The notes below the pieces were generated by a model. It made no database searches. It was not told where the DNA came from and saw nothing but the letters and a program-made list of their open reading frames with translations. From Mycolicibacterium smegmatis (GTDB lineage Bacteria; Actinomycetota; Actinomycetes; Mycobacteriales; Mycobacteriaceae): 32,000 nucleotides of DNA. The translations under genes and the position numbers were made by a program. The DNA is taken from contig NZ_LN831039.1 in the NCBI RefSeq assembly GCF_001457595.1, forward strand, positions 2,940,001-2,972,000. The letters are read 5' to 3'. Below are positions 1 through 32,000 of the stretch, in pieces; position 1 is the stretch's first letter, and each line of letters opens with the position of its first letter.

Positions 1-622
1 TGTCGATGTATGACTTGTTCGAGCCGTGGTGCACGCGGTGATGAGACGGCGTGTTGAACATGAATTCCCAAGCCGGCCAGAGCTTCTCGATACGTTCGGT
101 ATGGCACGGGATCGGGAAGAGCAGCCCGGCGGTGTTGAGGACGAAGATCATCCACACGGGAAATCCGAGAAGGGCCACGGGTACCCACGCAAGGCTTCGC
201 AACGTGTAGGACACCGGGTGAAACCACGGCAGTCGAAGGTTGGTCGACAGGTTGAAGAACCTGCTGGCGTGGTGCACGCTGTGCGCCGTCCACAGCAGCC
301 GCACACGGTGGTCGGCGCGATGCGCCCAGTAGTAGCAGAAGTCCGTGGCGATCAGGCAGGCCACCCAGACCCACCAGTGACGAGGAGACAGCCGCAACGG
401 GGTCAGCGACGACGCGATCACGATCGTCGAGAACGGCAGCAGGTACTGCCCGGCGAACTTGAATGCCGCGTTGAGCGCGTAGGTCGCCCAGTTGCCCGCA
501 TAGTCGCGCGCCGAGAACTTCTGCGCATATTGCGGATCCCGTCGTTCGTCGAGCCACTCGACGAACGACAGCACCACAAAGGCCGGAGCGGTCCACAGCA
601 GCATTGTCATCGTGATGTCCAT
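1..622 (-). CDS. Fatty acid hydroxylase / sterol desaturase superfamily membrane protein (partial; C-terminus runs off the left edge)
   Basis: My own minus-strand translation from ATG 622-620 gives MDITMTMLLWTAPAFVVLSFVEWLDERRDPQYAQKF... It carries three histidine boxes (HRADH, HSVHH, SHHRVHH) typical of di-iron FA_hydroxylase proteins, plus hydrophobic segments and high GC3. It is absent from the ORF track because it has no in-window stop. The + strand ORF 26..637 is its Arg-rich shadow. Confidence 0.8.
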   Translation of the reverse strand, partial: MDITMTMLLWTAPAFVVLSFVEWLDERRDPQYAQKFSARDYAGNWATYALNAAFKFAGQYLLPFSTIVIASSLTPLRLSPRHWWVWVACLIATDFCYYWAHRADHRVRLLWTAHSVHHASRFFNLSTNLRLPWFHPVSYTLRSLAWVPVALLGFPVWMIFVLNTAGLLFPIPCHTERIEKLWPAWEFMFNTPSHHRVHHGSNKSYID

Positions 623-721
623 GGCAATCGACGGTAGAAATCTCGAGCCGACGAAACATCGCCCGTCGGAGCGATTTCGTGTCCCCCGCGAGAGGGATGC
701 GTCCGCGGTGCCGGGCCGCCG

Positions 722-1933
722 ATGCTGTCTCAACTTCCGGCTGTGTCGGGGCTGCGGCGAGTATTCTCGCCTGGCATGGCCACCGGCGAGCTCAGCGGCG
801 CGCGGCGGTCGTTGGCCCGTCAGTCGGTGGTGATCGCACTTCTGGCGGCCGCGGTGGACGTCGGCATCTTCGTCTCGTCCGGAATCTTCCGGGTTGCGTT
901 CGCGTCGGCTTGCGCCATGACCGTCCTCTTGGTGTTGGCCGATCTGGCGTTGGCGCTGCCTGCCCACGCGACGGCCGTTGTGGCAATCGTCCAAGTGGTC
1001 ATCAGATTGGCGGTGTGCTGGCTGCTCAGTCGGCACGGCCTCGCCGCAGGCATAGGCGACGTCGGCATACTCGTCGCCGGCTACCGCGTGGGCGCCTGGT
1101 TACCCACCCGCGTCGCACTGCTCGTGGTGCCGGTGCTGGCGGCGGGTGTGTCCGGTGCGGCGGTGATCAACGGCGCTGGACGGACCTGGCGGGAGGTTGT
1201 GCTCATCGCCGTGTCGAATGCGGTGGTGCCGTGGCTGGTGGGTCGGTACACGGCAGCAGGCCGAGCATACGTCGACCAACTCGAACGGCATCAACAGCAG
1301 CAGCAGGCAGCGCTGGAACGCGCCTTGGCCGACGAACGGGAGGCCATCGCCCGCGATCTTCACGACGTCATCTCGCATCACGTGAGCGCCGTCGGCATCC
1401 ATGCCGGGGCGGCTCGGTTGGCGCTCGGCACAGATCCAGATGCGGTCGCCCGGTCACTGGCCGCCGTCGAGTCGGCCAGCCGCTCAGCCATGATGGACCT
1501 CCGTCGCCAACTCGACCTGCTGCACGGTGCCGACAGCGCGGGGGAGCGTCAGCCCGGCCTCGCCAACGTGTCCCACCTGGTCGATACCGTCCGCCAGGCC
1601 GGGTTGTCGGTGGAGCTCGAGCTTCCCGATGCCATGCCGGCGTTGTCGCAGTCCCTCGACGTCACGGTTTACCGCATCGTGCAGGAACTGCTGACGAATG
1701 CGCTGCGTCACGGTGACGGGACGGCGCGGCTGCAGGTGCGGCGCACAATCAACGAGGTGATCATCGACGCTTCGAATCCCATTGCCGACGGGAGATTCTC
1801 GGGGGAGTCACCGGGGCGCGGCCGGGCCGGTGTGCGGCGCCGCGCGGAACTCTTCGGGGGAACAATGCGAGATGGCAGCGACGACGGAGTGCGGTGGCGC
1901 ACCGTGGTGTCGATCCCTGTTCCGCCGTCATGA
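722..1933 (+). CDS. Two-component sensor histidine kinase (HisKA_3 / NarX-DesK type) with N-terminal multi-pass membrane region
   Basis: The 403-aa ORF has several hydrophobic helices in its first ~180 aa. An H-box follows (EREAIARDLHDVISHHVSAVGIHAGAAR), then HATPase_c-like motifs (ELLTNALRHGDG, GRGRAGVRRRAELFGG). Its stop overlaps the response regulator start (ATGA at 1930-1933). The start is uncertain: ATG 722 or ATG 776. Confidence 0.85.
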   Translation: MLSQLPAVSGLRRVFSPGMATGELSGARRSLARQSVVIALLAAAVDVGIFVSSGIFRVAFASACAMTVLLVLADLALALPAHATAVVAIVQVVIRLAVCWLLSRHGLAAGIGDVGILVAGYRVGAWLPTRVALLVVPVLAAGVSGAAVINGAGRTWREVVLIAVSNAVVPWLVGRYTAAGRAYVDQLERHQQQQQAALERALADEREAIARDLHDVISHHVSAVGIHAGAARLALGTDPDAVARSLAAVESASRSAMMDLRRQLDLLHGADSAGERQPGLANVSHLVDTVRQAGLSVELELPDAMPALSQSLDVTVYRIVQELLTNALRHGDGTARLQVRRTINEVIIDASNPIADGRFSGESPGRGRAGVRRRAELFGGTMRDGSDDGVRWRTVVSIPVPPS

Positions 1934-2598
1934 CCTCGCCGATCCGCACGCTCGTCGCCGACGACCATGCCATGTTCCGCGCGGGTCTGCGCGCGGTTCT
2001 GGACACCAGCCCGGACACCGTCTGCATCGCCGAAGTCGGCGACGGCCGAGCCACGGTCGAGGCGTGCCTGCAGCTGAGGCCCGACGTCGCGGTTCTGGAC
2101 GTCCGGATGCCCAAGCTGGACGGTGTCGCGGCCATCCGGCCGATAGTCGAGGCCGTCGACACTCGGGTTCTGATGCTCACCACCTACGACAGCGAGACCG
2201 TGTTGGCCAGTGCCCTGCAAGCCGGGGCGTCCGGTTTCCTGCTCAAGTCGTCACCACCCGAGGAACTCATCGGCGCGATCCGGATCGTCGCCCGTGGCGA
2301 CGCGGTCATCGATCCGGCGATGACGCGCCGACTGGTCAGGAGGGTCGCGGGCAATCTGGCGCCGGCGCCACTGCCAGACGAGGTGTCCACCCTGACCGCG
2401 CGCGAATTCGAGGTGCTGTTGTTGATGGCCGACGCCATGAGCAACGCCGAGATCGCCGCCGCGTTATTCGTGGGAGAAGAGACTGTCAAAACGCACGTAT
2501 CGCGCATCCTGGCCAAGCTCGGGGTGCGGGACCGGGTGCATGCAGTCGTCTACGCACATCGACATCGGCTGAACGAAAGAACAAGAGACAACGGCTGA
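1930..2598 (+). CDS. NarL/LuxR-family response regulator (REC + LuxR HTH)
   Basis: The sequence MTSPIRTLVADDHAMFRAGL...VAVLDVRMPKLDG is a receiver domain. LTAREFEVLLLMADAMSNAEIAAALFVGEETVKTHVSRILAKLGVRDR is a LuxR-type HTH. I chose the start at ATG 1930 (in frame within track ORF 1894..2598) because of its 4-nt overlap with the kinase stop. Confidence 0.9.
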   Translation: MTSPIRTLVADDHAMFRAGLRAVLDTSPDTVCIAEVGDGRATVEACLQLRPDVAVLDVRMPKLDGVAAIRPIVEAVDTRVLMLTTYDSETVLASALQAGASGFLLKSSPPEELIGAIRIVARGDAVIDPAMTRRLVRRVAGNLAPAPLPDEVSTLTAREFEVLLLMADAMSNAEIAAALFVGEETVKTHVSRILAKLGVRDRVHAVVYAHRHRLNERTRDNG

Positions 2599-2650
2599 CC
2601 GGATCGCGCAGCTCAGGCCCAACGCGAAACGTGTGGGGTCCGGTGTCGTC

Positions 2651-2982
2651 CTACGCGGACGGCAAGCTGTCCCCGTAGCGCTGATCCAGCGCGCCGTTGG
2701 ATCGCGGGGACTGGTGCAGTGGGCCGAGCCATCCACTGGCGGTGAGGCCTTCATCCCGCTGTCGCCGGGAACCGTCGATGTTCCACCGCCATCTGGTTGG
2801 AGACGGCGCGACGGTTGGGCGCGTTGCGGATTGAACACGGCAGTATCCGCTCGGGTGGTGCCGACGGCCTGGAGCAGGCGGTGTCCGACACGGTGGGCAC
2901 GCCGTACGTACGGGGCGGACTGCTCTGGGGCGATGTCGTAGTTGGTCAACGCGGCGTTGAGGATGCCGCAGGACTCCCGCAT
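2651..2982 (-). pseudogene. Degraded ORF of unknown function (apparent frame break near 2760-2850)
   Basis: From ATG 2982, MRESCGILNAALTNYDIAPEQSAPYVRRAHRVGHRLLQAVGTTRAD has strong GC3 bias that then fades. A second frame regains GC3 bias for ...GLTASGWLGPLHQSPRSNGALDQRYGDSLPSA* and ends at 2651. I recognised no family. Confidence 0.25.
2816..2836 (-). other. Possible degenerate copy of the tRNA-Val(GAC) 3' end (candidate distal att-site remnant)
   Basis: Forward tgggcgcgttgcggattgaac (2816-2836) compares with forward tggtgcgcgatactgggattgaac at the 3' end of tRNA-Val (11058-11081). They share the orientation, an exact 9-mer ggattgaac, and tgg/gcgcg blocks with a 3-nt length difference. This is a hand alignment only. 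Confidence 0.25.
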
Positions 2983-3062
2983 GGCGATGGTTACGCGTCG
3001 GAGTCAGAACGCGCCAGCGCATCGCGGATGCCGAGGACCGGCTGGCCACCGCCGAGGGCGAG

Positions 3063-3775
3063 GTGCGGGAGAAGGAGGCGCGGCTGCGGGAGGTGCAGGC
3101 CGACGCCGACGCCAAGGAGTCGGACCGCATCGCGGCCGAGAACGACCTCGCCGAGACGCAACGCGACCATGACAAGGCACGCGCGGAATTGGTTGAGACG
3201 CAGCACAAGCCGATTGGCAGCGGCAGCGGCACCGGCAAGAAGGGCGGCCACGACGGTCAGAGCTTCGCCAAGGACATGCTGTCGGGCGCGCTGGAGGCCC
3301 TGAGGTTTGACGGATCGGTGTTCTCCGACCTCAGCCAGTGGGGCATCTGGAAGTTGTTCACCGGGGGCTCGAACTACGCTGGCGGGCTGCTGAAGAACGC
3401 CTACGGTGGGCCGTCGAGGCTCAACCCGTACGGCCTCGCGGCGCTGCACTACGGCGGGTCACCAGCCGGCACCCAACACGGCCGCGGCCCGGGGTCGCCT
3501 GGTCGGGGCAATCAGGGCGACGGCGGCCTGGGTGGGTTCCAGCTGGGCGACCGCGGCGGTATGTCGAGTGTCGGCGACACCCTGACGGGTGCGCTGCCCC
3601 AGGTGTCGGACTTCTTGCCGTCACCGGCCACCAATGCGCCCAACGTGGACGCGTCCATCAACATCCACGGACCCGTTGGGTGTCGCCCAACGACCTGATG
3701 TCCCGTATCCATGCCGAACGCAACGACCGAGCTCGCACTGCGGGGTCGGGCCTCAAGGGTGTTGGGGGATTCTGA
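3063..3775 (+). pseudogene. N-terminally truncated, frameshifted coiled-coil / Gly-rich protein (phage structural-protein-like; family not assigned)
   Basis: The frame opens at 2961 with no start codon before GTG 3063. A charged coiled-coil stretch (EKEARLREVQADADAKESDRIAAENDLAETQRDHDKARAEL) is followed by a Gly-rich region. Frame 0 ends ...ASINIHGPVGCRPTT* at 3698. The -1 frame continues from about 3680 with good GC3 as VSPNDLMSRIHAERNDRARTAGSGLKGVGGF*, and its TGA (3773-3775) overlaps the next gene's ATG. Confidence 0.5.
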
Positions 3776-4134
3776 TGGCCAAGAAGCCGAACATCCCCTG
3801 CGCTAGTGGCTGTGGCAAGCTGCTTTGGCCCGGCCGCACCACGCTGCCGGTTGGCGTGGCCGCCTGCCGTTCCTGTTGGCGCCCAGCGAGCCGCGACACC
3901 GCCAAGGCCGCCCGCGACGCGCCGCTGCAACATTTGCGGGGTCACGGTGCTCAGCCCGGACCAGATGTGCCCCTCCACAAGGGACTGCGCCGCCTGGTGT
4001 GCCGGTGGTGCGGCAGCGAATACATCGGCTCCCGCGGCACCAAGTGCTGCAGCGATAGGTGTCGCCGACGAGGACAAGCCCACGCGATGCAGTCACGTCA
4101 ACGTTCGGTGCAGCCCACCGACGCTGGCAGGTGA
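3775..4134 (+). CDS. Small Cys-rich (zinc-ribbon-like) protein, 119 aa
   Basis: MAKKPNIPCASGCGKLLWPG...CRSCW...VCRWCGSEYIGSRGTKCCSDRCRRRGQAH contains four Cys pairs (CASGC, CRSC, CRWC, CCSDRC). GC3 is good. The ATG at 3775 overlaps the upstream TGA by 1 nt (TGATG). Confidence 0.6.
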   Translation: MAKKPNIPCASGCGKLLWPGRTTLPVGVAACRSCWRPASRDTAKAARDAPLQHLRGHGAQPGPDVPLHKGLRRLVCRWCGSEYIGSRGTKCCSDRCRRRGQAHAMQSRQRSVQPTDAGR

Positions 4135-4231
4135 CCCTTTGCCGTTTGCTCGGCGTTGACTAGTCTCACCCCGGTAGGCGTGTTGTTAGAGGGGGAACGG
4201 TCGTGGGGCCGGCAACAGCCGGGCGGGGAGT

Positions 4232-5404
4232 TTGCCAACCAGGTCGGAGATAGAAGGTTGGGATACATCGGAGCTTGAGAACGCGGCTTCAACCTGGCGT
4301 GCAGCGGCCGCCCAGTCTGAGCAGGTGTTTGACCAGCACCGACAGAACATCGCTGCACCTGGCGGCACCACGTGGGAAGGCGACGCCAAGGACGCGGCGC
4401 TCAACCGTGTGACGGCCGATGTGAGCGTTGTCCGGCATCAAGGTGACGTAGTGCGGGCCGCGGCCGACATTGCCGAGAGCGGCAGCGGCGATATCCAGGC
4501 GGCGCTTTCCAAAGTCCTGGACGCCATCGCTGCGGCAGAGGCCGACGGGTTCCGGGTCGGTGAAGACCTGTCGGTAACCGACACCAAGCGAGTGGACGTG
4601 TTCTCGATGGCGGCACGCCGGACGGCCCTATCAGAGCACGCTGAGGGCATTCGCTGGGCAGCAGAGCAGCTGGTGCAGACTGACACCCTGGTGGGTAAGC
4701 GGCTGGAGGCCAAAGCGACTGAGCTGCAAGGAATTCAGTTCGATGGCGAAGGTCAGTCGGATCACGTTGTACAGGCCGTGGACTACAGCACCATGCCGGA
4801 ACGGCCGCAGTTTCCGCTGCCCGAGAAGCCGTGGGACTACAACCTGGACCTGACGACCGATCTGAAAGTCGATGGCGGCAAAAGCGCAGGCGCGGGCATC
4901 ACCATCGATGACGTGTGGAAAGAACTCCACCGATGCTTTAATTGCAATTTCCCAAGGGGAGGCGCACCCAAGGACTTCCCGAAGGTTGGCGATGAGCTGC
5001 CTCTGGAAATCAAAATGGCTGGGGCCAAGCTGGCGAATTTCCCGGTGAGGGTCACTCAAGCCGAGAAATCTGGCTCGGAGATAAACATCGAATTCGAAAC
5101 CCTCCCCGGACATGTGGACGGCCCAGGTAGCACGATCCACTTCAGGTTCTTCGAGCAGGGCGGTGAGATACACCTCGGTATCAACGCGCACGTGACCGAT
5201 CCTGGCCCCGGCACTCAGCCATTCCCAGTTGGACCGGCGTTCAGGGCCGGATATACGGGCATAGCGCATCTGACTTGGCAGCCCTACATTGATCGCTTGG
5301 CCGATAACATCCAGCAGTCTCGTGGTGTAGTGCCCAACGTGGGGCCTCCGGTGGTGCCACCAGGATTACCGCCTATTGCCGTACCGAATACAGGTGGACG
5401 ATGA
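4232..5404 (+). CDS. WXG-hairpin (T7SS-signal-like) N-terminal domain protein with unassigned C-terminal domain; candidate polymorphic toxin
   Basis: 390 aa. The N-terminus MPTRSEIEGWDTSELENAASTWRAAAAQSEQVFDQHRQNIAAPGGTTWEGDAKDAALNRV has W48-E49-G50 between two predicted helices. A Pro-rich linker (MPERPQFPLPEKPWDY) follows, then a C-terminal module with CFNCNF and FETLPGHVDGPGSTIHFRFFEQGGEIHLGINAHV, then a Pro-rich tail. TTG 4232 is the only start codon in the open frame, which opens at 4178. A/T-ending and rare codons (ata, agg, tta) suggest foreign origin. Confidence 0.65.
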   Translation: MPTRSEIEGWDTSELENAASTWRAAAAQSEQVFDQHRQNIAAPGGTTWEGDAKDAALNRVTADVSVVRHQGDVVRAAADIAESGSGDIQAALSKVLDAIAAAEADGFRVGEDLSVTDTKRVDVFSMAARRTALSEHAEGIRWAAEQLVQTDTLVGKRLEAKATELQGIQFDGEGQSDHVVQAVDYSTMPERPQFPLPEKPWDYNLDLTTDLKVDGGKSAGAGITIDDVWKELHRCFNCNFPRGGAPKDFPKVGDELPLEIKMAGAKLANFPVRVTQAEKSGSEINIEFETLPGHVDGPGSTIHFRFFEQGGEIHLGINAHVTDPGPGTQPFPVGPAFRAGYTGIAHLTWQPYIDRLADNIQQSRGVVPNVGPPVVPPGLPPIAVPNTGGR

Positions 5405-5697
5405 AGCGAGCGTTGACAATTGCAGGTTGGCTGGTCCTCGGCATTGTGGCGGGGCTTGCCGTGTACGCGGTGCTCACGCTGATTCTGGGAGCCGCTGGCT
5501 TCTACTCGTTGGCGATGGGCACGGCGACGGTGCTGGGGTTCCTCAGTGCCGTCGTCGGCGCGGTGGTGATGTTGCGCCGACGACGGAGCCCCGACCGATA
5601 TGCGTTCTGGGTGGGGATGGTTCTGTTCCTTGGGGTTTGCTCGGTGCAGGTACTGGTTCTCAGCCCTCGCTTGGTCTGGCCGCTGAACCTCATGTAA
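5401..5697 (+). CDS. Small multi-pass membrane protein (98 aa); candidate immunity partner
   Basis: The ATG at 5401 overlaps the upstream stop (ATGA). There are three hydrophobic segments (LTIAGWLVLGIVAGLAVYAVLTLILGAAGF, ATVLGFLSAVVGAVVML, YAFWVGMVLFLGVCSVQVLVL) with an RRRRSPDR loop. I recognised no family. Confidence 0.6.
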   Translation: MKRALTIAGWLVLGIVAGLAVYAVLTLILGAAGFYSLAMGTATVLGFLSAVVGAVVMLRRRRSPDRYAFWVGMVLFLGVCSVQVLVLSPRLVWPLNLM

Positions 5698-5790
5698 TGC
5701 AGGTGGGCGAGTACACCCCCACGTCGCCCATCAGACCGTCACCTCACGACCATGAGTAACCCGGGGGGTGGGGTTCAAATCTCTGCCTGA

Positions 5791-5999
5791 TCCCTGAACA
5801 CTTTCTCTCTGCCCGGTCCCTGATCACTTTCGAGGAGTATGCCGACGGCAGCGACTATGAAGGCAGAACGGACCTCGGTAACACCCAGCCGGGCGACGGG
5901 ACGCGCTACAAGGGCCGCGGGCCTATCCAGGTGACCGGGCGGCACAACTACACGCAGATGAGCGAGGACCTCGGGGTTGACTTCGTGAACCATCCTTAG
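5791..5999 (+). pseudogene. Glycoside hydrolase family 19 (chitinase/phage-lysin-like) gene fragment, truncated at both ends
   Basis: My translation ...ITFEEYADGSDYEGRTDLGNTQPGDGTRYKGRGPIQVTGRHNYTQMSEDLGVDFVNHP* matches the conserved GH19 core pattern (YEGR.DLGNTQPGDG.R[YF]KGRG.IQ.TGR.NY). There is no start codon; the frame opens right after a TGA at 5788-5790. It ends at the TAG inside the CTTAG next to the IS. Confidence 0.7.
5995..5999. repeat. CTTAG target-site duplication copy 1 (left flank of IS copy A)
   Basis: This pentamer lies immediately outside the CCTCGATCC terminus at 6000. It is identical to the pentamers at 7661-7665 and 9324-9328. Confidence 0.7.
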
Positions 6000-7660
6000 C
6001 CTCGATCCACCGATGGAAAGCCTGGATAGGCGGGTGTCGATATAAGGAAAGTGCCTTCTGAGCTGCGATGATGAGTGTTCCTTACGCACTTATCGGCACA
6101 ACTTCGAAAGGCACTTCCGGTGAAAGTGTCGCACAACTTCATGGCTGCGTCTGCAGTGTTCGATGATGAGCATCTGGTGTCGTGCGCCGGCCTGGTGCCG
6201 GTGATGACCCTGGCCAGCCAGACCGGGCTATCGGACCTGATCGCGGACAAGGTCGAAATCGTTGAACCGCGGATCAAGTCCGGCTCGGCCAATCCGTCAC
6301 CGAAGCTGACGACAGTAATCGCCGGAATGTGCGCCGGCGCCGACAGCATCGACGACCTCGACATCGTGCGCTCCGGTGGAATGAAAGCCCTCTTTGGCGG
6401 CGTGTACGCGCCCTCGACCATCGGAACACTGTTGCGGGAGTTCACCTTCGGACACGCCCGACAACTGGAAGCAGTGCTGCGTGAGCATCTGGGCGGGCTC
6501 TGCGAGCGCGTCGCGTTGCTACCCGGCGCCGATACCCAAGCGTTCGTCGACATCGATTCACTGCTGCGCCCGGTCTACGGCCACGCCAAACAAGGAGCCT
6601 CCTACGGACACACCAAGATCGCCGGCAAGCAGATCCTGCGCAAAGGCCTCTCGCCGCTGATCACCACCATCAGCACCACCACGGGTGCCCCGATGATCAC
6701 CGGAGCCCGGCTGCGGGCGGGCAAGACCAACTCCGGCAAGGGCGCAGCCCGGATGATCGCCCAAGCAGTCACCACCGCCCGCGCCGCCGGTGTCAACGGG
6801 CAGATCCTGGTGCGCGGAGACTCGGCCTACGGCAACAGCACCGTGGTGAATGCCTGCCGACGCGCCGGTGCCCACTTCTCGCTGGTGCTGACCAAGACCC
6901 GCGCCGTCGCTGCGGCCATCGAGGCCATCAGCGATAACGCCTGGACCCCGGTCAACTACCCCGGCGCAGTGCGCGACCCCGACACCGGCGCCTGGATCTC
7001 CGATGCCGAAGTCGCCGAAACCACCTACACCGCTTTCAGTTCCACCAACACCCCGGTCACCGCTCGGTTGATCGTGCGCCGGGTCAAAGACGCCCGATAC
7101 CTCGATGCGCTGTTTCCGGTGTGGCGGTATCACCCCTTCTTCACCGATTCCGACGAACCCGTCGACGCCGCTGACATCACCCACCGCCGCCACGCCATCA
7201 TCGAAACCGTGTTCGCCGACCTGATCGACGGACCGTTGGCGCATATGCCCTCCGGGCGGTTCGGCGCGAACTCGGCCTGGGTCCTGTGCGCGGCGATCGC
7301 CCACAACCTGCTGCGCGCCGCCGGGGTGCTCGCCGGCGGTGCCCATGCCCTCGCGCGCGGAGCCACACTGCGCCGCAAGATCGTCAACATCCCGGCTCGA
7401 CTGGCTCGGCCCCAACGCCGACCCATCCTGCATCTACCCTCGCATTGGCCGTGGGCCCAGCAGTGGCTCACATTGTGGCGCAACACAATCGGCTACAGCC
7501 CGCCAACTGCTGCGACCCACTGACCACCGGACCCACAGGCCCCGACCCGAACATCACAGGAAAAGCTGGGCAGACCAGCGGCTACAGGCTGCCCACGACC
7601 TGGGCGCACGACAAAAATCAGCCCCAAACAACCTCAACAGGGTCGATCCACGGATCGAGG
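6000..7660 (+). mobile_element. IS1380-family-like insertion sequence, copy A (about 1.66 kb)
   Basis: The termini are CCTCGATCCACCGATGG (6000-) and the reverse complement of ...GGTCGATCCACGGATCGAGG (-7660), i.e. CCTCGATCCGTGGATCG. The first 9 nt form a perfect IR. The element carries a single 482-aa transposase ORF and is flanked by CTTAG on both sides. Confidence 0.85.
6075..7523 (+). CDS. IS1380-family-like DDE transposase (copy A)
   Basis: 482 aa. It shows the N-terminal pattern I associate with actinobacterial IS1380-family transposases (SAVFDDEHLVSCAGLVPVMTLASQTGL...GADSIDDLDIVRSGGM...YAPSTIGTLLREFTFGHARQLE). The start is uncertain: GTG 6075, or in-frame GTG 6120/6126. Confidence 0.85.
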   Translation: MFLTHLSAQLRKALPVKVSHNFMAASAVFDDEHLVSCAGLVPVMTLASQTGLSDLIADKVEIVEPRIKSGSANPSPKLTTVIAGMCAGADSIDDLDIVRSGGMKALFGGVYAPSTIGTLLREFTFGHARQLEAVLREHLGGLCERVALLPGADTQAFVDIDSLLRPVYGHAKQGASYGHTKIAGKQILRKGLSPLITTISTTTGAPMITGARLRAGKTNSGKGAARMIAQAVTTARAAGVNGQILVRGDSAYGNSTVVNACRRAGAHFSLVLTKTRAVAAAIEAISDNAWTPVNYPGAVRDPDTGAWISDAEVAETTYTAFSSTNTPVTARLIVRRVKDARYLDALFPVWRYHPFFTDSDEPVDAADITHRRHAIIETVFADLIDGPLAHMPSGRFGANSAWVLCAAIAHNLLRAAGVLAGGAHALARGATLRRKIVNIPARLARPQRRPILHLPSHWPWAQQWLTLWRNTIGYSPPTAATH

Positions 7661-7665
7661 CTTAG
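7661..7665. repeat. CTTAG pentamer shared by the abutting ends of IS copies A and B
   Basis: It lies exactly between ...GGATCGAGG (end of A, 7660) and CCTGAATCCGTGG (end of B, 7666). Confidence 0.7.
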
Positions 7666-9323
7666 CCTGAATCCGTGGAGCGGCCCTCCTTGAGGTGTCC
7701 GTGTGTGGTTTCTGCTGCGTTCGGTGTTGCGGGCATGCGGTAGTTGCTGGTCTGCCCAGCTTTTCCTGTGTGCTCCGGTTGGGCCTGTTCGGCGCGTTGG
7801 TCAGGTCGTTGCCGGTAGCGGTGGGCTGTATCCGATGGTGTTGCGCCACAACGTGAGCCAGTGCTCTGTCCAGGGCCAGTGCTCGGGGAGGTGCAGGATC
7901 GGTCGACGCTGGGGTCGGGCCAGACGGGCGGGAATGTTGACGATCTTGCGGCGCAGCGTCGCGCCGCGGGCAACCACGTGGGCACCTCCTGCGAGCACGC
8001 CGGCGGCGCGCAGCAGGTTGTGCGCGATCGCCGCGCACAACACCCACGCACTGTTGGCACCGAACTGTCCTGAGGGCATGTGGGCCAGGGGTCCGTCGAT
8101 CAGATCGGCGAAGACGGTTTCGATGATCGCGTGCTGGCGGTGGGTGATGTCAGCCTCGGCGGTCGGCAAGTCTGTGTTGGTGAAGAACGGGTGATACCGC
8201 CACACCGGGAACAGCGCGTCCCGAAATCTCGCGTCTTTGACTCGCCGCACCACCAACCGCGCGGTGAACCGATCTTTGGTAGAGGCGAAGGCGGTGTAGC
8301 TGACCTCGGCGACCTCGGCATCAGAAATCCAGTCACCGGTGTCGGGATCACGCACTGCACCGGGATAGTTGACCGGCTCCCAGGCCTGCTCGTCGATCGA
8401 ACTGATGGCCCGATCAACCGCGGTATTGCGGGTCATCACCACCGAGAAGTGCGCATTGTGGGCTCGGCAGGCGCCCACCACCGACCGGGTGCCGTAGGAC
8501 GAATCGCCACGCACCAGCAGTTGCCCGCGCACGCCGGCGGCGCGGGCGGTGGCGATGGCTTGGGCGACCATGCGGCCCGCACCCTTCCCGGAACTGGTCT
8601 TACCGGCGCGCAGCCGCATCCCGGCGATCACCGGCGCCGCTCCGGGGGTGCTGATCGTCGTCGCCAACGGGGAGAGCCCTTTACGCAGAACCTGCTTACC
8701 AGCGATCTTGGTATGCCCGTAGGAGGCACCCTGTTTGGCGTGGCCATAGACCGGGCGCAGCAGTGAGTCGATGTCGATGAACGCCCCCGTGTCGGATCCG
8801 GGCAGCAGGTCCACCCGCGCACAGAGTGCGGCCAGATGATGACGCAGGACCGACTCCAACTGCCGGGCGTGTCCGAAGGTGAACTCCCGCAACAAAGTAC
8901 CAACAGTTGACGGTGCATACACACCGCCAAAGAGTGTCTTCATGCCACCGGCGCGAACCAAGTCGAGGTCATCGATGCTGTCCGCGCCGACACACATGCC
9001 GGCGATCACCGTGGTCAGCTTCGGGGACGGATTCGCCGAGCCGGATTTGATCTTCGGTGCCGGAATGGAAATCTTGTCGGCCAACAACTTCGGTAGTCCG
9101 GTCTGGGTGGCCAGCGTCATTACCGGCACCAGACCGGCGCACGACACGAGATGGGCATCATCGAAGACCGCCGACGACACGGCGAACCTATGGGACACTT
9201 GCACCGGAAGTGCCTTTCGAAGTTGTGCCGATAAGTGCCTAGAGAACACTCATCATCACAGCTCAGAAGGCACTTTCCTCGTCACGACACCCTGCGACCA
9301 GCCAATTCATCGGTGGATCGAGG
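7666..9323 (-). mobile_element. IS1380-family-like insertion sequence, copy B (about 1.66 kb), inverted relative to copy A
   Basis: The outer terminus, read on the minus strand from 9323, is CCTCGATCCACCGATG and is identical to copy A's left end. The inner terminus is CCTGAATCCGTGGAGCG (7666-). The element is flanked by CTTAG at 7661-7665 and 9324-9328. Confidence 0.85.
7801..9249 (-). CDS. IS1380-family-like DDE transposase (copy B)
   Basis: 482 aa and collinear with copy A, but clearly diverged (roughly four of five residues identical by eye). There are no internal stops. Confidence 0.85.
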   Translation of the reverse strand: MFSRHLSAQLRKALPVQVSHRFAVSSAVFDDAHLVSCAGLVPVMTLATQTGLPKLLADKISIPAPKIKSGSANPSPKLTTVIAGMCVGADSIDDLDLVRAGGMKTLFGGVYAPSTVGTLLREFTFGHARQLESVLRHHLAALCARVDLLPGSDTGAFIDIDSLLRPVYGHAKQGASYGHTKIAGKQVLRKGLSPLATTISTPGAAPVIAGMRLRAGKTSSGKGAGRMVAQAIATARAAGVRGQLLVRGDSSYGTRSVVGACRAHNAHFSVVMTRNTAVDRAISSIDEQAWEPVNYPGAVRDPDTGDWISDAEVAEVSYTAFASTKDRFTARLVVRRVKDARFRDALFPVWRYHPFFTNTDLPTAEADITHRQHAIIETVFADLIDGPLAHMPSGQFGANSAWVLCAAIAHNLLRAAGVLAGGAHVVARGATLRRKIVNIPARLARPQRRPILHLPEHWPWTEHWLTLWRNTIGYSPPLPATT

Positions 9324-9328
9324 CTTAG
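9324..9328. repeat. CTTAG target-site duplication copy 3 (outer flank of IS copy B)
   Basis: This pentamer lies immediately outside ...GGATCGAGG, which ends at 9323. Confidence 0.7.
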
Positions 9329-9569
9329 CCGCTGTTTCTCCTCGCCGGTGGGTGGTCGGCAGGTGGCGGCGCAGTCTGCCCGCCCGGGACGTCGGCAACT
9401 TGCCGCCCAAGACTCTCGAGCACGGCTCCGCCGGCGGCGCGCGGTGAAGCGGCTTTGGACGCCTTCCGGCGGACGTGGTTTCGATCCGTCGGTGTTCAAT
9501 GGATCTTGTGCGCGTTAGGGTCGGCCGGCTTGCTGTCCTCAAATGGCGATGTCTGCTAGGACGTAGCCT

Positions 9570-10340
9570 GTGAGTTCGTCCGGCAAGTTCTGGTTTCTCT
9601 TGGGGTTCGCGCCAACGATTCTCGTTCTTGCTTCTGTTGCGTGTGCGCGCAGCTTCCATTGGCAGCTTGGAGATGTAGCGGGATGGCTGTCCGGCCTAGG
9701 GTCACTAGCTGCTGTTGGTGTCGCGCTGTGGATTGCTGTGAGTGACAACCGGCGTACTCGCATAGCGCAGGAAGAGAACACTCGGAGAATCCAGCGAAGG
9801 GCGGTCCGTCATGCACAGCGCATCGACCTCGCTGTCGACGGTCCTTACTTTCACGACCGCGCAACACGATCTGTCACTTGGACAGTGAAGCTTGAAAATT
9901 TCGGAGATCGTGCGATCTACGGCGTCCAGTGGTCGCGTTCTAGAGCTGTTATTCGGCTTGGCGACGGCAGTCAGCGGATGCTGATAGCCACGACGAATAT
10001 GAAAGATCCGCCGACGGAATCGCTGACCGCAGCGGAAATGATGGTGGACGACGTAACGCCGATGGCGCTCAAGGCGGGTGACTTCTGCTCGGTCGAGGCG
10101 TCCTTGGACCTCGGGCACTATCCCGCATTAAGGAATCAGCCCGTCGCGCCGATCGATCTCGTTACCTTCGAAGATGAGGACGGCAACCGCCTGGGCGCAA
10201 TACCGCGCGTTGGAGACCCTGTGTCCATTGACGGCGCGACTAATTATCTGGTCCGAAGTGAGTGGGCGATCGTAGGGCAAAATTACGTCGACCAGGCATT
10301 ACGTGAGGTTCGAGCCAAGATGAGACCTCTAGAGGAGTGA
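9570..10340 (+). CDS. Orphan membrane-anchored protein (256 aa), unknown function
   Basis: GTG start. There are two N-terminal hydrophobic helices (FWFLLGFAPTILVLASVACA, WLSGLGSLAAVGVALWIAV), then a basic stretch and a ~180-aa soluble domain. GC is markedly lower: I hand-counted 47% and 57% for the 60-nt lines at 9841 and 9901, against 67% for the line at 13081. I recognised no family. Confidence 0.55.
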   Translation: MSSSGKFWFLLGFAPTILVLASVACARSFHWQLGDVAGWLSGLGSLAAVGVALWIAVSDNRRTRIAQEENTRRIQRRAVRHAQRIDLAVDGPYFHDRATRSVTWTVKLENFGDRAIYGVQWSRSRAVIRLGDGSQRMLIATTNMKDPPTESLTAAEMMVDDVTPMALKAGDFCSVEASLDLGHYPALRNQPVAPIDLVTFEDEDGNRLGAIPRVGDPVSIDGATNYLVRSEWAIVGQNYVDQALREVRAKMRPLEE

Positions 10341-10367
10341 GTCCACCGTCGATCGCCTTTGGGCGCC

Positions 10368-10622
10368 TTAAACCCATGGCAGGTTCCCGGCGGAAATCGG
10401 CTCCCAATTAGCCGAAACCCTATGCTTCCGGTTCTTGGCGCCCGTCTCCCCGGCGCGGGAGTACGCCCGACACCGCTCGACGCACACCGGCTTGAAGATC
10501 ACGTCTTTCTCCGACATGCCAGAGCCGGCGATCTCGTTCGCGTACTCCCAGTCGAGAGGGCCGTTGCAGTGTCTGCACGTCTGATCCCACTGCCGATGAT
10601 CGATACCCATGTATTGCGGCAT
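10368..10622 (-). CDS. Small Cys-rich protein (84 aa), unknown function; possibly a gene remnant
   Basis: MPQYMGIDHRQWDQTCRHCNGPLDWEYANE...FKPVCVERCRAY carries a CxxC...CxxxC pattern and has reasonable codon bias. It is convergent with 9570..10340. An upstream ORF piece in another frame (MQFYDTPVSCDHQPDPSTVGL, from 10684) hints at a frameshifted longer gene. Confidence 0.35.
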   Translation of the reverse strand: MPQYMGIDHRQWDQTCRHCNGPLDWEYANEIAGSGMSEKDVIFKPVCVERCRAYSRAGETGAKNRKHRVSANWEPISAGNLPWV

Positions 10623-11057
10623 AAACCGACGGTACTGGGGTCCGGCTGGTGATCACAGGAAACTGGCGTGTCGTAGAACTGCATTGTTGGGGGTGCTGAT
10701 CCTCGCCGGCGCCCCTTGCCGTCGGACGCAGCGACGCATTACCGCTCGACGATTCCAAGGCCGTGCCGGGTGGCACCCGTCGTGCGCCGCGCGACGGTCG
10801 CCACGTCTAGCACCTCGGAGCCATGATGCCGGCGACGTCCGAGCAAACGGACCCCGCGGCTGGCGGGCACGAAAGCGATACGGCCGCGCAGCGATCCGAC
10901 CAACTAATCCGCCCGATCGGATCGCGAACAGAGTCGACCGCCTCAACTCCGACGTGAGCCGACTTCACCGTGAAAGTCAGGACCGGGGCAGATTGGGCAC
11001 GTATTGGGCACAAAAACAAGAGAAGCCCGAAGTTGCCGGCCTGAGCTGCGGAAATAA

Positions 11058-11132
11058 TGGTGCGCGATACTGGGATTGAACCAGTGACCTCTTCCGTGTC
11101 AGGGAAGCGCTCTCCCGCTGAGCTAATCGCGC
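11058..11132 (-). tRNA. tRNA-Val (anticodon GAC), CCA encoded
   Basis: Hand-folded from the minus strand: GCGCGAT-TA-GCTC-AGCGGGA-GAGC-G-CTTCC-CTGACAC-GGAAG-AGGTC-ACTGG-TTCAATC-CCAGT-ATCGCGC-A-CCA. All four stems pair. Confidence 0.95.
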
Positions 11133-11144
11133 TGGTCGAACTGT

Positions 11145-11218
11145 TGGAGGTGGAGACGGGAATCGAACCCGTGTGCACGGCTTTGCAGGCCGTTGCCTCA
11201 CCACTCGGCCACTCCACC
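11145..11218 (-). tRNA. tRNA-Cys (anticodon GCA), CCA encoded
   Basis: The minus strand reads GGTGGAG...ACGGC-CTGCAAA-GCCGT...ACGGG-TTCGATT-CCCGT-CTCCACC-T-CCA. The acceptor, anticodon and T stems pair. Confidence 0.95.
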
Positions 11219-11246
11219 GCGGGGGTTGATGCCTTTCGCACCTTCG

Positions 11247-11319
11247 AGCGGATGACGGGATTCGAACCCGCGACCCTCACCTTGGCAAGGTGATGCGCTA
11301 CCAACTGCGCTACATCCGC
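11247..11319 (-). tRNA. tRNA-Gly (anticodon GCC), CCA not encoded
   Basis: The minus strand reads GCGGATG-TA-GCGC-AGTTGGTA-GCGC-A-TCACC-TTGCCAA-GGTGA-GGGTC-GCGGG-TTCGAAT-CCCGT-CATCCGC-T and is followed by CGA. Confidence 0.95.
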
Positions 11320-11390
11320 GCGCCACGGGCGAGATCGTCGCCCGTCGCGATGCAGAACATTAGTCGACGGAGGCTCAAAGGCACAAATCC

Positions 11391-11418
11391 GCATTACGAA
11401 CGGGGAACGGGCGGTCAA
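11391..11418 (-). promoter_or_regulatory. Candidate promoter for the Gly-Cys-Val tRNA operon
   Basis: The minus strand reads TTGACC (11418-11413), a 16-nt spacer, then TAATGC (11396-11391), about 70 nt upstream of the tRNA-Gly 5' end. This is a motif match only. Confidence 0.25.
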
Positions 11419-11569
11419 AAACCATGTTTCGTGGCAGGTCGGCGGCCCGTCTGTCGAGGTGGACCGGCGGGTTTCGGCAGCGGGCTCCCACATCTGCCGT
11501 GGTGTGACCTTGCCCACACGCGTCACACCCGTCCCACTGGTTACCCGCGCCGGCGCGAGTGAAACCTGC

Positions 11570-11715
11570 CCGGCCGATCGAGCGTGCGCTCAGGGCGGGC
11601 TGCGGGCCGAAAACCCGCCAAGGGTGCACGGTGGATTCGGGCACTGCGCGCCGGCCGATCGAGCGTGCGCTCAGGGCGAGAAATCGGGCCACATCCCGCC
11701 AGGGGCGCACGGTGG
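11570..11715. repeat. Two-copy tandem repeat (65-bp units, 81-bp period) in the inter-tRNA spacer
   Basis: The 28-bp core CCGGCCGATCGAGCGTGCGCTCAGGGCG is perfect at 11570-11597 and 11651-11678. The next 37 nt match at 25/37 by hand alignment and both copies end ...GCACGGTGG. Each unit holds the near-palindrome GAGCGTGCGCTC and a short hairpin (GCGGG..CCCGC in copy 1, CGGG..CCCG in copy 2). Confidence 0.8.
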
Positions 11716-11794
11716 GCAACACGAACGCGACAGGGGGCAAGATCGAAAACAGGGCCTCTGGGCAGGCGATTCCGGTTCTGCGGGCAAGGCGTGC

Positions 11795-11800
11795 TAGTCT
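11795..11800 (+). promoter_or_regulatory. Candidate -10 element (TAGTCT) for tRNA-Val(CAC)
   Basis: A TANNNT hexamer lies 16 nt upstream of the tRNA 5' end at 11817. There is no convincing -35. Confidence 0.3.
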
Positions 11801-11816
11801 TCCTCCTCGTTCCCAT

Positions 11817-11891
11817 GGTCTCGTAGCTCAGTGGGAGAGCGTCCGCCTCACACGCGGAAGGTCGCTGGTTCGAACCCAGCCGGGACCACCA
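11817..11891 (+). tRNA. tRNA-Val (anticodon CAC), CCA encoded
   Basis: GGTCTCG-TA-GCTC-AGTGGGA-GAGC-G-TCCGC-CTCACAC-GCGGA-AGGTC-GCTGG-TTCGAAC-CCAGC-CGGGACC-A-CCA. There is one G-U pair in the acceptor stem. Confidence 0.95.
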
Positions 11892-11902
11892 CATCGACAA
11901 CG

Positions 11903-11927
11903 TGCCGCCCCCAGGGGCGGCATTTTT
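11903..11927 (+). terminator. Rho-independent terminator downstream of tRNA-Val(CAC)
   Basis: TGCCGCCC-CCAG-GGGCGGCA forms a GC-rich 8-bp stem with a 4-nt loop and is followed directly by TTTTT (11923-11927). Confidence 0.8.
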
Positions 11928-12187
11928 CACGCGTGGGGTGCCTCGATGAGTGCCCATCCCGCGAACACGCATCTTTTCTCGACGGAAATCTGACCGCGTA
12001 TCGAGTGCGAGAAGAACTGCGATGCAATCGGATTCGGACTCTTTGCGGTGTCCGGCCGTCGTCAGGTCGGCGATGGACCGCCCATCGAACGTGTTGCGTC
12101 GCGTACGCTCGGCACCGGCTCGGCTGAATTAGGTCAGCCACACCTTAGTTTGATTGCCGAATTAGTTCGACGACCGAAGGATTTCTC

Positions 12188-13831
12188 TTGGTGGGCCCTG
12201 TCCGGCGCTCCCGCGTCGCTCCGCTGGTCTTGGTGACTTCCCTGCTTGCTGCCGCGTGCGGTTCGGATCCAGGGGACGCGCCGGGGTCCGGTCCGGTCGC
12301 GGCCGACTCGCTCACCGTTGCGGTGGTCAAGGACAGCGGGCCCCTGAACATCTTTGCGGGACAGACCGATCAGATGGCCGAACTGATCTACGACAAGCTG
12401 CTGGCCCCATCGCCGTATGTGGCCGAACCGCAACCGTGGCTGGCCACCGATGTGCAGCAGGTCGACGCGACCACATGGGACGTCAACCTCCGTGACGACG
12501 TCACGTGGCACGACGGCGAACCGTTCACCGCCGACGACGTGGTTTTCAGCTTCCATTTCATGCACGCCGCCCCCACCGGCCGATTCACCCACCATGTCAA
12601 CGACACTCCGTCGATCTCGGAGGTCGTGGCCACAGGGGACAACTCCGTGCGGTTCGTCTGCGACTACGCGTGTCCGGAACTGGGCACGGTCACCCTCGCC
12701 GACCTGCCGGTGCTGCCCGAGCACTTCTGGTCGAAGATCGACGCGGCGAAGGCCAAAGAGGTGACCGACCTGCCCATCGGGACCGGCCCGTTCAAGCTCG
12801 TCGAGTACAGCCCCACCAGCGGATACCGATTCGAGGCCAACGCAGACTACTTCGCAGGCGCGCCGACCGTCGATGAACTGGTGATGCCGGTGATCGCCGA
12901 TACCTCGGCCGCTTTCACCGCCATGCGCTCGGGTCAGGTCGACGCCGTCGACCGTGCGCTCACGCCAGAGCTGGTCGACCAGTTCACGGCATCCAGGGAT
13001 ATCGGCGTGGTCACCGTATCGCCCCTGACGTACCCGGAGCTCAAGCTCAACTTCACGCGAGAACCCTTCGCGCAGCCGGACTTCCGGGCCGCACTGAACC
13101 TGGCCGTCGACCGTGACAAGCTGCTCGACATCGTGGCCCTCGGTCGAGGTCGGCCCGCCACTCAGGGTTACGTTCACCCCGACGCGCCGTTCGCCGACCC
13201 CGACGCATCGACCCCGTACGAACCGCAGCAGGCGGCAACACTGCTCGACCGGCTCGGATGGGTCGACACCGACGGTGACGGCGTGCGCGAGAGCCCCGAC
13301 GGCAAACCGGCCCGGTTCGAGCTCATCGTCGACGGCGGCAACGCCCCGCATGTGCGGGCCGCTGAGTTGCTCGTCGAAGACTTCGCCGCGGCAGGCATCG
13401 AGGTGAGGGTCAAACCGCTCGACGCGGGCTCGCTCACCGACGCGTCGGCCAACAAGGCCTACGACTTGTACATCACCACCAACACCCCGCACGCGGTGGC
13501 CGATTCGACGCAGTTCATCATGTCGCACCGGTCGGGCAATCTGTGGAAGCATCCCGATCTGCCCTATCCGGAGTTCGATGCGTTGTACGAACGGTGGCGG
13601 GCCACCGACACCGTTGACTCGCGCATCGCGGTGATGCAGCAGATGCAGCAGCTGTTCAACCGGCAGCCGACGACCATCGCCCTGTACTACCCCGAGGAGC
13701 ACTGGGGCTACCGTGCCGACGCGTTCGCCGGCTGGATCGAGACCCCCGGCTACGGCATCGTGCACAAGTGGTCGTTCCTGCCCGCGGACGTGGTCGAGGG
13801 CGCCAACGCGGAAGCACCGCGGGCCCGATGA
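12188..13831 (+). CDS. ABC transporter substrate-binding lipoprotein, family 5 (peptide/nickel/opine type)
   Basis: 547 aa. The signal peptide has a lipobox (LLAAAC). The length and layout fit DppA/OppA-like SBPs. An AAGGA Shine-Dalgarno at 12177-12181 precedes TTG 12188 / GTG 12191. This is the first gene of a tightly coupled operon. Confidence 0.8.
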   Translation: MVGPVRRSRVAPLVLVTSLLAAACGSDPGDAPGSGPVAADSLTVAVVKDSGPLNIFAGQTDQMAELIYDKLLAPSPYVAEPQPWLATDVQQVDATTWDVNLRDDVTWHDGEPFTADDVVFSFHFMHAAPTGRFTHHVNDTPSISEVVATGDNSVRFVCDYACPELGTVTLADLPVLPEHFWSKIDAAKAKEVTDLPIGTGPFKLVEYSPTSGYRFEANADYFAGAPTVDELVMPVIADTSAAFTAMRSGQVDAVDRALTPELVDQFTASRDIGVVTVSPLTYPELKLNFTREPFAQPDFRAALNLAVDRDKLLDIVALGRGRPATQGYVHPDAPFADPDASTPYEPQQAATLLDRLGWVDTDGDGVRESPDGKPARFELIVDGGNAPHVRAAELLVEDFAAAGIEVRVKPLDAGSLTDASANKAYDLYITTNTPHAVADSTQFIMSHRSGNLWKHPDLPYPEFDALYERWRATDTVDSRIAVMQQMQQLFNRQPTTIALYYPEEHWGYRADAFAGWIETPGYGIVHKWSFLPADVVEGANAEAPRAR

Positions 13832-14823
13832 CGGCTCTGCGCCGGGTCTGGCAGTACGCACTGGTGTTGTGGGCGGCGGTGACGCTGAACTTCGCGCTGC
13901 CGCACCTGGCGCCAGGGGACCCGGTCGTCTATCTGTACGGCGGTGCCGACCAGTCGCTCGACCCGGCACTCCTCGACGAGATCCGCACGAGTTACGGACT
14001 GGACCGGCCGATCCTCGACCAGTACGTCTCGTTCTGGGCCGGCCTGCTGCGCGGCGATCTGGGACTGTCGGTGCAGCACAACCGCCCGGTGATCGACGTT
14101 CTGGCCGACAAGCTGCCGTGGACGTTGGCGTTGGTCGGCTTGGCGACGCTGCTGGCGTTCGTGATCGGGGCCCTGCTCGGTACGTGGGTGGCGTGGCGGC
14201 GTGGCACCGCGAAAGAAACCGGCACGGTCACCACGGTGCTGGCGTTCGACTCGATGCCCGGGTTCTGGATCGGCATGATCCTCATCGCGATCTTCTCCGT
14301 CAGCCTGGGATGGTTCCCGTCCTACGGCGCCACGACCATCACCGCAACCGGTGCCGACCGGCTCACCGAGGTGGTGTCCCGAATGGTGTTGCCGCTGGCG
14401 ACATTGACCATCGCCAGTGTCGGCGCATTCTTCATGATGACCAGGGCCTCGATGAGCAGTGTGCTGGACGAATCGTTCGTGCGGCTCGCTCGCGCCAAGG
14501 GGCTCGGTGAAATCCGGATCGCCGTCGGGCACGCGCTGCGCAACGCGATGTTGCCCGTGTACACCACGCTCACACTCACCCTGGGGGCCATGCTGTCCGG
14601 CGCTGTGGTCGTCGAGACCGTGTTCGCCTATCCGGGGCTGGGCAAGCTCATCTTCGATGCGGTCACCGCGCGTGACTATCCGTTGTTGCAGGGCGCGTTC
14701 CTGCTCGCCACCGTGGGGATCGTCGCAGCGAACCTGGTGGCCGACCTCACCTATCCCTGGCTCGATCCGCGGGTGCGTCGTGGCCGGCCCGCGCCGAAAC
14801 ATGTTGGGGCGGTGAGCGGATGA
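13828..14823 (+). CDS. ABC transporter permease (DppB/OppB-like)
   Basis: MTALRRVWQYALVLWAAVTLNFALPHLAPGDP... is a typical BPD_transp_1 permease. I chose ATG 13828 because it overlaps the SBP stop (ATGA). Multiple TM segments are present. Confidence 0.85.
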   Translation: MTALRRVWQYALVLWAAVTLNFALPHLAPGDPVVYLYGGADQSLDPALLDEIRTSYGLDRPILDQYVSFWAGLLRGDLGLSVQHNRPVIDVLADKLPWTLALVGLATLLAFVIGALLGTWVAWRRGTAKETGTVTTVLAFDSMPGFWIGMILIAIFSVSLGWFPSYGATTITATGADRLTEVVSRMVLPLATLTIASVGAFFMMTRASMSSVLDESFVRLARAKGLGEIRIAVGHALRNAMLPVYTTLTLTLGAMLSGAVVVETVFAYPGLGKLIFDAVTARDYPLLQGAFLLATVGIVAANLVADLTYPWLDPRVRRGRPAPKHVGAVSG

Positions 14824-16511
14824 GAAACATGAGGCTCGTCGGAGTGCGGCACCGCTCGCAGCGCATCGCCACGATCGGTTCGGCGATCCTCGGCGTGCTG
14901 GTGGTCTCGGCGCTCGCCGCGCCGTGGCTGGCGCCCTATGATCCCGCCGTACGGGTCACCCGGCCGTTCGCGACGCCGTCCTCCGCGCACTGGCTGGGCG
15001 CCGACGACGTCGGTCATGACCTTCTCTCGATGCTCATCCACGGCGCCCGTATCTCGCTGTTCGTCGGCATCACCGCCGCGATCGCGGCCACCGTGATCGG
15101 CACGCTCGTCGGGATTCTCGCCGGTTATGTGCGCGGTGTGCTCGACACGATCCTCATGCGGATCGTCGATGTCGTGCTGGCCATGCCGGTCCTGCCGTTG
15201 ACCATCGTGATCGGCGTCTTCGCCGGCCCAGGGCTGCGCACCCAGGTGATGGTCATCGCGGGCGTCCTGTGGGCGGGCCTGGCGCGCGAATTGCGCGCTC
15301 AGGTGTTGACGCTGCGCGAGCGCGATCACATCCAGGCCGAACGTGCGATGGGTGCGGGGGCCTTCTACGTGCTGCGGCGCCACATCACACCTGCCGTGAT
15401 ACCGCTCGTCGTGCCACAATTCGTGCTCACCGTCAAGACCGCGATCCTGCTCGAGGCGGCACTGGCGTTCCTGGGCCTGGGCGACATCTCGGCGGCCAGC
15501 TGGGGGTCGATGCTGTCGATGGCGCACGCGCGCAACGCTTTCCTGACCGATGCCTGGCTGTGGTGGGTGGTGCCGCCGGGGCTTGCCATCGCCGTCACGG
15601 TGCTGTCCTTCGCCTTACTGGGCAATTCGATCGAGGATCGCGCGCGGCCGATCCTGCGCCGGCCTTCCCGCCGGCCCACGGCTGCGCCGACCGGGCAGGA
15701 CCACGATGCCGGGCACGACCCGCTGGTGATCGACGGGCTCACCGTGGTCTACGGCGAGCAAGAGCGTGTCGGCGCCGCCGACGTCAGCTTCACCGTGGCC
15801 GCCGGTGAGATCGTCGGCCTGGTGGGGGAATCGGGCAGCGGTAAGTCCACCGTCGCCGCGGCAGCCATCGGACTGCTCCCCGCCGCGGCGCGCGTCGCGG
15901 CCGGTCGGGTCCTGGTGGATGGCCGCGATGTCGCGGCGATGTCCGGGGCCGATCTGCGTGCCATGCGCGGTAACCGGATCGCACTCATCCCACAGGAGGC
16001 GCTGGGCGCGTTGAACCCGGTGCGCACCATCGGATCTCAGATCGACGAAGCCGTCCTGGTCCACCGGTCGTGCGGCCGCGACGCCGCACGGGCACGCACC
16101 TTGGACCTGTTGGCCCAGGTGGGTCTCGACGGCGATCTGGCCGACGCGTACCCGCACCAGTTGTCCGGCGGTATGCGCCAGCGCGTCGTGATCGCGATGG
16201 CGCTGGCCAACGATCCGGACGTGCTGATCGCCGATGAACCCACGAGCGGACTCGACGTACTCAGCGAGGCCGAGGTGCTGAGGCTGCTCGACCGGCTGCG
16301 CACCAGGCATTCGCTGGCTCTGCTGATCGTCAGCCACAATCTGCCGGTCATCGAACGGATCGCCGACCGTGTCGCGGTGATGAAGGACGGTGCCCTCGTC
16401 GAGATCGGCCCCACCGCACTGGTCACCGAATCCCCGCAGCACCCCTACACTCGCAGGCTCGTCGAGTCCGCACCTCGGCTTGCCCCCGCCCTGCAGGGGG
16501 CCACCCGATGA
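14820..16511 (+). CDS. Fused ABC permease (DppC-like) / ATP-binding (DppD-like) protein
   Basis: 563 aa. The N-terminal half is hydrophobic (APWLAPYDP..., [14 protein letters not shown]). The C-terminal half carries Walker [10 protein letters not shown], signature LSGGMRQR and Walker [12 protein letters not shown]. There are ATGA overlaps at both ends. Confidence 0.9.
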
Positions 16512-17299
16512 GCGTGCTGCTCGACATCGACGCGGTGTCCGTGACGTTCGACGGGGTCCCGGCCGTCACGGACGTGACCCTGCGCGTGGGCGCGGGCGAA
16601 ACCGTGGCTCTCGTCGGAGGGTCGGGCGCAGGGAAATCCACGTTGGCCCGAGCCGTCGCCGGTCTGGTCACGCCGACGTCGGGATGCATCCGGTTCGACG
16701 GTGTGGACCTGACCACCGCAGACAGGTTCCGCAGGCGCGCGGCGCGGCGCGGCATGCACCTGGTGTTCCAGGACCCCTACGCCTCGCTTCCGCCCAACCT
16801 GCGGGTCGGCGACATCGTCGCCGAGCCGCAGCTGATCCACCGGCAGGGTGACCGCGAGAGCCGTCGCGCGGCCGCGCTGGAGGCGCTGGAACGTGTGCGA
16901 CTGAGCCCGGCCGAGGATTACGCCCAGCGCTTCCCACACGAACTGTCCGGTGGCCAGCGCCAACGCGTCGCGTTCGCGCGCGCATTGGTCACCGCGCCGC
17001 GGCTGCTGCTCGCCGACGAACCCGCCAGCGGGCTCGACGCGTCGCTGCGCGTCGAGATCGTGGACCTGATGACCGAACTGGCCACCACGACGGGGATGGC
17101 GGTGGTGCACATCACCCACGATCTGGCACTGGCAGCGCGCAGCTGCGACCGCACGGTTGTCATGTGCGACGGACGCATCGTCGAATCCGGGCCCACCGCA
17201 CGGGTTCTCGCCACACCCACCCACGAGTATGCCGCAGCACTGGTCTCGGCCGCGGCGGGAAATCATGAAAAGCTCTACCACTCAGGAGGATTGATTTGA
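16508..17299 (+). CDS. ABC transporter ATP-binding protein (DppF-like)
   Basis: It carries Walker A GGSGAGKST, signature LSGGQRQR and Walker B LLLADEPASGLD. 263 aa. Confidence 0.9.
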   Translation: MSVLLDIDAVSVTFDGVPAVTDVTLRVGAGETVALVGGSGAGKSTLARAVAGLVTPTSGCIRFDGVDLTTADRFRRRAARRGMHLVFQDPYASLPPNLRVGDIVAEPQLIHRQGDRESRRAAALEALERVRLSPAEDYAQRFPHELSGGQRQRVAFARALVTAPRLLLADEPASGLDASLRVEIVDLMTELATTTGMAVVHITHDLALAARSCDRTVVMCDGRIVESGPTARVLATPTHEYAAALVSAAAGNHEKLYHSGGLI

Positions 17300-17799
17300 C
17301 GCTCGAGGTCATCGAGAACGGGACGGTCATCGATTTCACCGTCGCCGACATCATGAAGTACCACGGTCCCGGCTTTCCCGGCGGTGTCGCACACGCGGTC
17401 AAGGTGCTCGAGCGGGCGTTGCCGGTGCTCAGTCCCGACGGCCCCGCCGAACGTCGCGAGATCGTCGTCGCCACGGCGCATCGCGGCCCCGGAGTGCGCG
17501 ACACATTCGAGGCGGTCACCCGCGCGGTCACCGAGGGACACTTCACGGTGGACGCAAAGCTGGAGCGCACCGACCGCGGCGCCACCCTGGAGCGCTACGT
17601 CTTCGAGCTGAGCTACCGAGGCACGGTGGTGCGCCTCGAAATCCGGGAGGGATTCGTCGTCGACGAGTTCATCGCACTCGCCCGCAGAACGGACCGTACT
17701 TCCGAAGAGGAACAACGGCTGACCGTGCTCAAGCAGGAAATGGCCGATCGACTGCTGGCCGCGCCGGCGGACGAGGTGTACGACATCGTCGCGTCATAG
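17296..17799 (+). CDS. Hypothetical protein (167 aa), operon-coupled to the ABC importer
   Basis: TTG 17296 overlaps the upstream TGA and sits 5 nt after a strong AGGAGGA Shine-Dalgarno (17285-17291). GC3 is good. The segment KYHGPGFPGGVAHAVKVLERAL faintly recalls the FmdE/FwdE HGH-CPG segment but lacks the Cys. I have no confident family. Confidence 0.6.
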   Translation: MTLEVIENGTVIDFTVADIMKYHGPGFPGGVAHAVKVLERALPVLSPDGPAERREIVVATAHRGPGVRDTFEAVTRAVTEGHFTVDAKLERTDRGATLERYVFELSYRGTVVRLEIREGFVVDEFIALARRTDRTSEEEQRLTVLKQEMADRLLAAPADEVYDIVAS

Positions 17800-17817
17800 C
17801 CTGCCTCCCGCCGCCCG

Positions 17818-18459
17818 TTGACACCCGAGACTTGGAAAGAGACTGTGCCAGAAACCTGTTCACCGACAATCGCCCCGGTGTTGCACATCACGATGGGGTC
17901 CCACCACCCAGCGGGCGCACCGGGCTCGGATCCCAGACTGGGTGAGGTCGACATCTATCGACTTCCGGACACCGACCTGCGCGACGTGCGCGGGCTGATC
18001 ACCTGCGCGGGTGCCGACCAGATCTTCCTCGAACGCAACCGCGAACTGCTCACCGGCTTCGTCCGCGCCGGCGGGCGGGTTGCGGTGATGGGGCATCCGG
18101 TCACCGATTTCCTTCCCGGGCTCGGGGTTTGGCGCGAGCTCGACTACACGGGGCCCAAGGACCTCCAGATCAGCCTGGGCGATCCGCATCCGGTATGGGC
18201 TGGTATCGACCCCGTCGATCTCAGTGTCCGCAAGGGCGTCACCGGTTTCTACTCCCGCGGCTACGTCGACAAGCTGCCTCCGGACGCTGTGATCACGACC
18301 CGGATCGGGCGGCACGCGCTGCCGTTGGACTACGTGTATCCGCTCGGCGCGGGGCAGGTCCTGGTGCACAGCGGTAACGATCTGATCAATTGGGAGGGCG
18401 ACGCGAACACGGCCGCGCGGATGACCCCGCAACTCATCGACTGGCTGGTGGCACGATGA
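17818..18459 (+). CDS. Hypothetical protein, paralogue 1 of a tandem pair (possible class-I glutamine-amidotransferase-like fold)
   Basis: It aligns by eye with the next gene: PVLHITMGSHH / LAIVHSGSYAH; YRLPDTDLRDVRGLI / YLPDLDDGALDGYDTVIV; GGRVAVMGHPVTDFLPGLGVW / GGTLVVLGENQVHTWLPGIEW. The first of these blocks supports the long TTG 17818 start over ATG 17893. Confidence 0.55.
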   Translation: MTPETWKETVPETCSPTIAPVLHITMGSHHPAGAPGSDPRLGEVDIYRLPDTDLRDVRGLITCAGADQIFLERNRELLTGFVRAGGRVAVMGHPVTDFLPGLGVWRELDYTGPKDLQISLGDPHPVWAGIDPVDLSVRKGVTGFYSRGYVDKLPPDAVITTRIGRHALPLDYVYPLGAGQVLVHSGNDLINWEGDANTAARMTPQLIDWLVAR

Positions 18460-19157
18460 CAAAACCCGAACCGTTCTCCCGGAACGACCTGGCGCCGCAA
18501 CGCGGGCGCCGGCTGGCGATCGTGCACAGCGGCTCGTATGCCCACCTGTACGCGATGAAGGATCCGGCGGTGCTGGCCTACCAGCCGGACTTCGTCTACC
18601 TGCCAGACCTCGACGACGGGGCGCTCGACGGGTACGACACCGTCATCGTGGGTGATCGGATGCACCCCGACCTCCTTGCCCGTCACGCCCCTCGGTTCCA
18701 CGCGGTGTCCGAACGCGGAGGCACCCTCGTGGTGCTCGGCGAGAACCAGGTGCACACCTGGTTGCCCGGGATCGAGTGGGAGCATCGACCGACGAACTTC
18801 TGGTGGTGGGTCAGCGGTGAGGACCCCCTGATCCGCACCCGCAGCCACGAGCACGAGGCCTGGCGGTACCTGACGACGAAAGCGGTGATCTGGCACCACC
18901 ACGGCCTGCTCCGGCCGGCCGCCGACGTGGTGCCGTTGCTGGTGTCGGAGGAACCCGACGCCGACGGCAGGCCACACGACGCGGGGATGCTGCTGTACGA
19001 GGACACCGTGAGCACTGCGGGACGGTTGATCGTGACGACCCTGGACCCCATGCATCACCACGGCAGCCGGTTCATGAGCGGTGCGACCCGGTTTCTCTAC
19101 GCTCTGCTGCGGTGGACCGACCAGACCTCGCCCAGCCTGGTGCGCGAAGGGCGCTGA
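18456..19157 (+). CDS. Hypothetical protein, paralogue 2 of the tandem pair
   Basis: ATG 18456 overlaps the upstream stop (ATGA). 233 aa. Its His-rich segments (VIWHHHG, DPMHHHG) are absent from paralogue 1. Confidence 0.6.
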   Translation: MTKPEPFSRNDLAPQRGRRLAIVHSGSYAHLYAMKDPAVLAYQPDFVYLPDLDDGALDGYDTVIVGDRMHPDLLARHAPRFHAVSERGGTLVVLGENQVHTWLPGIEWEHRPTNFWWWVSGEDPLIRTRSHEHEAWRYLTTKAVIWHHHGLLRPAADVVPLLVSEEPDADGRPHDAGMLLYEDTVSTAGRLIVTTLDPMHHHGSRFMSGATRFLYALLRWTDQTSPSLVREGR

Positions 19158-19315
19158 CAGGCCGGACGTCTCTGTGAGGTTCCTTCGGTGTTCGGCCGGC
19201 ACGGTTTCAGCTGCCCGTCACGGGGTAAGCGCCATCCACGGGGCACATCCGGTGGTGCGTTCCGACATCGCGATCACCGTGACTGCCCGCCTCGCGACAG
19301 GGCAGGAGCACGACC

Positions 19316-21703
19316 ATGGCTCGCACAGACCGGATCTCGGATCCGTGGGGCTCCAGGACGCCGTACGCGGCCGGTGAACCGTGGCCGCAACGTGTCGATC
19401 GATACCTCACGCCGGGCCTCACCGACGACGACGTCGACAGGTGGGTGCAGTCGGCCGCGGTGCTGCACTCCAACGGCGACGGGCTCGACATCGCGGTCAA
19501 GGACGGACGCATCGTCGGCGTGCGCGGCCGGGCGGACGACCGGGTCAACCACGGCCGCCTCGACCCCAAGGACCTGTTCGGCTGGCAGGCCAACCACTCG
19601 GGAGACCGGCTGCGCACACCCCTGGTCCGGCAGAACGGGCTACTCGTCGAATCCGACTGGGACACCGCGATGGACCGCATCGTCGCCCGCAGCCGGCAGT
19701 TGCTCGACGAGCGCGGACCGAACTCGATCGGGTTCTACACCTCGGGGCAGCTGTTCCTGGAGGAGTACTACACGCAGTGCGTGATCGCGCACGGAGCGAT
19801 CGGCACCAACCACGTCGACGGCAACACCCGGCTGTGCACCGCGACGGCGGCCGAGGCGCTCAAGGAATCGTTCGGCTGCGACGGCCAACCCGGCTCGTAC
19901 GCCGATGTCGACCATGCCGACGTCATCGCGCTCTACGGCCACAACGTCGCCGAAACCCAGACGGTGCTGTGGATGCGCATGCTCGATCGCCTCGCCGGGC
20001 CGAACCCGCCTGCGATCGTGTGCGTGGACCCACGCCCCACTCCCGTCGCGCGGCACGCCGCCGTGCACCTCGCGCCGCTACCCGGAACCAACGTCGCACT
20101 GATGAACGGCCTGCTGCACGAGATCCTCGATCACGACTGGGTGGACCACGACTACATCGAGGCGCACACCGTCGGCTTCGACGAACTCCGCAAGCGGGTC
20201 GCCGAGTTCCCTCCCGAGCGCGTCGCCGAGATCTGCGGGGTCGGTGCCGACGACGTCCGACGCGCCGGTGAACTGATCGGCACGGCCGAGCGGCTGCTGT
20301 CGACCGTGCTGCAGGGGTTCTACCAATCGCATCAGGCCACCGCGGCCGCGGTACAGGTGAACAACATCCACCTGGTGCGCGGCATGCTCGGGAGACCCGG
20401 CTGCGGCCTGCTGCAGATGAACGGACAGCCCACGGCCGAGAACACCCGCGAGTGCGGCGCCGACGGCGACCTCGCCGGATTCCGCAACTGGGCCAACGAT
20501 TCCCACATCGAGCAACTCGCGGCGCTGTGGAATCTGGACGCCACGACCATCCCGCACTACGCGCCGCCCACGCATGCCATGCAGATGTTCCGCTACGCCG
20601 AAGAGGGATCGCTGCGGATGTTGTGGGTCAGCGCCACCAACCCCGCGGTGTCCCTACCGGAACTGGGCCGCATCCGCCGGATCCTGTCGCAGGACCGGCT
20701 GTTCTTGGTGGTGCAGGATCTGTTCCTCACCGAGACCGCGCAACTCGCCGACGTGGTGCTGCCCGCCGCGGCGTGGGCCGAGAAGACCGGCACGTTCACC
20801 AATGCCGATCGGACCGTGCATATTTCGGACAAGGCGGTCGACCCGCCCGGGCAGGCCCGGTCCGACTTCGACATCTTCCTCGACTACGCCCGCCGGATGG
20901 ACTTCCGCGACAGGGACGGCCGACCGCTGCCTGCGTGGAATACCCCGGATGAGGCCTTCGAGGCGTGGAAACGGTGCAGCGCCGGGCGACCGTGCGACTA
21001 CACCGGGCTGTCCTACGAGAAGTTGCGTGGTAGCGGCGGAATCCAATGGCCCTGCAACGCTGAGCATCCCGACGGCGTTGAGCGTCTGTACGCCGGCGGG
21101 GAGTTCTTCGCCGCACCGGACTACTGCGAGGCGTACGGCAAGGATCTGATCACCGGCGCTCCGCTGGAGCCCACCGAGTATCGGGCCATGAACCCGTTCG
21201 GCAAGGCCATCATCAAGGCTGCCGAGTACGTGCCGCCGCACGAACGTCCGTCGGCCGAGTATCCGTACGTGTTGATCACGGGCCGCACGGTGTACCACTT
21301 CCACACCCGCACCAAGACGGGCCGCACACCGCAACTGCAGGCGGCCGCGCCCGAGGTCTGGGTGGAGTTGGCGCGTGCCGACGCGCTCCGCGCCGGGATC
21401 GTCGAAGGGGACCTGGTCGAGATCCGGACGGTGCGCGGCTGTGTGACGGCCGCCGCGCGCCTGACCGACCTGCGCCGCGGGGTGGTGTTCCTGCCGTTCC
21501 ATTACGGCTACTGGGACACGGGCGACGACGGCGGGAAGGACGGCCACCACCGCGCCGCCAACGAGTTGACGCTCACAGACTGGGACCCGGTGTCCAAGCA
21601 ACCCATCTTCAAGACCGCGGCCGCGTCGGTGCGACGCATCGGTGCCGGCATGGCGGCCACCCCCGAACCCGTGGCCCACGCGGTCGCCGACGAACACCTC
21701 TGA
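19316..21703 (+). CDS. Molybdopterin (MopB superfamily) oxidoreductase lacking the N-terminal 4Fe-4S cysteine motif
   Basis: 795 aa. It has typical MopB blocks (IGFYTSGQLFLEEYY, NTRLCTATAAEALKESFG, ADVIALYGHNVAETQ, VVQDLFLTETAQLADVVLPAAAWAEKTGTFTNADR, LITGRTVYHFHTRTKTG, and a C-terminal molybdopterin dinucleotide-binding region GDLVEIRTVRG). An AGGAG Shine-Dalgarno lies 7 nt upstream of the ATG. Confidence 0.85.
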   Translation: MARTDRISDPWGSRTPYAAGEPWPQRVDRYLTPGLTDDDVDRWVQSAAVLHSNGDGLDIAVKDGRIVGVRGRADDRVNHGRLDPKDLFGWQANHSGDRLRTPLVRQNGLLVESDWDTAMDRIVARSRQLLDERGPNSIGFYTSGQLFLEEYYTQCVIAHGAIGTNHVDGNTRLCTATAAEALKESFGCDGQPGSYADVDHADVIALYGHNVAETQTVLWMRMLDRLAGPNPPAIVCVDPRPTPVARHAAVHLAPLPGTNVALMNGLLHEILDHDWVDHDYIEAHTVGFDELRKRVAEFPPERVAEICGVGADDVRRAGELIGTAERLLSTVLQGFYQSHQATAAAVQVNNIHLVRGMLGRPGCGLLQMNGQPTAENTRECGADGDLAGFRNWANDSHIEQLAALWNLDATTIPHYAPPTHAMQMFRYAEEGSLRMLWVSATNPAVSLPELGRIRRILSQDRLFLVVQDLFLTETAQLADVVLPAAAWAEKTGTFTNADRTVHISDKAVDPPGQARSDFDIFLDYARRMDFRDRDGRPLPAWNTPDEAFEAWKRCSAGRPCDYTGLSYEKLRGSGGIQWPCNAEHPDGVERLYAGGEFFAAPDYCEAYGKDLITGAPLEPTEYRAMNPFGKAIIKAAEYVPPHERPSAEYPYVLITGRTVYHFHTRTKTGRTPQLQAAAPEVWVELARADALRAGIVEGDLVEIRTVRGCVTAAARLTDLRRGVVFLPFHYGYWDTGDDGGKDGHHRAANELTLTDWDPVSKQPIFKTAAASVRRIGAGMAATPEPVAHAVADEHL

Positions 21704-21714
21704 GAGGGCCGATC

Positions 21715-22197
21715 ATGACCAAGCTCGCGCTGCCGATCGTCCAGCTGCACCGCAGCGAGCGCCACCTCGCGCACGCGCTGCGGGCGATCGCCGCCCGCCA
21801 CCACAGCGACCAGGACATCTGCCATCTCGCACGCGATCTCGCGGGCTGGTGTGACGAGCATGTCGAACTTCTGGCGCGGCACGGCCGTCGCTACCACGTG
21901 CGGCTGCCCGCCGGGCCGCGTCGCATCCACGCCCGGCGATGGATCCAGGAAAAGCTCAGCGATGCGCTGAACACGAGGCCGGAGCCCGCCCTGCTGCTCC
22001 TGGCCGATCTACGGCGTGTCCACCGCATCGCCGCGGGCGTGTCGCTGGACTGGGAACTGCTCGCCCAGGGCGCGCAGGCCACCAGGGACGACCAGCTGCT
22101 GGCGTTGACCCAGCAGTGCCACCCGCAGTCGCTACGGCAGATGCGCTGGGCGAATGCCATGCTCAAGGAGCTCTCGCCGCAGGCCCTGGCGGTGTGA
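21715..22197 (+). CDS. Hypothetical helical protein (160 aa) downstream of the molybdoenzyme
   Basis: It starts 11 nt after the oxidoreductase stop, with GAGGG upstream. It is His/Arg-rich and predicted helical. I recognised no family. Confidence 0.55.
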   Translation: MTKLALPIVQLHRSERHLAHALRAIAARHHSDQDICHLARDLAGWCDEHVELLARHGRRYHVRLPAGPRRIHARRWIQEKLSDALNTRPEPALLLLADLRRVHRIAAGVSLDWELLAQGAQATRDDQLLALTQQCHPQSLRQMRWANAMLKELSPQALAV

Positions 22198-22267
22198 CCG
22201 CGAGCGTGACGGACACACAGCCGCCGTGACGCGGCGTTGTCGGCCGCATTCGGTAGGGTCCTCCGAC

Positions 22268-24670
22268 GTGACTCAGAGCGTGCCTACGTCCGGTCCTGTC
22301 CCCGGCGTCCGATCGATCACCGCCCGGCTGGCCGAGGAGCTGTCCGTCGGTGAGCACCAGGTGGCTGCGGCCATCCACCTGCTCGACGAGGGCTCGACGG
22401 TGCCGTTCATCGCGCGTTACCGCAAGGAGGTCACGGGAAGCCTCGACGACGGTCAGCTGCGCACCCTGGAGGAGCGCCTGGCGTATCTGCGCGAGCTCGA
22501 CGCGCGCCGTGAGGCCGTGCTGGCCTCGATCGAGGAGCAGGGCAAGCTCACCGACGAGCTGCGCGCAGCACTTGTCGCCGCGGACACCAAGGCCCGCGTC
22601 GAAGACATATACCTGCCGTACAAGCCCAAGCGCCGCACCAAGGCGCAGATCGCCAGGGAAGCCGGCCTGGAGCCGCTGGCGGACCGGCTGCTCGCCGATC
22701 CGAACCTGGTGCCCGAGGAGGTGGCGGGGGAGTTCCTCAACGAGAACGTCGCCGACGCCGCCGCCGCGCTCGAGGGTGCGCGCCACATCATCATCGAGCG
22801 CGCGTCCGAGGATGCCGAGCTGGTCGGTGCCACGCGTGAGAAGTTCTGGTCCGAGGGTTCGCTGCGCACCGCGCCGTTCTCCGAGGAGGCCGCGAAAAGC
22901 CCTGCCGCACAGAAGTTCCGTGACTACTTCGAGTTCTCCGAACCGCTGGAGCAGATGCCGTCGCACCGCGTGCTCGCGGTGCTGCGTGGCGAGAAGGAGC
23001 AGGCCCTGTCGCTGACGTTCGACGGCGGCGAGGACGAGGCCTACCAGGCGATGATCGCCCAGGCGCTCGGCATCGACATGACCTCGCCTGCGCCGGCGAC
23101 GCCGTGGCTGGCCACCACCGTGCGGCTGGCATGGCGCGCCAAACTGATGATCTCGGCGTCGGTCGACGCGCGGATCCGGCTGCGCCAGCGCGCCGAGGAG
23201 GACGCCGTCGCGGTGTTCGCCCGCAACCTCAAGGACCTGCTGCTGGCCGCACCGGCCGGTACCCGCACCACGCTCGGCCTGGACCCGGGCTTCCGCACCG
23301 GCGTCAAGGTCGCCGTCGTCGACGGCACCGGCAAGGTGCTGGAGACCTGCGCGATCTACCCGCACCAGCCGCAGAAGCAGTGGGATCAGGCCAAGGCCAC
23401 GCTCGGCGCGCTGATCGCCCGCCACGGCGTCGAACTCATCGCGATCGGCAACGGCACCGCATCACGCGAAACCGATGCGCTGGCTTCCGAACTCATCGCC
23501 GACATCCGCAAATCCGGCGCGAATCCGCCGATCAAGGCCATGGTCAGCGAGGCGGGCGCCTCGGTGTACTCGGCATCGGCCTACGCCGCGCGCGAACTTC
23601 CCGATCTCGACGTGACCGTGCGTGGTGCGGTGTCGATCGCGCGGCGCCTGCAGGACCCGCTGGCCGAACTGGTGAAGATCGACCCGAAGTCCATCGGTGT
23701 CGGCCAGTACCAGCACGACGTCACACCCGGGTCGCTCGCGCGCAGCCTCGACGCGGTCGTCGAGGACGCCGTGAACGCCGTCGGCGTCGACCTCAACACG
23801 GCCTCGGTACCGCTGCTCGCGCGCGTCTCGGGTGTCACCGAATCGCTGGCCGAGGCCATCGTCGCGCACCGCGAGAGCACCGGGCCGTTCCGCAACCGCA
23901 AGGCGCTGCTGGACGTTCCTCGCCTGGGCCCCAAGGCTTTCGAACAGTGCGCGGGCTTCCTGCGCATCCGCGACGGCGAGGATCCGCTCGACGCGTCCGG
24001 TGTGCACCCGGAGTCCTACCCGGTGGTGCGCCGCATCCTGGACCGCGCAGGTGTCACGCTCGCCGAACTGATCGGGGACACCCGCACGCTGCGCACTCTC
24101 AAACCGGCCGAGTTCGCCGACGACCGGTTCGGTGTCCCGACGGTCACCGACATCATCGGCGAGTTGGAAAAGCCCGGCCGGGACCCGCGTCCGGCGTTCT
24201 CGACGGCCACCTTCGCCGCGGGCGTCGAGAAGGTCGCCGACCTCAAGCCCGGCATGATCCTCGAAGGCGTCGTGACCAACGTCGCGGCGTTCGGCGCGTT
24301 CGTCGACGTGGGTGTGCACCAGGACGGTCTGGTGCACGTCTCGGCGATGGCCGACCGCTTCGTCTCCGATCCGCACGAGGTGGTGAAGTCGGGTCAGGTG
24401 GTCAAGGTCAAGGTCGTCGACGTCGACGTCGATCGCCAGCGCATCGGTCTGAGCCTGCGCCTCAACGACGAACCCGACAAGGGCAAGCGCAACGACCGTC
24501 GCGACGGCGGGCAGAACCGCAACCAGAACCGCGGCGGCGGTCAGCGCAACAAGGGCGGCAACAGCGGTGGGAACAAGGGCGGCAACAACCGCGGCAACAA
24601 GGGCGGCCGCCGGGACCAGCCCATGGGGTCGATGGCTGAGGCGCTGCGCAACGCCGGTTTCGGCCGGTAG
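22268..24670 (+). CDS. tex: Tex-like RNA-binding transcription accessory protein (YqgF/HHH/S1 domains) with a Gly/Asn/Lys-rich C-terminal tail
   Basis: EGSTVPFIARYRKEVTG is the hallmark Tex N-terminus. GLDPGFRTGVKVAVVDGTGKVL is YqgF-like. GMILEGVVTNVAAFGAFVDVGVHQDGLVHVS is an S1 domain. I chose GTG 22268 over the track's 22154 because the upstream 38 codons are Arg/Cys-rich and overlap the previous gene. Confidence 0.9.
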   Translation: MTQSVPTSGPVPGVRSITARLAEELSVGEHQVAAAIHLLDEGSTVPFIARYRKEVTGSLDDGQLRTLEERLAYLRELDARREAVLASIEEQGKLTDELRAALVAADTKARVEDIYLPYKPKRRTKAQIAREAGLEPLADRLLADPNLVPEEVAGEFLNENVADAAAALEGARHIIIERASEDAELVGATREKFWSEGSLRTAPFSEEAAKSPAAQKFRDYFEFSEPLEQMPSHRVLAVLRGEKEQALSLTFDGGEDEAYQAMIAQALGIDMTSPAPATPWLATTVRLAWRAKLMISASVDARIRLRQRAEEDAVAVFARNLKDLLLAAPAGTRTTLGLDPGFRTGVKVAVVDGTGKVLETCAIYPHQPQKQWDQAKATLGALIARHGVELIAIGNGTASRETDALASELIADIRKSGANPPIKAMVSEAGASVYSASAYAARELPDLDVTVRGAVSIARRLQDPLAELVKIDPKSIGVGQYQHDVTPGSLARSLDAVVEDAVNAVGVDLNTASVPLLARVSGVTESLAEAIVAHRESTGPFRNRKALLDVPRLGPKAFEQCAGFLRIRDGEDPLDASGVHPESYPVVRRILDRAGVTLAELIGDTRTLRTLKPAEFADDRFGVPTVTDIIGELEKPGRDPRPAFSTATFAAGVEKVADLKPGMILEGVVTNVAAFGAFVDVGVHQDGLVHVSAMADRFVSDPHEVVKSGQVVKVKVVDVDVDRQRIGLSLRLNDEPDKGKRNDRRDGGQNRNQNRGGGQRNKGGNSGGNKGGNNRGNKGGRRDQPMGSMAEALRNAGFGR

Positions 24671-24673
24671 GGG

Positions 24674-25372
24674 TCAGGACGCCGGGTCCTGGTGCCTGCC
24701 GCGCCAGGACCGGTACCCGCGGTGCGCCGCGAACGCACCGATGATCGCGGTGACGCACCACACCGCGATCGCGGTGTAGGCCAGCGGCGCCGACAGGTCA
24801 CCGATCGACGCGCCGAGCGCGGTGTAGACGAACGCACGCGGCGCCGATCCGATGAACGAGCCGACCACCATCTGCCACAACGGCACTCCGAACGCGCCGA
24901 ACGCATATGAGGCGAGCGCGTCGGAGATGCCGGGGACGAACCGCTGGCCGACGACGGCCCACAACCCGCCGCGTTCGATCTGCCGGTCGAGCCGGTCGGC
25001 ACGCTCGGCGCCCAGCACACCGCGGGCGCTCTCGCGGCCGGCGCGCCGTCCGATGAGGCTCGCGACGGTGGCGGTGCCGACCGTGGCGCCCAGCGTGACG
25101 AACGTGCCCAGCACCGGGCCGAACAGGAAGCCACTGGTGCCTGCCAGGACGGGGCCGGGCACGAACAGCGCACCCAGGCACGCCGACACCACGACATAGA
25201 CCAGGGGAGCGATCGGGCCGGTCGCCGACACCGCGCCGCGGATGTCACCGATGTCGACGACGCGCGCGACGGCCACCAGGTAGAACAGCCCGATCAGAAA
25301 CGCCGCGAACAGCGCGAGCCGGATGATGTGCCGGGTGCGGCCGGTAGCGGGGGGATCGTCGGTGTCGGTCAT
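24674..25372 (-). CDS. DedA / TVP38-TMEM64 (VTT-domain) family membrane protein
   Basis: 232 aa and multi-pass. It has the segment GFLFGPVLGTFVTLGATVGTATVASLIGRRAGRE typical of the family. It is the last gene of the minus-strand operon. Confidence 0.7.
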   Translation of the reverse strand: MTDTDDPPATGRTRHIIRLALFAAFLIGLFYLVAVARVVDIGDIRGAVSATGPIAPLVYVVVSACLGALFVPGPVLAGTSGFLFGPVLGTFVTLGATVGTATVASLIGRRAGRESARGVLGAERADRLDRQIERGGLWAVVGQRFVPGISDALASYAFGAFGVPLWQMVVGSFIGSAPRAFVYTALGASIGDLSAPLAYTAIAVWCVTAIIGAFAAHRGYRSWRGRHQDPAS

Positions 25373-25402
25373 GCTGACGCCGATTCTCCCGTACGGCGGG
25401 TG

Positions 25403-26812
25403 CTAGACCGACTCCGAGACTGCGCGTGCGGCCACATCCGCTTCGCGGAACCGGCCCCGCCAGTGCCGCGCCGGGTGACGCTCGGGCAGGTGGGGGCCGT
25501 TGCCGAAGAGCTTTTCGCGCAGTGTGCCGGGCGCGTACTCGGTCTGGGCCAGGCCGCGGGACTGCAGCTCGGGAACCACGTGGTCGATGAAATCGGCGAA
25601 GCTGCCCGGCGTGGTGATGTAGCGGATGTTGAGCCCGTCGACGCCCGCGTCCTGCCATTCCTCGAGCGCGTCGGCAATCTGTTCGGGGGTGCCGACGATG
25701 CGGGTCGACTCCTGCTGCTGGCGCACCAGGTCGGCGATGGTCGGGTTGGTGCCCGGCGGCGCGGCCGCGATGAGCGCCTCGATGGTGCTGCGCGTGCCCT
25801 GGACGGTGGGCGCGAGATCGCCGATGGGGGTGTGGTGGTCCAGACCGCCGAGGTCGACGCCGATACCGCCGCTGCGGTGTGCGATGAGGGCGTCGACGCT
25901 GAGGTACTCGTCGAGTTCGGCGGCGCGGGCCCTGGCCTCGACCTCGGTGGAGCCGACGACGAACGACAGGCCCTGGAAGAACTTGATGTCCTCGCGGCGG
26001 CGCCCGGCCGCCACCGCGCGGTCACGGGTGTCGTCGATCACGACACGGGCGCCCTTGGGCGAGGCCGCGTTGATGAACACCCCTTCGGCGTGGCGTGCTG
26101 CGAAAGCCCTTCCCGCGGTGGATGTGCCGGCTTGGAACAGTACCGGGGTGCGCTGCGGTGACGGGAAACTCAGATGCGGACCCTCGACGCGGTACCGCTT
26201 GCCGATGTGGTGGATCTTGTGCACCTTGTCGGGGTCGGCGTGGATGCCGCGTTCGCGGTCGCGCAGCAGCGCGCCGTCGTCCCAGGAGCCTTCCCACAGC
26301 TTGTAGACGACCTCGGTGTACTCCTCGGCCCACTGATAGCGCTCGTCGTGCTCCTCGCGTTCCGGCAGCCCGAAGTTGCGCGCAGAGTTCTGCAGCGCGC
26401 TGGTAACGACGTTCCAGCCGATGCGCCCCTTGGAGGCGTGGTCGAGGGTGGAGATCTTGCGGGCGAACGAGAACGGATGATCCTGCAGCACCGAACTGGT
26501 GATCACCAGGCCGAGGTGCTCGGTGGACAACGCCAGGGCCGAAACGATCGCAGACGGATCGTGATTCGGGATCTGCAGGCCCTCGCGCAGATAGGTCTCC
26601 CACCCGCCGCGGTAGTCGTCGTACAGTCCGACCACGTCGGCGAAGAAGATCGAGTCGAACTTCCCGCGTTCGAGGAGCTTGACCAGTTCGACCCACGGGT
26701 CGAGTTGGTCGAACTCCACACTGCGGGTCTCGGGGTTGCGCCACGCCCCGTAGGCGACGTGGGTGGCGGTGTTCATGGTGAAGGCGTTGAGGATCAGCCG
26801 CGGGCGGGTCAT
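25403..26812 (-). CDS. LLM-class flavin-dependent monooxygenase (NtaA/SnaA/DszA-like), copy 3
   Basis: MTRPRLILNAFTMNTATHVAYGAWRNPE... is the characteristic N-terminus of this family. It is ~470 aa. I preferred ATG 26812; the alternative is TTG 26848. Confidence 0.8.
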   Translation of the reverse strand: MTRPRLILNAFTMNTATHVAYGAWRNPETRSVEFDQLDPWVELVKLLERGKFDSIFFADVVGLYDDYRGGWETYLREGLQIPNHDPSAIVSALALSTEHLGLVITSSVLQDHPFSFARKISTLDHASKGRIGWNVVTSALQNSARNFGLPEREEHDERYQWAEEYTEVVYKLWEGSWDDGALLRDRERGIHADPDKVHKIHHIGKRYRVEGPHLSFPSPQRTPVLFQAGTSTAGRAFAARHAEGVFINAASPKGARVVIDDTRDRAVAAGRRREDIKFFQGLSFVVGSTEVEARARAAELDEYLSVDALIAHRSGGIGVDLGGLDHHTPIGDLAPTVQGTRSTIEALIAAAPPGTNPTIADLVRQQQESTRIVGTPEQIADALEEWQDAGVDGLNIRYITTPGSFADFIDHVVPELQSRGLAQTEYAPGTLREKLFGNGPHLPERHPARHWRGRFREADVAARAVSESV

Positions 26813-26891
26813 GACGCCGACGCTAGGACCGGTACCGGTCGCGTCCAACGGTTTATCTCACGAGGCGCGAAACCTGTTCGCCATAAGGGAA

Positions 26892-28187
26892 TCACGAAGA
26901 CAGATGGCCACGCAGCGTCGTCGTGCTGTACTCGCGGCGGAACAGCCCGCGCTCCTGCAGGACCGGCACCACGTGATCGACGAAGGCCGCCAGGCCGTCG
27001 GGCAACCGGTCGATGTTCAGGTTGAAACCATCGGCGGCGCCTTCGCGGAACCACAACTCGAGATCGTCGGCGACCGATTCGGGGGAGCCCACCACGTAGC
27101 GGTGCCCACCCGGGTTGCGGGTGAGCAGGTCGCGCACTGTCAGCCCTTCGGTCTGCGACTGCGTCACAAGCGCTTTGGCGAACGCCGGGCTGACCGACGG
27201 CGAGTCGGTCGGCGCGTCCAGGATCGCGGTGGGTACCGGTTTGTCGAGCACCAGCAGTCGCGGGTCGGCGCCGATACGCTCGGCGAGTTGGTCACGTTCG
27301 GCTTCGACGTCGACGAAGGCGTCGATCTCGGCCTTGCGGGCCAGCGCCTCGGCCTCGGTGCTGCCCACCACGACGAACAGGCCCGGCAGGATCGTGAGCT
27401 CGTCGGGCGAGCGGCCATGTTGGCGTGCACGGTGTTTGGCGTCCTGGGCGAACTTGCGACCGGACCCGATGTCGCGTTGCACGGTGAAGATCGCGTCCGC
27501 CCACCGGCCGGCCATCTCCCGCAACCGTTCGGAGTCCCCGGCCTGCACGATCACCGGCCGTCCCTGTGGGGTCTGCGGAACCACGCCGGGCCCGGCCACC
27601 GAGAAGAAGTCGCCGGTGTGGTCGATCGCGTGCACCTTGTCGGCGTCCAGGTAGGTCCCGGAGCGCTGATCGGCGCGCACGGCGTCGGGTTCGAAGCTGT
27701 CCCACAGGCTGCGCACCACCCGTACGACCTCCTCGGCCTTGCGGTAGCGGTCCTCGGGGTCGATCGCGGCCGCCTTCGAGAAGTTCGCCCGCGCGGCCGG
27801 ATTGAGGCTCGTCACGATGTTCCATCCGGCGCGCCCGCCGCTGATGTGGTCGAGCGTCGCGATCTGCCGGGCGATCGTGAACGGCTCGGCGAAAAGTGCA
27901 TTCACCGTGGCGATGAACCCGATGTGCTCGGTCACCTGGGACAGCGCGCTGAACAAGACGATCGGATCGCACGCCCGCCACGGTCTGCGGTAGGCCTCCC
28001 CGTCGAGTGCCAGACTGTCGGCGAGGAACAGCGAATCGAACAGGCCGCGCTCGGCGATGCGGGCCACTTCACGGAAATGCGCGGTATCGGTGGGTCCGAT
28101 GACGTCGGGTTGCGAGCGCCACGAATGGTCGTGGCGGCCGGTTGCGAGCAGATTGAGGTTGAGGTGCAGGTGTTTTCGTCCGGTCAT
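26892..28187 (-). CDS. LLM-class flavin-dependent monooxygenase, copy 2
   Basis: MTGRKHLHLNLNLLATGRHDHSWR... 431 aa. It has a 4-nt ATGA overlap with the upstream paralogue. Confidence 0.8.
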   Translation of the reverse strand: MTGRKHLHLNLNLLATGRHDHSWRSQPDVIGPTDTAHFREVARIAERGLFDSLFLADSLALDGEAYRRPWRACDPIVLFSALSQVTEHIGFIATVNALFAEPFTIARQIATLDHISGGRAGWNIVTSLNPAARANFSKAAAIDPEDRYRKAEEVVRVVRSLWDSFEPDAVRADQRSGTYLDADKVHAIDHTGDFFSVAGPGVVPQTPQGRPVIVQAGDSERLREMAGRWADAIFTVQRDIGSGRKFAQDAKHRARQHGRSPDELTILPGLFVVVGSTEAEALARKAEIDAFVDVEAERDQLAERIGADPRLLVLDKPVPTAILDAPTDSPSVSPAFAKALVTQSQTEGLTVRDLLTRNPGGHRYVVGSPESVADDLELWFREGAADGFNLNIDRLPDGLAAFVDHVVPVLQERGLFRREYSTTTLRGHLSS

Positions 28188-29539
28188 CGCGCGATCCGTT
28201 CGACGACGCGCTGATTCTCGGGCAGGCCCGGCGTCCGGGTGCCGAGGCGGTCCCGCAGTCGGGCGGGGGCGACATCGTCTCGGAAGACGCCGCGTTGTCG
28301 TAACAACGGGATCAGATCACCGGCGATGCGGGCGAAGCTCGATCCGCCCAGAAGCGTGAAACCGTCGGCGGCACCCTCGTCGATCCACTGCGTGATGATG
28401 TCGGCGGCCGTCTCTGCGGTGCCGACGATCTGGAAATGCCCGAACGACGTCGCATACCGCACCAGGAAGTCTCGCAGTCGCGGGTAGGCACCGGTTTCCA
28501 CCCATTCGCGGTAGATCAGCGCACGGCTGACGCGGCGCCCGGTACGCTCCAGCTCCGCGCGGTCGGGGAACCGGTCGAGCGGGATGTGGTCGTCGAGGTC
28601 GAGATCGGAGAGGTCCAATCCGCCGATCTCGTAGGTGATGGCCTCCCTGGCACGTTCGAGGTCCAGGTCGGTGAGTTCGGCGGAGTAGGCGGCCCAGGCC
28701 TGTTCGTCGGTGTCGCCCAGGTAGATCCGGATGCCCGGCAGCACCTTGAGGTCGTCGGCGTGGCGACCGGCCGCGACGACTGCGGCCTTGAGCCTGCGGT
28801 AATAACGCTTGCCGGCGTCGATGTCCGGCGATGCGACGAACACCACCTCGGCGGTGTCGGCGGCCAGTGCGATGCCGTCGTCGGACGCACCGGCCTGCGC
28901 GATCAGCGGGAACACCTGCGGGCTGGGTGGCAGGTCGAGGGCCTGGTGGACGCGGAAGTGCTCGCCCGACCACCCGATGTCGTGGACCAGGTCGGTGTCG
29001 ACGTAGATCTCGGCGTCGCGGTCGGCGATGATCGCGTTGGCATCCCACGACGTCCACAGGGCCTTGGTGACGTCGAGGAATTCGCGGGCGCGACGGTAGC
29101 GTTCGCGTGGGGCGGGAATCTGGGTGTAGCCGTAGTTGGTCTCGCCGTTGAAGGAGGTGACGACGTTCCACCCGGCGCGGCCGTTCGACAACCGGTCCAG
29201 CGAGGCGAGTTCGCGAGCCACCGTGTAGGGCTCGCTGAACTGTGTGGACACTGTGATCACCAAACCGATGCGTTCGGTGTGCGCGGCGAGATACCCGGCC
29301 AGGGTGACCGGTTCGAACGACCGCGGCCCCGAATGCCGGATGAGGGTGCGGTTGAGGCCGAGGAAGTCGGTGATGAAGATCGCGTCGAATCCGATGCGGT
29401 CGAGTTCGGCGGCGAACAGCGCTTTGTCGCGCTGTCTCTCGTTGGTCGGTGTGGCGGCTTCGGTGGACTTCCACTGCGGGAAACGGTCACTGAAGTGGAA
29501 TTCCGACGAGACGAAGAACACCGCGGGGGAACGGGTCAT
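28184..29539 (-). CDS. LLM-class flavin-dependent monooxygenase, copy 1
   Basis: 451 aa. It shares the family layout (FDAIFITD, GRAGWNVVTS, IAQAGASDDG). It has a 4-nt overlap with the ATPase gene upstream. Confidence 0.75.
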   Translation of the reverse strand: MTRSPAVFFVSSEFHFSDRFPQWKSTEAATPTNERQRDKALFAAELDRIGFDAIFITDFLGLNRTLIRHSGPRSFEPVTLAGYLAAHTERIGLVITVSTQFSEPYTVARELASLDRLSNGRAGWNVVTSFNGETNYGYTQIPAPRERYRRAREFLDVTKALWTSWDANAIIADRDAEIYVDTDLVHDIGWSGEHFRVHQALDLPPSPQVFPLIAQAGASDDGIALAADTAEVVFVASPDIDAGKRYYRRLKAAVVAAGRHADDLKVLPGIRIYLGDTDEQAWAAYSAELTDLDLERAREAITYEIGGLDLSDLDLDDHIPLDRFPDRAELERTGRRVSRALIYREWVETGAYPRLRDFLVRYATSFGHFQIVGTAETAADIITQWIDEGAADGFTLLGGSSFARIAGDLIPLLRQRGVFRDDVAPARLRDRLGTRTPGLPENQRVVERIAR

Positions 29540-31149
29540 GATGCCAGTGCCAATCGTGCGAGACGGCGGCCGGGAACCGCGTCGATGAGGGTGCGGGTGT
29601 AGGGCGAGGTGGGTGCGGAGAACACCGCGGCGGTGTCGCCACTTTCGGCCACCTGACCGGCCTTGAGCACGACCACGCGGTGCGACAGCTGTTGTACCAC
29701 CGACAGATCGTGTGAGATGAACAGGTACGTCAGTCCCAGATTGTCCTGAAGGTTGCGCAGCAGCCCCAAGATCTGGTCCTGCGTGACGACGTCGAGGGCC
29801 GACAGCGGTTCGTCGAGCAGAATGATCTGGGGCTGCACCACCAACGCACGGGCGATCGCGACCCGTTGGCGTTCACCACCGGACAACTCGACGGTTCGGC
29901 GGGTGAGCTTGTCACGGCTGAGGTTGACGTTGTCGAGGGCCTCGGCGATGCGCTGGTCGCGGTTGTCGAGATGATATGCGCGTAGTGGGCTTTCCAGGAC
30001 TTCGCGCACACTCCAGCGCGGGTCGAGCGCGGAATCGGGGTTCTGGTAGACGAACTGGATGTTCTTCCAGTGTGCGCGGCGGTCGCGGTGGCCGAGTCGC
30101 GTGATGTCGTGGCCCAGCACCTCGATCGATCCGCGGGTGGGCTGGGTCAATCCGATGATCATCTTCGCGGTTGTGGACTTGCCGGATCCGGACTCGCCGA
30201 CCAGGGCCAGTGTCTCGCCGCGACGCACGGTGAAGCTGATGTCGTCGACCGCGCGGTGGCGGTGACGCCTGTCGAGCCGGAACTCCTTGCTGACGTGGGC
30301 GACTCGGATGATCTCGTCGGCAGGGGCATGGACATTCTCGTGGGCCGCGGCCGGTGGGGTGATGCCGGCCCCGATGCGGCGTACCAGGGCGGCGGTGTAC
30401 TCCGACGACGGGCGGCTGACGATGTCGTCGACCGGGGCATCCTCCACGATCTGTCCCTTGCGCATCACCACGACACGCGATGCGTGATCGGTGGCGACGC
30501 CGATGTCGTGGGTGACGAACAGTACGGTGGTGCCGTGTTCGGCGACCAGGCGATCGAACACCCGCAGCACCTGGGCCTGCACGGTCACGTCGAGCGCGGA
30601 GGTCGGTTCGTCGGCGACGAGCAGTTTGGGGTTGAGCCCGAAAGCGATCGCGATCAGCACCCGCTGGCGCATGCCGCCGGACAGTTCACCCGGATGCTGG
30701 CGCAGCCGTCGCTCGGGTTGGTCGATCTCGACCTGTTCGAGCAGATCGATGCACCGCCGCCGACGCTCGGCGCGGCTGAGCTTCTCATCTCGGAGGTCGA
30801 AGATCTCGGCGATCTGCGAACCGATGGTGCGCACCGGGTTGAGCGACGCGCCCGGATCCTGCGGCACCAGTCCGACCGTGGTGCCGCGGATTCGGCTCCA
30901 CTCCCGTTCGGTCAGGCCCAGGATGCCGGCGCCGTCCAATGCGAGGGTGTCGGCGGTGACGGTCGCGGTGCGTGGCAGCAGACCCAGCACGGTGTTCACC
31001 AGGGTGGTCTTGCCCGAACCGGATTCGCCGACGATGGCGACGAATTCACCGGCCGCCAGGCTCAGGTTCACGTGGCCGAGCGCGATCTTCGGTGTGATTC
31101 CGTCACCGGGATAGGTCACGGTGAGATCGGACAGTTCGAGCAGCGGCAC
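29536..31149 (-). CDS. ABC transporter ATP-binding protein with duplicated ATPase domains (DppD/DppF-type fusion)
   Basis: I chose GTG 31149, preceded by GGAGA, giving VPLLELSDLTVTYPG... There are two Walker A motifs ([18 protein letters not shown]) and two signatures ([16 protein letters not shown]). The first ~267 codons of track ORF 29536..31950 are an Arg/Gly-rich shadow of the permease gene. Confidence 0.85.
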   Translation of the reverse strand: MPLLELSDLTVTYPGDGITPKIALGHVNLSLAAGEFVAIVGESGSGKTTLVNTVLGLLPRTATVTADTLALDGAGILGLTEREWSRIRGTTVGLVPQDPGASLNPVRTIGSQIAEIFDLRDEKLSRAERRRRCIDLLEQVEIDQPERRLRQHPGELSGGMRQRVLIAIAFGLNPKLLVADEPTSALDVTVQAQVLRVFDRLVAEHGTTVLFVTHDIGVATDHASRVVVMRKGQIVEDAPVDDIVSRPSSEYTAALVRRIGAGITPPAAAHENVHAPADEIIRVAHVSKEFRLDRRHRHRAVDDISFTVRRGETLALVGESGSGKSTTAKMIIGLTQPTRGSIEVLGHDITRLGHRDRRAHWKNIQFVYQNPDSALDPRWSVREVLESPLRAYHLDNRDQRIAEALDNVNLSRDKLTRRTVELSGGERQRVAIARALVVQPQIILLDEPLSALDVVTQDQILGLLRNLQDNLGLTYLFISHDLSVVQQLSHRVVVLKAGQVAESGDTAAVFSAPTSPYTRTLIDAVPGRRLARLALAS

Positions 31150-31163
31150 GGCGGTTCTCCGAT

Positions 31164-31964
31164 TCAGATGTTGTTGGACTTGAGCACGCGCCGGCTCACG
31201 ACGCCGAGCGCGACGATGACGACGAGGATCACCGCACCGGGCAGCGAGGTGAGCCACCACGCGGTGGCCAGGTAGCTGCGGCCCTCGGCGACCAGGAGCC
31301 CCCACTCCGGGGTCGGCGGTGGTGCGCTGTAGCCGAGGTAGCCCAGGGCGGAGATCGCGAGAATCGCTGCGCTCAGGTCGATCACGGCCAGGGCCACCAC
31401 GGCGCCGATCGCGTTGGGCACGATGTGACGCCGGATCACCGACCAGCTGCTCTCGCCGGAGAGGAACGCGGCCTCGACGTAGTCGAGGGCACGCACCCGC
31501 ATCACCTCCGCGCGGAACACGCGCGCGAAGATCGCGATCGAACCGATCCCGACACCGATGCCGACCGACAGCGGACCGGCCCCGTAGGCCGTGACGATCC
31601 ACACCGACACCAGGAACCCGGGCAGCGCGAGAAGCACGTCGCTCAACCGCATTCCGACCGCGTCGGCGACCGGACCCGACACGCCGGCCAGGATGCCGAT
31701 GATGCTGCCGACCACCAGGCCGACGGCGACCGCGAGTCCCGCGGTGAGCAGTGTGTGGGACGTACCGTGGATGACGCGGGTCAACACATCGCGCCCGAGG
31801 TGGTCGGTGCCGAACCAGTGTGCCCAACTGGGCGGCTGGAACTTCTCCAACCGGTTGCCGTTGAGCGGGTCCGCGCTGGTGAACACCCCCGGCGCGACGG
31901 CCCACGCCGCCACCAGCACCAGCAGCGCCCCGGAGATGCGCGCCGACCACGGTGCCGCGCGCAA
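31164..31964 (-). CDS. ABC transporter permease (DppC/OppC-like); start uncertain, may extend beyond the window
   Basis: It is hydrophobic and multi-pass, with SWAHWFGTDHLGRDVLTRVIHG typical of DppC-type permeases. The track start at 31964 is a TTG, and the frame stays open to position 32000. Confidence 0.8.
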   Translation of the reverse strand: MRAAPWSARISGALLVLVAAWAVAPGVFTSADPLNGNRLEKFQPPSWAHWFGTDHLGRDVLTRVIHGTSHTLLTAGLAVAVGLVVGSIIGILAGVSGPVADAVGMRLSDVLLALPGFLVSVWIVTAYGAGPLSVGIGVGIGSIAIFARVFRAEVMRVRALDYVEAAFLSGESSWSVIRRHIVPNAIGAVVALAVIDLSAAILAISALGYLGYSAPPPTPEWGLLVAEGRSYLATAWWLTSLPGAVILVVIVALGVVSRRVLKSNNI

Positions 31965-32000
31965 CGCCGAAAGCGATTTGTTCCGGCGGGTTTCGGTGTC

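Follow-up and report, generated by a model that had tools for sequence, protein, structure and literature searches.

A probable ESX-secreted polymorphic toxin cassette with a predicted helix-grip payload and a small membrane-protein partner in a degraded mycobacterial prophage

Analysis of the window (the whole 32,000-nucleotide stretch of Mycolicibacterium smegmatis DNA that was analysed) showed two overlapping genes that probably encode the toxin and the immunity protein of an ESX (type VIIa)-secreted polymorphic toxin cassette of the PEST/Eat class, situated in a degraded prophage. The earlier note had proposed a T7SS-style polymorphic toxin followed by its immunity gene, and this proposal was supported by the shuffling of N- and C-terminal domains among relatives and by a conserved partner. 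For the encoded proteins we infer export by ESX, toxicity, an extracytoplasmic site of action, a lipid-type target and a mechanism of immunity. The features of the cassette were as follows:

4232..5404, + strand: probable polymorphic toxin gene, 390 aa (ORF list; 265 homologues in the first search; dN/dS 0.06-0.09)
5401..5697, + strand: cognate immunity candidate, 98 aa (start overlaps the toxin stop; homologues downstream of related toxins; dN/dS 0.21-0.26)
4232..4741, + strand: predicted N-terminal helical T7SS-targeting domain, residues 1-170 (AF2, Foldseek, sub-cut-off Pfam matches, identity to gp117)
4373..4381, + strand: W48-E49-G50 motif at the hairpin turn (sequence, conservation, position in the model)
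4742..4831, + strand: variable Pro-rich linker and domain-swap boundary, residues 171-200 (ends of homologue alignments, low pLDDT)
4832..5353, + strand: C-terminal payload, predicted helix-grip (START/Bet v 1/SRPBCC-like), residues 201-374 (AF2, Foldseek, sub-threshold DUF1990)
4934..4969, + strand: motif C235-F-N-C238-x-F-P-x-x-G-A-P246 (at least 90% conserved among 86 distant members)
5108..5131, + strand: loop motif G293-H294-x-D296-G-x-G-S300 (conservation, loop position in the model)
5354..5401, + strand: disordered Pro-rich C-terminal tail, residues 375-390 (pLDDT <50 at residues 190-205 of the C-domain)

The ORF list gave the toxin gene a TTG start and a TGA stop, and the 390-aa ORF, the WEG hairpin turn, the Pro-rich linker and the Pro-rich tail were all found as first described. 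Direct reading of the sequence confirmed that the toxin TGA and the ATG of the 98-aa ORF, with its three hydrophobic segments, share the nucleotides ATGA (5401-5404), and the same overlap was kept in four related loci (L001, L002, L009 and L010). Comparison with L001 and L002 gave a dN/dS of 0.06-0.09 for the toxin (dS 0.9-1.7); that of the partner was 0.21-0.26, about 0.22 (dS 0.9-1.7). Both ORFs are under purifying selection and, given also the overlap conserved in four loci, the pair goes beyond chance. The atypical codon choice that had been claimed was borne out by the composition, with a GC content of 0.61 for the toxin and 0.63 for the partner against 0.669 for the window, and a GC3 of 0.68 and 0.79, respectively, against about 0.86 in the neighbouring ABC-transporter genes.

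The AF2 model of the N-domain (pLDDT 93, pTM 0.82) contained a helix at residues 13-41, the WEG turn, a helix at 51-104, a short beta-hairpin and a helix at 123-166. The W48-E49-G50 motif, which sits inside APGGTTWEGDAKDAALNRV, was placed in the turn joining the first two helices; G50 was invariant and W48 was at least 90% conserved in alignments A1 and A3. The top Foldseek matches included PPE15, EspB, PPE4 and PPE41 at weak E-values (0.04-0.4), and BAR-type helical bundles matched at similarly weak E-values. The domain missed the cut-offs of Pfam WXG100 (PF06013; 20.0 vs 27.3 bits, E 8e-4), NCBIfam TIGR03930 (18.5 vs 44.85 bits) and Pfam PPE (PF00823; 16.9 vs 26 bits, E 7e-3). Among 35 N-domain homologues, WXG100 matched at E <0.01 in only 3 and PPE in 13 (best 9.5e-5). 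Pfam scans of the whole protein and of residues 1-185 returned no LXG family at E up to 10, and sequence searches of PDB chains with the whole protein and the N-domain profile gave nothing meaningful. The N-terminus had been described as WXG100/LXG-like: the WXG-type turn and a weak WXG100 similarity held, while the WXG100 score stayed below its cut-off and the LXG part found no match. The domain is better called a PEST/Eat-type helical T7SS domain than a member of the WXG100 or LXG family. It demonstrated 50.6% identity to gp117 of the M. abscessus prophage prophiGD43A-1, a "polymorphic toxin protein" flanked by an "ESX complex protein" gene, and residues 1-172 were 50.6-51.4% identical to M. 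abscessus prophage "polymorphic toxin protein" genes.

For homologues that share the N-domain only, the alignments end at about 44-54% of the query. The AF2 pLDDT was low at the end of the N-domain and the start of the C-domain, and the Pro-rich stretch MPERPQFPLPEKPWDY occupies residues 188-203. A homologue survey for the same N-domain on different C-domains showed that proteins with other toxin ends share the N-terminal 185 residues at 60-74% identity; these ends are PF14410 (HNH/EndoVII), PF18431 (RNase A-like), PF15644 (glutamine deamidase), PF13930, PF18664, PF21814 and PF12671, so that at least seven Pfam toxin domains were counted behind it. The N-domain was also found in phage proteins annotated "polymorphic toxin protein". 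In turn, the payload follows other N-domains (DUF4226, WXG100+EspC and PPE-type), which brings its T7SS-type N-domains to at least four; it also follows RHS and PT-HINT modules and occurs in proteins whose leader is Sec-like. The C-domain is thus a mobile module. A small WXG100/EspC-type helper gene was located directly upstream of the toxin gene in L001, L002, L005/L006, L007 and L009. Of these, L001 comes from Mycobacterium sp. DL440 and L007 from M. riyadhense, and both are intact three-gene orthologues. Regarding secretion genes in the relatives, eccA1/eccB adjoin L007 and L008, and eccB adjoins L017.

The AF2 model of the payload (pLDDT 83.6, pTM 0.77) predicted a strand, two short helices, an antiparallel sheet and a long C-terminal helix. 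Foldseek matched it in the PDB to PYL receptors, AHSA1-like proteins and polyketide cyclases (probability 1.00, E 1e-5 to 4e-4, TM 0.45-0.65). There were 97 PDB matches at E <=0.001, with TM normalised to the target of 0.35-0.65, and all 50 listed matches were recognisable helix-grip proteins or uncharacterised/structural-genomics entries. The payload is therefore confidently modelled as a helix-grip fold, at 8-16% sequence identity to solved members. No Pfam family, including those of the helix-grip superfamily, passed its cut-off for the C-domain, none did so for the partner, no NCBIfam family was above threshold for the C-domain or the partner, and PHROGs gave no toxin match and only a non-significant match for the partner. 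The earlier note could not place the effector in a named toxin family; this stands at the level of families, while the fold can now be assigned as helix-grip/START-like.

Two superfamily-wide motifs marked the payload. The CFNCxFPxxGAP motif was invariant in alignments A1 and A2, and its C235/C238 pair lies at the junction of the two short helices. The GHxDGxGS motif occupies the loop that joins strands 98-105 and 116-124 in the C-domain model, with H294, D296 and S300 conserved in 97% of 86 distant members. The Pro-rich tail was limited to the closest relatives and was missing or different in most of alignment A1. A sub-threshold match to DUF1990 (PF09348) was recorded in 16 of 36 family members (best E 0.0067); against the cut-off of 23 bits, the window protein scored 12.6 bits (E 0.14) and the protein P0148 15.2 bits.

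Relatives of the payload numbered 265 among 1.84 billion representatives, so that the superfamily spans Actinobacteria with at least 265 cluster representatives. The payload was not found in 50,697 phage records; Dori gp88, whose match reaches residue 236, was rejected as a payload carrier at an hhalign probability of 0.2% against the C-domain profile. A crude test assigned Sec-like leaders to 47 of 83 distant members, and fusions to PG_binding_1, NlpC/P60, CHAP and LGFP domains were observed among the relatives. These leaders and cell-wall-binding fusions indirectly support the envelope or membrane target that had been suggested, and the conserved Cys pair likewise favours action outside the cytoplasm.

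The same data were weighed for a non-weapon function, in which the protein is an ESX-secreted carrier or sensor of a hydrophobic ligand (lipid, cofactor or siderophore-like) and the partner is its docking or uptake protein. We regard this as very unlikely. Ligand carriage is what helix-grip proteins are chiefly known for (PMC13525633), and the START-fold proteins PasT/RatA and Rv0910, once called toxins, have been reinterpreted as lipid or cofactor carriers (PMC13525633). Secreted single-domain proteins of simple make-up are frequent among the relatives, and conservation of the payload is high (pN about 0.09, beyond many rapidly diversifying toxins); matches to PADLOC or toxin families were lacking. 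However, the payload ends an RHS/YD-shell protein and follows PT-HINT, both hallmarks of polymorphic toxins, and the N-domain is joined elsewhere to nucleases, deamidases and RNases. The mobile location and atypical GC also argue against a carrier, and the translational coupling and faster divergence of the partner fit an immunity protein.

The partner (5401..5697) was hydrophobic at approximately residues 3-60, a stretch interpreted as two segments, and again at 67-93, with the basic RRRR loop lying before this last segment. The claim of a conserved downstream partner was upheld, as a protein of 97-103 aa with multiple hydrophobic segments was located directly downstream in all 10 mycobacterial loci examined (10/10). 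Homologues of the partner itself were directly downstream in L001, L002, L003, L004, L005, L007, L009, L010 and L017. A scan of genome contigs with the single C-domain sequence gave only 2 loci, and most loci were therefore taken from exact-protein look-ups. The partner tracks the C-domain and not the N-domain: in the two phage cassettes inspected that carry the same type of N-domain with other payloads, the partners were soluble and unrelated. The partner diverges faster than the payload: its identity was 24-67% among loci that are not near-identical, and 96% in L010, whereas payload identity was about 55-90%. Small membrane ORFs also follow the payload in the RHS locus L014 and in the Sec-like-leader locus L012. 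Because HMM searches with shuffled controls detected no homology between these and the mycobacterial partner, they are taken as architectural parallels only. The immunity ORF was uncalled in at least three NCBI genomes (L001, L002 and L012) and a homologue was apparently misnamed in a fourth, which makes the payload/partner family invisible to standard annotation.

A membrane-embedded partner also suits a different kind of toxin, namely a channel-forming or membrane-depolarising payload similar to Oep23, whose insertion or oligomerisation in the bilayer would be blocked by the partner. Pore-forming colicins and TspA/EsxX, with their multi-pass immunity proteins, provide a model for this, and the partner is nearly all membrane-embedded, with no soluble domain able to plug an enzyme active site. 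The weak DUF1990 similarity in 16 of 36 members points the same way, since the chloroplast protein Oep23 is the one characterised DUF1990 protein and, when reconstituted, is a 466 pS cation-selective channel (PMC4331141). Nevertheless, such a channel is unlikely. Every DUF1990 match was under the 23-bit cut-off, and refolded Oep23 is possibly not native according to its own authors (PMC4331141). The C-domain has no glycine zipper and no hydrophobic segment, the maximum 19-residue Kyte-Doolittle mean being 1.04, within the Pro-rich tail. The residues conserved across the superfamily are polar (N, H, D, S and two C), which fits a catalytic or ligand site better than a channel.

Our preferred reading remains a secreted toxin acting on a lipid-type target. 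In the proposed mechanism, the N-terminal three-helix domain, with WEG at its first hairpin turn, would serve as the secretion-targeting module and, in intact cassettes, would pair with a WXG100/EspC/Tap helper of about 100 aa encoded just upstream. The Pro-rich linker would connect this domain to the helix-grip payload of about 175 aa, which may work outside the cytoplasm, its target being a hydrophobic or lipid-linked molecule that a competitor mycobacterium carries in or at its cytoplasmic membrane. The payload would either bind and sequester this molecule or modify it chemically, by means of the conserved residues N237, H294, D296 and S300 and the C235/C238 pair. Sitting in the membrane, the 98-aa protein would shield the producing strain and its kin. 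The target is likely to be a lipid or lipid-linked molecule at the membrane.

Features of the surrounding DNA bearing on the state of this copy were the following:

4203..4231, + strand: remnant of the ancestral 5' end (GTG 4203 is the start in L010)
3063..3698, + strand: C-terminal fragment of a phage tape-measure gene, end frameshifted (phrog_10780 tape measure, E 5.9e-13)
5995..7660, + strand: IS1380-family element, transposase 6075..7523 (NF033539 IS1380, E 2.5e-99)
7700..9328, - strand: second, divergent IS1380-family element, transposase 7801..9249 (Pfam DDE_Tnp_1_4, E 2.4e-27)
11058..11891, strands mixed: tRNA cluster, Val, Cys, Gly (-) and Val (+) (ARAGORN)

The DNA upstream of the toxin gene consisted of the tape-measure fragment and a small Cys-rich ORF. 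The tape measure of L010 continues to ...GPVGVSPNDLMSRIH..., whereas the window ORF stops at ...GPVGCRPTT. The IS1380 element at 5995..7660 was inserted about 300 nt past the cassette and is missing from L010, which joins window position 6008 to 7661. The two IS1380 elements are mutually inverted (arms 6032-7553 and 7771-9292, 78% complementary), with a terminal inverted repeat at 5995-6025 and 9298-9328. The tRNA cluster lies about 5.4 kb downstream of the cassette, or about 2 kb with the IS copies removed, and is plausibly the former prophage attachment region; no integrase or att repeat was identified. From the tape-measure fragment upstream and the two IS1380 copies and tRNA cluster downstream, the cassette appears to be left in a degraded prophage, in agreement with the decayed mobile element that had been proposed. 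A plasmid origin of the window was rejected, as only the IS1380 copies matched plasmid records at the DNA level. PADLOC gave no match, and there is therefore no support for a known phage-defence system.

Relative to the 98%-identical L010, a 1-bp deletion was present in a G-run at about 4221-4223 (window 4131-4270 aligned with L010 7901-8040). The L010 ORF (8001..9203) begins MGSATAGVGSLPTRS; in the window the deletion put the ancestral GTG (4203) out of frame, so that the TTG at 4232 is the sole remaining start, preceded by GGAG at a distance of just 2 nt. A tblastn search of the whole window with six helpers from related loci gave nothing below E 0.06. With the helper and the original start both lost, the window copy may be poorly expressed, may not be exported or may rely on a helper elsewhere. 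It is possible, although doubtful, that the cassette is a dead relic in this genome, its toxin untranslated or unexported and only the immunity gene of any consequence, as an orphan immunity. The lost GTG start and missing helper fit such a relic, as do the IS1380 insertions and the pseudogene of the tape measure. A search for a promoter-like site upstream found none, and remnant fusions such as P0152 show decay occurring in the payload family. Against this, all 390 of 390 codons are intact, with nothing disabling past the start and a pS of 0.049 against a pN of 0.009 in the toxin comparison with L010. The in-frame TTG with its preceding GGAG remains, and L010 and L004 both keep full-length genes though no helper was evident upstream of either. 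The sigma-70 promoter and terminator scan gave no useful site, and its consensus is ill-suited to mycobacterial promoters.

ESX toxin cassettes have only recently been tied to inter-mycobacterial killing, and a function is predicted for only about half of their payloads (PMC13444075). Under the toxin-immunity reading, one such payload gains a predicted helix-grip/START-like fold, two motifs that are diagnostic for it, at least 265 superfamily representatives and a paired small membrane protein, and together these point towards a lipid-type target in the mycobacterial envelope. Should the target prove to be an essential lipid or carrier of the envelope, which is itself a major drug target, the toxin would mark a vulnerable step there and extend the antibacterial effectors by a new class of activity. 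More tentatively, the payload may found an Actinobacteria-wide family of secreted helix-grip toxins, defined by the motifs CFNCxFPxxGAP and GHxDGxGS, with a mechanism new for antibacterial effectors, in which an essential lipid or lipid-linked precursor is captured or altered at the outer face of the cytoplasmic membrane. Membrane proteins of about 100 aa with three segments would then neutralise the toxin in the membrane plane, and delivery would be by ESX/T7SS, RHS or Sec. Polyprenyl-phosphate carrier and menaquinone are examples of candidate targets for such a family.

Like the window cassette, Firmicute T7SSb LXG toxins (TelC/TipC, TspA/TsaI and EsxX) combine a helical N-domain, an envelope-acting C-terminal toxin and a downstream membrane-associated immunity protein. 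However, the window protein had no LXG Pfam match and would belong to the ESX/T7SSa subtype, not T7SSb. The payload fold is also unrelated, since TelC belongs to the lipocone superfamily, and TspA and EsxX are helical or glycine-zipper depolarisers. Likeness to the START/Bet v 1/SRPBCC superfamily lies in the predicted fold, the Foldseek probability of 1.00 and the weak DUF1990 matches, whereas the payload has its own motifs (CFNCxFPxxGAP and GHxDGxGS), occurs in conflict-system architectures and is predicted to be secreted. A cystatin-lipoprotein polymorphic toxin system contains a "START-domain-like helix-grip" toxin domain (Burroughs et al. 2025, eLife, PMC12419801). Likened by this fold description, both systems have a helix-grip C-terminal payload, a predicted lipid target and a dedicated immunity, all as computational predictions only, and they differ in the N-domain, which carries a lipobox and a cystatin-like domain there and is a T7SS domain here.

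PEST cassettes are phage-encoded ESX-secreted toxins of Mycobacterium prophages (Dedrick et al. 2021, PMC8092301; mSystems 2023, PMC10654092). They adjoin att junctions, and lipoprotein immunities have been mentioned (PMC8092301); for two other PEST cassettes, toxicity and rescue by the immunity protein were reported (PMC10654092). The window cassette shares their WXG-type helical N-domain, linker and variable C-terminal toxin domain, and their immunity gene directly downstream that co-varies with the toxin domain. PEST cassettes also sit at the prophage edge near att/tRNA sites; in the window a tape-measure fragment lies upstream and a tRNA cluster downstream. Unlike them, the window copy is without the third component, the small WXG100 helper, its prophage is degraded, and its payload is absent from the phage records searched. 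Its immunity candidate is a multi-pass membrane protein, in contrast to the soluble immunities of the two phage cassettes inspected.

Eat loci contain TapA1/A2, EatA and EatI, and EatA kills other mycobacteria in an ESX-4-dependent manner (Nat Commun 2026, PMC13444075). Where a toxin is predicted to act extracellularly, its immunity protein carries a lipoprotein signal or transmembrane helices, and 47% of payloads have no predicted function (PMC13444075). In layout, the Eat loci and the present family follow the same logic: one or more helpers accompany a toxin whose N-domain is helical, and an immunity protein completes the locus. The EatA payload is a GH183 endo-D-arabinanase and EatI a secreted lipoprotein inhibitor, whereas a predicted helix-grip payload and a membrane-embedded partner were found here. 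The PEST/Eat cassette class is already published, while the predicted payload fold, with its weak DUF1990 similarity and two motifs, is new here.

Analysis of the window showed a cassette of two overlapping open reading frames, as follows:

4232..5404, plus strand: toxin ORF, 390 aa, TTG start
5401..5697, plus strand: partner ORF, 98 aa, candidate immunity protein

The earlier note had described a W-E-G turn, a Pro-rich linker and tail, an overlapping gene for a small membrane protein with three hydrophobic segments, and atypical codon choice, and all of these were found. W48-E49-G50 was located in GGTTWEGDAKDAALNRV of the toxin, the linker was the Pro-rich MPERPQFPLPEKPWDY, the tail was also Pro-rich, and the toxin TGA overlapped the partner ATG as ATGA at 5401-5404. 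The partner was hydrophobic over residues ~3-60, taken as two segments, and over residues 67-93, with a basic RRRR loop between these stretches. The GC content was 0.61 for the toxin and 0.63 for the partner against 0.669 for the window, and GC3 was 0.68 and 0.79, respectively, against ~0.86 in the neighbouring ABC-transporter genes. The dN/dS values were 0.06-0.09 for the toxin and 0.21-0.26 (at dS 0.9-1.7) for the partner. Both ORFs are under purifying selection and are conserved, overlap included, in related loci; neither arose by chance from GC-rich DNA.

A search with the full toxin against 5.8 billion proteins gave 265 matches among the scored candidates. Relatives matching over the full length were Mycolicibacterium and Mycobacterium "hypothetical proteins" (44-98% identity), and the majority of matches were confined to the N-terminal 44-54% of the query (~60-74% identity). 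The homologues sharing only this N-domain ended in HNH/EndoVII (PF14410), RNase A-like (PF18431) or glutamine deamidase (PF15644) domains, and PF13930, PF18664, PF21814 and PF12671 were also found behind it; these seven Pfam domains bear out the proposal that one N-domain is joined to different C-domains. Several N-domain homologues carried the NCBI name "WXG100 family type VII secretion target", and the matches in phage records were Dori gp88 and Mao1 gp92. M. abscessus prophage genes annotated "polymorphic toxin protein" demonstrated 50.6-51.4% identity to the N-domain, and the gene order in prophiGD43A-1 was "ESX complex protein", polymorphic toxin, small gene.

Profile scans of the N-domain scored under the cut-off for WXG100 (20.0 bits, cut-off 27.3), TIGR03930 (18.5 bits, cut-off 44.85) and PPE (16.9 bits, cut-off 26), with no LXG match to the toxin. 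Among 35 N-domain homologues, E < 0.01 was reached by PPE in 13 and by WXG100 in 3. The AF2 model from a 35-sequence alignment was very confident (pLDDT 93, pTM 0.82) and contained helices 13-41, 51-104 and 123-166, the first two separated by the WEG turn and the last two by a small beta-hairpin. Top Foldseek matches included the ESX substrates PPE15, EspB, PPE4 and PPE41 at weak E values (0.04-0.4), and BAR-like bundles were interleaved with ESX substrates in the list. [quoted passage not shown] The suggested T7SS-signal N-terminus was therefore retained as to its helical type and WEG turn, and Pfam WXG100 or LXG membership was not assigned.

Residues 186-390 formed a strongly conserved family (36 sequences in the C-domain alignment, 52-90% identity to the window) with invariant blocks including ELxRCFNCNFP..GAP, TLPGHxDG and WQPYI. 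This payload was found behind a DUF4226 (PF10774) N-domain, behind a WXG100+EspC (PF06013+PF10824) N-domain, in an M. rufum plasmid protein with the annotation "PPE domain-containing", and, in M. paraffinicum, after an N-terminal region of unrelated sequence. The C-terminal half is a mobile module, and its modelled fold is helix-grip. No Pfam family scored above its cut-off for the payload, and the sole recurring weak match was DUF1990 (window E 0.14; 16 of the 36 members, best E 0.0067; E 0.023 in a Nocardia member). An exhaustive HMMER search with the payload profile, covering 1.84 billion cluster representatives, gave 265 proteins at E <= 0.001, 150 of them at E <= 1e-10. Named members were from Mycobacterium, Nocardia, Tsukamurella and Microbacterium, with plasmid copies in Mycolicibacterium, M. 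avium, Tsukamurella and Curtobacterium; in 50,697 phage records the payload was absent even at E = 1. Residues C235, F236, N237, C238, F240, P241, G244, A245, P246, P250, L258, H294, D296, G299, S300 and F304 were at least 90% conserved across 86 distant members, and the two conserved motifs were CFNCxFPxxGAP and GHxDGxGS.

Pfam scans showed the payload at the extreme C-terminus of a long member with RHS repeats / YD-shell (P0267), and fused to Pretoxin-HINT (P0242), to LGFP repeats (P0160, P0214), to five PG_binding_1 repeats and NlpC/P60 (P0181), and to CHAP (P0219). A Sec-like leader stood at the start of 47 of the 83 distant full-length members, as judged by a crude test. In P0242 (884 aa; locus L013, 3001-5655) the payload was internal (residues 447-604) and followed by a region with an HExxH-like motif (VHEVHHAQH); an NlpC/P60 gene lay immediately upstream, and a small membrane gene on the downstream side was not detected. 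The main conceptual rival is that the payload is a carrier and not a toxin, as carrier roles were later assigned to bacterial START proteins that had first been described as toxins (PMC13525633). The fusions to RHS and PT-HINT, and the other domains attached to the shared N-domain, argue against a carrier.

The window and the related loci L001, L002, L003, L004, L005, L007, L009, L010 and L017 each encoded a 97-103-aa protein directly 3' of the payload gene, in keeping with the conserved downstream partner foreseen for such a cassette. Its start overlapped the toxin stop as ATGA in the window, L001, L002, L009 and L010, and the gap was at most 95 nt in the other loci. Every mycobacterial partner had a basic loop preceding the last hydrophobic segment, and these partners are mutually homologous; compared with an HMM of the other partners, that of L017 reached 72.8 bits. 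Pairwise identity to the window protein was 24-67% (96% in L010); the corresponding range for the payload is ~55-90%, and the partner is the faster-diverging of the two. The partner tracked the C-domain irrespective of the attached N-domain, and the same N-domain type with other payloads had soluble, unrelated partners.

In the RHS locus L014, the payload gene was followed after 24 nt by a called gene whose 104-aa product has three hydrophobic segments, and in L012 (Microbacterium, Sec-like leader) it was followed after 19 nt by an uncalled ORF of 149 aa that is hydrophobic and apparently multi-pass. Homology of either to the mycobacterial partner family was undetectable against shuffled controls, and they are architectural parallels outside mycobacteria. 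NCBI annotation left uncalled the partner ORFs of L001 (7194-7490) and L002 (6612-6917) and the membrane ORF of L012 (5105-5554). The name of P0285 (a 67%-identical partner homologue of M. porcinum), "ABC transporter ATP-binding protein", is probably an annotation error. P0152 (160 aa) was an apparent in-frame fusion of the payload end (...WQPYV) with the last two hydrophobic segments of an immunity protein, probably a deletion remnant illustrating cassette decay. Between L001 and L002, dS was 0.42 for the toxin genes and 1.43 for the adjacent immunity genes, which suggests recombination or separate histories of the two genes within the cassette.

The Sec-like leaders and cell-wall-binding fusions of relatives, the conserved Cys pair and the almost entirely membrane-embedded immunity protein suggest that the payload would act extracytoplasmically, and the helix-grip fold would point to a hydrophobic or lipid-linked target molecule. 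Pore-forming toxins typically have fully membrane-embedded immunity proteins. A payload that forms a channel would be in line with this, as it would be with Oep23, the sole characterised DUF1990 protein, which is a cation channel after reconstitution (PMC4331141). However, the polar cluster N237, H294, D296 and S300 is conserved and the payload has no hydrophobic segment, and specific binding or catalysis is favoured over pore formation for these reasons.

In M. riyadhense (L007, L008) eccA1 and eccB adjoined the cassette, and a gene of the EspC family (PF10824) lay upstream. In L017 (M. rufum plasmid NZ_CP092428.2, 171033-176521) the neighbours of the cassette were eccB and a gene for a C40 peptidase. 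Since L017 carries both the payload protein and the immunity homologue, the pair travels on a mobilizable (MOBF) plasmid. The L017 payload protein was PPE-type, its immunity homologue was 97 aa, and both adjoined a plasmid-borne ESX locus. A 93-104-aa helper gene abutted the toxin start in L001, L002, L005/L006, L007 and L009. No helper was evident upstream of the toxin in L010 and L004, and none was found anywhere in the window (tblastn, nothing below E 0.06).

The surroundings of the pair agreed with the proposed decayed mobile element and contained the following features:

3063..3698: C-terminal tape-measure fragment (phrog_10780, E 5.9e-13)
~5995-7660: first IS1380-family element, absent from L010
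~7700-9328: second IS1380-family copy, 78% identical to the first, inverted, tail to tail
11058-11891: cluster of tRNAs, with Val(gac), Cys(gca) and Gly(gcc) in minus and Val(cac) in plus orientation

Compared with L010, the end of the tape-measure fragment was frameshifted, with its last ~30 codons in another frame, and ORF 3338..3775 held the tape-measure ending ...VSPNDLMSRIHAE... Window 794-3559 was extra DNA relative to L010, at a clean junction; it contained ORF 722..1933, with HisKA_3 and a weak HATPase_c match, as well as the upstream portion of the tape-measure fragment. This fragment and the toxin gene are separated by a small Cys-rich ORF (MAKKPNIPCASGCGKLLWPG...CRSCW) at ~3776-4009, inside ORF 3589..4134. 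The small ORF may encode a zinc-ribbon protein, and its L010 counterpart was a called 77-aa gene (7572..7805). The first IS1380 element, ~300 nt after the cassette, is a recent insertion because it is missing from the otherwise 96-99% identical L010 contig. The tRNA cluster is plausibly a former attachment region for the degraded prophage. A 1-bp deletion in the G-run at ~4221-4223 placed the GTG start of L010 out of frame in the window, and the remaining start was TTG (4232), which GGAG precedes by 2 nt. The remainder of the toxin gene was intact (pS 0.049 and pN 0.009 against L010). The window cassette is stranded in a degraded prophage, and export of its toxin may be compromised.

The cassette type is already known, and its class has been defined in the literature. 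In PEST cassettes a WXG100 helper is combined with a polymorphic toxin and an immunity protein; these cassettes are found at the ends of prophages, and lysogens express them. In M. smegmatis, two of them were toxic without the immunity gene (PMC8092301, PMC10654092). Eat loci mediate ESX-4-dependent inter-mycobacterial killing; 47% of payloads in Eat-like loci have no predicted function, and toxins predicted to act extracellularly are accompanied by transmembrane or lipoprotein immunities (PMC13444075). A 2026 review of bacterial START proteins (PMC13525633) did not mention a secreted or T7SS-linked START toxin, and the nearest precedent to the payload is one sentence in Burroughs et al. 2025 (PMC12419801), on a START-like helix-grip toxin domain. 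The finding would gain interest if the payload kills by a lipid-directed mechanism. New relative to these systems, and not described before, are the payload family with its fold, motifs and paired small membrane protein, and its spread over T7SS-type, RHS and probably Sec delivery routes.
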